From contig OY771506.1 of NCBI GenBank assembly GCA_963674705.1, forward strand, positions 4,256,001-4,320,000: a stretch of 64,000 bases of DNA. Direction: 5' to 3'. Below, piece by piece: positions 1 to 64,000 of the stretch. A program made the translations under genes and the position numbers. The stretch is from Phycisphaeraceae bacterium (GTDB lineage: Bacteria > Planctomycetota > Phycisphaerae > Phycisphaerales > Phycisphaeraceae). The notes beneath the pieces were generated by a model that did no database searches, was not told the origin of the DNA, and was given only the letters and a program-made list of their open reading frames with translations. Position 1 is the stretch's first letter, and each line of letters opens with the position of its first letter.

Positions 1-174
1 GGCAACACCTTTGAGTGCTTCCTGAGCATCTTCCTGGAAGTCGTGGCTGGAGATTTGCCGTAGTTTGGGCCGATCCGGGCCGCGCCAGCAGGACAACACA
101 CGGCTTACCCGGTTTTCCACGTCACCGGCTTCAAATACCGGATCAACTACAAGCAGGAGGTCTGAGCCGAGCAT
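1..174 (-). CDS. Partial CDS (5' part only), hypothetical protein running off the left edge
   Basis: My own translation of the minus strand from ATG 174 (MLGSDLLLVVDPVFEAGDVENRVSRVL...) stays open to position 1; it follows the co-oriented DUF192 gene. Confidence 0.45.
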   Translation of the reverse strand, partial: MLGSDLLLVVDPVFEAGDVENRVSRVLSCWRGPDRPKLRQISSHDFQEDAQEALKGVA

Positions 175-222
175 TCATCCCCACAACAGGCAGAAAAGTC
201 GTCTTTCACTGGAAAGATCGAC

Positions 223-756
223 TCATCGGACCCGGCTCTTAAGGTCCTCAACAGGTAGATCGATATGATCTCCCTGCTTAAGTCCGATCCGACGGATCGT
301 ACCCTCGCGAAACTCAATGGCGTACTGGGCGGGGTAGTGACTTTCGTAATACCTGACGGGATTATGAGGATTAGGTTCCACCTGCATGGCGTGCATCCAG
401 ACCACCTCCCCCTTGGCATTCAGAAACGCAATATCGATCGGTACCAGACAGTCGATCATCCAGAATTGACGTTGTTCTTCTTTCGGAAAGACAAATAACA
501 TCCCGCCATCTGCGGGGATATCCTCACGGCCTGATAATCCCTGTTGCCGGGAATCATCATCCAGCGCCAGTTCAAGCGTGAAGGTTTCGCCTTTGATCGT
601 GAGAGTCAGTTCCTGTTTTGACGGTTCGGTCGTTGTTTGCTGAACGTCGGTCGTAGAAGAACCGGTCGTGGCCGGCGGTTCTTCCTTGGATGAACAGCCA
701 GTCAGCAGTGACGCGATAAGCAATAACTGAACAATCAACAACCGTGCAATAGCCAA
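223..756 (-). CDS. DUF192 family lipoprotein
   Basis: Lipobox LTGC; motifs ELA...RQQGLSGR, GMLFVF, FWM..C..PIDIAF, AIEF. Confidence 0.85.
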   Translation of the reverse strand: MAIARLLIVQLLLIASLLTGCSSKEEPPATTGSSTTDVQQTTTEPSKQELTLTIKGETFTLELALDDDSRQQGLSGREDIPADGGMLFVFPKEEQRQFWMIDCLVPIDIAFLNAKGEVVWMHAMQVEPNPHNPVRYYESHYPAQYAIEFREGTIRRIGLKQGDHIDLPVEDLKSRVR

Positions 757-1721
757 GCCTCGTGCTCCTCGGTGAAAGTTACCGGGTCTTTCGACAACTT
801 CGTCAGGTCAAATGCTTCGGCAAACGTTTTCGCTGACATCTCAGTGAGTTGGTCCACGATACCGGACCAAAACGCCAGCAGTCCCACTATTCGCTCAGCG
901 GAAACACCTCGTTGACGGTAGGTGTCCAGCCGTGTGTCGCCGTGACGTTTGGCAAGACGCCTGCCATCGTGGCCCAGTACCAGCGGCAGGTGTGTGTAAC
1001 TGGGAACCGGCCCCAGTCCTAAACGATCATATATCAGCAATTGCCTGCCGGTCGAGCGTATCAGATCATCCCCGCGTACGACTTGTGTAACTCCCTGGCG
1101 TGCATCGTCCACCACGACCGCTAACTGATACGCAGGCAGGCCTGCCTTGGATGCAACGATAAAGTCACCGACCGTTTGATGGTTATCCACACGCTGCAGG
1201 CCGTGCAAGCCATCTTGGAACGTGACCTCGCCCTCCGGGACGATTAACCGCCACGCCTGATGAGATTCTTTGAGCAATTCTGAACAGTCAAAGATGGTAT
1301 TGATATGGGCCTCGGGCCTGCAAGTGCCGGGATATCGCAATTCGTGGCTGTCCTCATGCGGGGCGGATTGGGCTTGCTCGATGTCCTTGCGCGTACAAAC
1401 GCAGGGGTATATCTCGCCATGCTCAAGCAACTGGCACAAGGCCGCGTGATAGGGGGCCAGGTCCGACGCTTGATAGTACGGCCCCTCGTCCCAATCCATC
1501 CCCAGCCAGCCAAGCAGGTCAATAGCCAGCTTGTCCGCATCATCCTTGATGCGTGGCCCATCCAGGTCCTCGATCCGCAGAACGATCCGCCAGCCTGCCT
1601 GCCGGGCCATCGCCCAATTGATCAGAAACGATCGTGCATTACCCAGGTGCAAGGCTCCGGTCGGTGAGGGCGCCAGCCGGGTCACTTGGCTGCTTTGGGC
1701 TGTGGTTTGTGACGTTGACAT
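735..1721 (-). CDS. gluQ: Glutamyl-Q tRNA(Asp) synthetase (GluRS paralog lacking the anticodon domain)
   Basis: RLAPSPTGALHLGN, LRIEDLD, CxC zinc site, YQLAVVVDD, RGDDL, RLAKR; only ~330 aa; start placed at MSTSQ (1721). Confidence 0.85.
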   Translation of the reverse strand: MSTSQTTAQSSQVTRLAPSPTGALHLGNARSFLINWAMARQAGWRIVLRIEDLDGPRIKDDADKLAIDLLGWLGMDWDEGPYYQASDLAPYHAALCQLLEHGEIYPCVCTRKDIEQAQSAPHEDSHELRYPGTCRPEAHINTIFDCSELLKESHQAWRLIVPEGEVTFQDGLHGLQRVDNHQTVGDFIVASKAGLPAYQLAVVVDDARQGVTQVVRGDDLIRSTGRQLLIYDRLGLGPVPSYTHLPLVLGHDGRRLAKRHGDTRLDTYRQRGVSAERIVGLLAFWSGIVDQLTEMSAKTFAEAFDLTKLSKDPVTFTEEHEAWLLHGC

Positions 1722-1740
1722 ACTCGGGTATCGTATCCGC

Positions 1741-2391
1741 ATGCCGATCCAAGTACCCACAGCGAGTCATAAACCGATCCGATTGGCCGTGCTGCTCAGC
1801 GGCGGGGGCACGACGCTGGCAAACCTGACCGCCAAGATCGCTTCGGGCGATCTGGACGCCGAGGTAGCGATCGCGATCAGTTCCAATCAGAAGGCCTTCG
1901 AGAAGCTTCAATCACGGGATCTGGGTGTGCCGGCTCATCTGGTCGCCCGCAAGTCCTATGACGATACGCAAGCTTTCTCTGAAGCGGTGTTCAAACTCAT
2001 CCGTGAGGCCGAGGTCGACCTGGTCTGCCTGGCAGGGTTCCTGTGCCTGCTGTCGATCCCCGACGAATACGCTTATCGCGTTCTGAACATCCACCCGGCC
2101 TTGCTGCCTGCTTTCGGAGGAAAGGGCATGTACGGCCATCACGTCCACGAGGCGGTCCTACAGGCTGGATGCAAGGTCTCCGGCTGCACGGTCCACTTCG
2201 CAGACCAGACCTATGACACCGGCCCGATCCTCGTACAACGAACGTGCCCGGTCGAGAATGATGACACCCCCGACACGCTGGCCGCCCGCGTCTTCGAGCA
2301 GGAATGCCTGGCCTACCCTGAAGCGATACGCTTGATCGCAAGCGGGCAGATTGAAGTCGATCAGAGAATCACCCGTGTAGGTCCTAGCTAA
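1741..2391 (+). CDS. purN: Phosphoribosylglycinamide formyltransferase
   Basis: AVLLSGGGTT, LAGF, NIHPALLPAFGG, GCTVHF, DTGPI; start at ATG 1741. Confidence 0.93.
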   Translation: MPIQVPTASHKPIRLAVLLSGGGTTLANLTAKIASGDLDAEVAIAISSNQKAFEKLQSRDLGVPAHLVARKSYDDTQAFSEAVFKLIREAEVDLVCLAGFLCLLSIPDEYAYRVLNIHPALLPAFGGKGMYGHHVHEAVLQAGCKVSGCTVHFADQTYDTGPILVQRTCPVENDDTPDTLAARVFEQECLAYPEAIRLIASGQIEVDQRITRVGPS

Positions 2392-2483
2392 CTACCCTCG
2401 CGATTCAAATGAACCACAGGATGGAAGTGATCGGCTTCCACCCTGTGGCATCATTGCATTTTAAAGTTGACTCATTGGGATTA

Positions 2484-3380
2484 TCAGCGTCTGCGGCAGG
2501 CAAGTGCCAATGTACCCAGGGCCAGTAAGCCGAGGCTTGCCGGCTCCGGCACCAGGGTCGCGTCCGCAACCGCTGTAAGTTGCAGGCCATCCGCCTCGGT
2601 CAGCCCTAATCCTGTCAGCACACCGCTCAGATCGATGTCACTGGTCGTAGGATCGTCGTAGATCATGGCATAGATGACGAGCGAGGTAAGCAGGGTGCCG
2701 CGGTTCTGGGCGTGGTAGATATCGCCGGAGTGCAGGTTGTCCCAGTTCGCGTTTTCCCAGGCATCGCCGACCGGGGCGTAGAGCGCGGAACCTGTTCCGT
2801 AAGCAGCGTTGATGTCACCGGTTGACAGCGTATACCCCTCGCGAACCTCTTGCTGCATGGCTTCAGGGCTGGCGAACGTGCCGGGGTAGTACGAGTGGCC
2901 CGGGCCACGTGCCCAGGTCTCGAACATGATGGCCGTCACATCCGGGCTGTGCGCCGCCACGGCATCCCGCATCGCCACCGCATTGGTCCGATGCTGTGCG
3001 ACATTGCCGATGTGTGTCGGAGCAGTCGAATAATCCTGAAGGACGACATAATCCCAATTCTGACCGGGAGCGATCGCGGTCGTAATGGGACTGAGGTTGT
3101 AACTGAGATGCCAACTGAAACTTTGGCCATTCACGGCGGCATTGATCGAATACGGGGCTGGATTACCCGCCGCCACCGCGATCTCGGAAACTAAAGTCGG
3201 CACGCTCTTGGTGCTACCGACACCGTTCGTAAAACTGTTGCCGTAGTAAAGAATGTTAACCGCCTGAGCACGATCTGTAGCAGCCAGCAACATGACCACA
3301 GCCAAACAACACATGCATGTTTTCAATAGAAGTCTATTCACGAGGATTCTCCTCTCACTGATAGGTTGAAGTGAGTTCAA
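2484..3380 (-). CDS. PEP-CTERM secreted protein, SGNH-hydrolase-like (DUF4886-like)
   Basis: Signal peptide, YGNSFT, WDYVVLQD, DIYH; C-terminal VPEPAS + TM + RRR. Confidence 0.75.
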   Translation of the reverse strand: MNSLQPISERRILVNRLLLKTCMCCLAVVMLLAATDRAQAVNILYYGNSFTNGVGSTKSVPTLVSEIAVAAGNPAPYSINAAVNGQSFSWHLSYNLSPITTAIAPGQNWDYVVLQDYSTAPTHIGNVAQHRTNAVAMRDAVAAHSPDVTAIMFETWARGPGHSYYPGTFASPEAMQQEVREGYTLSTGDINAAYGTGSALYAPVGDAWENANWDNLHSGDIYHAQNRGTLLTSLVIYAMIYDDPTTSDIDLSGVLTGLGLTEADGLQLTAVADATLVPEPASLGLLALGTLALACRRR

Positions 3381-4081
3381 TGACGACGCATCGCGACCAG
3401 CACACCACCCAGACTCAACAAGACCAGGCTCGTTGGTTCGGGCACCGTGGTGATCTGCATCGCGCCGAGATAGTAGAATCCGCTTGAATTAACGTTGTTC
3501 GGGCCGGGGCTGACATCGATGGTGATCACACCCGCAGCGTCGGGGATCATGCCCGTGACGATCGCCACGTTATCCGTATTGTTGGACGGATCGAGGTAGC
3601 CGATATCGCTGTTAGCGCCACTGATCGCGAATTGAGTCTCGCGGTTGTCACTGACACTCATACGTGAGCCGAAGAAGACGAAGTCATACGTGGTCGCCCC
3701 GGAACTATCCAATCCTGTAAGTGTCAACGTCGCCAAGGGCAGGGGGGCGGGCTGGTTAAAATTAACAGTGTGACCGAAGAGGTTATCAACTGTGGCCGTG
3801 GTATCGAAGATCGACGCAGCGCCACCCGGGGTGGAGGTCCCGTTCTGATTGGACCCGGGATTGAATCCCACGGTTGTCAACCCGATCCCCGTTCCCGCAC
3901 CGGTAGTATCCAGTGCATTGAAGATCGGCAACTGGTTCTGCGTCACATTGTTGTAGTTATTTCCTGATGGTGTCGTGATTTCGCCGAAGTCAAACATCAA
4001 TGTGTTGGCCGAAGCATTGATACCGAGTGTAAGAACAGCCGTTAAACCGATAGTCGCTAACTTTGTGATACGATGAAACAT
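3377..4081 (-). CDS. PEP-CTERM secreted protein
   Basis: Signal peptide; C-terminal VPEPTSLVLLSLGGVLVAMRRH; AGGAGG RBS upstream. Confidence 0.85.
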   Translation of the reverse strand: MFHRITKLATIGLTAVLTLGINASANTLMFDFGEITTPSGNNYNNVTQNQLPIFNALDTTGAGTGIGLTTVGFNPGSNQNGTSTPGGAASIFDTTATVDNLFGHTVNFNQPAPLPLATLTLTGLDSSGATTYDFVFFGSRMSVSDNRETQFAISGANSDIGYLDPSNNTDNVAIVTGMIPDAAGVITIDVSPGPNNVNSSGFYYLGAMQITTVPEPTSLVLLSLGGVLVAMRRH

Positions 4082-4224
4082 CTCTAGTCCTCCTGAGGAT
4101 AAAATGAATACATGAAGTAGTCGGCGTGTGAATACATGGGCCGACGATGTGCAACTTGCCGAGGTGTTTGTGAATTGCTTGGTCTCTCTCCTCCTGTTCT
4201 GTGATTTGAAAAATGCAGAATTAT

Positions 4225-5271
4225 CTATTTGCCTTGATCGATCAGGGGAATCCCACCCGGCTGAACGCGTACGGGTTTGCCGGTTGGCGCAGCGGATGTC
4301 TGGTTGATCTCAAGCGTTGCAGGCAGCGCCTTCTGGATAGGCTCATTCATCCAGCCGCCTATCACACCGACGATCCAATGCCCGGCCTCGTAACCAAGTT
4401 CCTCTGTCGGCTGACACACTGCCGAAAGCATCGGGTTGACTTGCCGTCGCATGCGCCCGTCGTCAAAGCCAATCACCGAGAGCTGCTCCGGTACGGCTAT
4501 GTTCGCTAAATGAGCCTGGGATAACGCCCCGACAGCCGGATAGGGGTCTGCAAAGAAAACAGCGGTGGGGGGCTGGCGCTTGCTCATCAACTCATTGATC
4601 GCAGCACGCCCGCCTTCACGCGTCGGGTCTACCCGAACCACAAGCGAATCGTCGAAATCGATTCCGTGATGCTCAAGCGAGCGGCGGTAACCGGCAAAAC
4701 GATCTTCGTGATCGTGGTCATTAAAAGGCGGCAACGCCAAACCGATACGCTTGTGCCCCAGTTCGATCAGGTGATCGATCGCCCGTTCACTGGCGACTGA
4801 CGTGTCGCAGCAGACATAATTGATCCCGGGCTCATCGAAACGCTCAGCGATCGTGACACTGGGAAATCCTTCCTCGCTGATGGCCTGACATAACCGGAGG
4901 TTGCTCGATCCGGGCGGGATCACCACGCCACGCACACCACGACTATGGAAAAATGCGGTATAGGTGTCCTCATCCGTCTTATCACGCGTCACGTCGATGA
5001 ACTGCAGGTCCAGCTTGGATGTGTGTAAACCCCGACGGATCCCGTTCAACAACAGGCAGTCATAGAGCGTCAGGTCCCGGCGGCTGTCCACCATCATTCC
5101 GATGCAGCACCGCCCCTGGGCCGAATTGGGCACGGCATACCCCGCCTCATTGGCCGCCAATGCAACGCGCCGGCGAGTCTCCGCGCTGATGCCGGGATGG
5201 CTGTTCAAAGCCCGGGACACCGTAGCCGCCGATACGCCGGCTCGTTTCGCGATGTCACGGACAGAAGCCAT
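4225..5271 (-). CDS. LacI-family transcriptional regulator
   Basis: MASVRDIAKRAGVSAATVSRALN HTH; LIELGHKRIG, VPEQLSVIGFDD; start reassigned to 5271. Confidence 0.93.
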   Translation of the reverse strand: MASVRDIAKRAGVSAATVSRALNSHPGISAETRRRVALAANEAGYAVPNSAQGRCCIGMMVDSRRDLTLYDCLLLNGIRRGLHTSKLDLQFIDVTRDKTDEDTYTAFFHSRGVRGVVIPPGSSNLRLCQAISEEGFPSVTIAERFDEPGINYVCCDTSVASERAIDHLIELGHKRIGLALPPFNDHDHEDRFAGYRRSLEHHGIDFDDSLVVRVDPTREGGRAAINELMSKRQPPTAVFFADPYPAVGALSQAHLANIAVPEQLSVIGFDDGRMRRQVNPMLSAVCQPTEELGYEAGHWIVGVIGGWMNEPIQKALPATLEINQTSAAPTGKPVRVQPGGIPLIDQGK

Positions 5272-5287
5272 ACCAATCTCCCCAAAG

Positions 5288-5437
5288 GCAACAAATGTGC
5301 AACAAATATGCAACAAATATGCCATAGTGTTGCAATCAGCACAGGCAATGTCAAGCATAATCCCCAAAATTATTGATTTTTTGATCTATAAACATGATAT
5401 TATAGGGTATTGTGTTGGTAACATATGTGCAACACAT
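5288..5437. promoter_or_regulatory. AT-rich divergent control region with repeated GCAACAAAT/ATGTGCAAC motifs (candidate operators)
   Basis: Three tandem 11-mers GCAACAAAT(G/A)T at 5288-5320; ATGTGCAAC at 5295, 5425 and also 4147. Confidence 0.45.
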
Positions 5438-5581
5438 ACTCGCGGTAGATAACCACAATTGTGTTGAATTGGTTTTCGTCGCACGATCTCGATAGGGCTC
5501 CCGATTCATCCGCACACGAGCACATCTATCCCCAATACTGCATACTTCAGTGGACGTGCCGGACGGTCGATTAATCGCTGT

Positions 5582-6220
5582 ATGCCCTGGTTTGGTAATA
5601 AAAAGCCTGACGTCGACTTGAGTTCTTTGGCTGAGGGCAAGGACCCGCGAAGGGGTGCTCCGAGGCAGACGACCGACACCTTGAACTGCCATCTTGGCGA
5701 AGTGATGGATATCTCAAAGACCGGCGTACGCATCCGCTGTGCATCCAAACCGCCGTTCACCCCGGGCTCAGTCACATCCATTACGTTCATCCACCCCAGC
5801 GGGAAACTGCAGGTTTTCGTCCAGGAACGCTGGCGTAAACGCAAAGGGATCCGCGGCTGCTACGACATCGGTTTGATGTTCGTTAAGAACTCGCCAAAGG
5901 CGCTCAAAACCATCGAATCGTTGATGAAGTTTGGCTTCGTCTGTCCCGACGCTGTGCAAGACGATGAGTCAAAAAAGAAGCAGAAACCCAAACTGCGAGT
6001 CTCAGTTCACCTGCCGGATTACTACGCAGAATTGAACCTGACCAAAGAAGCTGCGGATCAGGATATTCAACACGCCTACCGCGTGCTTGCCCGTGAGTAC
6101 CACCCGGATCACAACAAGAATCCGGAAGCCCAACAGCGCTTTGTCAATATCACACAGGCCTACAAAGTGCTATCCGATCCCGAGCAGCGCCGCAGTTATG
6201 ACACGCGTCTAGCGGGTTGA
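5582..6220 (+). CDS. PilZ-like domain + C-terminal DnaJ (J) domain protein
   Basis: RRGAPR..DISKTG (RxxxR / DxSxxG PilZ motifs); DYYAEL...YHPDHN...AYKVLSDPEQRRSYD (HPD J-domain). Confidence 0.8.
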   Translation: MPWFGNKKPDVDLSSLAEGKDPRRGAPRQTTDTLNCHLGEVMDISKTGVRIRCASKPPFTPGSVTSITFIHPSGKLQVFVQERWRKRKGIRGCYDIGLMFVKNSPKALKTIESLMKFGFVCPDAVQDDESKKKQKPKLRVSVHLPDYYAELNLTKEAADQDIQHAYRVLAREYHPDHNKNPEAQQRFVNITQAYKVLSDPEQRRSYDTRLAG

Positions 6221-6265
6221 CTCGAAGCCTACCCATTACTGACTTTTCACTGTTCCGATATGTCT

Positions 6266-6919
6266 TTACAGGCTGGAGATAGCCCACACATACAGCTCAA
6301 CGACCGCGTATACCGGAAGCATAATCACACTCGCTACCGCGAACGTAAACAGAAATGCGAAAAACATGATCCCTTGATGTGCCGGGTCTGAAATAAACCG
6401 GGCATAGCCACGGCTGAAGTTGGCAAGGATATGTGAGCCGTCCAACGGCGGGACCGGCATCAGGTTGAATACCCCCAACAGGATATTAATCCCACCGAAT
6501 GCATTGAGTAAGATTTCGATGTTTTCTTCAAGCTGCGTGTCGATCGGCCCACCGAAACGATACCACAGCCCCAAGCCGGTCAACGCTACAAATCCCAGAA
6601 TAAAATTCGTCGCGGGCCCCGCAAATGCAACCAGGGCCTCGGCATATTTACCGCGCATACGCGTGGGGTCGATCGGCATCTGCCCCCACGCTATGCCAAT
6701 CATGAGTAACGCAACTAACGAGAATGGCCCCATGTGCACCAGCGGATTGCCGGTCATGTGACCCGTGCGGATCGGCGTATCATCGCCCAACCGGATCGCC
6801 GCCCAGCCGTGAGCCAACTCGTGCAGTGTGATGCTGATCACCACGGTAATCACCGCGGCAAAGAAAAACGTCCGCTGGGTCGGGTCAAAGGCTTTTTCAA
6901 TGAAAAGATTTCCGAACAA
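6266..6919 (-). CDS. Site-2 protease (M50 family) membrane metalloprotease
   Basis: HELAH, AGPATN, FNLMPVPPLDG. Confidence 0.9.
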   Translation of the reverse strand: MFGNLFIEKAFDPTQRTFFFAAVITVVISITLHELAHGWAAIRLGDDTPIRTGHMTGNPLVHMGPFSLVALLMIGIAWGQMPIDPTRMRGKYAEALVAFAGPATNFILGFVALTGLGLWYRFGGPIDTQLEENIEILLNAFGGINILLGVFNLMPVPPLDGSHILANFSRGYARFISDPAHQGIMFFAFLFTFAVASVIMLPVYAVVELYVWAISSL

Positions 6920-7020
6920 TCACTTACCCTCTGGTCGAACCGCTACATTTCTGCGACACTGTGTGCCTCATGGTAGGGATGCCACAAACCCATCAATCGT
7001 CACAAGGATGAGACACAGAC

Positions 7021-8232
7021 ATGATACTCTCTGCTAACCGCTTGTGTTCAGGGCTCTTCCTGAGCATGTGTATCGTTGCACTTGGTTTGCTCCCCGGCTG
7101 CAATCGTGCCGCAGTCGCGCCGCCGGATTACAGCCGACCTTTGCCGCCCGGCGCCAGCGCTCTGCGTTTGGTCACGGACCCGGCGCGGGTGCCGGATATG
7201 TCCTCCGCTGTCCGGCAACTGTCAGATCCCGGCTTCCAGCAGGCGCTGGCAAACAGCATCACGTGGTATGACATCCCGTCGACTCAGGGCCTGTTCCCCG
7301 TCGCCGGCATCAGCCACGTCCACGCTCAGACTTCTGCCTGGGCTTTGCTGCAGATCAGCCGCAGTCCCAATCCATTAGGCGAAATCCACAGCAACTTCGA
7401 TGTCTATGAATCTGTCGGCTACGACGGCTCAGGCATCGTCTTCTTCACCGGTTACTACAGCCCGGTCTTCAAGGCGTCACGCACCCGAACGGCCAACTTC
7501 CAGTATCCGCTGTACAAAAAGCCCGCCGATCTGTCGACGAATCCGCTCACCGGCGAAGTGATGGGTAGCTACCCTACCCGCTCGCAGCTCGAATCCTCAA
7601 ATTCGCTTGCCGGGACGGAGTTGGTCTATCTGGCCACCCGATTGGACGCCTATATCATCCAGGTCAACGGCTCAGCCAAACTCGAAATGACCGATGGGTC
7701 CACCATGTACGTCGGCTATGCCGGCACCAACGGCCACGAATACACCAGTATCGGCCAGGAACTGGTTAAGGACGGCAAGATCAACCCTGATCGCTTGAGT
7801 CTTCCGACGCTGCGGGCCTACTTCCAGTCCAACCCGGGCGAACTCGACGGCTACATCAAACGCAACGACCGGTTCGTGTTCTTCCGGGAATACTCCGGCG
7901 ACACCTGGCCCGCCGGCTCGCTGGGCTTCAAGGTGACGCCTCGACGCTCCCTTGCCACGGACAAATCCATCTTCCCCCGAGCCTGTGTCGTGCTGGTGAC
8001 GACCGACAAGGGGCCGAGCGGGGGATGGGCGATGCCGACCAGCCAGCTCATGCTCGATCAGGACACCGGCGGGGCGATCCGGGCACCCGGGCGCGGCGAC
8101 ATCTACTTCGGGATCGGCCCCAGCGCTGAGGCCAACGCCGGCAGGCAGGCCGCCGAGGGCAGGATGTATTACCTGCTATTGAAGCGTGACTGCGTCCAGG
8201 CATGGTACGACCGGATGAAGGGTTCGCAGTAA
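7021..8232 (+). CDS. mltA: Membrane-bound lytic murein transglycosylase A
   Basis: Lipobox LPGC; FTGYYSP, IQVNGS, YAGTNGH.Y.SIG, SLATD, QDTGGAI, DIYFG. Confidence 0.88.
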   Translation: MILSANRLCSGLFLSMCIVALGLLPGCNRAAVAPPDYSRPLPPGASALRLVTDPARVPDMSSAVRQLSDPGFQQALANSITWYDIPSTQGLFPVAGISHVHAQTSAWALLQISRSPNPLGEIHSNFDVYESVGYDGSGIVFFTGYYSPVFKASRTRTANFQYPLYKKPADLSTNPLTGEVMGSYPTRSQLESSNSLAGTELVYLATRLDAYIIQVNGSAKLEMTDGSTMYVGYAGTNGHEYTSIGQELVKDGKINPDRLSLPTLRAYFQSNPGELDGYIKRNDRFVFFREYSGDTWPAGSLGFKVTPRRSLATDKSIFPRACVVLVTTDKGPSGGWAMPTSQLMLDQDTGGAIRAPGRGDIYFGIGPSAEANAGRQAAEGRMYYLLLKRDCVQAWYDRMKGSQ

Positions 8233-8238
8233 GTAGCG

Positions 8239-11211
8239 TTATTCCATCAGGTCCGGCGCAAAACCGCGACGCATGGTGTTTTCACACACCGCACGCGGTT
8301 CCACGAATTGAAGCAGGTAGTCCTCGCCACCGGCTTTAGAACCGATACCGGACAAACCGAAGCCGCCGAATGGTTGCCTGCCGACAAGTGCGCCCGTGCA
8401 CGTGCGGTTCAGGTACAGATTACCCACGTGAAACTCCCGCATGGCTTGTTCCAGATGGCTCGGCGTGCGGCTGTAAACACCACCTGTCAGCTTGTAGGGG
8501 GAACTGTTGGCGACCTGTAACGCCTCATCGAAGTGATTGGCGCGCATCACGGCAAGCACAGGACCAAATACCTCTTCGTTTGCCAAGCGATGGTGGGGCT
8601 GGATACCGCTAAAAATATGCGGGCCGATGTAAGGTAATGCCGGGCGGTCTGTTGGTAATCCGTCAGGCACTGCCATAGACAACGCCTCTTGCCCTTCGGC
8701 TTGCCCGATCTCGATGTAGCTGCGGATTTTGGCAACAGCATCCGCATCAATCACGGGCCCGACATCGGTGTTCGGATCGAGCGGATCACCGATCACCAGC
8801 GCCTTGGTCGATTCAACCAGACGATCAAGAAACGCATCGTGGATCGAATCCATCACGATCACCCGACTACACGCAGAGCACTTCTGTCCGCTGTATCCAA
8901 AAGCAGAGTTGCGTACACCGACGACCGCTTCATCCAGGTCTGCTGAGTCGTCCACGATAATGGCGTTCTTCCCGCCCATCTCGCAGACAACACGCTTAAC
9001 GTGCTGTTGCGATTCACCTGTCAGGCCTGCGGCCTGAATGATGTCCAACCCCACGGCTTTGGAACCTGTGAATGCGATGATTGCCACGCGTGGATCACGC
9101 ACCAGCTTTGCGCCGACCGTTTCGCCTTGCCCGGGTAGATACTGAAGCACGTCTTTGGGCGTACCTGCCTGCCAGAGTATGTCGCACATCAGCGTCGCAA
9201 TGCCCGGCGTCTGCTCGGCCGGCTTGACGATGACCGTGTTCCCCGTCACCAATGCCGCTACTGTCATGCCGCAGCAGATCGCCAGCGGGAAGTTCCACGG
9301 GCTGATCACTACTGCGACGCCGCGCGGCTTATACCACTGGCTGTTGTGTTCGCCGACAAACTTCCCTAATCGTTTGGGTTCAAACAGTCCCACTGCCTGT
9401 CGGGCGTAATATTCACAGAAGTCGATCGCTTCACAGATATCCGCATCCGCCTCGCGCCAGGGTTTGCCCGCTTCCTTGATAACCATCCCGGCAAGCTCAT
9501 CGCGTCGATTGCGCATGAGTTGAGCGGCTTGCGTCAGCACCTTCGCGCGTTGCAGCGGATCGGTATCACGCCACGCCGCAAACGCCTGGGCCGCCCGATC
9601 CACTGCTTGTTCTGCCTGCTGTTGTGTGCTGTCATTCGCGACAGAAACCACCTTCGCCTTGGCAATCGTTTCCGTGAAAGCCTGCCTCTGGTCGGCTTGC
9701 GAAAAATCCCTGACCGGCTCATTGAAAAAGGGCCTGCCGTCGCCCACACCTTTCACCGCAGATGACAAGCTGTGATGTTCAGCACAACGTGAAAGCTTTT
9801 CCAATCCCGGATCAGGTGCATCCGGTATGACGGGCGCGGCTAGCAATTGGTCATCAGACGCACCTTGAACGAATCCCGCCTTGAGCCAGGACTGGTTCGA
9901 GGAGTTTTCCAGCAGGCGTCTGACCAGGTACGCCATCCCGGGGATCATCTCGCCAACCGGGACATACTCACGCACACGCACGCCACGTTGGATCAAGGCA
10001 GACTTGATGGCATCTCCCATACCAGTAAGCATCTGCACCTCGATTGCTGACGCGGGCAAATCCGCATACTCAACACAGGATAAAGCCGTGGCAATCGAGC
10101 GGATATTGTGTGACCCGATCGCTGCTTTGACGCCGCCCTGACCCTTCTCACGCGGCGTAGCCTCAATGATCCGGGCTATCACACGTTCAAAACACGCGTC
10201 CGTTTCCACCTTCCGCGACCAGACAGGCACCGGCCAGCCCATCTGCTCGGCGTGGATCGTCTCGTAATCCCAATACGCCCCCTTAACGAGCCGAACCGTA
10301 ACCTGCCGACCCGACTGACGCGACCAGTTGATAATCCGCTGCACATCCGCGTCAGCACTGCGCAAGTAAGCCTGCAGAGCAAGCCCGGCCTCGAATGCAT
10401 AACGCTCACAACACCGCATGAATAGATCGATAGTCAGGTCTTTGAGTTCATACTGCTCGATATCGAAGTTGATAAACACGCCTTGCTTGACCGCCGCTTC
10501 CAGGATCGGCCCCAGTGATGCTGTCAGTTCGTCGATTGCCCGATCGTGAGCGATCGGATCATTCTTAGCCGAAAGCGAGCTGATCTTGACAGATACATTA
10601 GTCCGCGGGATCTGCCCGAGATGGTCTTGTTCAATCAGGGGATTGCCCGGCCAGCTATCGACAGCCCGAGGCAGGTTGTGGACCAGGTCCAGATAGCGTT
10701 GGCGTGAAGCATCCGCTTCGGCCAGGCTGATACAGGCTTCGCCCAGTAAATCCACCGAGAATCCGATCCCACTGTCCCAACGCTTCCGCAACATCGGCAG
10801 GGCGGAGGTGGCATCTATGCCCGCGATGAAACGCTTGGCGGTGCTGGTGATCTGGGATGCGACCGTTTTTGCAAGGGTTCCTTTCATGATCCCGCCGGCC
10901 TTGAGGCCCAATCCCAGGCCGGGTGGCAGCTTCACCCCCGGCTGCGACAGGTAGTCCATCAGGTGCTCGTGCACCAGTTCAGGCGTCTTGAGTACCGGAA
11001 AAACATCTGTAAAACGGAATAATTGTGCCCGGAAGTCCTGGTCGGACATCGCCCAGTCCATCAGCTTGTCAGACAGCGGCGGTCCGGGTGCATGACGAGC
11101 GGCCTCGAGTAGTTCCCCGCCTATCTGGCGGATTCTCTGCTCCTGACCGGTTAAGACAGCTACCGAGGCAGCAGTAACAGAGCGATTACGTCGTCGAGAA
11201 AACAAGCTCAT
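8239..11211 (-). CDS. putA: Bifunctional proline dehydrogenase / P5C dehydrogenase
   Basis: VDLLGE, RLVKGAYWD, YLVRRLLEN (PRODH); ISPWNFPLAI, FTGS, EMGGKN, GQKCSA, EEVFGP (ALDH). Confidence 0.95.
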   Translation of the reverse strand: MSLFSRRRNRSVTAASVAVLTGQEQRIRQIGGELLEAARHAPGPPLSDKLMDWAMSDQDFRAQLFRFTDVFPVLKTPELVHEHLMDYLSQPGVKLPPGLGLGLKAGGIMKGTLAKTVASQITSTAKRFIAGIDATSALPMLRKRWDSGIGFSVDLLGEACISLAEADASRQRYLDLVHNLPRAVDSWPGNPLIEQDHLGQIPRTNVSVKISSLSAKNDPIAHDRAIDELTASLGPILEAAVKQGVFINFDIEQYELKDLTIDLFMRCCERYAFEAGLALQAYLRSADADVQRIINWSRQSGRQVTVRLVKGAYWDYETIHAEQMGWPVPVWSRKVETDACFERVIARIIEATPREKGQGGVKAAIGSHNIRSIATALSCVEYADLPASAIEVQMLTGMGDAIKSALIQRGVRVREYVPVGEMIPGMAYLVRRLLENSSNQSWLKAGFVQGASDDQLLAAPVIPDAPDPGLEKLSRCAEHHSLSSAVKGVGDGRPFFNEPVRDFSQADQRQAFTETIAKAKVVSVANDSTQQQAEQAVDRAAQAFAAWRDTDPLQRAKVLTQAAQLMRNRRDELAGMVIKEAGKPWREADADICEAIDFCEYYARQAVGLFEPKRLGKFVGEHNSQWYKPRGVAVVISPWNFPLAICCGMTVAALVTGNTVIVKPAEQTPGIATLMCDILWQAGTPKDVLQYLPGQGETVGAKLVRDPRVAIIAFTGSKAVGLDIIQAAGLTGESQQHVKRVVCEMGGKNAIIVDDSADLDEAVVGVRNSAFGYSGQKCSACSRVIVMDSIHDAFLDRLVESTKALVIGDPLDPNTDVGPVIDADAVAKIRSYIEIGQAEGQEALSMAVPDGLPTDRPALPYIGPHIFSGIQPHHRLANEEVFGPVLAVMRANHFDEALQVANSSPYKLTGGVYSRTPSHLEQAMREFHVGNLYLNRTCTGALVGRQPFGGFGLSGIGSKAGGEDYLLQFVEPRAVCENTMRRGFAPDLME

Positions 11212-11336
11212 ACGTCACGCCTTTAGGTCAAATACGCAAGCCTGAATCACTCACAGCATCATATGTAAACACCGCCGATCACGTATAACTTTACCCCGCC
11301 GTGCTTAACGGACCGGTTTGTCGTACACTTCCCGCC

Positions 11337-12023
11337 ATGCAGCGTCTAATTATCACGCTGGACGGACCTGCCGGCGCCGGTAAATCCACTGTCGCCTGGC
11401 GTTTGGCTAAGCGCCTGGGACTCGAGTTCCTCGATACCGGGGCGATGTACCGTGGCCTGAGCGCCAAGTGCGTCGAACGCGGGATCGATCCGGTTGCCGA
11501 GGACTACGCCGTCGTCGAGTTGGCCCGTCACAGCACATTTCGTTTTGACTGGACCCATGATCCTCCGCGTTTAAGTGTCGGGGGCACCGACGTTACCGAC
11601 CGCCTGCGTGATATGGATGTCACCAGTAAGGTCTCCGATGTCGCCGCGATCTCCGGTGTCCGGCAGGTCATGGTTCGTGAACAGCGCCGTATGGGCGAAG
11701 AACACCCGCGCCTTGTTACTGAAGGCAGGGACCAGGGCTCGGTCGTTTTCCCCAAGGCTGAGGTCAAGTTTTATTTAGACGCTTCCCCTACAGTCCGGGC
11801 CAAGCGACGAGCCGATCAGCTCAAGGCGGCCGGTAAGAAAGTAGACCTGGAACAGATCAGAAAGAACATCCTCGAACGCGATCGCAAGGACTCCAGTCGC
11901 AAGGATGCTCCGTTGATCTGCCCGGAAGATGCTTTGCGGATCGACACATCGGACATGTCGCTCGAAGAGGTGGTGGATCACCTGGAAAACCTGGTTAAGC
12001 AAACGGCGGGGTCAGTGCTGTGA
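11337..12023 (+). CDS. cmk: Cytidylate kinase
   Basis: IITLDGPAGAGKST, LDTGAMYR, EGRDQG, RDRKDSSR; start at ATG 11337. Confidence 0.95.
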   Translation: MQRLIITLDGPAGAGKSTVAWRLAKRLGLEFLDTGAMYRGLSAKCVERGIDPVAEDYAVVELARHSTFRFDWTHDPPRLSVGGTDVTDRLRDMDVTSKVSDVAAISGVRQVMVREQRRMGEEHPRLVTEGRDQGSVVFPKAEVKFYLDASPTVRAKRRADQLKAAGKKVDLEQIRKNILERDRKDSSRKDAPLICPEDALRIDTSDMSLEEVVDHLENLVKQTAGSVL

Positions 12024-12691
12024 TCGAGAAATTGCGTCAACGCCAGCCCGGCGCTTCCATCTGGCGGATCCTGTTCTGGCATGCCATGCACCTGATCTGC
12101 TACCTGTTTTTCGTGCCCCTGTACCGTTACCGCGCGTACGGCACGAATAACATCCCGACCACCGGAGCCGTGCTGCTGGTCAGTAACCACCAGTCTTACT
12201 TCGACCCGATCATCGTCGGCCTGGCCTGCTCGCACAGGCAGTTCGCAGCCCTGGCACGCTCAACCCTGTTCGATAAGCACCCGCTTCTGGCCTGGATAAT
12301 CCGCATGCTCAACGCCATCCCCGTTTCGCGCGGTGAGACAGACGTTGCGGCCATGCGTAAGTGCATCGCCGAGTTGGAAAAGGGACAGGCCTTACTCATC
12401 TTCCCTGAAGGCACACGCACCGAAGACGGCTCGGTCAAGCCCTTTGAAACCGGCACGATGCTCCTGATCAAGCGTGCCAAACCGCTCGTGATGCCCGTTG
12501 CCATCGAAGGATCGTATGACGTCTGGAAGCGGGGCACCCGCCCCAAACTCCGCGGCAGGATAGCCGTGTCCTACGGCGAACCCGTCCCCGCTGAAATAAT
12601 CATCGCCATGGGGGCGGATAAGGGGCTGAACTTTTTACGTGACGAAGTCGACCGGATGCGGTTAGAATTGAAGTCACGCATCGGCGGTTAA
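12020..12691 (+). CDS. plsC: 1-acyl-sn-glycerol-3-phosphate acyltransferase
   Basis: NHQSYFD, FPEGTR; coupled to cmk. Confidence 0.9.
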   Translation: MIEKLRQRQPGASIWRILFWHAMHLICYLFFVPLYRYRAYGTNNIPTTGAVLLVSNHQSYFDPIIVGLACSHRQFAALARSTLFDKHPLLAWIIRMLNAIPVSRGETDVAAMRKCIAELEKGQALLIFPEGTRTEDGSVKPFETGTMLLIKRAKPLVMPVAIEGSYDVWKRGTRPKLRGRIAVSYGEPVPAEIIIAMGADKGLNFLRDEVDRMRLELKSRIGG

Positions 12692-12715
12692 AATACGTGC
12701 GCGGAAGCAGTTAAT

Positions 12716-12837
12716 CCGGTCCCCTCTCCCCTCGGGAGAGGGTTAGGGTGAGGGCCGGACAGCATGTGTGTCCAGATAAAAGGTGGGGCGTTTCCAATAC
12801 CGCCCTCACCCCGGCCCTCTCCCGAGGGGAGAGGGGG
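12716..12837. repeat. Inverted pair of REP-like palindromic elements (CCCTCACCC..CCCTCTCCC..GGGAGAGGG family)
   Basis: Arms at 12716-12757 and 12802-12837 in opposite orientation; the first arm recurs identically at 18315-18356. Confidence 0.8.
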
Positions 12838-12907
12838 TAAGACATTTTTGCTATCGCGCTCGTGAAGTCAGTTTGAACATCGAACATCGCACATTGAACA
12901 CATCACC

Positions 12908-15313
12908 ATGCAAACCCTATTGATCGCACTTGGAGCCGGGGTCGCCTTCCTCATCGCGTACCACACGTACGGGCGCTGGTTAGGCCAGAAGATTTTCAAC
13001 CTCTCAGCAGATTATGTCTGCCCGTCGCACCGGCTTAAGGACGGCAAGGACTACGTGCCCTCGCCCAAGGCGATCGTCTTCGGCCACCACTTCACCTCCA
13101 TCGCCGGCACCGGCCCGATCGTCGGGCCCGCCATTGCGGTCATGTGGGGCTGGGTACCGGCACTGCTGTGGGTTCTTTTCGGCAGCATCTTCATCGGGGC
13201 TGTCCACGACTTCGGCTCACTGGTTGTCAGCCTCCGCAACAACGGCCAGACCGTCGGCGACATCGCCGGGCGATTGCTGAATAAACGTGTCCGCCTGTTG
13301 TTTCTCTTCGTGCTGTTCATGGCTCTGACCATCGTGCTGGCGATCTTCGGGCTGGTCATCGCCGCGGTGTTCAGGCAGTATCCGGCATCGATCTTCCCCT
13401 GTGTTGTCCAGATCCCGATCGCGGTCGGCATCGGGCTGTGGCTGCATAAAAAAGGTGTCAATCTCACGGTCCCGTCGCTCATAGCATTAGGCTTGATGTA
13501 CCTGACCGTGGCGTTCGGCGACCAGAACACTCAGATCGCCGAGATCAGCTGGCTGCCCGGGTGGCTTGCAGGGGGGATCGAGGCGCTCGAAACGGCGCTT
13601 CACGCGTTCAACGAAACACTCGCCGGCTGGTCTATCATGACCTGGGTCATCCTGCTTCTTTTGTATTCCTACATCGCGTCGGTGTTGCCGGTCTGGGTAC
13701 TGCTTCAGCCGCGAGATTACATCAACAGTCTGCAACTATTGACCGCACTGGGCCTGATCGTCGTCGGCCTGATCGTTGCCGCTGCCATCGGCGGAGCACC
13801 GCCGGTTGAAGGGGCAGCACGTCAGCCGCTGGAAGTCGTCGCCCCCGCGTGGAACTTCCACCCGGCCGGGGCCCCGATGATCTTCCCGTTCCTCTTCATC
13901 ACCATCGCCTGCGGCGCGATCTCTGGTTTTCACTGCCTCGTCAGCAGCGGCACCAGCAGCAAACAACTCGAACGCGAACCGGATGCAAGGTTTGTGGGGT
14001 ATGGTGCGATGCTGACGGAGGGCTTCCTTGCGACCATCGTGATATTGGCGTGTGTGGCGGGGTTGGGCTTAGGTTCAACGGTAAAGAATGCGGGGCCAGT
14101 CGCGTTTTCAATTGAAGATGCTTTACCCCCATCGGCACCTCATGGCATGGCAATGGATTACATCGGTCCCGATAGCAATGCACGAACGCTTACCGTAATT
14201 GCTGCTGGTGGTGCCACACTGACACGTTGGGAATTCCAAGAAACGAATGAGCGTATGAAAATCGGTTCAGAAGAACACGGCAATTCTTTCGTACAGGATG
14301 GCGTCGTCTTCTCCGGTGTTGATATGGAGCATGAGGTTTTAAACGCAAGTTTAATTGGCGCATCCGCATTCAATACACGTTATCAATCCTGGTCTGCCGC
14401 CGACGGCCTCGCACGCACCGTCGGCGCGTTCGTAGACGGCTCAGCCAACTTCCTCAAAGCGATGGGCATCCCCGGGGGAATAGCAATTGCACTGATGGGG
14501 GTGCTTGTCGCGTCCTTTGCCGGTACGACACTCGATACGGCTTGTCGTTTGCAGCGCTATGTTGTGCAGGAACTGGCCGCGACGTTCTTGCCGACACCGG
14601 GCGAGCGTGATTGTCCGGAGTGCGGGTATGACCTGCAGGGTAATATCTCAGGCACGTGCCCCGAATGCGGGTGGGAGATCGATCCGCAGAAGTTTGATAC
14701 CGCAGCAATAGCCGCGGGCAGCCCTGCCCGCGCGGAGGGTGATGTGGACACTGAAGGCGCAGAAGGCGCGCGACCTGGCAGGTCGCGGCTACAGTCAAAT
14801 CAACTCACGTTGAATCCGTTTACGTGGCTGCGTAACAAGCATGGTGCGACGATATTTGCGATCGCGGTGGCAACGTTCATTGCGGCGATGCCACCGGCCG
14901 GTGGGGCGTGGAGTTGGGCGGGGGCAGGCAAGGGGGGGATGATCCTCTGGCCGATGTTTGGCGCGACCAATCAACTGCTTGGCGGCCTGGCGTTTCTCGT
15001 CATCGGCTTCTACCTCTGGCGACGCAAGAAACCGGTCTGGTTCCTCGCACTTCCGATGCTGTTCATGCTGATCATGCCGGCCTGGGCGATGGGTTATCAG
15101 CTTTTTGTGAAAGGGATCAACATGGATACCAGTTGGCTCGGTGCCGACAAACCCAACTGGATCCTGATCGTCATCGCCTTGGCCACCCTGATCCTGGAAG
15201 CCTGGATGGTCGTCGAGGCGATTCTGCTTTGGCCGCGTGTTAAGGGGGTGTTGGAGCCGTTACTGCCCGGTAATGAGACGCCTGAGACACCAACAAACCA
15301 GCCTCAGACATAA
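12908..15313 (+). CDS. cstA: Carbon starvation CstA-family peptide/pyruvate transporter with internal insertions
   Basis: FGHHFTSIAGTGPIVGP, GAVHDF, LLQPRDYINS, TIACGAISGFH, GTTLDTACRLQRY, WPMFGATNQLL. Confidence 0.92.
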   Translation: MQTLLIALGAGVAFLIAYHTYGRWLGQKIFNLSADYVCPSHRLKDGKDYVPSPKAIVFGHHFTSIAGTGPIVGPAIAVMWGWVPALLWVLFGSIFIGAVHDFGSLVVSLRNNGQTVGDIAGRLLNKRVRLLFLFVLFMALTIVLAIFGLVIAAVFRQYPASIFPCVVQIPIAVGIGLWLHKKGVNLTVPSLIALGLMYLTVAFGDQNTQIAEISWLPGWLAGGIEALETALHAFNETLAGWSIMTWVILLLLYSYIASVLPVWVLLQPRDYINSLQLLTALGLIVVGLIVAAAIGGAPPVEGAARQPLEVVAPAWNFHPAGAPMIFPFLFITIACGAISGFHCLVSSGTSSKQLEREPDARFVGYGAMLTEGFLATIVILACVAGLGLGSTVKNAGPVAFSIEDALPPSAPHGMAMDYIGPDSNARTLTVIAAGGATLTRWEFQETNERMKIGSEEHGNSFVQDGVVFSGVDMEHEVLNASLIGASAFNTRYQSWSAADGLARTVGAFVDGSANFLKAMGIPGGIAIALMGVLVASFAGTTLDTACRLQRYVVQELAATFLPTPGERDCPECGYDLQGNISGTCPECGWEIDPQKFDTAAIAAGSPARAEGDVDTEGAEGARPGRSRLQSNQLTLNPFTWLRNKHGATIFAIAVATFIAAMPPAGGAWSWAGAGKGGMILWPMFGATNQLLGGLAFLVIGFYLWRRKKPVWFLALPMLFMLIMPAWAMGYQLFVKGINMDTSWLGADKPNWILIVIALATLILEAWMVVEAILLWPRVKGVLEPLLPGNETPETPTNQPQT

Positions 15314-15389
15314 AACATGGTCCAACTCGCCTGTCGGGGACGGATGATTTATCCTATGCTCTGCGCATTAGAGTATTTAGGAGCAACTG

Positions 15390-15842
15390 ATGGCTCGTAA
15401 CATAATCGCGATTCTTGGCTTGGCATTGATGCTGGGCGGCTGCGGTGTTGCCTTGCAGCCGGTGTCTTCACGCGTGGACTCGGTGCAGATCGATGAGCAG
15501 ACCGATGAAGGCATGCGTTTGCTGGTGACTGTGATCGCGGAAAACCCCAACGATATCCCGCTACCGATCGTGCGAGCGAAGTACCAGGTCGAGTTGCCGG
15601 GCGCGGGCGTGGAGACGTTCAAGTTCACGGACCTGCCGATGGCGACGATGCCTGCTAAGGGTAAACAAACCATCACGCTGCCCGCCGCGCTAGCGATGTC
15701 CGGTGGTAACGCCACAGGCCAGCAAGTCAAAGTCAACGGCCAACTGACCTACGAACCACCCGGTGAAATACGCAAGCTCATGACCGAATACGGCGTCCCC
15801 TTACCCTCATCCGGTTTCAGGTCCCAAGGCGAACTGCCATAA
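15390..15842 (+). CDS. LEA_2/WHy-like lipoprotein
   Basis: Lipobox LGGC; ENPNDIPL motif. Confidence 0.6.
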   Translation: MARNIIAILGLALMLGGCGVALQPVSSRVDSVQIDEQTDEGMRLLVTVIAENPNDIPLPIVRAKYQVELPGAGVETFKFTDLPMATMPAKGKQTITLPAALAMSGGNATGQQVKVNGQLTYEPPGEIRKLMTEYGVPLPSSGFRSQGELP

Positions 15843-15887
15843 TCGTTTCTGACCACACACTACACCCCACACCTTACCCCCTTTCCC

Positions 15888-17540
15888 ATGTCCGACGACC
15901 GACGATACCTGATCCCGTTCCGTGCAACGCTGCTGCCGCAGATCTTCACCGACACACTGGTGATCGGTGGGGGAGTGGCCGGTTTGCGTGCTGCCGTCGC
16001 GGCCAGGGAACACGGCGATGTCATCGTCGCAGGTAAAGGCGGGATCAAGGATTCAAACACCTACTGGGCGCAGGGTGGCGTTTGTGTTGTCGTGGATGAG
16101 CAGGACAGCATTGATGAGCACGTGCAGGACACCCTGATCGCGGGGGCCGGTCTGTGCGATGAGCCGATCGTGCGGCAGATCGCTTCGGCTGCACGCGCTC
16201 GGATCGATGAACTGATAGACTGGGGGATGAATCTGGACCGGACCAGCGGCAAGCTGGCGCTGGGTAGAGAAGGGGGGCACAGCCATCCCCGTATCGTCCA
16301 TGCCGATGGCGACGCGACCGGCAAAGAACTGGCGATCACACTGAATCAACACGCAAGAAGCCTCGACCGCATCCGCCTGTTCGACAATTGCTTCGTGCTG
16401 GACCTGATCACGCTGGAAGGCTCACCGCCGCAGTGTCTGGGCGCGATCACGCACCACCCGAAGTACGGCCTGCAGGTCATCTGGGCGCAGGCCACGATCC
16501 TCGCCACCGGTGGCTGCGGACAGGTGTACCGTGAATCGACCAATCCCAGTTCGGCCACCGGCGACGGTCTTGCGATGGCGTACCGTGCCGGCGCTGAGGT
16601 GTCGGACCTTGAGTTCGTGCAGTTCCACCCAACAACGCTGTATGTCGCAGGCGCAAGCCGATCGCTGATTTCCGAAGCGGTGCGAGGCGAGGGGGCTTTG
16701 CTGATCGATCGCAACGGCCACCGCTTCATGCCTGATTATGATGAACGGGCAGAGCTCGCGCCGCGTGATATTGTCTCACGATCGATCCTCAAGCAGATGG
16801 CCGCGACAAATCACACCAATGTCTATCTCGATGTCCGACATTTGGGCGGTGATAGGTTCGCCAAACGTTTCCCGAGCATCTTTGAATTACTCAAGCAGTT
16901 TGACATCGATCCCAGTTCGCAGTTGATCCCGATCCATCCATCTGCCCACTACATGGTCGGCGGCGTCCGAACCGATGACCACGGCCGAACCAACATCCAA
17001 GGCCTCTACGCCGCGGGTGAAGTCGCCTACACCGGCTTCCACGGCGCAAACCGCCTCGCCAGCAACAGCCTGCTCGAAGGGCTTGTCTATGGCGAACTGG
17101 TCGGCCGAACCTGCAGCGAAGTAATCAACGGCGAAGGCTCTCGCACCCCCTACAAGGTGATTTCCGATATCCGCCCAAGCGACCGTTCCGAACTCGACCT
17201 TGCTGACGTACGGTCGAGCCTGCGAAGCGTGATGTGGCGTCACGTCGGGATCGAACGGCAAGGCGAACGTCTGGACGAAGTCGCTGAAATGTTCGACTTC
17301 TGGGCCCGTTACACGCTCGATAAAATCTTTGATGAGCGCACAGGCTGGGAAGTGCAGAACCTGCTGACCGTCGGCTCTTTGATCACGCGTGCCGCACGCC
17401 ACCGCACGGAAAGCCGCGGCTGCCACTTCAGGCTGGATCATCCAGAACCGAACGATGCGCTTCGGCATCACACTTTCTGGCAGCGCGGTCTGGAAAAGCC
17501 AATCACCGCGCCTGTCGTCGATTCCACGGTGAGCGCCTGA
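15888..17540 (+). CDS. nadB: L-aspartate oxidase
   Basis: GGGVAGL, AQGG, REGGHS, QFHPT, SEAVRGEG, LAPRDIV, HYMVGG, HGANRLASNSLLEG, ESRGCH. Confidence 0.95.
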   Translation: MSDDRRYLIPFRATLLPQIFTDTLVIGGGVAGLRAAVAAREHGDVIVAGKGGIKDSNTYWAQGGVCVVVDEQDSIDEHVQDTLIAGAGLCDEPIVRQIASAARARIDELIDWGMNLDRTSGKLALGREGGHSHPRIVHADGDATGKELAITLNQHARSLDRIRLFDNCFVLDLITLEGSPPQCLGAITHHPKYGLQVIWAQATILATGGCGQVYRESTNPSSATGDGLAMAYRAGAEVSDLEFVQFHPTTLYVAGASRSLISEAVRGEGALLIDRNGHRFMPDYDERAELAPRDIVSRSILKQMAATNHTNVYLDVRHLGGDRFAKRFPSIFELLKQFDIDPSSQLIPIHPSAHYMVGGVRTDDHGRTNIQGLYAAGEVAYTGFHGANRLASNSLLEGLVYGELVGRTCSEVINGEGSRTPYKVISDIRPSDRSELDLADVRSSLRSVMWRHVGIERQGERLDEVAEMFDFWARYTLDKIFDERTGWEVQNLLTVGSLITRAARHRTESRGCHFRLDHPEPNDALRHHTFWQRGLEKPITAPVVDSTVSA

Positions 17541-17548
17541 AAATCAGA

Positions 17549-18397
17549 TCATCTGGCCGTCGCTGGGTTCCACGCATCTACTGCTTGAGATTCATCATAG
17601 GTATCAGTTAGCGCCGTGCTGCTGCCGTGGCCGTCGGTATAGATCGTGTTGGTAATATCACCGTGACGCACCAGGTCCATCCCATCGCCCGGTTCGCTTC
17701 GGCCGAGTTTCCAGAAGTGCGCCATCACGTGGTCGATACCGAATTCTCCGCCGCCGACTTCGCCGAACATTACGGTCGCACTTGAGCGAGGGATGTCGGT
17801 TGTCTTGTGCCAGGTGTTGCCATCCAGCACAACCGCTTCCTTGGGATCGGGCGCATTGGGTTTTAATTCGAAGTACACATTCTTGCCGAAACTGATGTGC
17901 GAATTCGGTGGGGCGTAGCTTGGCTCCTGCACATCTCGTTCATCTTCCGGGCAGCGGTACAAAGTTCCTCTCAGTTGCAGCAGTTCCTTGCTTGAAAAGA
18001 TATTGATACTCAATGGATCCGATGCAAACGATTCATATCCCAGGTAAGGCCCAAGCTGAACGTCCCATGCCGCTGCGGGATTCGCCACGCTGAATGAGTG
18101 CACACTCGGCGGATACAGTTCATCGTTGTCGTGCGTGTACATCGCCATGGCCTGCCCGACGCTGAGCATCTTGGTCATGCACTGCATACGTCTGGCGATC
18201 TGCCGCGACTTGCCCAAAGCAGGCAGAAGCAAACCGATCAGCAACGCAATGATCGCGATACCGACTAGTAATTCGATAAGTGTGAAACCAGCCCTTCGTC
18301 GGCGTGATCGAATTCCGGTCCCCTCTCCCCTCGGGAGAGGGTTAGGGTGAGGGCCGTTCCTAATCAATCGACCGGCTATATCTCCGTGTGATTTCAT
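17549..18397 (-). CDS. Prepilin-type N-terminal cleavage / DUF1559-like (H-X9-DG) planctomycete protein
   Basis: AGFTLIELLVGIAIIALLIGLLLPALGKSR...C; C-terminal RHGDITNTIYTDGH. Confidence 0.88.
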   Translation of the reverse strand: MKSHGDIAGRLIRNGPHPNPLPRGEGTGIRSRRRRAGFTLIELLVGIAIIALLIGLLLPALGKSRQIARRMQCMTKMLSVGQAMAMYTHDNDELYPPSVHSFSVANPAAAWDVQLGPYLGYESFASDPLSINIFSSKELLQLRGTLYRCPEDERDVQEPSYAPPNSHISFGKNVYFELKPNAPDPKEAVVLDGNTWHKTTDIPRSSATVMFGEVGGGEFGIDHVMAHFWKLGRSEPGDGMDLVRHGDITNTIYTDGHGSSTALTDTYDESQAVDAWNPATAR

Positions 18398-18441
18398 AAC
18401 TCAGGCCCTCACCCCGACCCTCTCCTGCGGGGGGAGGGGGG
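18315..18441. repeat. Second inverted pair of the REP-like palindrome, overlapping two ORF ends
   Basis: 18315-18356 identical to 12716-12757; inverted arm at 18405-18441. Confidence 0.8.
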
Positions 18442-19330
18442 AAGAGCATCGCCGTCCGCGTACTGTGACACTCAGGAGGCAACCCAACCACACCACACCA
18501 GACACCGGCTCAGGAATCACAAAAGCATCAACATCCGGCGGCGTCCCCGCGTTCCAATTTCCAAGCACCATGTCAAGGTCGTCCAGGCCAACATACCCGT
18601 CGCCTGTCGGATCGCCGGTAAGTGGATCGCCCTGGATCGTCGTCTGGTTCCAGTTCGCTAGCACGATGTCCAAATCATCCAACCCGACGAAACCGTCCGT
18701 GTTCAGATCGCCGATCAGCGTCTGAATCGTGTTGGTGAAATCAAAGGTCACTTGTGCGGGAGTGTATGCAGTATTGATCGCTCCCGATGCGTCGCCGACG
18801 TAGACCTCATACGTCGCGCTGTATTCGCCCGGCTCTGTCACGGCATACCAGTTATGTGTCATCGACCCGGACCACGACCAGATATCCGTTGAACCAAATG
18901 TCTCGAATATCGGGATCATGGATTGGTCATTGGGATCAGGTATCCCCGTGCCGTTATCTTCCGCCCAGCCGCCTTCAAAAGTCTGCAGGCCTTCGGATTG
19001 CTCGATCACACGGATCCAGATCAGGTCGCCATGTAAATCAAACGGAAACAGCGCAGTCCAGCCGAATTGTGCGTTGTATCCCTTGCCATTCAACACCGAG
19101 AAGGGGGCATCAAATGCGTCCGGCCCAATCATCTCCGGGATTAATCCCGGGTCATCCTTGAAGACGAGTACCTGCCCGCCGGTCACGCCGATCTGCACGT
19201 GACTCATCAATCCGCCGAGCGTCTGCCCGTGCGTTCTGCTACCGGCAAGCAGCAGAACGCACAAGGCAAATAAGGTCGCCCGACCGATGGCTGTCCTTGC
19301 TCTTAACATCATCGGTATGCTCCGGTTCAT
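18401..19330 (-). CDS. PEP-CTERM protein with Met/His-motif domain and dockerin-like EF-hand repeats
   Basis: Signal peptide; MSH and MTHNWY motifs; GDLNTDGFVGLDDLD and GDPTGDGYVGLDDLD; IPEP + TM; ATGA overlap with the upstream gene. Confidence 0.82.
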   Translation of the reverse strand: MNRSIPMMLRARTAIGRATLFALCVLLLAGSRTHGQTLGGLMSHVQIGVTGGQVLVFKDDPGLIPEMIGPDAFDAPFSVLNGKGYNAQFGWTALFPFDLHGDLIWIRVIEQSEGLQTFEGGWAEDNGTGIPDPNDQSMIPIFETFGSTDIWSWSGSMTHNWYAVTEPGEYSATYEVYVGDASGAINTAYTPAQVTFDFTNTIQTLIGDLNTDGFVGLDDLDIVLANWNQTTIQGDPLTGDPTGDGYVGLDDLDMVLGNWNAGTPPDVDAFVIPEPVSGVVWLGCLLSVTVRGRRCSSPLPPQERVGVRA

Positions 19331-20124
19331 CGGCTTGTACCACGCTTTCGACAAACGAGCGCAGGCATACCAAGCAGCAAGATGCCCGCTGTCGCCGGTT
19401 CCGGTACCCAACTCACCGTGACATTCGCCGGCTGATACGCAGAATTAATCTCACCCGTGGTCGCGTTGCCGACGTAGACCTGGTATTCGACGTCATATCG
19501 TCCGGGAACAGTCGTGGCATACCAGTTATGAACCATGATGCCCGAACCGCTGGCCGGGAACGGTGGGGCGGTGAGGTTGGCCACGATATCCGGATCAAAC
19601 CACTTCCAGGCCTGCCCGACACCTAAAATCGGATCGAGCGTATGAGCACTCATCGGCAGCAAGGCGGATGTCGCACCCTGTCCACCTTCATACACTTCCA
19701 AAGTGCCCGGCCCACTTACTGAAACGGTCTTGATCCACACAGCCATACCACTGGGTACGGTCCAGGCCCCGGCGTCTGTCGTCATCCAGCCGAGTTGGGC
19801 GTTGATGTATTTGCCGTTCAACACGGTCCAGTCAGGCCCGCCCAAGCCGGATTCATCGGTGTAATCAGGATGCGTGTCATCCATAAACTTCAAAGGCAGC
19901 ACGGGTGTGTTACCCGACGGCGCCATCCCCGGATTCAGATGCACAATCACCTCATCCGCATCATTGATTGATATCTCGCCATGGAACATGCCCAATTCAC
20001 CAGGCTGCCCACCAACCATCCCCGGGTTTGGCGGGATCACCGAAGCCTCGATAGGCGCACCGGTCAAGCCAACCAAACCAGCAGATACAACCACCGCCGC
20101 GAAGCGGATTAGAAACGCTTTCAT
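19327..20124 (-). CDS. PEP-CTERM protein, paralog of the downstream gene
   Basis: Start MKAFL (20124) with GGAG RBS; MFH, NGKYINAQLGW, MVHNWYA; VPEPATAG + TM + RKR. Confidence 0.85.
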   Translation of the reverse strand: MKAFLIRFAAVVVSAGLVGLTGAPIEASVIPPNPGMVGGQPGELGMFHGEISINDADEVIVHLNPGMAPSGNTPVLPLKFMDDTHPDYTDESGLGGPDWTVLNGKYINAQLGWMTTDAGAWTVPSGMAVWIKTVSVSGPGTLEVYEGGQGATSALLPMSAHTLDPILGVGQAWKWFDPDIVANLTAPPFPASGSGIMVHNWYATTVPGRYDVEYQVYVGNATTGEINSAYQPANVTVSWVPEPATAGILLLGMPALVCRKRGTSR

Positions 20125-20257
20125 TACGTTCTCCCAAGGTTTTCCATTCAACAACAGCCGGCCGACCGCACAACTCGCGCGCGGTACCGACATCAAATCG
20201 CGATCCGGCGCAACACACGCCGATCGCTACGAATCATGTATTCACAGTTGAACAGGA

Positions 20258-20665
20258 TTAGCCCAGGGGTGGGGCTCTACCGAGATAGGTACGGACGGAT
20301 TCAGTCGCTTCAACTTCATCAGGCTGCGGCCATGCCAGCACCTGCACCAGTTCAAGCGGCTTCGGTGCGAAGTCCGGGGCAGGGGGCACATCCAGCACGC
20401 CGGTGAGATAGCAGATCGCACAATGCGTCACCGGTGCGCCAGGTTCAGGCGAATTGGAAGAATCAGACGGCGGACAGCAACACGAACTGGACCGCCCCAT
20501 GATTTTCGCCAACGGACACGGCTGGGCTTCCTCCGACTGCTTGACCGTGACCTGTGGCTTGCCACCCGGCAGCAGCACAAGCCCCCGCTTGTGTCCGGGC
20601 ACAATAACACCGAACCAGAGGGCAAACCAAACGACTGCGAGTTTTTGGAGTTTCTGATTGTCCAT
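20258..20665 (-). CDS. DUF2946/CruR-like protein (N-terminal TM, CxxC, C-terminal RAPP)
   Basis: Hydrophobic N-terminus, CPL...CCC, HCAIC, Pro-rich linker, ends YLGRAPPLG. Confidence 0.7.
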   Translation of the reverse strand: MDNQKLQKLAVVWFALWFGVIVPGHKRGLVLLPGGKPQVTVKQSEEAQPCPLAKIMGRSSSCCCPPSDSSNSPEPGAPVTHCAICYLTGVLDVPPAPDFAPKPLELVQVLAWPQPDEVEATESVRTYLGRAPPLG

Positions 20666-20754
20666 GAGACATCCGCCAGCAGCGAATCATAGGCGGATTA
20701 CCGCCTTTGGCAACTAAATTCCGGATAGCCCGGTGATCCGCTACGATACGCCGC

Positions 20755-21282
20755 ATGAGTATGCAAAAAATTCAGCACGCTTACTTGGCCGACACCGCCC
20801 GCGTCATGGGGCAGGTCAAACTGGGTAAAAACGTCAATATCTGGTACGGCGCAACCGTCCGCGGCGACGTCGCACCCATCACCATCGGCGACGGCACCAA
20901 CATCCAGGAGGGAGCCACCGTCCACTGCGACGGCGGCGTCCCCAACGATATCGGAGCGAATATCACGATCGGCCACGGCGCGATCATCCACGGCCGAAGC
21001 GTCGGCGACGGCTCGCTCATCGGCATGGGGGCCGTCCTCCTCGGCTCATCCGTCGTCGGCAAAAACTGCCTCATCGCCGCACGGGCACTCGTCACCGAAG
21101 GCGCCGTCATCCCCGACAACAGCGTCGTCATGGGCATCCCCGGCAAGGTTGTCCGGCAAGTGACTGACGATCAGATCAAGATGATGCACGAAAACACCGC
21201 GCATTACATAGAGCTGGCAAAGCACCATCATGAGAATCCGGAAGATAAAAAATGCCGGAAGTGGGGGGAGGGAAGCCATTAG
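20755..21282 (+). CDS. Gamma carbonic anhydrase family (YrdA-like) hexapeptide-repeat protein
   Basis: IWYGATVRGD, TNIQEG..VH, TIGHGAIIHG, GIPGKVVR. Confidence 0.9.
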   Translation: MSMQKIQHAYLADTARVMGQVKLGKNVNIWYGATVRGDVAPITIGDGTNIQEGATVHCDGGVPNDIGANITIGHGAIIHGRSVGDGSLIGMGAVLLGSSVVGKNCLIAARALVTEGAVIPDNSVVMGIPGKVVRQVTDDQIKMMHENTAHYIELAKHHHENPEDKKCRKWGEGSH

Positions 21283-21420
21283 CTGCTAGCCGTTAGCAAA
21301 TACAATTTGCTATAAGATTGAACATCGAACATCCAAACCACCCGGCCCTTCGCTTCGCTCAGAACCGGCGTTGGAATCAAAGAAATCTGACTAGTCCCCA
21401 GACCCCAGACCCAAGAACCC

Positions 21421-22143
21421 ATGCATTTATTCCCCGCTATTGATATCCGTAATAACCAGGTCGTTCGTCTCACACAGGGCGACTATGACCGTCAGACCAC
21501 GTACGAAGCCGATCCGGTTGAGCAGGCCAAACGTTTTGAAGATGCCGGCGCAACCTGGCTACACATGGTCGACCTCGATGGCGCACGTACGGGCAAACTC
21601 ACGCACGCGCCGCTGTTTGAGAAGATCTGCTCGCAAACCAGCCTGAAAGTCGAGGTCGGTGGGGGGGTGCGGTCCGAATCCGTCATCGACACCCTGCTGA
21701 ACGTCGGCATTACAAGAGTCGTCGTCGGGACCGCCGCACTTAAAAACTGGTCGTGGTTCGAAGCGCTGATGGGTAACCCGACCTACCGCGGCAAACTCGT
21801 CCTCGGGCTAGACGCCAAGCAAGGCAAGGTCACCACCGACGGCTGGGAACAGACCTCCGAACAAACCGCGCTCGACATCGCCAAACAGGTCACCGACTGG
21901 CCGCTGGCCGCGATCGTCTACACCGACATCGCCACCGATGGCACACTCAAGGGCCCGAACGTCGAAGCCACCCGCCAGATCGCCGAAGCCACCCACGTCC
22001 CCGTCGTCGCCTCCGGCGGCGTCGGCACCCTAGACGACCTCCGCGCTTTGCGTGAACTTCCCATCCAAGGCGCGATCGTAGGCAAAGCACTCTATGAAGA
22101 TGCGTTTACGATTGATGAAGCGATTAAGGCATTCGAGAAGTAG
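21421..22143 (+). CDS. hisA: ProFAR isomerase
   Basis: LFPAIDI, VVRLTQG, LHMVDLDGA, VGGGVR, YTDIATDGTL, ASGGV, GKALY. Confidence 0.95.
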   Translation: MHLFPAIDIRNNQVVRLTQGDYDRQTTYEADPVEQAKRFEDAGATWLHMVDLDGARTGKLTHAPLFEKICSQTSLKVEVGGGVRSESVIDTLLNVGITRVVVGTAALKNWSWFEALMGNPTYRGKLVLGLDAKQGKVTTDGWEQTSEQTALDIAKQVTDWPLAAIVYTDIATDGTLKGPNVEATRQIAEATHVPVVASGGVGTLDDLRALRELPIQGAIVGKALYEDAFTIDEAIKAFEK

Positions 22144-22262
22144 GGGAGCTGGCGTGATTCTGTAATGTTCATAATCCGAGCCGCCGTGCCCACACGGCGG
22201 TCCGCGTCGGGGGCGACGCGGCTCTGATGAACTTTTCACAACGAACCACTACCATGTAATCC

Positions 22263-22551
22263 ATGCCCGACCCACACACACAAGACGACAATCCCTTACA
22301 AGGAAGGCTACTTCGACTGGCAGGTCACCACACTGCTGCTTGCCTACGACCTGGTCGATCCCATCCCCGGCGACAAACCCGAACTGGCACAAGACCGACG
22401 GATGAAAACCGAGCAGGAAGTCCGCGACCTTTCACTGGCTGTCGTACCCGAAAAATACAAAGCCGACCCAACCCTCGACTGGCCGCCGGACGTAATGATG
22501 GCGATCACACGTGCGACTTTCAATCGCGTCAATGAAATCACAATTCCCTGA
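22263..22551 (+). pseudogene. Small hypothetical gene split by a frameshift near a (CA)5 tract
   Basis: The ATG 22263 frame gives MPDPHTQDDNP; a host-like GC3-rich frame continues in +1 (YKEGYFDWQVTTLLLAYDLVDPIP...EITIP*, stop 22549-22551) with no start of its own near the 5' end. Confidence 0.5.
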
Positions 22552-22604
22552 CCCATTGAACCCCCCACCACATTCGGTTTATCGGACTTTCAGCCATTAT
22601 CTAT

Positions 22605-23261
22605 TCAATCACGCAAAGGCGGATACTTCATGTGATTGCGGATACAAATTCTGGCCACATAACGTTCGCCCAATCGAGACGCCGCAAACAACAGGCCAGC
22701 GATAGTTGTATATATGATGATCTGCAATTGCTGGAAGCTGAACCAATTTGTTGACTCAAATAGTGAAACAGCAAAGATCAGGCATCCTATGATGAACCCA
22801 AGGATACTGATGTAGTATCCACACACGATTAAATGCATCAAAAGCACAAGCCCAATCCCCAAACCGCCACGAAACCGGACATAGGCCTTATAGACAAACA
22901 AAAGCCAGACCAATTGACAAGCCAGGCTGAACGCCAGGATGATATACGTACTGGCATCATGCCTCGCGTCTGACGGTGCGAATAGAAGCCAGGCCAACCA
23001 TAGGAATGCGATCGGCGAAGTGACTCCCGGAATACTTAACATGAGCAGCCCCGGAGCCCGGTACCAAGGCCGGTCCCATTGCCTAGCCGCCAAATCAGGC
23101 ACATCGATTACCAGACCACATTCCGGACACTCAACGACCGGCCCCAGCAAACCGCGCAGATTGTATTCACATCCCGGGCAGGCAATATCCATATCAACAA
23201 CATGCCCGTAATCAGGCTTGTCGGTTATCTCTGATTCATACGAAGAAGCGAGACATGGCAC
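22605..23261 (-). CDS. Membrane protein with N-terminal CxxC.YNLRG...CPECG zinc ribbon
   Basis: CPGCEYNLRGLLGPVVECPECG followed by ~4 TM segments. Confidence 0.75.
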   Translation of the reverse strand: MPCLASSYESEITDKPDYGHVVDMDIACPGCEYNLRGLLGPVVECPECGLVIDVPDLAARQWDRPWYRAPGLLMLSIPGVTSPIAFLWLAWLLFAPSDARHDASTYIILAFSLACQLVWLLFVYKAYVRFRGGLGIGLVLLMHLIVCGYYISILGFIIGCLIFAVSLFESTNWFSFQQLQIIIYTTIAGLLFAASRLGERYVARICIRNHMKYPPLRD

Positions 23262-23315
23262 CCCGTAAGCTCTTTAGAGGGCCGAACCTGGGCTCTGGAA
23301 GCCCGCCTGTCTTGA

Positions 23316-23343
23316 GTTATACATAACATATATTATCGGACTG
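23316..23343. other. dif-like XerCD recombination site (left junction of the provirus)
   Basis: Minus strand CAGTCCGATAA-TATATG-TTATGTATAAC: 11-6-11 layout, XerD arm TTATGTATAAC resembles E. coli TTATGTTAAAT. Confidence 0.8.
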
Positions 23344-23370
23344 AAATGCTGGCAGGGCGTTCGCAAACCC

Positions 23371-23673
23371 TTAACCACCCGCTAGTTGCCTAACAAGCGG
23401 GCCAGCCGATAATTTAGGCTCTTTTGAACTTTCGTCAAGCTGAAGGGTTTCGATGATGCCGAACACCTGATCTATCGGCACATAACCCGCCGCCGGATGA
23501 TTCGGCGGCTTCAATTCGTCCAGCTTGCCCGCGATGATCCAATTTGAAATGGTCGTCTTCGAGCAATGCAACAACCTCGCGGCCTCGGCTTGTGTCATTA
23601 CGCCGCCCGGATATTTGCGGATGATTTGCCGCCACCAAAAATACTTCACCATGTCCGGCATTTCGTTCGACAT
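23371..23673 (-). CDS. Helix-turn-helix DNA-binding protein (excisionase/HTH_17-like)
   Basis: MTQAEAARLLHCSKTTISNWIIAGKL; start reassigned to MSNEM (23673). Confidence 0.7.
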   Translation of the reverse strand: MSNEMPDMVKYFWWRQIIRKYPGGVMTQAEAARLLHCSKTTISNWIIAGKLDELKPPNHPAAGYVPIDQVFGIIETLQLDESSKEPKLSAGPLVRQLAGG

Positions 23674-23989
23674 ATGATCGGCCCGCCGTGATGTGTCCGT
23701 TAGGGTTATACCTAGCGGCCCCCAGAATATCGGACAATGCCTTCCCGTCAACATCCAACGGCCGATCGACCGGCAACGGCCCACGCTCCGGCATCGCTCC
23801 CGGGTCCGGCTGCACGACTTCACCGCCGCCCGGCTCAGGGTCACCGACTTGCACTTCAATATCGGTTGTACTCTTGTACGTGCCCTTGCCCGTCACACCC
23901 GGCGTCACCTCACAGCCCGCCAGCACGACACAACCGACCAACGCCCACGCGGTCAACAACAACGCAACTACAACACTAAAACGCTTCAT
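23435..23989 (-). CDS. Proviral lipoprotein, unknown function
   Basis: MKRF + hydrophobic stretch + LAGC lipobox; GAGGTG RBS; the 3' part overlaps the HTH gene, so the true end is uncertain. Confidence 0.55.
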   Translation of the reverse strand: MKRFSVVVALLLTAWALVGCVVLAGCEVTPGVTGKGTYKSTTDIEVQVGDPEPGGGEVVQPDPGAMPERGPLPVDRPLDVDGKALSDILGAARYNPNGHITAGRSYVERNAGHGEVFLVAANHPQISGRRNDTSRGREVVALLEDDHFKLDHRGQAGRIEAAESSGGGLCADRSGVRHHRNPSA

Positions 23990-23993
23990 CCGA

Positions 23994-24608
23994 TCACCTC
24001 TTTCTTAGATAACCCTCGACGGTCGCAACCGACGTGCCTCCGCCGTCGCCATAGAATGCAAAACGGAATCCCGGCCCCAACCAAACCCGATGCCCATCGA
24101 ATGACTCAGGCACCGCAAGAGCAGACGTCGGCCACTGCCACGTATGGTACGTCGTGCCGCTCGAATCTCTAACGAGCATCCGTGTCGTAGGACCACCCTT
24201 CATCGTCAACCGCGTTAACACAAAGTCGCTACCGTCCGGCACGATGTACATAACATTTTGAGCCGTCGTGAGATTCTCGACCGTGACACAAATATGATTT
24301 TCAGGACGCACTACCGGATTGCACACAAGCAACCCGCCCGGCTCCAGCGACTCTCCATCCTCAAGAAATGCCAACTCGACCCACTGACCGACCTGGGCAG
24401 CATGCGACAGGTACACGCGGTCAAAGTCATCCGCACGCCGAACCCTCGAACCGAACCGCATCGGCACCGAAGACTGCTCGCCCTTATCGAAAGCAATCGA
24501 GATAACCGCGTCGTGAGAACTGGCATCGTACACCATCACCGACCGGCCGCTCTCTTTGCGTAGAACAGTTTTCTTTTCGTTGTCTAAATAGTAACGCAGC
24601 GTTTTCAT
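23994..24608 (-). CDS. Putative vertex/spike protein 3 (shared N-terminal domain + beta-rich C-terminal domain)
   Basis: Start MKTLRY (24608) in ATGA overlap; VYDASSHDAVISIAF...FDRVYLS...QWVELA. Confidence 0.55.
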   Translation of the reverse strand: MKTLRYYLDNEKKTVLRKESGRSVMVYDASSHDAVISIAFDKGEQSSVPMRFGSRVRRADDFDRVYLSHAAQVGQWVELAFLEDGESLEPGGLLVCNPVVRPENHICVTVENLTTAQNVMYIVPDGSDFVLTRLTMKGGPTTRMLVRDSSGTTYHTWQWPTSALAVPESFDGHRVWLGPGFRFAFYGDGGGTSVATVEGYLRKR

Positions 24609-25465
24609 GTAACCGGCTCGATAATTAAGTATTGCGGAACAACTGAATCGGGACATTGATACACATCGGCATCTATCCAATAAATACCGGCAGGCGACGA
24701 CCCGCCCTCTTTGATGTAATGATGCGGCCACCGCGTCGGCGTCGTCGTCTTGTTGTAAACAAAAAACAACATTTCCCACCGACAGCCGACACCCGGATAG
24801 TAACGCATGCGGATCTCTGGATCGGAGTAGATCGTCACCGTATCCCACTCCCGCGAATCATCCGCAAGCCCGAATCCCATGCCTAACCACTTGCCGCCGT
24901 CCCAAGTGAACAGCCGGTCCCAACTTCCGTACCCTGCATAAGGATCAGACCCAAAATAAATGAACTGCGAGCCGTCGCAATCGAAGTTTGTGTCCAGCTT
25001 AACAGGCGGTCCCGAATACATGCGGTACTGCTCATACATCCCGGCAGGCGGATCGCCGCTTGGAAGTGATGGACAAGGCACCGGCAAACCATCGCCCGGA
25101 TCGAACGGCGGATCAGTGCTTGGATCGTTCGGACCTGTGATGTTTTCTGGTAGCCACCTCTGGCCGATTAAAAAGTAAGGCTCCCAGCACCCTGTCGGAT
25201 GCCCGCGTTGTTGCGTCAACGCCACCGTCAACCACTGATCGGCCTGCGATTGCCACTCAAACAACACTTCACGGCTCGGCATCGCCCGCCAGCCCTCGCC
25301 GATCGACATCGACAACGGGTCGCGTGCATCACCGCGGCAATCACGACTCACCGCCGACACTTCGGCGTCGATGCTCGATGCACGCACAACCTGCACGCCG
25401 CTTGTCACACCCGGCCAACGCTTGCGGCCGTCCTCGCCAAGATGAAGTGTTAGCAACGTCGCCAA
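24605..25465 (-). CDS. Putative vertex/spike protein 2 (shared N-terminal domain, Pro-rich linker, aromatic C-terminal domain)
   Basis: VVRASSIDAEVSAV...IGEGWR...EWQSQADQWLTV; start uncertain (TTG 25465 after GGAG, or ATG 25531). Confidence 0.55.
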   Translation of the reverse strand: MATLLTLHLGEDGRKRWPGVTSGVQVVRASSIDAEVSAVSRDCRGDARDPLSMSIGEGWRAMPSREVLFEWQSQADQWLTVALTQQRGHPTGCWEPYFLIGQRWLPENITGPNDPSTDPPFDPGDGLPVPCPSLPSGDPPAGMYEQYRMYSGPPVKLDTNFDCDGSQFIYFGSDPYAGYGSWDRLFTWDGGKWLGMGFGLADDSREWDTVTIYSDPEIRMRYYPGVGCRWEMLFFVYNKTTTPTRWPHHYIKEGGSSPAGIYWIDADVYQCPDSVVPQYLIIEPVT

Positions 25466-25481
25466 AACGATCAACGCTCCA

Positions 25482-25811
25482 CTACACAGCAACGGGTAAA
25501 GGTGTTGGCGATACGTAAAATTCCGGCTCATTACCGACCGACCCTTCTGGATCACCCCACGCGATTAACTCAACCCATGCGTCCGGCTGTTCATCCCAAC
25601 TTAGCTCGATACGCTCGTAAGGAACGAACCGCCAACCGTCTCCGATTCGCAGCAGAAGCGTTTCCCCGTCCGCTGGACCGCCTCTGAATGTTGCCGATAT
25701 AACCGCGTCGGCGTCGCTGGCTCGCCTTACGAGCAAGGCATGGCCCGCACGTGGTATCACCTTGCTTAGCTGCTCGGTGTTTAGTGCCTGATTGAATGTT
25801 TTGAAACTCAT
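25482..25811 (-). CDS. Putative penton-like protein (shared domain only)
   Basis: LVRRASDADAVISATF...IGDGWR...YERIELSWDEQPDAWVELI; 109 aa, beta-rich. Confidence 0.55.
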   Translation of the reverse strand: MSFKTFNQALNTEQLSKVIPRAGHALLVRRASDADAVISATFRGGPADGETLLLRIGDGWRFVPYERIELSWDEQPDAWVELIAWGDPEGSVGNEPEFYVSPTPLPVAV

Positions 25812-26282
25812 TCACTTTAAAGCCTTGAACAGCATATAAAGACCGAACGCCACAAGTACCGGGGTAATCAGCTTGTTGATTATTCGCCCGGCTTCGCTTT
25901 CTGTGCCCGTCGCCGATCGCGTCGTATCCGCCAACGCACTCAGAGCCGTCGACGTTTGCTGATCCGCACGCTGTGCGAATCCTGCGAACGTACCCGACAA
26001 CCCCGACAATGCAGTATTCGCCAGCCCTGAAACGCTGTTGATGATATTTGAGACGTCCGCACCCTCAAGCCCATTGATCCGCGTTGTGTTCGTCGTGTTT
26101 TCGTGATTGCGGATCACCGATGAGTAACGACCTCCGACCGTGCCCACGGCTTTCACTACGCCGATAGGCTCATCCGACGTAAGATCAAGCAGACCGTCAT
26201 CGTTACCGCTGACCGTTTGCTTTTTGCTTATCGCCGTCGTCTTGCTGGACGAACTCGAATTACCGCCGCCAAATAAACCCAT
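25812..26282 (-). CDS. Proviral membrane protein (Gly/Ser-rich N-terminus, C-terminal TM); possible DNA-entry protein
   Basis: MGLFGGGNSSSSSKTT...; C-terminal PVLVAFGLYMLFKALK. Confidence 0.65.
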   Translation of the reverse strand: MGLFGGGNSSSSSKTTAISKKQTVSGNDDGLLDLTSDEPIGVVKAVGTVGGRYSSVIRNHENTTNTTRINGLEGADVSNIINSVSGLANTALSGLSGTFAGFAQRADQQTSTALSALADTTRSATGTESEAGRIINKLITPVLVAFGLYMLFKALK

Positions 26283-26566
26283 TACTTACGCCCCTTCCTG
26301 CGACGACGACGACGACGCGACGAACTGCTATCCGTCAGCATCCACACAATCGCCAGGACGATCACAACCAACGCGATTAATGACGCAAGCGGATTGCGTC
26401 GCGTCATATCACGCAGAAAATCAGGGAATCCGATACCTCCGCCAAAGTCGACAATATCGCTGCCGTTATCCTGCGTACCGCTGAATCCTGAACACGCAGA
26501 CGATGAAGTGATCCCCGTACCTAAACCGGGAAACGCAAAGCTAGTACCCAACAGTCCGGCACTCAT
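26282..26566 (-). CDS. Small proviral membrane protein with poly-Arg tail
   Basis: TM LASLIALVVIVLAIVWML then SSSSRRRRRRRKGRK. Confidence 0.65.
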   Translation of the reverse strand: MSAGLLGTSFAFPGLGTGITSSSACSGFSGTQDNGSDIVDFGGGIGFPDFLRDMTRRNPLASLIALVVIVLAIVWMLTDSSSSRRRRRRRKGRK

Positions 26567-26983
26567 TTAAACCGCCTTTGTTACCTTGCCCAGCACACCA
26601 CGAACGGCCGGGCTGATCGTCCACAACACCATAATCACGGCAACACCGATCACAGCCAACGCCGCCCACTTGCCTTGAGCCCACAGCATCTTTAACGGAG
26701 CAAAGACGCCATCACTACCCCAAACACGTTCAACCTCTTTTGGGTACTCATCCGCAAACCGCGACGAAAACTCGAACGGATCGGCTACTACCTGACTTGT
26801 AATCAGCCCGGCATCACCCGGCAGATTACCCAGTAGATCGGATGCACCGCCTTGAATCATCGACGGAACACTTGCCGCGACATTGACTGTCGTATTCCAT
26901 GCACGGCTCATCGGGTCGATCCACCACCGCTTAAACTCATCGGCGTAGGCATCGGCAAATTGTCCAATCGGACCTACCGGCAC
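26567..26983 (-). CDS. Proviral membrane protein (C-terminal TM)
   Basis: WAALAVIGVAVIMVLW; GAGGTG RBS; abuts its neighbours. Confidence 0.65.
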   Translation of the reverse strand: MPVGPIGQFADAYADEFKRWWIDPMSRAWNTTVNVAASVPSMIQGGASDLLGNLPGDAGLITSQVVADPFEFSSRFADEYPKEVERVWGSDGVFAPLKMLWAQGKWAALAVIGVAVIMVLWTISPAVRGVLGKVTKAV

Positions 26984-26987
26984 GCGA

Positions 26988-27440
26988 TCACCTCCGCATC
27001 ATCAAGACCAGACCTAAGAACCCCGCGACGATCAACGCACCAACAGTCAGGCTACGCCGTGCCGCTTCCTGCTTTGCAACAGCGACCGCCCTATCCTGCT
27101 CAAGCTGTGCCGTGTCCTGATTCTTTAGCGAGCCGTAGCTATCACGCTCGATCTTGTCCACGCTCTCACGTGTGAAGTCGAGTATCTCGGCTTGCAGACG
27201 GTTTACACCCGCCCCAGCCAGCTTGTTGAAACTGTCCTGAAAGAAGTCGCCTAAGCCACTGAACAGACCGCCCGATCCGTTAGACACTTCACCGCGTGTC
27301 CCCGCCGATAAGTCCTGCGTCACTGTGAAATTCTCCAACGGGCTCGAACCGTTTGTAAGCGGATCAAAACTGATCGACCCAGCGTCCAAGACGCTCGGCG
27401 ACGGAAACGACTCGCCAAAATCAAAAGACATTAACGACAT
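26988..27440 (-). CDS. Proviral membrane protein (C-terminal TM)
   Basis: GAGGAGG RBS; C-terminal LTVGALIVAGFLGLVLMMRR. Confidence 0.7.
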   Translation of the reverse strand: MSLMSFDFGESFPSPSVLDAGSISFDPLTNGSSPLENFTVTQDLSAGTRGEVSNGSGGLFSGLGDFFQDSFNKLAGAGVNRLQAEILDFTRESVDKIERDSYGSLKNQDTAQLEQDRAVAVAKQEAARRSLTVGALIVAGFLGLVLMMRR

Positions 27441-27461
27441 CGAGATACCTCCTCGAACCGT

Positions 27462-27511
27462 AAAACCGCACCCGGCCGGGATAGCCTTGACCCGGCCGGG
27501 AAACGCTGCGG
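27462..27511 (-). terminator. GC-rich hairpin after the capsid gene (terminator/attenuator-like)
   Basis: CCCGGCCGGG x2 (27471-27480, 27491-27500) inside CCGCA/TGCGG, followed by TTTT on the minus strand. Confidence 0.55.
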
Positions 27512-27515
27512 CTTA

Positions 27516-28520
27516 TCACCTCGCGACGGGTTCGCGGATGTAGTCTTCGATCACGTAAATCTTGGCGTCCGTGCCGGTCGTCACGTCCAGCGTGATTTCC
27601 ATTTCCTGACTGCCAAAGACGCTCAACAACTGCTCGGGATGGTTCATATGAGCGATATCGAGCCGATGCAAGCCGACCAACTCGGTATCGTCCAAGTTGT
27701 AATCAAGCATGTTCTGAACTCGCAAACGCTCGGCCGAAACACTTCGTACACTGGTCTGGCCGATGTCGATCCGCACATTGTTCAACACGGCATCGGACCA
27801 CGCACCATTGACGAACGACAGGAACGTCAGAGACGAGTATTGCTTGCCCGTACCCAGCTTGATACGCAAGTCGGTAGTGGACGACGTGACGGGCTGGATG
27901 CGGTAATTGATGAACCGCCGCCAGTATGGCCAGCCGATGCCGCCGCGTGAACCATTGACACCTCTGGCAACTGCCATTGTGTCAACTTCCAGCTTTGTAT
28001 CGCTTGAAATCGAAGACGTTCCGGCACCGCCTGCTGCGATGTCGTCCGCGTCTCCCCACTTCACATCAAGCGTAAGCTCGTTTTCATTCGTCGCATCAAG
28101 CAGCGACTGATAAGAGCCGATGTCGATCGGCAGGCGGAATCCGATGTCAAACGACTGTGCTGCACCCGCACCGACATCAGACCACGTAGGACGATGCCCG
28201 CCAGTCTCGAAGACGTTCAGCCACGGCATGTAGAAGCCCGGCAGACGGATAAGCTTGCTGTCGCCGTTAAGCACAAGCTCTATTTCCCGGATCAGGTCCA
28301 TCGCACCATTTACCGGAGCAACAAACGCCGTACCCGGCGTAGCCGTACCGCTCAACCGGCATTCAATCGACTGGATCGGTAATTGACGATCAATCTCGGT
28401 GTTCGCCGGATTGTTTTCGTCGTACTTGATCGGAATTTCCGTTTTGTTCGGCATGAACATCGCCAGACGCATCGCTGCATCGACGACCGGAAGCCCCGTA
28501 TTAATCCCAAAACTACGCAT
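27516..28520 (-). CDS. Probable double-jelly-roll major capsid protein
   Basis: 334 aa, two beta-rich halves with parallel patterns (LIREIELVLNG...LDATNENELTLDVKWG / LNNVRIDIG...LRVQN..DY...GLHRLD...EITLDV); lies downstream of a packaging ATPase and upstream of membrane genes. Confidence 0.7.
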   Translation of the reverse strand: MRSFGINTGLPVVDAAMRLAMFMPNKTEIPIKYDENNPANTEIDRQLPIQSIECRLSGTATPGTAFVAPVNGAMDLIREIELVLNGDSKLIRLPGFYMPWLNVFETGGHRPTWSDVGAGAAQSFDIGFRLPIDIGSYQSLLDATNENELTLDVKWGDADDIAAGGAGTSSISSDTKLEVDTMAVARGVNGSRGGIGWPYWRRFINYRIQPVTSSTTDLRIKLGTGKQYSSLTFLSFVNGAWSDAVLNNVRIDIGQTSVRSVSAERLRVQNMLDYNLDDTELVGLHRLDIAHMNHPEQLLSVFGSQEMEITLDVTTGTDAKIYVIEDYIREPVAR

Positions 28521-28567
28521 GTTTCACCCTTTCAAATGGTGCGAACGCTACCCAGTGAACCGATGGC

Positions 28568-28690
28568 TTAGAGGCCCGGAACCTTGGCGAACATACGCGA
28601 GACGAAGGGGGTAATTACGGCACCGATCGCCACACCGATTGCGGTGATGATGATGGTGTTAACGTTCGACTTGCTTAACAGACTGGCCAC
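28568..28690 (-). CDS. 40-aa single-TM proviral protein (below the ORF-track cut-off)
   Basis: AGGAGG RBS + GTG: MASLLSKSNVNTIIITAIGVAIGAVITPFVSRMFAKVPGL*. Confidence 0.7.
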   Translation of the reverse strand: MASLLSKSNVNTIIITAIGVAIGAVITPFVSRMFAKVPGL

Positions 28691-28764
28691 TTTGGCACCT
28701 CCTAAATGGGGTTATTGGTTTCACAAAGACATAAACCACGTACCCACCAGCGAGAAAGTCAAGT

Positions 28765-29280
28765 CTAAAACACGACTTTGCCAGATTTGATCGGCTCGCC
28801 GCGTCGCTTCGCGTAGTAGTGCAACGGGCTCAACTCACACGCCCGACGCAATTCAGGATCGGCCCAATCCTCTGACAAGTCGCGTGCATCGTCTGCACCC
28901 ACTAAGAACGCAAACAACATGCCGCACTGATCGCGGGCCGACAGATCAAGCATCTTGTGCCGCTGCGCTATCAACGCAACGCTATGGCCTTGATGCCGCC
29001 CGCGTGTAAGCATCGGCAACGCCTGATCTCGATACTGCCTGAACACATCCGCCGCCTCATCAATGAACGCCAGACACCCACGCGACGCCCAAAACACCTC
29101 CCGAAAATGCGACCAGTCAGAACAAACCAGCCCCGACCATCCGTTAGCGTTTGGCCCACTGGATCGACCGATCGGATCGTAGATAATGCACGGCGTGCCG
29201 TCGCTACTCGCCGTATTTGAAAGCCTTTTTGCTAGGGCCGTCTTTCCGCTTTCCGTCTGGCCCACTATTTGAATGTGCAT
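28765..29280 (-). CDS. Genome-packaging ATPase, FtsK/HerA superfamily (A32/P9-like)
   Basis: Walker A GQTESGKT at the N-terminus, IIYDP, Walker B AFIDEA, RGRH arginine finger, IAQR; 171 aa, no TM. Confidence 0.85.
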   Translation of the reverse strand: MHIQIVGQTESGKTALAKRLSNTASSDGTPCIIYDPIGRSSGPNANGWSGLVCSDWSHFREVFWASRGCLAFIDEAADVFRQYRDQALPMLTRGRHQGHSVALIAQRHKMLDLSARDQCGMLFAFLVGADDARDLSEDWADPELRRACELSPLHYYAKRRGEPIKSGKVVF

Positions 29281-30040
29281 CGGGCTTTTTCTCCGGCTTG
29301 CCGCTTTCCGTCGTTTCCTTCACCGTCCACCGCTTGAGCATCACACGGCCAACGTACGCCGCCGTGAACAAGAAAACAGCTATCAATGGGTGCAACCTCC
29401 AACCCGACGCAACAGCCGACGCTGACCGCCTGATGCTTGCACGCTCCGCGTCGGTAGGTGGCTCACCTATCGCCGCTTCCGTCGTGTTCAAAGCGATATC
29501 TGCGATCACCTCCCCCGCCTCTGGCCCAAGCTCGACGCCCGGCTTAACCGGCTCCGCTGCCACTTGCGGAGCCGTGGCTTGCGACGGATCGGGCCGGGTC
29601 GGGTCGATGATACGACCCGGCCCAGCCGATACGCTGGCATCCGTGCCCCTTGGCTTGACGTTTGGCTTGCTGGTATGGTCGCCGCCCTTGAACGTTGAAC
29701 CGTCCAACAGCTTTTCACCCTCGCGAGGTTTTCGCGGTCGACCGCCTTTTTTGTTCTTGAATACCGGCACGCCACGACGGACGATCGGTTTACCATCTTC
29801 GCCGAACTGGAATAACTCCGCTGGCATCTTCAAAAACTTGGGTTTTATGTAATCCCCGCCACGACCGGACGCGGCCGGGGTTTGGGTTTCAGCGTTTGGA
29901 GTTTTCGACGGCAAGGGTACATTTCTTGCAGCGTCGGCTTTTACTTTGTCGCTGATATCCCCAACCCCGGCCAACGGTTCGGCCGTGCTGGTGGTTTCTA
30001 AACTGGGAATCGGCTTATTAACTGGTTGCTGGGTTTCCAT
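29204..30040 (-). CDS. Proviral protein: disordered Pro/Lys-rich N-terminus, AT-hook-like motif, C-terminal TM
   Basis: KKGGRPRKP; HPLIAVFLFTAAYVG; overlaps the ATPase start. Confidence 0.65.
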   Translation of the reverse strand: METQQPVNKPIPSLETTSTAEPLAGVGDISDKVKADAARNVPLPSKTPNAETQTPAASGRGGDYIKPKFLKMPAELFQFGEDGKPIVRRGVPVFKNKKGGRPRKPREGEKLLDGSTFKGGDHTSKPNVKPRGTDASVSAGPGRIIDPTRPDPSQATAPQVAAEPVKPGVELGPEAGEVIADIALNTTEAAIGEPPTDAERASIRRSASAVASGWRLHPLIAVFLFTAAYVGRVMLKRWTVKETTESGKPEKKPDAHSNSGPDGKRKDGPSKKAFKYGE

Positions 30041-30106
30041 AAAGGCACTATTAAGCCCCCATGATTAACCCATGCAACTTATTACCTGTACTTTCCCGAT
30101 TAGGTT

Positions 30107-31708
30107 TTACGCTGTATAGCCTACCCTTTGTATGCATTCGTCGAATAATGCTTTTTCTGGCTGTTGTCGGCGTTTTGGTTCTGGCTGTGCCTGGGGTTTT
30201 GCTTGTGGGATTACCACTTGCTGCCGCTTGGCTTGTTCCCTGTCCGCGTCATGAGCGAGCCGTCGATAAAACTGCTGGCCCATCTCAATTGAGCCGTCTG
30301 GCAACCGGGTTTTACGATCGGTTGCAGCACCGTATGACACCAGACGCAAAGCCTCACCCCGCAGAATCCGACGATACCTGATCGCGTCGCGGAACTTCTG
30401 GCCAATGTCCCTGTACTTGGCTACTTTTTCACGCACCGCCGCCGCGATCGCCCACGGCTGTTTTTCCAACTGCTCGGCCGCGTCGACCAGATCACGCACC
30501 TCTGCCGCCAGATCTACCGAAGACAACTCCGAGATATCCCGGTCTGAATCAATCGCTATCAGGCTTGACCAGCAACCGACAATCTGCCGCACCAACTGCG
30601 ACCGCTCAGACTTCACAGGCTCGGCCAGAATCACCGGCTTTGCTTCACCCATCCCGAACCATCCCCGCTCGACTGCGAGCCACCACGGCAGCGTATGCTG
30701 CATCGTGTGATGCTTTCGCGGATCATCAACTACCCTCAACCACTTGCGAGTAAGGTAGGCCCACACGTTGCCCAACTGTGAAAGCATGTCTTCAGCGTCG
30801 CCGACGCCCATCTCTTTTATCTTCTGTCGGCGTAGCTGAAATTCGACTCGGATCACACGATGATTTTCCGGCACGGCTTCGATGCCCCACACATCATAAA
30901 ACCACTGCTTTTCCCCCTTCTTTTTCTGTATCTCTACTGGCTTATCGTATAGCCTTGCTTTCAACGGAGCCGACGCACCTCCTACACCGATGCCGGTTAT
31001 CCGTCGCGACGTTCGCCACTGTGCCGTATCGACCGCCCGCGTTACAAAGTGTTCCTCAAGCCCCGCATGGAAGTCATCGTCACGGATCAGCACATCAACG
31101 CACAGATCGGCCCGGCTCGCCTTCACATCTTGTACACGCCCGCCGTGCCGCTCAATGAGCCGACGTAAGTAAAGCATCAACACTTTGACCGTGTAACGCC
31201 AACACCCCTCCGACCTCACCTCGACGATCATAGACGGCTTCGACATCGGCGATAACCACGAACCCATTTTGATTGTGAGATACCGCGACTCAATCAGCCA
31301 GCTATAACCGTTAACACCGAACGCACGGACATTGGCGACCAGATCACCCCACGCGGCCGGCCCGTCGATCACGATCGGTTCACGCTCGCCTGATCGCTCA
31401 ACAGCTTTCGACTTGGCATCGTCCAGCAGGTCAAACAATGCAGGACGTGCCGATCCATGCGTTGCATGCTCACCCCTCGACCAGTCGATATTGACAGCCG
31501 CGACGAATGTATCCACGCCGTATGACAACACGCGGGCGGGCTGATCGTCGCCCAGTGGATCGCATGGCAACCGGCACGGCCGCATTTCCTCGACCTGATC
31601 GGGGAGGTTGAACCCCCCGCCACTCACGTTAGCGGGGGGGCTGATAGTCACCAGCCCCCCAGTATCCGAACCGCCGATTTTTGGAACCTCTACACCTCCA
31701 AACCTCAT
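30107..31708 (-). CDS. Rolling-circle replication initiator, Rep_trans family
   Basis: GVDTF, SRADLCVD, ARLYDKPVE (catalytic Tyr), RVEFQLRR. Confidence 0.85.
   Translation of the reverse strand: MRFGGVEVPKIGGSDTGGLVTISPPANVSGGGFNLPDQVEEMRPCRLPCDPLGDDQPARVLSYGVDTFVAAVNIDWSRGEHATHGSARPALFDLLDDAKSKAVERSGEREPIVIDGPAAWGDLVANVRAFGVNGYSWLIESRYLTIKMGSWLSPMSKPSMIVEVRSEGCWRYTVKVLMLYLRRLIERHGGRVQDVKASRADLCVDVLIRDDDFHAGLEEHFVTRAVDTAQWRTSRRITGIGVGGASAPLKARLYDKPVEIQKKKGEKQWFYDVWGIEAVPENHRVIRVEFQLRRQKIKEMGVGDAEDMLSQLGNVWAYLTRKWLRVVDDPRKHHTMQHTLPWWLAVERGWFGMGEAKPVILAEPVKSERSQLVRQIVGCWSSLIAIDSDRDISELSSVDLAAEVRDLVDAAEQLEKQPWAIAAAVREKVAKYRDIGQKFRDAIRYRRILRGEALRLVSYGAATDRKTRLPDGSIEMGQQFYRRLAHDADREQAKRQQVVIPQAKPQAQPEPKRRQQPEKALFDECIQRVGYTA
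31613..31660 (-). other. Putative double-strand origin / nick-site hairpins inside the 5' end of rep
   Basis: Minus strand GGGGGGCTGGTGACTATCAGCCCCCCCGCTAACGTGAGTGGCGGGGGG: two overlapping G/C stems, with CTAAC at the stem-loop. Confidence 0.65.
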
Positions 31709-31887
31709 TGCTCGCCCCCCTTCTCCCGCTTCGCGTTACGGATCACCTGGCTATCTGTAACGCTTTCTTTCTTACGCTCACGATATGCCTTCTGACGGCA
31801 TTTCGAACTGCAATACCTAGCGTCAGCCTGCCCAACGAAGTACCCCCCGCACTGACGGCAACTACGGTGATAATGGCCCCAACTCAT
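31705..31887 (-). CDS. Small zinc-finger protein (CxxC...CSxxC)
   Basis: MSWGHYHRSCRQCGGYFVGQADARYCSSKCRQKAYRER; ATGA overlaps at both ends. Confidence 0.7.
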   Translation of the reverse strand: MSWGHYHRSCRQCGGYFVGQADARYCSSKCRQKAYRERKKESVTDSQVIRNAKREKGGEQ

Positions 31888-32738
31888 GCCGCACCCCCCA
31901 TCAGCAACACAGACAAGCACCGACGCGGCAACCGCTCGCGACGCTTGCTGTCAAACATGAACACGTCCGAAATCCCGTCATTCTCAAGCAGACGCCCCAG
32001 CCGCCATACGCTATCGCCGTCCTCATGACGCAACCACTCAACCAACACGATTGATCCTGGTGGCGTCGTCTCGGCCATATCGTCCGTCAGACGCCCGACG
32101 AGCGTATCTAACCGCGTCGGCATGCCAGACGGCACAGTCATCGCCTCAGCCAGCACACGCCCAACGTCGGGCTTGTGCGGCCGCTGTGCATCCCAATCAT
32201 TCTTACGCTGCACCTCGACCGGGGGCGGGAGTATCGGCTTGCGCTTATTGACCAACCGCTGAATCTCTGCCAACTCACATCCGGACACATCACGCGGCCT
32301 GAACCTCAGCACGTCCTTACGATATCTCGACTCAGCTTGTCCCAGCCCCGGCATCCAAACCACCGACACCTCTACGGCACACTTGCCGTAAAACGGCTCG
32401 CGTCGACACTCGGCGTCCTCATGGCCGATATGCCCCTTCACCGTTTCAGACAAGCATCGTGCCTGCGAACGGCCAATAAATACCACATCTTTTGTTTTCG
32501 CATCACGAACATAGAACACGCCGCGACGCTCGACCATCTTGTCCAAAAACAATGCCCACAGCCCATGTCGACGCGGATGCACAAACGGCGTGCGACGCCC
32601 GGCCACGATCGCTGGCACCTCCGCCGACACTAACCGCTGATTCTCTCTCGCCCGGCCGCACTCATCCGAACACGTTTTTGCCGCTGGCCCTCGGCCCAAG
32701 TATGGCTTTCCGCACTGGACACAAATTCGCTCTCTCAT
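31884..32738 (-). CDS. Zinc finger + degenerate GIY-YIG-like domain protein
   Basis: CVQCG...TCSDEC; GVFYVRD...VVFIGRS...L...VKGH; GGAGG RBS. Confidence 0.55.
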   Translation of the reverse strand: MRERICVQCGKPYLGRGPAAKTCSDECGRARENQRLVSAEVPAIVAGRRTPFVHPRRHGLWALFLDKMVERRGVFYVRDAKTKDVVFIGRSQARCLSETVKGHIGHEDAECRREPFYGKCAVEVSVVWMPGLGQAESRYRKDVLRFRPRDVSGCELAEIQRLVNKRKPILPPPVEVQRKNDWDAQRPHKPDVGRVLAEAMTVPSGMPTRLDTLVGRLTDDMAETTPPGSIVLVEWLRHEDGDSVWRLGRLLENDGISDVFMFDSKRRERLPRRCLSVLLMGGAA

Positions 32739-33019
32739 GCCACACCTCCAATCACCGCATACGTACCGGCCAACTCCCGATCCTCGATTAGATCATCAAG
32801 CAACACCGCCTCAGACCACCGGACCACCGCGAGAAATGAAACCGCCCCATGACGCACCGATAGCAGCAAACGGGCCTTATCCCGCAGCTTTACGACTGCC
32901 TCATGTTTCAGCTTCCCGGATTTTGGATCACGAACCCGTACCCGATCACCGGGCCGATATTCGCGTGACGGAATGTAAACCCAATGGCCACCGATCCATC
33001 GAAAACGTCTGCTATCCAT
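32735..33019 (-). CDS. Small basic proviral protein, first gene of the element
   Basis: 94-aa ORF in ATGA overlap with the next gene; YRPGDRVRVRDP (KOW/SH3-like pattern). Confidence 0.55.
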   Translation of the reverse strand: MDSRRFRWIGGHWVYIPSREYRPGDRVRVRDPKSGKLKHEAVVKLRDKARLLLSVRHGAVSFLAVVRWSEAVLLDDLIEDRELAGTYAVIGGVA

Positions 33020-33194
33020 AGCAAAACCACCAGACCGCTTATAACGGTCGGACAGCTTTCAATGTGTCCAAAAGCAGGGTATTATCACCCTGCCGGATCG
33101 TTCCTGTCACAGAACTTTCTGTCCGGCCGGTCCCGAAGGTGCGGTAAACCTTGCGGGACATTTTGATTTTAACGGTTATTCAATTTTCATAAGT

Positions 33195-33222
33195 CCTTGT
33201 CCTAGCATATATTATCGGGCCT
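33195..33222. other. Degenerate dif-like site (right junction)
   Basis: Minus strand AGGCCCGATAA-TATATG-CTAGGACAAGG: XerC-like arm and spacer conserved, XerD arm degenerate. Confidence 0.75.
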
Positions 33223-33300
33223 TGGGGTAGGTCGGCAGGGGGGTTGCGGGTTGGGAAACCTGCGGTTGATATGCCACTACGTATGCCTTAACGAGGGTAT

Positions 33301-35934
33301 TCACACTTCTACACGATCCAGGCTGGTACGGACTTGTTCGGCAAGAACGGTGACGTGGGCTGTGTCGAATATCTCCAGATGTCCGCCGGGGATTGAATAC
33401 GTGTGGATATTGCTTCTCACCAACCCGCGCCAGCCATTGTCATCAGCGACAGACACAAAACGCATCCAATCAGGTTTCTCAATCGATTCAAACAGGTGCA
33501 GATCACCTTCATAGTATCCCGGCCTATAGGATTCGCGGGCCCGGCGTGATGCAACTCTCAGCTTAGATAAGGCTTCGGTTATCTGGCCGTTGCCTTGCGG
33601 TATGGAAACTTCATCTTCCAGCCACATGCCGGCATCTTCATCACGTGAATTGCTATTCACTTCAGATGATAAACCAAACCTCTGACGCACCTTTTCCATA
33701 GCGATGGCGGGTGTCAGTTCACTCAAATGAATCCACAACCGCTGTGTGAACGGCTTAGGACGAACAGCACCCGGTGCAGATGTATCTAATAAACCTAAAT
33801 AGGGCACATCTCCGCCCTGCTGCTTGATCTGGCAGGCGATCTCGTATGCGACCAGACCGCCGAATGAATAGCCGATCAGCGATACTGGACCGTCCGGCTG
33901 AATGTGGCGAATCCGGCGAAGCAGTTCCGCGGCCAGATCAGGAATATTGTCGCAAGGTTGTTCGGCTTCGTGCAGACCCGGGAACTGCAGGCCGTAGATC
34001 GATCGATCGTCACCGATCAATTCAGCCAAACCACGATAACTGAACGGCGTACCGCCCCGCCCGGGTAAACAAAAAAGTGGGGGTTTACCGTCACCATGCT
34101 TCAAGCAATATACGCCGCGATCCTGCGTGTCCGTCCCTTCACCCTGTAGCCATCCCGCCATTTGTCGGATGGTCGGTGATCCATAGAAAGACGACAATGG
34201 AAGCGATCGATCCAGAATGCGTTCAACTTCCAGCACTGTCTGCACCGCGAGCAGCGAATCACCACCCAGATCAAAAAAGCTATCAGTGACACCAACCTCA
34301 ACCAAACCTAGTAGTTTCTGCCAGATAGCTGCGAGCTTCTTTTCAAGATCGGTTTGGGGCGGGATGAACTCGACGCCGGTATCGATACGATCGAGGTCCG
34401 GCTCGGGCAGGCTTTTGCGTTCGGTCTTGCCGTTCGGCGTTAACGGCATCTTCTCGATACGAACAAACGTATTAGGCACCATAAAGCTGGGCAGCTTCTG
34501 ACGCATTTCTGCACGCAGCGCATGAATGCTCGGGCCTGGCTGCTCCTTCGGGATGATGTAGCCGATCAGACGCATGTCGCCGTGCCTGTTGGGCTTGGCG
34601 GTGACCGCGGCCTCACGCACACCTGAGCATTTACCAAGCACTGTTTCCACCTCAAGCATCTCGACGCGGTTACCCCGGATCTTGACCTGTTGATCCTTTC
34701 GGCCTCGATGGACCAGCATGCCCTGCCCATTGAATTCACCAAGATCGCCGGTGAGAAATACACGTGCCTCGGGATCGTCCGGATCGGGCCTCAGAACTTG
34801 TTGCGTCAGTTCAAGCCGGCCCAGATAACCGCGCATGATGTATCGGCTGCTGATATGGATGTTACCGATCACACCCCGCTCGACCGGCCGGCCCTCATCA
34901 TCAACGATGCGTACATCAACACCCGGGAACGCGTAACCGGATGGGATATTGGAGCCTTCTTCCAAAGGCGTGTCTTCGGTGATGTTGTAATGGCAGGACA
35001 TGCCAGTTTCCGTAGCACCGAGCCCACCTAGCAGCTGACAGTTTTTACTGAAGTGTGTTCTGAATAGCTCGACATCATTGCGGGTCGAGGCCTCGCCACC
35101 GAACTTGACCATCCGGATCTCGGGGAACAGGTTCTCGCCCTTCAGTTCCCGGGCAAAATGCCTGAAGATCGTGACGATCGAACAGTAGATCGTAATGCGT
35201 TTTTGTATCAGCCAATCGGGCAATCCCAACGTGCCGGCTTCCTTGACCGGGTAATGACACAGCGCCATGCCGTTTAACGTTGCGTTGAAAACATCGCGCA
35301 TCCCGCCGTAGACGCTGCAGGGATAAAGCAGGGTGGCCCGATCCTGTTCGGTGAGTTTCATCCAGGGTACATGGCGGAGCATGTTATGCATGACCGCGCG
35401 TTGCTCCATCATCACGCCCTTGGGTTTGCCCGTTGACCCCGAGGTGTAGAGCACGTACGCCAGTCTGCCCGGGTTGATATCCAAATCCGGATTCGTTTCA
35501 TCTGCTGCGCCGCCGGGTAGGTCGATATTCAACACCGGTATACGATCGCCCACGATCTGCCGGGCCATCGCTTCACGGCGGTTGTTAGTCAAAACAATCC
35601 TGGTGCCGCAATCTTCGAGCATCGTAGCGATGCGCTCGGCCGGATAGTTGGGGTCCAACGGCACATAGGCCCGCCCCGCCTTGAGTGCTGCATAAATCGC
35701 CGTCGTCAAAGGCAATCCCTGATCGACAAGCGTCGCAGCAAATTGGTCCTGCTGAGACGGTTCACCGAGTTGATTCAACAACGCATTAGCGCTGATATTC
35801 GCCAAGGCATTGAGTTCGCCGTAGGTCGTCACCCGTCCTGCACTATCCATCGCGGTCCGGTCAGCGAACTTGCGCACCTGCTCTTCAAACCGCTGGGCGA
35901 GTGAGCATTCGGCTGGATTGGAGGAATCATACAT
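33301..35934 (-). CDS. Stand-alone NRPS-like protein: adenylation-thiolation-thioesterase
   Basis: YVLYTSGSTGKPKG, TGDLG, GRKDQQVKIRG, PNGK; FFDLGGDSL (PCP); GYSFGG (TE). Confidence 0.92.
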   Translation of the reverse strand: MYDSSNPAECSLAQRFEEQVRKFADRTAMDSAGRVTTYGELNALANISANALLNQLGEPSQQDQFAATLVDQGLPLTTAIYAALKAGRAYVPLDPNYPAERIATMLEDCGTRIVLTNNRREAMARQIVGDRIPVLNIDLPGGAADETNPDLDINPGRLAYVLYTSGSTGKPKGVMMEQRAVMHNMLRHVPWMKLTEQDRATLLYPCSVYGGMRDVFNATLNGMALCHYPVKEAGTLGLPDWLIQKRITIYCSIVTIFRHFARELKGENLFPEIRMVKFGGEASTRNDVELFRTHFSKNCQLLGGLGATETGMSCHYNITEDTPLEEGSNIPSGYAFPGVDVRIVDDEGRPVERGVIGNIHISSRYIMRGYLGRLELTQQVLRPDPDDPEARVFLTGDLGEFNGQGMLVHRGRKDQQVKIRGNRVEMLEVETVLGKCSGVREAAVTAKPNRHGDMRLIGYIIPKEQPGPSIHALRAEMRQKLPSFMVPNTFVRIEKMPLTPNGKTERKSLPEPDLDRIDTGVEFIPPQTDLEKKLAAIWQKLLGLVEVGVTDSFFDLGGDSLLAVQTVLEVERILDRSLPLSSFYGSPTIRQMAGWLQGEGTDTQDRGVYCLKHGDGKPPLFCLPGRGGTPFSYRGLAELIGDDRSIYGLQFPGLHEAEQPCDNIPDLAAELLRRIRHIQPDGPVSLIGYSFGGLVAYEIACQIKQQGGDVPYLGLLDTSAPGAVRPKPFTQRLWIHLSELTPAIAMEKVRQRFGLSSEVNSNSRDEDAGMWLEDEVSIPQGNGQITEALSKLRVASRRARESYRPGYYEGDLHLFESIEKPDWMRFVSVADDNGWRGLVRSNIHTYSIPGGHLEIFDTAHVTVLAEQVRTSLDRVEV

Positions 35935-36120
35935 ATGTACAGACTTCCACTAACCCCCCGCGTCGCCAACACTGATGAGGCAGCAACATTTTACCACAGA
36001 TTCAATGCCAAACGTAACGCCTGGCAGGCCGATAAGCGGCCATATTCGCGGACCTTCACACCTGCTCAGCCTGCTATCATGTCGGTGAAACCAGCAACCA
36101 ATTTCAGTCACGGCAGCATA

Positions 36121-36786
36121 ATGATGAATAACAAGACACTGGAACAAACAGACTCGCTCTACAGCTATATCGCTGACACTTCCCTCAGGCCCCCCGCCGC
36201 CATGTTGGAACTCCTCGAAACTACCGAGAAACTCCAGAACGCGGGGCTGGCTAGCCCCCCACTTCAGGCCCAATTCCTGAGTTTCCTCGTCCGGATGCTC
36301 GGCGCCAAACGCATCATCGAAGTGGGTGTGTTCACCGGCGTCAGCTCGCTCTGGATGGCCGATGCCGCTGGCCCCGACAGCCGGATCGTAGCCTGCGATG
36401 TCAGCGAGGAATACACCTCGATCGGCAAACCCTTCTGGGAAAAAGCCGGCCTCACCGACCGGATCGACCTGCGTATCGCCCCCGCCGACCAGACGCTGCA
36501 AAACCTGATCAACGCAGGCGAAATCAACAGCTTCGACTTCTGCTACATCGACGCGGACAAACCTGCTTATGACGGCTACTACGAGCTTGTCATCCAACTG
36601 CTCCGCCCCGGCGGGGTGATCGCCTTCGACAACATGCTCCAGCACGGCCGCGTGATAGACCCCGATGCAAAAGACGATCAGGTCAACGCCATCCGCGCAC
36701 TAAACAGCAAACTGCACCAGGACAAACGCGTCGATGTCAGCTTCCTGCCGTTGTGTGATGGGGTGTACCTGGTGCGTAAAAAATAA
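36121..36786 (+). CDS. SAM-dependent O-methyltransferase (caffeoyl-CoA OMT-like)
   Basis: IEVGVFTGVS, FDFCYIDADK, LRPGGVIAFDN. Confidence 0.9.
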   Translation: MMNNKTLEQTDSLYSYIADTSLRPPAAMLELLETTEKLQNAGLASPPLQAQFLSFLVRMLGAKRIIEVGVFTGVSSLWMADAAGPDSRIVACDVSEEYTSIGKPFWEKAGLTDRIDLRIAPADQTLQNLINAGEINSFDFCYIDADKPAYDGYYELVIQLLRPGGVIAFDNMLQHGRVIDPDAKDDQVNAIRALNSKLHQDKRVDVSFLPLCDGVYLVRKK

Positions 36787-36788
36787 CG

Positions 36789-37505
36789 TCAATTTGCAGC
36801 ATTCGCCTTATTGTGTTCACGTATAAATCTGGCTTGCGACTCTTCTATGGCATCATGTTCACAATAAAGGGTGACAACTCTACCGATACATGGGACGAAT
36901 AACTTGAATGGTCCGCACATGCCTCGAGTCTGTTGATGGCTATGTAAATCATGTGAATGCTCGACAATGATCCACTCAGGCTCATTCATAAACCACGTAT
37001 AAGCATCGTCCGGTATCTCTGTTACGCGGTCCCAAAATGGAAATGATTTTGTTGTACTTATAATGCACATGTATACGAATAAGGCTATTGGTCCAGCGAT
37101 AATCAATCCCATCATACCTACAGATACAATATCAAAGATAACGAGAATCCCCGAAGCGATCCCAAGAATATCGCCAATCATATTGCACTTTTCTATTCCA
37201 GATGCTCTTGTATTCTTGTATTGGTTAATCCGTGATAGATCATTTGTGATAAACCCAATAACCAGCAATGTGATTGGAAGCCAACCGAAATGCCTGTCAA
37301 ATAAATGGAATACACTGGATGCAGCAAGAAATACCAACCCAGCCATGATCCAGTTCGTCACTATGCCGTAAACCCAGTAGAAAAGTAAATTGTTGCTACG
37401 ATGTAGGAAACGCCCCCCTATGAGATTCATAGGAATGCCAACGACAAGAGCAACGATAGGGATTGTTACAAAGGCGAGAATGTATGCAAGAACAGTAGTC
37501 ACCAT
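36789..37505 (-). CDS. Hypothetical membrane protein (AT-rich DNA)
   Basis: About 5 TM segments and a soluble C-terminus; AGGAG RBS. Confidence 0.7.
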   Translation of the reverse strand: MVTTVLAYILAFVTIPIVALVVGIPMNLIGGRFLHRSNNLLFYWVYGIVTNWIMAGLVFLAASSVFHLFDRHFGWLPITLLVIGFITNDLSRINQYKNTRASGIEKCNMIGDILGIASGILVIFDIVSVGMMGLIIAGPIALFVYMCIISTTKSFPFWDRVTEIPDDAYTWFMNEPEWIIVEHSHDLHSHQQTRGMCGPFKLFVPCIGRVVTLYCEHDAIEESQARFIREHNKANAAN

Positions 37506-37560
37506 TATGCTTTCTCCTATGCCTACAATCTATTGCCATTCTAGCCCTGGAGATCCTAAT

Positions 37561-37593
37561 AAAAAACCCACGGGCGTTACACCCGTGGGTTTT
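37561..37593. terminator. Rho-independent terminator of ppdK
   Basis: AAAAAACCCACGGG-cgttaca-CCCGTGGGTTTT. Confidence 0.85.
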
Positions 37594-37622
37594 GTGGTTA
37601 TTCAATTGTCTGACAGCTTTGC

Positions 37623-40286
37623 TTAGCCAAGCGCTGCCTGGGCTGCTGCGAGCCGTGCGATCGGGACGCGGAACGGGCTGCAGGAGACGTAATCCAGGCC
37701 GACCTTGTGGCAGAACTTCACGGAGGCCGGGTCGCCGCCGTGTTCGCCGCAGATGCCGCACTTCAGGCCCTTCTTGACGCTGCGGCCCTTGTTGACCGCC
37801 ATGTCCACGAGTTGGCCCACGCCGGTGGTATCCAGCGACTGGAACGGGTCCCTCTCGAGGATTTCCTGGCCGATGTAATCAGGCAGGAAGGTGTTGACGT
37901 CGTCACGGCTGTAGCCGAAGGTCAACTGCGTCAGGTCGTTGGTACCGAAGCTGAAGAAGTCAGCACACTCTGCAATCTCGTCGGCGGTCAGAGCCGCACG
38001 CGGGATTTCGATCATCGTGCCGACGGTGATGTCCAGCTTGCCTGAGTACTTCTTCTTGGCCTTGACATCCGCGATGGTCTGCAACGCCAGATCACGCAGG
38101 ATGGACAGCTCCTTCTTGGTGCCGACCAGCGGGATCATGATCTCGGGCATCGCGTTGACCTTCTTCTTCTTGCACTGGATGGTCGCCTCGACGATCGCCG
38201 TCACCTGCATGACCAGGATTTCCGGATACGTGATCGACAGACGGCAACCACGGTGGCCAAGCATCGGGTTCGCTTCGTGAAGTTGCGAAACGCGGTTCTT
38301 GACCATGGCGGGCTTCACGCCGAGAACCTTCGCCAATTCCCCCTGGCTCTGATCATCATGCGGGAGGAACTCGTGCAGCGGCGGGTCGAGCAGACGCACC
38401 GTCACGGGCAGGCCCTTCATCGCGGTGAAGATACCCACGAAGTCCTTGCGCTGATAAGGCAGCAGCTTGGCCAGTGCCTTTTCACGATCGGCCTTGGCTT
38501 CGGCGAGGATCATCTCACGCATCGCCAGGATGCGCTCGCCCTCGAAGAACATGTGCTCGGTACGGCAGAGGCCGATACCCTGGGCGCCGAACTCACGGGC
38601 ACGCTTGGCGTCGGCCGGCGTATCCGCGTTCGTGCGAACCTTCAGCTTGCGATACTTGTCGGCCCACTTCATCACGGTGGCGAAGTCGCCGGAGAGCTTG
38701 GGCGTCACCGTCGCGATACGGCCGGCAAACACCTCACCGGTCGAGCCGTCGATCGACAGTTCATCCTTGTCGCTGTAGGTCTTGCCGTTAACCGTGATCG
38801 TCTTGCCCTTTTCATCGATGCTGATGGCACCGGCACCGGCGACGCAGCACTTGCCCCAACCACGGGCGACGACCGCCGCATGCGAGGTCATGCCGCCGGT
38901 CGAGGTGAGGATACCGGCCGCGTGGTGCATGCCGTCAACATCTTCCGGGCTGGTTTCTTTACGAACGAGCAGCACGGTTTCGCCGGCCTGTGTCCGCTCG
39001 ACGGCTTCGTCAGCGGTGAACGCCAGTTTGCCAACGCTCGCACCGGGCGACGCCGGCAGACCGGTGGTCAACGCACTGGCCTTCTTCTTGGCCGAGGTGT
39101 CGAAGCTGGGCAGCAGCAACTGCGTCAGGTCGTTAGCCGGGATACGCTTGACAGCGGTCTTCTCATCAATGAGTTTTTCCTTGACCATGTCGCAGGCGAT
39201 CTTCACCGCCGCAGCGCCGGTACGCTTGCCGTTACGCGTCTGGAGCATGAAGAGTGTGCCGGCCTCGATGGTGAACTCGATGTCCTGCACGTCCTTGTAG
39301 TGCTTCTCAAGCTTGTTCTTGATAACCAGCAGTTCCTTGTGGACCTTCTTGTTCCACTTGGTCATTTCCTTGACGGGCTGCGGCGTACGGATGCCGGCCA
39401 CGACGTCTTCGCCCTGGGCGTTGATGAGGAACTCGCCGTAGAACTCGTTCTTGCCGGTCGCTGGGTCGCGTGTGAAGGCGACGCCCGTGCCGCAGTCATC
39501 GCCCATGTTGCCGAAGACCATGGTCTGGACGTTGACGGCCGTGCCCTTGAGGCCGGTGATCTCGGAGATCTGACGGTAGCGGATCGCACGCGGGGCGTTC
39601 CAGCTCTTGAACACGGCTTCGATCGCCAGCTCAAGCTGCTTGTATGGGTCCTGCGGGAAGGCGATCTTGGTGTGCTTCTTGAAGACCTTCTTGTAAGCGT
39701 CGCACAGTTCCTTCAGACCTTCTGTGTTGACATCGGTATCCAGTTCGACCTTCTGATTCTGCTTGATCTTGTCGAACTCGGCCTCGAAGTAGTGGTGGTC
39801 GACGCCCATGACGACATCGCCGTACATGTTGATCAGACGACGATAGGCATCGTAAGCGAAACGTTCATTACCGCTGGCAACCGCCAGGCCCTTGACGGCC
39901 ACATCGTTGAGGCCGAGATTCAGGACCGTGTCCATCATGCCGGGCATCGAAACCGCGGCGCCGGAGCGGACGGACATCAGCAGGGCGTTGTTGTCATCGC
40001 CGAACTTCTTGCCGCTTTCTTTTTCCAGAAGCTCAACAGCCTTATGCACCTGGTCCATCAGGCCCTTGGGCATCTTGCGGCCTTGCTTGTAGTACTGGTC
40101 GCAGCACTCGGTCGTGACGGTAAAACCGGGGGGCACGGGCAGACCGATCGAAGTCATCTCGGCAAGGTTCGCGCCTTTGCCGCCGAGTAATTGCTTCATC
40201 GTGCCATTGCCGTCGGTCTTGATCTTACCGAAGTAATAGACCATTTTTTGCGATGACTTCCCTGTGGAGCTTTTCTTTTTCGCCAT
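37623..40286 (-). CDS. ppdK: Pyruvate, phosphate dikinase
   Basis: LLGGKGANLAEM, SMPGMMDT, GGMTSHAAVVARG, GLCRTEHMF, FGTNDLTQ, CGEHGG. Confidence 0.97.
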   Translation of the reverse strand: MAKKKSSTGKSSQKMVYYFGKIKTDGNGTMKQLLGGKGANLAEMTSIGLPVPPGFTVTTECCDQYYKQGRKMPKGLMDQVHKAVELLEKESGKKFGDDNNALLMSVRSGAAVSMPGMMDTVLNLGLNDVAVKGLAVASGNERFAYDAYRRLINMYGDVVMGVDHHYFEAEFDKIKQNQKVELDTDVNTEGLKELCDAYKKVFKKHTKIAFPQDPYKQLELAIEAVFKSWNAPRAIRYRQISEITGLKGTAVNVQTMVFGNMGDDCGTGVAFTRDPATGKNEFYGEFLINAQGEDVVAGIRTPQPVKEMTKWNKKVHKELLVIKNKLEKHYKDVQDIEFTIEAGTLFMLQTRNGKRTGAAAVKIACDMVKEKLIDEKTAVKRIPANDLTQLLLPSFDTSAKKKASALTTGLPASPGASVGKLAFTADEAVERTQAGETVLLVRKETSPEDVDGMHHAAGILTSTGGMTSHAAVVARGWGKCCVAGAGAISIDEKGKTITVNGKTYSDKDELSIDGSTGEVFAGRIATVTPKLSGDFATVMKWADKYRKLKVRTNADTPADAKRAREFGAQGIGLCRTEHMFFEGERILAMREMILAEAKADREKALAKLLPYQRKDFVGIFTAMKGLPVTVRLLDPPLHEFLPHDDQSQGELAKVLGVKPAMVKNRVSQLHEANPMLGHRGCRLSITYPEILVMQVTAIVEATIQCKKKKVNAMPEIMIPLVGTKKELSILRDLALQTIADVKAKKKYSGKLDITVGTMIEIPRAALTADEIAECADFFSFGTNDLTQLTFGYSRDDVNTFLPDYIGQEILERDPFQSLDTTGVGQLVDMAVNKGRSVKKGLKCGICGEHGGDPASVKFCHKVGLDYVSCSPFRVPIARLAAAQAALG

Positions 40287-40511
40287 GGTTGTAGTCCTTT
40301 TGGGCCTTTCTCTGCCGGATAGCCGGGCTTGTATTGTGGTGGAACGAAGCGTATTTGCTCGCCCCCCTTAATCAGACCGACCCACGCACTCGGTGAGTCG
40401 GCGGCTTGGGGGTCCTTGCCGTATTCAGGGTAATGTCCGCATGGCGCACACAAGCCGAAACGGACTCGGGTCAGCGCCGGCGGGAGCCGGGACGCTGTTT
40501 TAAGACTAACG

Positions 40512-40539
40512 ATTCTAGTGATTGGCGTTCTAGCGTCAA
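40512..40539 (-). promoter_or_regulatory. Candidate sigma70 promoter of ppdK (implies a ~220-nt leader)
   Basis: TTGACG-N16-TAGAAT on the minus strand. Confidence 0.45.
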
Positions 40540-40669
40540 TCTGAGGGGGCTACAGCCTGAAATCACAGCCCCAACGGGTCCCAGTGAATCCCGAATAAAG
40601 ACCGGCAAATCACAAGAAATGCACAATAAATAATATAATTTGCACCCGGAAAAAGAACCGCCCACCCGC

Positions 40670-41479
40670 CTAGTGCTGGACGAACACCAGCACCTGACCC
40701 CCGAACACTTCTTCAAATGTCGCCCAGGTCATGCTCATGTTGCCCTCAATAGGGTCAGCCACCATCACGGACGTCGGTGTCGTGCGTGTGACCGTCACCA
40801 TATGCAGCCGGGTCGGCTCGTACCTGAAAGGCGTAACTATTGGATACGGAAGTTGCCGGACTTCCTCAGAGGTCACTTCCAGCAGCTCCGCGGTGTAAGG
40901 GGTGTGCTCCAGGCGTTTATTCAGCCCGTCCAGCGCCCGCAGGATCGTGGAACCCGTGCCCGGCCGGGTGTGGGTCAGCTTCGCCATCTGCTGTTCACTG
41001 GTGGGAACGCCCAATAAATCCAGTGCCTGGGCACACGCCGCGGGTACGCAAGAGTATTCCTGGCTCTGCTTGACGACCTCGCCCTCCCCCACCGTGGCTG
41101 CAAAGCTCTGCTCGGGCGTCGATTGCAGCATCCAAAGCGCCCCGTTCACAAAAAATACGCCCCCGAACATTATCGCCCAACTGATCACCCGCTTCTGCCG
41201 GGGAAGCTTCGCACGAGACCAGGCCAACCCCAGCAGCAGCATGAAAATCGGGACGCTACCCACCCCCTCAATCTTCGTCAGCACCGACAGCGGGATAACG
41301 TACACCGCCACCGCCGGGTGATAATGCAGCCAGCACCAGACCAGCATCAGAAGCAACCCGCACAACAAGGTCGTCCGGGCCACCGCCACTGAATGTCTAC
41401 CGAGATAGTACCCGCCCGCCCATGCGAGCGAAGAAATGGAAGCGATCGTGACAAACCAGTAGGCGGTTGTCGGGTCCAT
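40670..41479 (-). CDS. Membrane protein with C-terminal C39-like peptidase domain
   Basis: About 4 TMs, then QSQEYSCVPAAC...HMVTV...ADP. Confidence 0.75.
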   Translation of the reverse strand: MDPTTAYWFVTIASISSLAWAGGYYLGRHSVAVARTTLLCGLLLMLVWCWLHYHPAVAVYVIPLSVLTKIEGVGSVPIFMLLLGLAWSRAKLPRQKRVISWAIMFGGVFFVNGALWMLQSTPEQSFAATVGEGEVVKQSQEYSCVPAACAQALDLLGVPTSEQQMAKLTHTRPGTGSTILRALDGLNKRLEHTPYTAELLEVTSEEVRQLPYPIVTPFRYEPTRLHMVTVTRTTPTSVMVADPIEGNMSMTWATFEEVFGGQVLVFVQH

Positions 41480-41753
41480 GGATCTTGCCGTCAGTCAACG
41501 GCCAAGACTTCCCGCCTCCGCCGTCACGGTTCCCTGGATGTCAATGCCCGAATCGCACGGGCCCTCGGAGAAACCGTCGGCCTATTCGTGGACCTACTTT
41601 TCTTCAGCCGCGTGTAACCCACGCCGGACCTTGCCTTGACCTACCCATCAATCCCTACAGATGGACCATGAACATTGCGGCAAACCAATCAAACAGTTAA
41701 AAATGCCCGTACACGAGCCACTTGGATACCTGTTGAAAGACACCACCTGATCC

Positions 41754-42611
41754 ATGCAACCCCCTCCCGGACATACCTGGCGCACCTGGCTTTATGAAGT
41801 CATCTTCGAGGCCGACACCAAAGCAGGTAAAGCCTTCGATATCATCCTGCTCTGGTCGATCCTGCTGAGTGTCACGGCTGTCATCCTTGAAAGTGTGGCT
41901 TCGATCCGTGAGACGTATGGCGCATACCTCTACGCTATCGAGTGGTTCTTCACCATCCTCTTCACCATCGAGTACATCACACGTGTGGTCTGTGTCCGCC
42001 GCCCCGCCGTTTACATCCGCAGCTTCTTCGGCATCGTCGACCTGCTCTCCATCCTGCCCACCTACATCAGCCTGTTCGTCGGCGGCTCGCAAGCTCTGAT
42101 CGTCATCCGCGCCCTGCGCCTGCTGCGCGTCTTCCGTATCTTCAAACTCGCACGATACGTCGGCGAGGCAAGCGTCCTGATGGACGCTCTCCGCGCCAGC
42201 CGGGTCAAGATCACCGTCTTCCTCGTCGCCGTGCTTTCGATCACACTCATCGTGGGATCACTGATGTACCTCATCGAAGGCTCAGAGCCCGACACAGGCT
42301 TCACCAGCATCCCCGCAAGCATCTACTGGACCATCGTCACCATGACCACCGTCGGCTACGGCGACATCGCCCCGCAAACCATCCTCGGCAAGTTCCTCGC
42401 CTCCGCCGTCATGATCATCGGCTACGGCATCATCGCCGTCCCCACCGGCATCGTCACCGCCGAACTTGCTACAGCCGGCCAAAAGAGAAAAATCACAACG
42501 CAAGTTTGCTCAAACTGTCAAAAAGAAGGGCACGACCCGGATGCAACGCACTGCAAGTTCTGCGGCAATTCCCTGTTTGACAATGAAGTGTCTGGTGACT
42601 CCAAAGGGTAA
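41754..42611 (+). CDS. Voltage-gated potassium channel-like ion transporter
   Basis: S4 IRALRLLRVFRIFKL; filter TMTTVGYGD; C-terminal CxxC...CxxC. Confidence 0.92.
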   Translation: MQPPPGHTWRTWLYEVIFEADTKAGKAFDIILLWSILLSVTAVILESVASIRETYGAYLYAIEWFFTILFTIEYITRVVCVRRPAVYIRSFFGIVDLLSILPTYISLFVGGSQALIVIRALRLLRVFRIFKLARYVGEASVLMDALRASRVKITVFLVAVLSITLIVGSLMYLIEGSEPDTGFTSIPASIYWTIVTMTTVGYGDIAPQTILGKFLASAVMIIGYGIIAVPTGIVTAELATAGQKRKITTQVCSNCQKEGHDPDATHCKFCGNSLFDNEVSGDSKG

Positions 42612-42615
42612 ATCA

Positions 42616-43764
42616 ATGCGTTTGCATCAATACATCTGCTTGGCTGTTCTGTTTGCTCTCTGCCTGACACAGCAAACCTCTGCACAGATGCAACCAACCG
42701 ACACGACTGATCGCCACCCGATCACCCTAGGTGTCTATTACTATCCGTGGTATAAACCTGCCAGCTTCAATACCACACTGCGCGGCAAACTCACACCGCA
42801 ACAGTCGCCGGCAGTTGGACGGTATGACAGTCGCGACCCGCAAGTCATTGCTTCGCACATCGACCAGAGCCGCCGCGGTAACATCCGTTTCTGGGCCGTC
42901 AGTTGGTGGGGGCCAAACCACGATACCGACATCACGATCCGCAACCACATCCTCAAACACCCACGCATCGGCGAAGTCGACTTCTGTATCCACTACGAAG
43001 CCACTGGCCGGTTCGGCCCGTTCGACAACCCGCACTTCGATACACTTACCGACGACTTCCGCTACCTGGCTAAAACCTACTTCCAGCAAGACAACTACCT
43101 GCGTGTAGATGGTAAGCCTGTTGTCATCATCTACCTCACCCGCGCGTACTTTCTAACTGAGAAGTCACGACAGGCCGTACGCGATATGCGTAAGGCAATA
43201 GAGCAAGAGTTCGGGCTTCAGCTATACCTTGTCGGCGACGACTTTTACTCAGACAAACTTGATCCCGAACGAGCCGTGTCGTGGGACGCCGTTACATCCT
43301 TCGACGTCTACGGCATGGCGTTTCAAATTCACGGCTGCACGCAGAAGGGTCTGGATGTCCTCGAAAACATCCACAAAAAGGCCCGTAATACCGCACACGA
43401 TCTGGGCGTCGACTTCATCCCCACCGTCTCCCCCGGCTTCAACGACACCGCTGTGCGCGACGGCCATCCCCCTCGCCCACGCTACCTCACACTCAACGGC
43501 CAACCCCAACCCCCCGGCTCACTCTTTTCCGCTTCACTCAAACAAACCGCCCTGCCTTACACCGATCCCGCCATCGGCCGCATCCTGATGGTCAACTCCT
43601 TCAACGAGTGGTACGAAGACACCCAGATCGAACCCACCGCACCGGGGCAAACTACCAGCACCGACTCATCCGATACTCAAAAATACACCGCCGCAAACAG
43701 CTACGAGGCATACGAAGATAAATACCTCAGCATCCTGGCTGCTCTAACCAAACCCGAGAAATAA
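42616..43764 (+). CDS. Secreted glycoside hydrolase, GH99/GH71-like
   Basis: GVYYYPWY, SWWG, DGKPVV, SPGFND, NSFNEWYEDTQIEP; start at MRLHQ (42616). Confidence 0.8.
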   Translation: MRLHQYICLAVLFALCLTQQTSAQMQPTDTTDRHPITLGVYYYPWYKPASFNTTLRGKLTPQQSPAVGRYDSRDPQVIASHIDQSRRGNIRFWAVSWWGPNHDTDITIRNHILKHPRIGEVDFCIHYEATGRFGPFDNPHFDTLTDDFRYLAKTYFQQDNYLRVDGKPVVIIYLTRAYFLTEKSRQAVRDMRKAIEQEFGLQLYLVGDDFYSDKLDPERAVSWDAVTSFDVYGMAFQIHGCTQKGLDVLENIHKKARNTAHDLGVDFIPTVSPGFNDTAVRDGHPPRPRYLTLNGQPQPPGSLFSASLKQTALPYTDPAIGRILMVNSFNEWYEDTQIEPTAPGQTTSTDSSDTQKYTAANSYEAYEDKYLSILAALTKPEK

Positions 43765-43785
43765 CGAACTTGTGCGTGTTGTCAA

Positions 43786-44187
43786 TCACGGGAATAAATC
43801 TGCCGGTATCGGCTTGAGCTTCCCGTCCTTATCCACACACACCAGCGTCGTCTCACCGGTGGCCAGCAAATCATCGCCACGTTTGACTTCATAGCTGTGT
43901 TCGACCTTTACGCCGGCGGATGGCTTTGCGGTGCAGATAATGTCCAGTTCATCGTCATACATCGCGGGCTTGTGGTAGCGCAGGCTCATGCGTGCAACAA
44001 CAAAAAACACCCCCGCCGCTTCCAGATCGCGATACGCATTACCACGCTGGCGAAGTAAATCCGTCCGTGCGATCTCAAACCAGACGGGATAAACCGTATG
44101 GTGCGCAACATTCATCGGATCGCACTCGACGTAACGAACGCGAACGGGGACGGTGATCTGACGGTCGTGTTGATGTTCGATGTTCAT
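43786..44187 (-). CDS. Acyl-CoA thioesterase (YbgC/FadM family)
   Basis: VRVRYVECDPMNVAHH..Y..WFEIAR; start at MNIEH (44187). Confidence 0.88.
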   Translation of the reverse strand: MNIEHQHDRQITVPVRVRYVECDPMNVAHHTVYPVWFEIARTDLLRQRGNAYRDLEAAGVFFVVARMSLRYHKPAMYDDELDIICTAKPSAGVKVEHSYEVKRGDDLLATGETTLVCVDKDGKLKPIPADLFP

Positions 44188-44359
44188 TTGAAAGGCTGTA
44201 GGGTATAGGGTGTTGGGTGCAGGGTAAAGACCTCTTCCCCCAACGCCGGTCCTGAGCAAAGCGAAGGTCCGGACCCCCGCTCAATTGTTTGCATAAACAA
44301 ATCTCACCACAACATCTTCACATTGAACCTTTTCACATCGAACATTGAACATCCCCCCC

Positions 44360-46117
44360 CTACTTCTCTTTCAATGACGGATACTCAATCAGCGCCCGGT
44401 ACTTCGGCGCTTCGCTGATCGGTTGGTCCTGATATTCCAGGTGCCCCCACGAACCGAATTTGCCGGGCCGGCCGACATCGTTGAACGCAACAAACAAATC
44501 CCCACCCGCCACCTCAAACAGCCGCATGTTCAGCAGATACAGGCCGTACATCCGCGGATGTGTTTGCGCCTCGATCAGTTGATCGTAATACGGGAGGTTG
44601 TCGTTGCCATATGCTGTCAGATGTTGTCCCCCCTCATACGCAACCAGCCGGATCGGTCGGCCAAGCTTCTGAGACCATTGTTTCGCGAGATCTCCATGCC
44701 GGTTAAACCACTTGCGGTTATCACCGCGGATATTCTCTTCACACATATCCAGTAAACGATCCACCGAAGAGCCTGCGTTAAGTTTCTCCCCCTGCTCATG
44801 CGTGATCCCGAAGTACGCCGCCGGCGAGATGGCATCAAACTGCCCGTCCAACCGCGAGGTCAGTTGCTCGGCCACCCACGGATTTGCCAGTTGCACCGCC
44901 GCGACACGCACCAGCCGCTTTCCCGCTTCATCGCCGAAGACTTCCGTCCAGATCCGGAACGTCGTCTTGCACCGCTCCGCCCAGGCATCGAAAAACGCAT
45001 CCGACAACGAATCGGTCCCGCCGGCAAGCTGCCGGATGTATTTATGCTGAGCGAACTGGCCGTTCCACACTTCGTTGGAATACTCGATATACACCTTCGC
45101 GTCCGGGTGCAGTCGCTGCTTTACCAGTTCCGCGTGCTTTCGGATGTAGTCGTCGTCCGCCATGTGCGGCATGCAGAACCACGCATCTGCCTTCAGTTCG
45201 TTGGCCAGTTGGATCATGTACTCGATCGCGACGCCGTTCTCACCGGTTTGCGTCTGTTGATCCTTGCGTGGCCGCTGCGACCATTGCTTGAGCTTCGTTG
45301 TATTCGTACTCGCCCAGTCCATAAACCGGATGACCTGGAACAGCTCAAGCCGGCTTTCAAACACCGGATTAAATGGCGAAATTCGCATCTCATGGTCAAC
45401 CGCAATCAGGCTCACATCGCTGACCTGCCCGACCTTCTGCAGGTTGATGCCTTCATTACCCGAGCGGATCACGACGGACGCACTGTTCGAGCCTGTCTGA
45501 TTTGAACTGACATCACCCGAAAACTTCACCGACCCGCTGCCGGCCCACGTCGCGACATATACACCGGTTGGCGCCATCCCAGACTTGAAGATATACCCAC
45601 GATTATCATCGCGCCAGGCATCACTCATCAGCATCAGATCCGTAAACACCCAGCCGCGCGAGTAGTACGTCACACCCGCAAGGTTCATCCCTAAAAACGG
45701 CTTCTTGACTGGCGCCGGCTCCGTGCTGGCCGGTTCATCTGGCGTCTGCTCTGCCGGCGTATCCGCAGCGTTCGTCTCGCCCGTCTCGTTCACCGCCAGC
45801 ATCTGCCCCAGCAGTTCATGCACCGTCCTCGCCTGCACGACCGACATACTCACCTGCTGCGAGCTATCCGCAAGCGCAACACGCACGGGCAGACCACTGC
45901 CTTCAACAAGCTCCCCGGTCGCGATCGTTTCCGCGCCGCCGGCATCATCCCCCGCTTCAAAGCGCGTAACCTGCCCCCGCCCCACTTCAACCACTTCCGC
46001 CTGTGCCATGTTCAACGCAAACACAGACACAATCAGTCCGGCCATCCAAATCAAAGTCCGCCGCATGAAAGACCTCCGTTTCCGCATCATCATAGATCGT
46101 TCCCTTACACCGCCCAA
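44360..46117 (-). CDS. Secreted uncharacterised glycoside-hydrolase-like protein
   Basis: Signal peptide; IRFMDW, WFCMPH, YIEYSNEVWN, AYEGGQH, WGHLE; exact start uncertain. Confidence 0.65.
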   Translation of the reverse strand: MGGVRERSMMMRKRRSFMRRTLIWMAGLIVSVFALNMAQAEVVEVGRGQVTRFEAGDDAGGAETIATGELVEGSGLPVRVALADSSQQVSMSVVQARTVHELLGQMLAVNETGETNAADTPAEQTPDEPASTEPAPVKKPFLGMNLAGVTYYSRGWVFTDLMLMSDAWRDDNRGYIFKSGMAPTGVYVATWAGSGSVKFSGDVSSNQTGSNSASVVIRSGNEGINLQKVGQVSDVSLIAVDHEMRISPFNPVFESRLELFQVIRFMDWASTNTTKLKQWSQRPRKDQQTQTGENGVAIEYMIQLANELKADAWFCMPHMADDDYIRKHAELVKQRLHPDAKVYIEYSNEVWNGQFAQHKYIRQLAGGTDSLSDAFFDAWAERCKTTFRIWTEVFGDEAGKRLVRVAAVQLANPWVAEQLTSRLDGQFDAISPAAYFGITHEQGEKLNAGSSVDRLLDMCEENIRGDNRKWFNRHGDLAKQWSQKLGRPIRLVAYEGGQHLTAYGNDNLPYYDQLIEAQTHPRMYGLYLLNMRLFEVAGGDLFVAFNDVGRPGKFGSWGHLEYQDQPISEAPKYRALIEYPSLKEK

Positions 46118-46433
46118 CTATCTATTGACAATCGCGGCATATCCGTGCGCGCAATCCTAACAAACTTCGCTGCACCTGCAGGTTAATACTCGAACTTCCT
46201 GGATATTGATGATCCAACACTTCTCCAAACATCACCGGCTCCAACGCCTGCTCCCATGCGCACAATCGTGTCGCAAAAACATGTAAACCAGCCGATAATC
46301 AAACCGTCCGTCCGCCCCAGACGGATTATTCAGCCTAGACGTCATCGCAGCTTCATCCCACCTTGCAGATAGCCGATACCCGATCCGGATAACCATTACG
46401 ACCTGTGGGGTCGTTACGACAGGAGAGGAGAAA

Positions 46434-48344
46434 ATGGCTAAACCCATCCTACGCTCGTTCTATGCACGTACCGTGCTCCAGGTCGCCGCACTGGCCTTGA
46501 CCACAACGCTATTGTCCGTCCTCGTGAGTTGCGCCTCGCATGAGCCCGCCGCCGGATTCGAACCCGAGTGGGACAAGCTCGTTGTCGAGGTCGCCAAGTT
46601 CCCCAACGCCCAGCCGACAGGTGTCGCCGTGTCCAGCACCGGCCGCGTCTTCGTCAACTTCCCCTACTGGGACAAACGCCCCGCCGTCTCGGTCGCCGAA
46701 CTCGACGCCGATGGCAAGCTCCAGCCGTTCCCCAGCCGTAGCTGGAACAAATGGGACGGCCGTAGCGCCACCTCCGCGCTGCGCTCGTTCGTCAGCGCCC
46801 AGGCGCTCTACGTCGATCAGGACGACTACCTCTGGGCGCTCGACTCCGGCAGCCCACGCAAAGAGTCCGGCGTCGTCATCGCTGGTCCCAAGCTCTTCAA
46901 GATCGATCTGTCCGACAACAGCATCGCGCAGGTCTTCTACTTCGATCAGAAGCGCGACCTCAAGCCGCACAGCTTCCTGAGCGACTTCCGTGTCGACACC
47001 AAAAAGAACGTCGCCTACATCACCGACGCCGGCCGTGGTGGCATCCTGATCTATAACCTTAAGTCTCGTGAAGCACGCACCGTGCTGCTCGATCACGAAT
47101 CCACCAAGCCGCAGCCCGGTCTGACCGCCGAAATCGGCTCGCACCCATGGGTCAACTTCCTGGGTCAGCGCCCGAGCTACGGCGTCGCCGGTGTCGAACT
47201 CTCCAAAGACAAGCAGTGGCTCTACTACCACGCACTCTGCGGCCGCGAGTTGTATCGCGTACCGACCGAAGCCCTGCTCGATCAGACACTCACCGCCGGC
47301 AGACTCGCCGACTCCGTCGAAAGCCTCGGTTCCACCGGCTCCATCGTCGATGGCATGTGGCTCGATGACACCAACAACCTGTACCTGACTGCCATCGAGA
47401 AAGACGCCATCTTCGTGCGTCGTCCGAGTGGCGAACTGGAAACCTTCGTCGCTGATGAACGCCTGCAATGGCCGGACTCCTTGGCGATGGGCCAGGATGG
47501 TTACCTCTACTTCACCACGTCGATGCGTCACCTGCAGTCGCCGTACCGCATCACGGACGTAAAGGATCAGCCTTACTTCCTGATGAAGGTGTCGGTCGCC
47601 AAGGTTCAGCGTGCGGTGGAAGCCAAGCAGGATGCCGAGTACGCCAAGCAGGCCGCCGAGCAGGCCAAGCTTGAAGCCGCCGCAGCCAGGCAGCAGGCTC
47701 TGCAACAGGAACGTCAAGCCGAGTTGATCAAGGCCGCCGCCGAGCGTGAGGCCCAGAAGGTCGCCACGACCCAGAAGCAGACCGAGGCAGCCGCGCAGAT
47801 CCAGGCCGAAGCCGCCGCCAGCGCCGAACTCGCCGCCCAGCAGCAGGCCGAGGTCGCCGCGAAGGCCGAAGCCGAAGTTGAAAAGGCAAAAGCTCAACTC
47901 GCCGAGGCTCAGGAAGCCGTGAAGCTTGCCAAGGAAGCCGCCGCCAAGGCCAAGGCTCTGTCAGAAGACGCCCGCGCCAAAGCCAAGGCAGGCCAGCAGG
48001 CCAAGAGCGAAGCCCTCGCCGCACGCCAACAGGCCCAGGCCGCACAAGCCGCTTACGAACAGGCGCTTGAAGATTCCAAGGCCGCGCAAGCCTTCACCGA
48101 AACCCTGCAGAAACAGCTGATCGAACAGGAATCCGAAGCCGCCCAGGCCAAACTCAAGGCCGCCAAGGCAGCGCAGGCCGCCCTGCAACAAACCCTCGCA
48201 GCCAAGCAGGCACTGGCGCAGGCCGAACTGGCCAAGCAGGTCGCCGAGCAGGCTCAGCAGCAGGCATGGGCCGCCGAGAACGCCGAGTCCGGTGCTCACG
48301 CGGATGGCGCCGTCCTCACCGCTGAAGTCGCCACTGAAGAGTAA
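46434..48344 (+). CDS. Yellow/major-royal-jelly-like beta-propeller lipoprotein with long Ala/Gln/Lys coiled-coil tail
   Basis: Lipobox LVSC; PTGVAVS..GRVFVNFP, LWALDSG, AYITDAG, WPDS; ~230-aa helical low-complexity C-terminus. Confidence 0.8.
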   Translation: MAKPILRSFYARTVLQVAALALTTTLLSVLVSCASHEPAAGFEPEWDKLVVEVAKFPNAQPTGVAVSSTGRVFVNFPYWDKRPAVSVAELDADGKLQPFPSRSWNKWDGRSATSALRSFVSAQALYVDQDDYLWALDSGSPRKESGVVIAGPKLFKIDLSDNSIAQVFYFDQKRDLKPHSFLSDFRVDTKKNVAYITDAGRGGILIYNLKSREARTVLLDHESTKPQPGLTAEIGSHPWVNFLGQRPSYGVAGVELSKDKQWLYYHALCGRELYRVPTEALLDQTLTAGRLADSVESLGSTGSIVDGMWLDDTNNLYLTAIEKDAIFVRRPSGELETFVADERLQWPDSLAMGQDGYLYFTTSMRHLQSPYRITDVKDQPYFLMKVSVAKVQRAVEAKQDAEYAKQAAEQAKLEAAAARQQALQQERQAELIKAAAEREAQKVATTQKQTEAAAQIQAEAAASAELAAQQQAEVAAKAEAEVEKAKAQLAEAQEAVKLAKEAAAKAKALSEDARAKAKAGQQAKSEALAARQQAQAAQAAYEQALEDSKAAQAFTETLQKQLIEQESEAAQAKLKAAKAAQAALQQTLAAKQALAQAELAKQVAEQAQQQAWAAENAESGAHADGAVLTAEVATEE

Positions 48345-48655
48345 CCTAAACCCACGGTTCGAGTCTACGATCCGTTATGAGTACAAAAGCGCCGGACAAA
48401 AGTTCGGCGTTTTTTTACGCGCCCGATAATGGCACCGGTAAAATGCCGCCATCGCAAGATTTCAATATAAAAAGTTTGAAGAGTCAGACATCCTGTAACC
48501 GATATCTAACATTACCCGCGACCCTGTTCATCAAGCACCCCCTCGGCCGACCAAACTGGCTACGGCATGAAATAAAGGGGCAGCGCGCCGCGGGTTTTTT
48601 CATGCGCTAACTTACCCAAAGCCGCTTACGGCTTAGCGCTTCTGGCAACCCACAA

Positions 48656-48889
48656 TCAACCCTTCCCGTGCTTCACCCGGACGATCCGTTCGATCTCCTC
48701 AACGCTGTAACCTTTAGCGACCAGATCACGCTTCAGACGCATCTCGCCCTCGTGCTGCTTCACCTTTTGCCAGCTACTAGTCAGCACGCCGATGACCGTC
48801 ACCGTCGTCACCATCCCAAACACTGCGATCAATGGCATGTTCGCAGGCGAAAATATCGCGTCCCAATTGACCTCGGCTAACGGCAACAT
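48656..48889 (-). CDS. Small membrane protein, paralog A
   Basis: GGAGG RBS; one TM + LKRDLVAKGYSVEEIERIV. Confidence 0.75.
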   Translation of the reverse strand: MLPLAEVNWDAIFSPANMPLIAVFGMVTTVTVIGVLTSSWQKVKQHEGEMRLKRDLVAKGYSVEEIERIVRVKHGKG

Positions 48890-49039
48890 AACGGACCTCC
48901 AAGTGGCTGGATCAGTGTGTTCTCATCCACATAGTCGCAACTCGGCATGGTCTATGTCAAGATTTCCAAGTTTTTTTAGCCTGTTTTCCTCGCCGGGATC
49001 TTGCCGCCCCCCCGGCTTCGCCCGCCTGAAAGCCGCAAC

Positions 49040-49276
49040 TCACTTCTGCTTGCCCGGTGAAGCCGCGACGATCCGCTCGATCTCGTCGGTGCTGTAGCCC
49101 TTGGCGACAAGGTCGCGCTTCAGAAGGGTTTCATCCCGGCTCTTGTGCGTCAGGTATTTAAAACCAAAAAACGCGATCGCCACCGTGACGAACGTCGCCG
49201 TCCCGAATACCGCAACGATCGGCAGATTGCCTGATGATAGGATCCCGTTCCAATCCACTTCCGCTAAGTAAAACAT
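49040..49276 (-). CDS. Small membrane protein, paralog B
   Basis: GGAGG RBS; one TM + LKRDLVAKGYSTDEIERIV. Confidence 0.75.
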   Translation of the reverse strand: MFYLAEVDWNGILSSGNLPIVAVFGTATFVTVAIAFFGFKYLTHKSRDETLLKRDLVAKGYSTDEIERIVAASPGKQK

Positions 49277-49356
49277 GCTGGACCTCCGCCCGGGGTCTGG
49301 TTTCTCTTACTGGTGTCGTTACCCGTCAGGTTTTATGACATGCCAGAGTAAGAATA

Positions 49357-50349
49357 TTACGTCGCCTCGATTGCCGACAGCACATCCCCTTCCCCGAGCT
49401 TATGCCCCCGCACGAAGTCATCGATCGGCATCATCTTCGTCCCGGGCGCCTGTACCTCGATCAACTTCACCGACCCGTCGGCCGTCAAAACGTGATATTC
49501 CTGCCCGTCACTCGAATGCACGACCGTCCCGGGCTTCGGCTTCTTTTCCACTGACTCCAACCCCACAAAACACGACAAGTCAGGCACAGCGAACACCCGG
49601 CCGAGTGTCAGCACGTTTGTCTTGCCCGTTGCTTTGCAGAACCAGTTAACCCGACAGCCCGGCCAGGGGGTCAGGCCATGCACACGGCAGCGCACCGTTT
49701 CGCTTGGCTGATTGAAGTCCACCGTCCCGATCGCCTTGCTCATCTTCGGCGCCTTGGTCGCCTTATCGTGGTCCTGCTCCTGCGGGTTCAGCGTCCCGGC
49801 CGCAAGATCATCCACCACCTTCCCCACCACGCCGGGCCCAAGCTCCGCCAACCGGTCATGCAATTCCCCGGCCGTCTCAAGCGGGTCGATCTTCACCGAA
49901 TCCTGCGCATACACCGGCCCGGCATCCATCTTCTGCGCCAGCCCGATCACGCATACCCCCGTCTGCTGCTCGCCATTAATCACCGCCCAGTTGATCGGCG
50001 CAGCCCCCCGGTACTTCGGCAACAGCGACGCATGCAGATTCACCGCCAACTCCCCCATCGCCTCGATCAAAGGCTCCCCCAGCTTCTGCCCAAACGCGAT
50101 CACGATCGACGCCCGCCCCCGGAAGTTCTTGATCTTCTCGACAAACGCCGGCTCATTCACATCCTCAGTTCGCAATAGTTCAATGCCATTCTCCAACGCC
50201 CAGGCCGCGATCGGCGTCGGCGTCAACACCCGCTTACGCCCCGCCGGCTTGTCCGGCTGACTCACCACCGCCACCAACTCATGCCGCGCATGCAGCATCT
50301 TCACCGTCGGCAACCCAAACGCTCCAGAACCGAAAAACAACAGACGCAT
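49357..50349 (-). CDS. fmt: Methionyl-tRNA formyltransferase
   Basis: MRLLFFGS, VVSQPDKPAGR, NLHASLLPKYRGAAPINWA, MDAGP, PWPG. Confidence 0.95.
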   Translation of the reverse strand: MRLLFFGSGAFGLPTVKMLHARHELVAVVSQPDKPAGRKRVLTPTPIAAWALENGIELLRTEDVNEPAFVEKIKNFRGRASIVIAFGQKLGEPLIEAMGELAVNLHASLLPKYRGAAPINWAVINGEQQTGVCVIGLAQKMDAGPVYAQDSVKIDPLETAGELHDRLAELGPGVVGKVVDDLAAGTLNPQEQDHDKATKAPKMSKAIGTVDFNQPSETVRCRVHGLTPWPGCRVNWFCKATGKTNVLTLGRVFAVPDLSCFVGLESVEKKPKPGTVVHSSDGQEYHVLTADGSVKLIEVQAPGTKMMPIDDFVRGHKLGEGDVLSAIEAT

Positions 50350-50408
50350 ATAGGACTCCGAATGACCATTTACTACAATATATTGCCCAAATATTTCACC
50401 ACGTAATA

Positions 50409-51128
50409 TCACCTCATATATATGTGATTATTGTGATATTCGATATTAGCTACATCAATTTTATGTCGCCTAGTACGTAACGTTTCTTGATCAATTTGAA
50501 TAGCACCATAATCCAGCATTGCATGATGGTTGGGACAGACAATTATAATGTTCCCTTTACAGTCTGTACCACCATGGGATCGACCAAGAGGACGAATGTG
50601 ATGTGCTTCACAATAGCAGGTATTTCTACTCATTAGTTCTATCGTAAAGCCGCATATTTGACAGCGGTACTCATACAAATCTTTTAGTTGCATCACGATC
50701 AAGGTGTCTCTAATAATTCGACTCACAATGAGTTCTGAACGCTCGGGGAGTTCAGGCTCGTCAATGTCAACTGCCAAGCAATATTTATCACTAGCACTTG
50801 CTCGAGCTTGGGGCGTTAAACCTGTGGAAGATTCGTAACCAGCGATCTCAACTATAGATTCAGTATTTGGATTTCTAAAGTCCAATAATCTGTATTGCCC
50901 ACGATTTAAGAACGCAATGAGGTTTCTATCACGCAATTCTTGCAGAACACGACTAAGTGTTTGTGTAGGAGTAGCACCATCAGAATGCGTGTCTGAAATA
51001 ATTTTCTTTAGCTCTTGGCTGATCAACTCTTGTCGTTCAAAGCAATCGCTCTTCTTCCGATTACACAAGCGCTGAATTGCATCTAACGTTGCCAATTGCC
51101 AGTCTTCATGCGTCATATTACTTACCAA
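50409..51128 (-). CDS. Winged-helix (DpnI C-terminal-like) + HNH endonuclease; candidate modification-dependent restriction enzyme
   Basis: TLSRVLQELRDRNLIAFLNRGQYRL; CQICG...EAHHIRPL...GNIIIVCPNHH...D; AT-rich. Confidence 0.75.
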   Translation of the reverse strand: MVSNMTHEDWQLATLDAIQRLCNRKKSDCFERQELISQELKKIISDTHSDGATPTQTLSRVLQELRDRNLIAFLNRGQYRLLDFRNPNTESIVEIAGYESSTGLTPQARASASDKYCLAVDIDEPELPERSELIVSRIIRDTLIVMQLKDLYEYRCQICGFTIELMSRNTCYCEAHHIRPLGRSHGGTDCKGNIIIVCPNHHAMLDYGAIQIDQETLRTRRHKIDVANIEYHNNHIYMR

Positions 51129-51163
51129 CTTATTCTGAAGTTTAAGGGTAAATATGATCGGTG

Positions 51164-52594
51164 CTAATCCCCCAGTCGTGGCCGGATGTTCGCACCCTTC
51201 ACGCCCGTCAGTTCATCCCCAAGATCCCCGCGCATCTCATCCATCAGTGCTTTCATCTTCGCCAGCACATCCGGGTGATCCTGCATGAGGTTTTTCTGCT
51301 CGCCGGGGTCGGTCGGTAGGTAATACAGAGCTTCGGGCATCTGGGCGTCGTATTCGCGCAGGCGGTGATCGTAGACGTTCTCTTCCCACAACGGCACCTC
51401 GGCGCGGTACTTCCATGGGCCACTTCGGACAGCGTGCAGGTTGTATTGGTGGTAGTAGTAGAACACCTCGCGCGGACTCGGTGAATCCGGGTCCTCCAGC
51501 AGGCTGGTGATATCTTTACCGTCGATCTTTTTCTCGATCATGTCAGTCGAATTCGTCAAAGCGGCGAGCGTCGGCAGGAAGTCCATTGAGGTCGTCACTT
51601 CCGAACATACACCGCCTTCGGGGATTCTTCTTGGCCACCTCGCGATGCACGGCACGCGCATCCCCCCGTCATACGTCGCGCCCTTCGCTGCGCGCAACGG
51701 TGTCGCCGAACCACCATCCTCGCCACGCAGATACCACGGCCCGTTGTCCGACGTGAAGATCACCAGCGTGTCTTTGTCCAGCCCCTGCTTCTTGAGCGTT
51801 TCCAGGATCTGCCCGACGCTCCAGTCGATCTCCTCGATCGCGTCGCCATAAAGCCCGCGCGGCGATCGATCGACAAAATCTTCCGATGCGTGCAACGGCG
51901 TGTGTGGCATGTTATGCGCCAGATATATAAAAAACGGCCGATCACGGTTCGTCTCGATGAACCGCTGAACCTCCTCGGTGTACCGCTTCGTCAACGTGTC
52001 CTGAACGATCGGCTCCTCGACCTTTTCCTCGTTGCGCTGTAACCAGACCGGATTCATGTCGTTGCTGTATGGCGTGCCGAACCAGTAATCGAACCCGTGC
52101 CGGATCGGTATATGCTCCGGCTGATGCCCGAGGTGCCACTTGCCGATGCACGCCGTGGCATACCCCTGCGACTGCATGAGTTCCGCGATCGTCAATTCGT
52201 CAGGATTGATGCCGCAGTTGCTGCGTTGATGCAACACATGCCTCGGCCCAAGGTGATCATTCTTAGGATTGTTACGCGGGAACTCCGCCATACTCACGCG
52301 CTGTGCGTAGCAACCAGTCATGATCGAAGCACGCGAAGGCGTGCAGATCGCTGACGACACATAAAAGTCCGTAAACCGAACCCCCTCCGCCGCCATCTTG
52401 TCGAGGTTCGGCGTCTTAATTAAAAATGATCCGTAACAGCCGACGTCGTTATACCCCTGGTCATCGGTCAGGATAATGATCACATTCGGTTTCTGTTTTG
52501 CATCCGCACGACTCGAGCCGATCGCGCACGACTGCAAACCCAAGCAACAAAGCAAAAGCAATCCTGCTCGCACAGCAAAGTCCGTATGCTTCAT
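51164..52594 (-). CDS. Sulfatase (formylglycine-dependent, arylsulfatase A-like)
   Basis: PNVIIILTDDQG, CTPSRAS, GKWHLG, FTSDNGP. Confidence 0.93.
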   Translation of the reverse strand: MKHTDFAVRAGLLLLCCLGLQSCAIGSSRADAKQKPNVIIILTDDQGYNDVGCYGSFLIKTPNLDKMAAEGVRFTDFYVSSAICTPSRASIMTGCYAQRVSMAEFPRNNPKNDHLGPRHVLHQRSNCGINPDELTIAELMQSQGYATACIGKWHLGHQPEHIPIRHGFDYWFGTPYSNDMNPVWLQRNEEKVEEPIVQDTLTKRYTEEVQRFIETNRDRPFFIYLAHNMPHTPLHASEDFVDRSPRGLYGDAIEEIDWSVGQILETLKKQGLDKDTLVIFTSDNGPWYLRGEDGGSATPLRAAKGATYDGGMRVPCIARWPRRIPEGGVCSEVTTSMDFLPTLAALTNSTDMIEKKIDGKDITSLLEDPDSPSPREVFYYYHQYNLHAVRSGPWKYRAEVPLWEENVYDHRLREYDAQMPEALYYLPTDPGEQKNLMQDHPDVLAKMKALMDEMRGDLGDELTGVKGANIRPRLGD

Positions 52595-52761
52595 GGCAAA
52601 CCTATTCCGGTAAGTTAAAGAACCAACGACCTGTTCTTAGTGATGTGAGCCAATCACAAAACATTTGAAGAGACTCTCGAGGATGATTCCAATCCACTTG
52701 TGTCTACACGTGCTTCAACTGTCTCTTATCATCGCGATCTTCGCGCCTTCGCGGTTCAACC

Positions 52762-53295
52762 TCACCGCTTCGCTGCCGCGTTTTCCAGGTCCTGGATGGC
52801 CTGGCGATTCGCGACCTTGTCGATGGCGGGCATGCGGTCGAGGATGAGGATGCCATCGAGGTGGTCGGTCTCGTGTTGCCAGACGCGGGCGGCCAGTTCC
52901 TGGCTGGTGAGTTGGAACGGTTGGCCGTGCTCGTCGAGGGCGTCGATGGTGATGCCCAGGGGTCGGGTGATGTCGCCGGTGACGTGGGGGATGCTCAGGC
53001 AACCCTCATCGCGGGTGTGCATCTGCTCGGTCGGATTGGAAAATTGTGGATTAATAAAGACTCGGTCATCTTCTGGCTCCCCCGTCGGATTGGCGACAAA
53101 AAGCCGCCAGCTCAGCCCCACCTGGGGGGCAGCCAGCCCCACGCCACGGGCCTCGTGCATGAGCTGGAGCATCCGGGCGGCGACCTGCCGAACCTCATCC
53201 GTGACCTCTGGGACGGGCTCACAGGGCTTACGGAGCACCGGATCGGGGTAAAGGACGATTTTCAGGCTTTCGGGGTCTACGGGGCGGCTTGGCAT
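52762..53295 (-). CDS. def: Peptide deformylase
   Basis: GVGLAAPQVG, EGCLSIP, QHETDHLDG; start at MPSRP (53295). Confidence 0.95.
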   Translation of the reverse strand: MPSRPVDPESLKIVLYPDPVLRKPCEPVPEVTDEVRQVAARMLQLMHEARGVGLAAPQVGLSWRLFVANPTGEPEDDRVFINPQFSNPTEQMHTRDEGCLSIPHVTGDITRPLGITIDALDEHGQPFQLTSQELAARVWQHETDHLDGILILDRMPAIDKVANRQAIQDLENAAAKR

Positions 53296-53510
53296 ATACA
53301 GGATGGTATGCCAGTGGCCCCGAAGGGACAAGCTGGTGCTAATTTGATGCTATACCGTAGGTTGGGACTTGACCGGACCGCAAATCATTGGCATACTGAT
53401 CGTGGCTTGAGTTGATATACCCAAGGTCGAGCGGGCTCCGTGACACATCCGTACGCTCGTCTATAAGGCCTGAACTACACAGAAATTCGTTCAATGGAGA
53501 GGCTCCGCTG

Positions 53511-53831
53511 ATGGCCACCGTTACGAAAAAAGAACTGATTGACCAGATCGCAGACGCCACCGGACAAAAGCGAGTAGTTGTCAAAAGCATTGTCCAGACC
53601 TTCCTCAACAACATCGTTGTGGAGCTAGGTAAAGGTAACCGTCTGGAGTTCCGCGACTTCGGGGTGTTCGAGGTCAAGCAGCGCCGCGCCCGCAAGGCCC
53701 AGAACCCCAAGACCCTCGAAGAGGTCTGGGTTCCGCCCAAACGCACCGTCAAGTTCAAGGTCGGTCGGCTGATGAAGCAGACGCTCATCGATGAGCCCGC
53801 CGAGGCCGACAGACAGCGCGAAGCGCTCTAA
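53511..53831 (+). CDS. HU/IHF-family DNA-binding protein
   Basis: TKKELIDQIA, LEFRDFGVFEV, ARKAQNPKT, VKFKVG. Confidence 0.93.
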   Translation: MATVTKKELIDQIADATGQKRVVVKSIVQTFLNNIVVELGKGNRLEFRDFGVFEVKQRRARKAQNPKTLEEVWVPPKRTVKFKVGRLMKQTLIDEPAEADRQREAL

Positions 53832-53947
53832 CTGATTGCCTATACTTTGCCAACACACGCTACCTTCATGCCGCTGGTTGCGCATACGGTTTTGTGCAGC
53901 GGTATCTTCACAGGTAACGGTTTGACAATCAGTATGGGTCCTTAACC

Positions 53948-55198
53948 TTGCCTGCCAACTCACAACACAACACATACCACGCCAATCCCGTCCTTGGCGA
54001 GTTGTCCGATGCGCTACACGAACTGGAGCAACACGGCCTGTTACGCTCGCTGCATGTCGCGGCCTGCGACGGGCCGATCGTCCGCTCAACCGATGGCCGC
54101 GAGTTCATCAACTTCACCAGCAACAGCTACCTGGGATTGAATGAACATCCGAAGATGAAGCAGGCTGTGCAGCAGGCCGTTCAGCAATACGGCACAGGCT
54201 CGGGCGCGAGCCTGCTGATCTCCGGCCACGGCCCGATACACGAACAGACTGAACACCGTTTCGCCCAGTTCAAGCACGCCGAAGCAGCGGTGCTGCTGCC
54301 TTCCGGTTATATGGCTAACCTCGCCGTCCTTACCGCACTAGCCGGCCCCGGTGATCTTGTATGCTTGGATAAACTCTGCCACGCCAGCCTCATCGACGGC
54401 GCACGAGCCAGCGGCGCAGATGTCCGTACCTATCCGCACCTGACCACCGACAAACTCCGCCGACTCCTCGAACGCCATGCCACCGACAACGCTTGCGGTT
54501 TAGCGGGTGATCGCAGATCGCCGCGCTCTCCCAGAAGATTCATCGTCACCGATAGTGTCTTCTCAATGGACGGCGACTGTGCCGACATGCCTGCACTCTG
54601 TGACCTCGCTGAAGAGTTCGACGCCCTGCTCATCGTTGACGAGGCTCACGGCACAGGCATCCTCGGCCAAACCGGCGCCGGCCTCTGCGAAGCGCAAGGC
54701 GTAGCCGATCGCGTCCACATCACTATCAGCACCGCCAGCAAAGCACTCGGCGGCCTGGGTGGAATCATCACCGCAGATAAAGTCATCATCGATACACTCA
54801 TCAACCTCGCCCGCCCGTTGATCTACACCACCGCAATCCCCCCCGCTCAAGCCGCCACGATCCTGCAGGCTGTCGAGTTGATCCGCGTTGAACCGGAACG
54901 CCGACAACGCCTGCAAGACCTGACGCAGCGACTGCGAAACGGCCTGATCGATCAGGGCTGGGATATCCCGCCGCAAGGCGAATTCGTCACACCCATCGTG
55001 CCGCTGATTGTCGGCTCCGCATCAGCCGCGACCACCCTCGCCGATCACCTGTTCGCCCAAGGCCTCGCCGCACCCGCCATCCGCCCGCCCACCGTCGCCC
55101 CCGGAAGCGCCCGTATCCGTCTCAGTGTCCGCGCTGATATGTCCGAACTGCACATCGATCGTTTGATCGATGCCCTGGCCGGCTTCAAACCTGAATGA
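53948..55198 (+). CDS. bioF: 8-amino-7-oxononanoate synthase
   Basis: SNSYLGL, SGYMAN, HASLIDG, DSVFSMDGD, DEAH, SKALG, IRPPTV. Confidence 0.9.
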   Translation: MPANSQHNTYHANPVLGELSDALHELEQHGLLRSLHVAACDGPIVRSTDGREFINFTSNSYLGLNEHPKMKQAVQQAVQQYGTGSGASLLISGHGPIHEQTEHRFAQFKHAEAAVLLPSGYMANLAVLTALAGPGDLVCLDKLCHASLIDGARASGADVRTYPHLTTDKLRRLLERHATDNACGLAGDRRSPRSPRRFIVTDSVFSMDGDCADMPALCDLAEEFDALLIVDEAHGTGILGQTGAGLCEAQGVADRVHITISTASKALGGLGGIITADKVIIDTLINLARPLIYTTAIPPAQAATILQAVELIRVEPERRQRLQDLTQRLRNGLIDQGWDIPPQGEFVTPIVPLIVGSASAATTLADHLFAQGLAAPAIRPPTVAPGSARIRLSVRADMSELHIDRLIDALAGFKPE

Positions 55199-55744
55199 AT
55201 CCCGCACAGTATCCGTAGCCTGATCGGATGGCTTCTCATTCGTTTCACAAACCTGGCTGCCAAACATTCGGTGCAGGCGTTCTTTCTTTGGATCGACACC
55301 CGCATCACACCTTGCCGGCTCAGGTTCTTTTTCCAGGAATGCCCGCATCTCTCGCTCGCCTAACAGCCCCAATCGTCGAGACACGTTTCCACGATTGCGC
55401 GCCACCCAGTAGTACGCCCGTCGTGCAAAGCCGGCCATCCCTGGCCGGGCAAGCTTCAACGCCAGAGGACGGCACCTGCGGATCGCGTACAACACCATCA
55501 GCCACGCCTTGTCCGACCGATAGACCTCGCCGTTGTCACCAATCGCAAGTAATTCTTCAGGTGGACCATCCGCAATCAGCGTGGGGTATCGGTCTCTTGC
55601 GGCCTGGCTGTGCGAATCAAGAAACTTCACGGGAAAGTAAGTCTGCTGCTGCAGCACCCACTTCTTACACCGCACGCACAGTCCGCATTCGCCATCATAT
55701 AGAACGGTCAAAGAATTCATTGTCGGTACTCCGTTGTCCTTCAC
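55022..55744 (-). CDS. DCC1-like / DUF393 thiol-disulfide oxidoreductase family
   Basis: VLYDGECGLC; AYYWVARNR; the tail overlaps bioF convergently. Confidence 0.8.
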   Translation of the reverse strand: MKDNGVPTMNSLTVLYDGECGLCVRCKKWVLQQQTYFPVKFLDSHSQAARDRYPTLIADGPPEELLAIGDNGEVYRSDKAWLMVLYAIRRCRPLALKLARPGMAGFARRAYYWVARNRGNVSRRLGLLGEREMRAFLEKEPEPARCDAGVDPKKERLHRMFGSQVCETNEKPSDQATDTVRDSFRFEAGQGIDQTIDVQFGHISADTETDTGASGGDGGRADGGCGEALGEQVIGEGGRG

Positions 55745-55767
55745 GGGTGTGTATGATCCGCTAGCTC

Positions 55768-56181
55768 TTACGCACTCGTCGCGATGGTCTGGTCAGGCGT
55801 CACCGGTGGCGGCGCCGTTTCGATCACCGCATGCTTGCGGCATCGCGTGAAGATATACAGGTTGAAAAAGTGCATGCCGCCCAGAACCACCAGCACAAAG
55901 CCGACCTTCGTGCTCAGGAATTCAATCGCACCCTGTAGGTCATCCGGCTTGCTCCCGTATTTGAGCGCTAATGTCACGTAACCGATGTTGATCAGGTAAA
56001 AACCGACGACCAGCAGGTGATTGATCGAATCCGCCAGCTTCTCGTTGCCATGAAACGCATCGACCAGGAAGTGTCGGCCGTTGCGGTGAAGCGTCCGCGC
56101 GACCCAGACCGTCAGCCCGATGCTGATCGGTACATAAAAGGCATACGTCAGCACGGTGTAATTCATATTCTCAAGCATCAC
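55768..56181 (-). CDS. Conserved hypothetical membrane protein
   Basis: Three TMs; LADSINHLLVVGFYLINIG; lies between the regulator and the DUF393 gene. Confidence 0.75.
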   Translation of the reverse strand: MMLENMNYTVLTYAFYVPISIGLTVWVARTLHRNGRHFLVDAFHGNEKLADSINHLLVVGFYLINIGYVTLALKYGSKPDDLQGAIEFLSTKVGFVLVVLGGMHFFNLYIFTRCRKHAVIETAPPPVTPDQTIATSA

Positions 56182-56275
56182 GTGTTCCTTTCCGGGCCGG
56201 GGCCCTATTTCAGTTGTTTCTGTATTGACTGAAACTTCAATAGCCGCGTATAAATCCGCCGCCCCCGTTCGGCGG

Positions 56276-56809
56276 TTAGTTCAGGTTCAACAGCTTGGGG
56301 ATGCGTTTACCCATCTTCACGAATCGCGCCATCGCAGGGACAGGCAATCCGCGGACGGTGCTGTAAAAGCCGGTCATGCTCTCGACGAATTCGAGCATTT
56401 CGTGCAGCCTCTTGGCGGTATTCGGGTCGGCTTTCTTCTTCTCATCGATCTCCTGCACGCACTGACGCAGGACGGTCAGCGTCGGGTCAATCTCCCGCTT
56501 TTTACGCTCATCCATGATGATCCGGAACATCTCCCAGACATCGGTCAGCGTCTGGAAGTGGTCCCGCCTGTCGCCCATGACGGGTACCGTCCTGACGATC
56601 CCCCAGCTCTGCAGTTCCCGGATGCTGGTACTGACATTCGACCGCGCCACCGCCAGTGTCGCCGCGATCTCATCGGCCGGCAGGGGCTTATCCGACAGGT
56701 ACAAAAGCGCATGGATCTGCGCTACCGTGCGGTTGATCCCCCACCGCGTGCCCATCTCGCCCCAGTGCAGGATAAACCGTTCAGCGGTCGGTTCGAGGTT
56801 CATATTCAT
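56276..56809 (-). CDS. GbsR/MarR-family transcriptional regulator
   Basis: FILHWGEMGTRWGINRTVAQIHALLYL, ARSNVSTSIREL. Confidence 0.88.
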   Translation of the reverse strand: MNMNLEPTAERFILHWGEMGTRWGINRTVAQIHALLYLSDKPLPADEIAATLAVARSNVSTSIRELQSWGIVRTVPVMGDRRDHFQTLTDVWEMFRIIMDERKKREIDPTLTVLRQCVQEIDEKKKADPNTAKRLHEMLEFVESMTGFYSTVRGLPVPAMARFVKMGKRIPKLLNLN

Positions 56810-56812
56810 TCC

Positions 56813-56830
56813 TTTCAGTCATTACTGAAA
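56813..56830. promoter_or_regulatory. Palindromic operator candidate TTTCAGT-N4-ACTGAAA
   Basis: Lies directly upstream of the regulator start; the same half-sites recur at 56208-56234. Confidence 0.6.
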
Positions 56831-56954
56831 TTACTGTATGCATCAGCCGCCCCCATGTCAAGCCCGGAGATAACCACTTCAGATAAATAGATCCCGGCAG
56901 GTCACGGCGGCCTGCCGGACAATGAAGTATCGCTACATCGTTGCCGCCCGAACT

Positions 56955-58427
56955 TCAGGCCAGGCAGCAACGTCTACGCGTGATTGATACCGCCCCGATC
57001 AAAGCCAAAACAGCAAGCGTACTCGGCTCAGGGATCGAAGACGCAACCGGCGGGATGCCGCGGTTCCAGTTGTTCAGGACGATGTCCAGGTCGTCCAGAC
57101 CGACGAACCCGTCACCGGATGGATCGGCATACTCGTGAATCGGCGGCACGGTCCGGTTCCAGTTGTTCAGGATAATATCCAGGTCGGACAGGCCGACGAA
57201 GCCGTCACCATCGAGGTCGCCCTCGGGGATAATCGAGTATTCGATGTCGAGCGAGACCGGTGGGTAAACAGCACTCTCCAACGCCCCGAAACTGAATTGC
57301 TGGAACTGTTCCGAGCCGTGAAGGACAAGACCCAGGTAATCGCTGTGTTGCAGCATCAGTTGGAGGAGGGTGGGATCAAGATCAATTTCAACAGGGTCAG
57401 AACTGGTGACTTCATCGGAGATACCCAGTAAAAATGCGGTGTTTTCAGCGTCGTAGGCATCAGGCGCACCGTTGCCCCCGTAGCCATAGACAGGAATGCG
57501 AGGCCCGCCGGTGGTCCCGCCGCTGGAATACAGCCAGGGATCAACGACTAATGTCAACGAAGTGATCGTTGCGTTGTCTGGTATGACACTGATGTCAAAC
57601 TCCATGACGGCCCGTTCTTCTTGCGGATCGTATGGGTGTATGTATGCGGCGAGTGTTGTGCTGCCATCGGAGATATCAAACGACGAGCCGTTCCATTGCG
57701 CCTGGGCGTCGAACGCCGGCAGCAGCGTGGCCGATTGATGCGGTGAAGCCGAGAGCGGTTCGAGGACGGCGCCATAGATATCAAAGGTGTCGCCGCTGAC
57801 CGCCTCGATCGCGAGCGTGCCGGAAGAATCCGCGATAAAACGCTTGGCATAGGAATCGAAGGTACGAGATGAGCTGCCGTACTGGCCGTTGATCGCGAGG
57901 ACTGCATCGTTAGGGATATCAATATCTGTCCAGCCCGTAGCGCCGCTGACACTGAAGTCCATGGGGTCACTGTAGGACCGCCCAAGCAGCCAGAAGTCGT
58001 AGATCTGTCCCGGGATCAGGCCGGTGAATTCCAGCCGCTGGCCGACAGTATGCATCGCGATGGTATGGTCAAACGGGGAGAGGTCCAGCCCGGACGGGGT
58101 ATAAGCCGAGTAGACCGGCATGTTGGTGCCGGTAACAAAAAAGCCCGTTCCGTTGTCAAAGTTGAACGAGATGCCGGTGGGGTTATTCATTTCATCGATC
58201 AAAGGGAGCGTGACACCGCTCAGCACGTCCGAGGAGTTGTAGCTATTCCAATTATCCGGCGGAAGCGGAGAGGAGGAAGATGATTGGAAGTCGAGGAAGG
58301 TTTTAACCGCGAGCGCCGGGCTAGCGCTTATCAGTAAGACGGGCAAGACGACGGTTAGCCAAAAATACGTGCCGCGATTTAAAACGATCTTTCCGGTAGC
58401 TTGAAAGTGAGATTTGAACACAGCCAC
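56955..58427 (-). CDS. PEP-CTERM protein with dockerin-like repeats
   Basis: Signal peptide; GDLDGDGFVGLSDLD and DPSGDGFVGLDDLD; IPEPST + TM + RRR. Confidence 0.85.
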   Translation of the reverse strand: MAVFKSHFQATGKIVLNRGTYFWLTVVLPVLLISASPALAVKTFLDFQSSSSSPLPPDNWNSYNSSDVLSGVTLPLIDEMNNPTGISFNFDNGTGFFVTGTNMPVYSAYTPSGLDLSPFDHTIAMHTVGQRLEFTGLIPGQIYDFWLLGRSYSDPMDFSVSGATGWTDIDIPNDAVLAINGQYGSSSRTFDSYAKRFIADSSGTLAIEAVSGDTFDIYGAVLEPLSASPHQSATLLPAFDAQAQWNGSSFDISDGSTTLAAYIHPYDPQEERAVMEFDISVIPDNATITSLTLVVDPWLYSSGGTTGGPRIPVYGYGGNGAPDAYDAENTAFLLGISDEVTSSDPVEIDLDPTLLQLMLQHSDYLGLVLHGSEQFQQFSFGALESAVYPPVSLDIEYSIIPEGDLDGDGFVGLSDLDIILNNWNRTVPPIHEYADPSGDGFVGLDDLDIVLNNWNRGIPPVASSIPEPSTLAVLALIGAVSITRRRCCLA

Positions 58428-58714
58428 ACTCCTTCCCCTGTTATAAGTTATATGTTCCGGGAGCCCGGTACTGGAAACTCAAGGCTACCAGAAACAGAAT
58501 TGCTTTCAAGTTTTTGCCTTTTTTTAATCTTTTGAAAATCCGGCTTATTTTCCAGTGGCGAGATTCGGGGCAAAATGCGAAATCGAATACCGCCCCCTAC
58601 TTCTGCATGGTGTCGGAATGCCGTACGGGATAAAATTCACGTCATGTGCCTGGCTGCATAGCTGGGCAAAGGTCAATCTGTGAAGTATCAGTTCATAGTT
58701 AACGGGGCCAACCG

Positions 58715-59665
58715 ATGACATCGTCCGCGACACTCCTGGAACGCTACAAAGGGTGCCTGTTGGGATTAGCCGTCGCAGACGCTCTCGGTGCGCCATTCGA
58801 AGGGCTCGAAAACGACCTGATCCGCGCGATCGCGGGGGATTCGGATCAGATCGTCGCCAAACCCACCGTTGAAACCATGTACTACACGGACGACACGCAG
58901 ATGACTATCGGCGTCGCCGAGACTTTGATTACTCACGGTCGGATCGAGCCGGACGCGCTGGCCAAGTCGTTCGCGGATAACTTTGATTCCAATCGCGGCT
59001 ACGGCCCCGGCGCGAAGAAGATCATACAAGCCATGATCGACCGGGAAGACTGGCAAAAGCTCTCGAACGAAATCTACCCGGGTGGATCGTACGGCAACGG
59101 CGCCGCGATGCGGATCGCCCCGGTCGGCCTGGCCTTCCATCGAGACCTCGAAACGCTTAACGAGCAGGTCAGGCTCGCCTCTGAACCAACCCACAAACAC
59201 AACCTCGCGGTGGAAGGGGCTCTGCTGATCGCCCATGCGATCTCTTTTGTTATGCGACACTCGACGTTCAATCGCAAAGACTTCTTCGACTACCTGAAGA
59301 AACAGGTGAACGAAGAGGAATTCAAGTGGCAGCTTTCGCTCGCAGACCAGATCGAGATAGGCAGCCCATTGTGGTCCTCACTTGGCAACAGCCTGGAAGC
59401 CCACCGTTCGGTGCTGGCGAGCATCGCGTGTTTCGCCGTGTCGCCTGACTCGTATGAACAGACGATCGGGCGAGCCATCTTCCTCGGCAACGACACGGAT
59501 ACGCTCGCTGCCATGGCCGGCGCAATCAGCGGAGCGTACCTCGGTATCCAAGCCGTCCCCACCCACCTGTTGGATATCATGGAAGAACAAGGCAAGGGCA
59601 GACGCTACATCGAAGACCTGGCCGTCCAACTCTATGAGAGGTTCGAAGGCGACCGGGTGGTATGA
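58715..59665 (+). CDS. ADP-ribosylglycohydrolase family protein
   Basis: GCLLGLAVADALG, YTDDTQM, GNGAAMR, DTDTLAAMAGA. Confidence 0.92.
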   Translation: MTSSATLLERYKGCLLGLAVADALGAPFEGLENDLIRAIAGDSDQIVAKPTVETMYYTDDTQMTIGVAETLITHGRIEPDALAKSFADNFDSNRGYGPGAKKIIQAMIDREDWQKLSNEIYPGGSYGNGAAMRIAPVGLAFHRDLETLNEQVRLASEPTHKHNLAVEGALLIAHAISFVMRHSTFNRKDFFDYLKKQVNEEEFKWQLSLADQIEIGSPLWSSLGNSLEAHRSVLASIACFAVSPDSYEQTIGRAIFLGNDTDTLAAMAGAISGAYLGIQAVPTHLLDIMEEQGKGRRYIEDLAVQLYERFEGDRVV

Positions 59666-59734
59666 ATCAGCATGATCCCCCGGTTGCATTTCGGCATATA
59701 CAGGATCGTCAATATCTATCACCGATCCTGTTTC

Positions 59735-60271
59735 TTAACCGGTGATATCAAATACGTCATCACTTTCAAGGCCTCGAATGAAGTCCTCGAAAGTCCTCGC
59801 CACAAAAGTGATCTGGTAATCAGATTCCTGATCGACATGAACAACCTGTGGCTCCCCCTCTGGTCCGCACTCCCGATAGTCCAGACAAAGCATGTCATGC
59901 CCGGCTGATGGACAATCTGCAAAGTACACGCCAATGGGAGGGTACTCCCATTCATCCATCCAGAATTGACTGCCGGTATTACCGCAAAGTGAATAGGGTC
60001 GGCTCCTGTTTATCCCGTAGATTCCCGTGATGGCAACATGATCTTCTGCCCAAGAAGTTGACTCGTGAGTACGGTGATTAGTTCGAACGGGGGTTCCACC
60101 GTTTTGATACTGCATCAACTCAACATACGACTTGGGCAGTTTGTATCCGAGTTCCTGTTCCACCGAGGCGAGAAGCTCATCGGTGAGTGGTTCGCCGACG
60201 TAGTTCTTCAAGGCGTAGCCGGAATTATCCCAGAAGTGGGAGACGTCAAAATCTCCAAATACTGTGCTCAT
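59735..60271 (-). CDS. SMI1/KNR4 (SUKH) family protein
   Basis: VEQELGYKLPKSY..LM..QNGG, LCLDYR..G..GEP.V, VARTFEDFI. Confidence 0.85.
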   Translation of the reverse strand: MSTVFGDFDVSHFWDNSGYALKNYVGEPLTDELLASVEQELGYKLPKSYVELMQYQNGGTPVRTNHRTHESTSWAEDHVAITGIYGINRSRPYSLCGNTGSQFWMDEWEYPPIGVYFADCPSAGHDMLCLDYRECGPEGEPQVVHVDQESDYQITFVARTFEDFIRGLESDDVFDITG

Positions 60272-60385
60272 GAGTGAACATCCTTAGCTATCTCCCGGCC
60301 CTGGAATTAACCGGGTAGGGAGTCGATTTTCGGTGCAGCTTCAGTGATATGATCGTATTGTATATGGGAGTGGCTAAATGCGCGC

Positions 60386-60421
60386 AAAAAAGAACCCCAC
60401 CAGTTTTACCTGGCGGGGTTC
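60386..60421 (-). terminator. Rho-independent terminator of the rRNA unit
   Basis: GAACCCCGCCAG-gtaaaa-CTGGTGGGGTTC-TTTTTT on the minus strand. Confidence 0.85.
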
Positions 60422-60426
60422 ATTAA

Positions 60427-60533
60427 GCCGGCGATGACCTACTTTCCCGCAGTGACAGTATCATCGGCGCGACGGGCTTAACTGCTGAGTTCGGTATGGG
60501 ATCAGGTGTGACCCCGTCGCTATGGTCACCGGC
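60427..60533 (-). rRNA. rrf: 5S rRNA (short, ~107 nt)
   Basis: GCCGGTGACCATAGCG...CCTGATCCCATACCGAACTCAGCAGTTAAG...GAAAGTAGGTCATCGCCGGC; ends approximate. Confidence 0.92.
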
Positions 60534-60756
60534 AAAAGCTGTTGACGCCTTCCAGCGTCGACGGCTTGCGTGATCCGTGGAAGGGTTGGGTATAAAACCA
60601 CGGATCACTTAAAAGCAAGTGATGAAAAGTCTTGGCCCCCGGAAGTTTCCTTCCGAGGTTTAAGTTATGCAAATAAGTGCATGACACGAGCCCTAGCGTT
60701 ATTGAGGGCTTGCTGACCGTTGACCGACGTTTGTTGTACGTGGGTCGTGGGTCGGG

Positions 60757-63605
<2,849 letters not shown>

Positions 63606-63794
63606 CCCCGACCTGCGACCGACGATAAACGCCGACACAAATCGGGTCATCCGCTGTGCACGATTTACACACAGCGACCCACTTCCACACAGCCTCGAAC
63701 AGACAACTGCGCTTCGGTGAGCAAGCTCCTCATTGCGCTAGAACTTACTCGGTATCACACTACAAATTGCGTGCAACACCAAGACCTTTCCACT

Positions 63795-63938
63795 TGTCAA
63801 AGAGCGTGACTCGGAACGCGTAGGCTTTCGCCGCTTCGTTCCGGCCCCCGCTGGCTGCGGGTGGTGGAATCTCCTTCGCGGGAGACGCCGCCACTGGCAG
63901 CGAGCCGAGTACTTTAACGACCTTTTGCGTGCTGTCAA
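63795..63938 (-). promoter_or_regulatory. rRNA promoter (TTGACA-N16-TAAAGT) and boxA antiterminator directly upstream of 23S
   Basis: -35 at 63933-63938, -10 at 63911-63916, boxA-like GCTCTTTGACA at 63795-63805. Confidence 0.7.
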
Positions 63939-64000
63939 GCACCCCTTCTCACCGACCCTGACAGGCCGGCTAGCCCTGTCGGGGTTTTACTCGAATCGTG

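Follow-up and report, generated by a model that had tools for sequence, protein, structure and literature searches.

How does a provirus that encodes no integrase come to lie in a bacterial chromosome, and which recombinases brought it there? The question is raised by an element in the genome of a Phycisphaeraceae bacterium, found in the 64,000-nucleotide stretch of DNA that was analysed as a whole (hereafter the window; genome positions 4,256,001-4,320,000, within a single contig of 5,539,117 bp). Its features are collected in Table 1.

Table 1. Junctions and genes of the element, in window positions
Feature	Position	Strand	Remarks
Low junction, complete dif	23316..23343 (genome 4,279,316-343)	minus	XerC-type arm from the phage, 6-bp spacer, XerD-type arm from the host
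HTH protein (HTH_17/excisionase-like), about 100 aa	23371..23673	minus	Terminal gene, next to the XerC arm of attP; start codon inferred
Late genes	23435..27440	minus	Several small proteins with a hydrophobic segment; putative minor virion or spike proteins
Capsid protein (MCP), 334 aa	27516..28520	minus	Predicted double jelly roll
A32/FtsK-like genome packaging ATPase, 171 aa	28765..29280	minus	Pox_A32 E 0.0014 (below Pfam cut-off); PHROG packaging family E 5e-12
Conserved protein, 278 aa, between Rep and ATPase	29204..30040	minus	C-terminal hydrophobic segment
Rep_trans-like rolling-circle replication initiator (likely), 533 aa	30107..31708	minus	PHROG endonuclease E 8.8e-9
Early small genes	31705..33019	minus	Two with zinc-ribbon motifs
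High junction, half site	33195..33222	minus	XerC-type arm from the host; spacer the same as at the low junction; XerD-side arm from the phage, degenerate (4/11)

Borders and gene content of the element

Read on the minus strand, the low junction (23343-23316) is CAGTCCGATAA-TATATG-TTATGTATAAC and the high junction (33222-33195) is AGGCCCGATAA-TATATG-CTAGGACAAGG. Both were re-read exactly as a first-pass annotation of this DNA had given them, including the 13-bp core that they share, which comprises the seven inner bases of the XerC-type arm and the 6-bp spacer. The core occurs exactly twice in the 5,539,117-bp genome, at 4,279,327 and 4,289,206 (a core-to-core distance of 9,879 bp), where about 0.08 copies per genome would be expected from composition; the uniqueness check that the annotation had called for was thus passed genome-wide. 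Over their full length, the XerC-type arms of the two junctions agree at 8 of 11 positions and the XerD-type arms at 4 of 11.

A repeat this short might have arisen by chance or as an assembly artefact, with the true borders of the element elsewhere, and no joint at either att site, from an excised circle or an empty site, was seen in the contigs of four public runs from one study, contigs being assemblies that drop rare forms. Against this, one public-run contig, assembled from short reads, spans both junctions in one piece; as the run may be the source sample itself, this speaks only against an assembly error. The same layout recurs with other spacers in six related capsid loci, and a congener settles the matter. 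In G004, a genome of the same genus without a capsid match in a capsid profile search, both flanks are found at 90-94% identity and meet at the core, in an empty site identical at 27 of 28 positions to the reconstructed one. This unoccupied locus, joined where the annotation had expected it to be, refutes the rival, which we consider extremely improbable. In the G004 site the XerC arm is the one seen at the high junction and not that of the low junction, as predicted if the high-junction arm is the host's own.

The main genes all run on the minus strand from the half site towards the full dif, in the order zinc-ribbon genes, Rep, 278-aa protein, ATPase, capsid, small membrane proteins and HTH gene, and the core ORFs are open. 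A sigma-70-like site at 33110-33081, recognised by consensus match only (10/12), points into the early genes. By weak to moderate sequence similarity, the 533-aa protein is likely a rolling-circle Rep: tblastn relates it to the replication endonucleases of Thermus phages OH3 and OH16 (E 3e-5 to 7e-3), Pfam Rep_trans is matched at E 0.047 and by only one of six family members, and no solved structure was matched by sequence. Homologues of the 278-aa protein are present in six of eight related loci, and in all eight the ATPase adjoins the MCP. For the late genes, no Pfam match above cut-off and no confident family was obtained; the 156-aa and 109-aa ORFs among them have homologues in related elements.

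The capsid protein is predicted to be a double jelly roll (DJR) of STIV/PRD1-like type. Its AlphaFold2 model reached a pLDDT of 94.9 with an alignment of 145 sequences (33.9 from the single sequence), and Foldseek matched this model to the STIV MCP (E 4e-16, TM 0.76) and to PRD1 P3 (TM 0.75), with the MCPs of the tectiviruses Wip1 and GC1 as its top matches in BFVD. At the sequence level, Pfam P2_C is matched weakly (E 0.13 for this capsid, 2.6e-6 for the best family member), and tblastn gave no match among 50,697 phage records. The predicted fold and the A32-like ATPase both agree with the DJR-type virus that had been proposed on first reading.

The element was also said to lack an integrase, and this was borne out. 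Tyrosine recombinases (PF00589) are matched nine times in the genome and never in the element, the single serine recombinase match (PF00239) lies outside it, and no integrase remnant was found when the element, translated in six frames (140 segments), was searched with a XerD profile and with a relative's integrase (best E 0.025 and 0.86, respectively). The host encodes XerC (338.8 against an NCBIfam cut-off of 335.15), XerD (330.0 against 329.6, passing by only 0.4 bits) and FtsK, in which FtsK gamma is present.

The insertion site as the likely chromosomal dif

The low junction, alone in the genome, matches a generic dif pattern without a mismatch. It is likewise the top site genome-wide under a matrix built from the sites of 20 relatives (44.0 bits, with the runner-up at 18.2), a matrix that is partly circular, its sites having been found with this very motif; the XerD arm of the high junction scores -14.8 bits under the same matrix. 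Allowing up to two mismatches, 20 of 60 relatives have exactly one copy of a 19-base segment of the site, and none has its reversed control. Aligned with one another, the 20 sites show invariant inner bases on the XerC and XerD sides and variation in the spacer and the outer bases. The XerC and XerD arms were assigned by likeness to the dif of Vibrio, and the XerD-side arm is similar to the Vibrio arm as quoted in two reports (PMC12715192; 10.64898/2026.06.12.731946). A second repeated dif-like motif of the genome was set aside, since it is an odd-centred palindrome and not an 11-6-11 site. Scanning genome contigs with the dif motif returned 80 loci, of which about 55 are titled Phycisphaeraceae, Phycisphaerae or Planctomycetota.

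The position of the site relative to replication was assessed from strand polarity. The cumulative count of the KOPS-type octamer, which we take to be GGGNAGGG, has its maximum at genome position 4,277,264, and within 500 kb the octamer is counted 39 times on the plus and 15 times on the minus strand on one side, and 6 and 27 times on the other. The sets of the 10, 30 and 100 octamers with the strongest skew, selected from regions far from the site, change polarity at 4,277,658, 4,277,659 and 4,279,616. Strand polarity thus switches at 4,277,264-4,279,616, with the dif site (4,279,316-343) within 2 kb. Plain GC skew peaks on a plateau at 4,062,966, 216 kb from the site. Of the skew switch that had been expected here, the part resting on KOPS and octamer polarity is therefore seen at the site, whereas the part resting on plain GC skew is not; it is the former that points at the site.

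We conclude that the element is inserted in what is likely the chromosome's dif. The first-pass annotation had also held that the element occupies dif with a degenerate XerD arm and that integration regenerates one dif. All three statements agree with the junctions: the complete 11-6-11 site at the low junction is the best in the genome, the XerD-side arm of the high junction retains 4 of 11 positions at -14.8 bits, and a full site is present at the low junction only. We infer that after integration the low junction acts as the working chromosome dimer resolution site. An earlier genome-wide prediction of dif is reported to have failed for Planctomycetes, in the one genome that it covered (0/1; PMC3025954).

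Related elements and the route of insertion

A capsid profile search of 144 genomes of the family identified nine capsid loci in seven genomes. Seven lie at dif, one in tRNA-Ala by means of its own integrase, and one, the third element of genome G288, at a degenerate dif-like site, unoccupied in G422. Among the seven at dif, six combine a full dif with a half site, and for one a half site is seen at a contig edge; the absence of an integrase from these related dif elements was judged from ORF lists. The XerD arm is degenerate in the studied genome (G000), G270, G454 and one G288 element. In the second G288 element and in G522 the layout is mirrored, the XerC arm being the degenerate one, and G422 has a half site of the latter kind, its other end lying beyond the contig. 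Trees of capsid and ATPase (nine rows) contain a single starred clade (100/99 and 100/100), which unites both G288 dif elements with G422, the other branches being weak; the handedness of attP therefore differs among closest kin.

Capsid-bearing elements share the site with others. Among the 80 dif loci, five further elements with half sites were recognised, four inovirus-like ones that carry Zot-family ATPases and a Rep element of 3.2 kb, a count from which the weak half-site loci L092, L112 and L126 were left out. The inovirus-like elements occupy the same dif site with the same 11-6-11 geometry. In 10 of the 11 two-junction elements the spacer is the same at both junctions, though spacers differ between hosts; G454 has one mismatch. 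According to ORF lists, all 11 have the degenerate arm on the early-gene side and genes that run towards the rebuilt dif. Leading-strand octamers of the studied genome also point at dif in all 11 (32:12 in the studied element, 33:11 per 10 kb in the host replichore), a count in which kin are not independent and coding-strand bias is a confounder. The co-orientation of prophages with replication and KOPS appears to be the subject of an earlier paper (PMC3603311).

Beyond the family sample, a class-level search returned 5 of 401 genomes, all from the same family, and a phylum-level search also returned 5 of 401, three of them outside the family on short or weak matches. Relatives of the MCP or the ATPase were absent from the viral and metagenome contigs searched; five viral contigs matched Rep only and had no capsid genes. 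A 77%-identical capsid is encoded on a contig of 9,824 bp, close to unit length.

In our reading, this 9.9-kb provirus with a predicted DJR capsid and no integrase, situated in the likely dif, was with high probability inserted by the host. By its lack of a recombinase, its place in the likely dif with one canonical dif rebuilt, and the XerC, XerD and FtsK of its host, it would count as an IMEX (integrative mobile element exploiting Xer). XerC and XerD would recombine a double-stranded, one-armed attP with the chromosomal dif, and a crossover within the shared 6-bp spacer would join the XerC arm of the phage to the XerD arm of the host in one full dif. As one full dif is rebuilt, dimer resolution could continue, and as the XerD arm of the other junction is poor, FtsK-driven excision would be rare, as has been measured for TLC-type sites.

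A different use of the same host enzymes is the route of CTX, in which a rolling-circle single strand folds, an inverted partner rebuilds attP, a single XerC exchange takes place and replication resolves the product. The likely rolling-circle Rep fits such a route, and so does a sequence some 60-80 nt upstream that nearly repeats the XerC arm and spacer in inverted orientation (p 0.003 in 300 shuffles), in a stretch that folds with a z of -2.7. No such partner accompanies the other 10 elements, however (20 tests, all p >0.12), so that over 22 tests the corrected value is about 0.07, and a fold-back partner present in 1 of 11 elements falls short of the CTX type. The spacer, moreover, is a normal 6-bp one, identical in 10 of 11 elements, whereas the overlaps of CTX and VGJ are described as mismatched (10.64898/2026.06.12.731946). 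This identity across both junctions favours a complete two-step exchange of TLC-like type over the CTX/VGJ route, to which we assign little probability.

Recombinases other than XerCD would be a further possibility, either a host or prophage tyrosine recombinase supplied in trans or an integrase of the element's own that has since been lost, with the dif-like sequence merely as its target. Seven other tyrosine recombinases are indeed present in the genome, and the G016 relative, which has its own tyrosine integrase, indicates that the module can be swapped. Yet the G016 element lies in tRNA-Ala, flanked by a 44-bp repeat and 850 kb from its dif, the unrelated inovirus-like elements share the 11-6-11 geometry at dif, and the six-frame search left no integrase remnant. 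We regard this explanation as very improbable.

A TLC-like exchange by XerC and XerD would need an activator, and the only candidate by position is the HTH gene beside the XerC arm; alternatively, occasional activation by FtsK or a factor supplied in trans might serve. The HTH protein matches Pfam HTH_17 at E 1.6e-5, below the cut-off, and a PHROG excisionase family at E 1.9e-4, which makes it a candidate regulator, directionality factor or Xer activator. The gene has the same position in G000, in G270 and in the first of the G288 elements, three of which none is the nearest relative of another; in G454, whose att sites are of the same type, it was not seen, and at the end of other dif elements lie genes for ribbon-helix-helix or zinc-ribbon proteins. 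A homologue search returned only two alignment members and one generic HTH, and no solved structure was matched by sequence.

Its resemblance to known activators is slight. XafT/DUF3653 was detected neither in the element nor, above cut-off, in the genome. Aligned with the XafV family, the HTH protein reached an hhalign probability of 18%, against 52% for a host LacI-type HTH used as control, and the score of its C-terminal part against XafV was reached by 2 of 100 shuffles. XafV itself has a weak DUF3653 match; the HTH protein has none. An activator or directionality role for this protein is conceivable, if rather doubtful.

We speculate, and consider it unlikely as a whole, that the lysogeny module of this planctomycete DJR lineage can be exchanged and that its small, excisionase-like HTH protein, not related to DUF3653, activates XerCD or gives them direction on an attP whose XerD arm is degenerate, while sister elements reach the same dif in the opposite orientation with a degenerate XerC arm. 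If true, the HTH protein would add a third kind to the Xer activators, and a mirror-image pair of substrates would exist in nature within one clade.

Comparison with known Xer-exploiting elements

The first-pass annotation implied that a DJR virus on the Xer route would be new, and this does not hold. DJR phages that use dif, some of them through 17-bp one-armed attP sites, are in print for Vibrio (PMC12715192; PMC9966536), and others are reported from Rhodobacter (PMC10589892) and Flavobacterium (PMC9719478). For Vibrio, one study counts 258 DJR prophages, 160 of them of dif type, with attP full, left-armed or right-armed and with integrase-type relatives alongside (PMC12715192). Searches of the openly available main texts gave no description of such an element in Planctomycetota or Phycisphaerae in connection with DJR, dif or XerC, although supplements, notably that of PMC5894146, could list such hosts. 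Among these points the host lineage alone appears to be new. Added here are the dif motif of Phycisphaeraceae, the occurrence among close relatives of a degenerate XerD or XerC arm, and an HTH gene at the position of XafT without XafT/DUF3653.

Altogether, these results extend the hijacking of Xer by tailless viruses to Phycisphaeraceae, and they supply a dif motif for a phylum in which genome-wide prediction is reported to have failed (PMC3025954). That the same dif collects both DJR proviruses and inovirus-like elements recommends it as an integrase-free landing site for genetic tools, of which this group has few. The mirror-image sister phages, in turn, offer a direct test of how a one-armed attP integrates without XafT.

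In its att sites, the element resembles TLC phi and the gonococcal island, with which it shares a double-stranded 11-6-11 attP, full spacer identity and a non-canonical XerD arm. A small HTH gene adjoins the XerC arm, the place that xafT takes in TLC phi (PMC6744903). TLC, however, depends on XafT, an XRE HTH protein with DUF3653, a domain that the element lacks, and TLC is itself a satellite of filamentous phages; its poor XerD arm is stated to lower FtsK-driven excision (PMC6744903; PMC9226527). With VGJ phi and its XafV (10.64898/2026.06.12.731946), the element shares a Rep of rolling-circle type, likely in its own case, and the placing of a small HTH gene immediately next to attP, but VGJ is filamentous, with a 7-bp non-matching overlap and a XerC-first route. 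Xer activators are said in the same report to diverge to 18% identity.

Outside Gammaproteobacteria, Jorvik (PMC10589892) and phiCjT23 (PMC9719478) are likewise presented as integrase-less, membrane-type DJR phages with dif-like att sites. They differ from the element in their hosts, phiCjT23 also in its ssDNA genome and its full sites on both sides, and Jorvik in the variable position of its attB. The dif-type DJR prophages of Vibrio (PMC12715192; NO16/'Asemoviridae', PMC9966536) are comparable in several respects: they combine a DJR capsid with insertion at dif and no integrase, have a 17-bp one-armed attP of either hand, coexist with integrase-type relatives and share arrays with inoviruses. 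The present element is set apart from them by the phylum of its host, by P15/XafT (DUF3653) and P16 not being detected, by a different HTH gene at its end, and by a capsid whose predicted fold finds its best matches in STIV, PRD1 and Wip1 rather than in PM2, with a weak P2_C match in sequence.

DJR proviruses at and away from dif

In the related genome G288, two related DJR proviruses (L045 and L046) lie opposed across a single full dif; the XerD arm is degenerate in one and the XerC arm in the other. The third DJR element of this genome occupies a degenerate dif-like sequence distant from dif, and the same insertion site is empty in G422. It is without the Rep found in the other elements, and its list of ORFs showed no integrase. 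It may have entered a secondary site through Xer. The integrase-type sister provirus of G016 lies inside tRNA-Ala and has a 44-bp repeat.

Coordinates of the features discussed
Feature	Genome	Position	Strand
Integrase-type sister provirus (L043, L044)	G016	C1:2,432,456-2,443,073	
Paired DJR proviruses (L045, L046)	G288	C1:228,880-249,852	
Third DJR element (L041, L042)	G288	C1, about 3,605,600-3,616,400	
Origin markers	G000 (window genome)	941,458; 1,102,146; 1,410,938; about 1,790,000	
Palindrome, examples	G000	488,098; 682,378; 1,426,227; 2,166,020-2,167,295; 4,220,784-4,224,844; 4,323,312	
Stand-alone adenylation-carrier-thioesterase (NRPS-like) gene	G000	window 33301-35934	-
Extra XerC arm and spacer (L068)	G522	C1:1,885,088-1,885,115	

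Host sequences of the window genome

The NRPS-like gene immediately adjoins the window half site; it is assigned to the host, because the congener with an empty dif (G004) also has it. The origin markers of this genome (the GC-skew minimum, two dnaA genes and the octamer minimum) are discordant, being spread over 850 kb, which suggests inversions near the origin.

A near-perfect palindrome of 33-35 bp occurs at 22 places in the genome, in clusters whose location is unrelated to the terminus; its last tabulated copy falls slightly outside the window. It consists of two inverted XerD-arm-like halves and was rejected as an 11-6-11 site, being odd-centred with its halves one base apart. It is likely to be a protein binding site or a dispersed repeat.

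Other features at or near Phycisphaeraceae dif

In G522, the extra XerC arm and spacer match exactly; the ORFs around them look host-like (purN/gluQ-type), and dif is 1.85 kb away. Inovirus-like elements and one 3.2-kb Rep element were also found at Phycisphaeraceae dif (loci L073, L116, L117, L138, L111 and L148). At L148, inovirus-like genes adjoin dif and no second junction was found within the sequence examined. The junctions of these elements are one-armed, and a Zot-family ATPase is present in all four of the inovirus-like dif elements tested.
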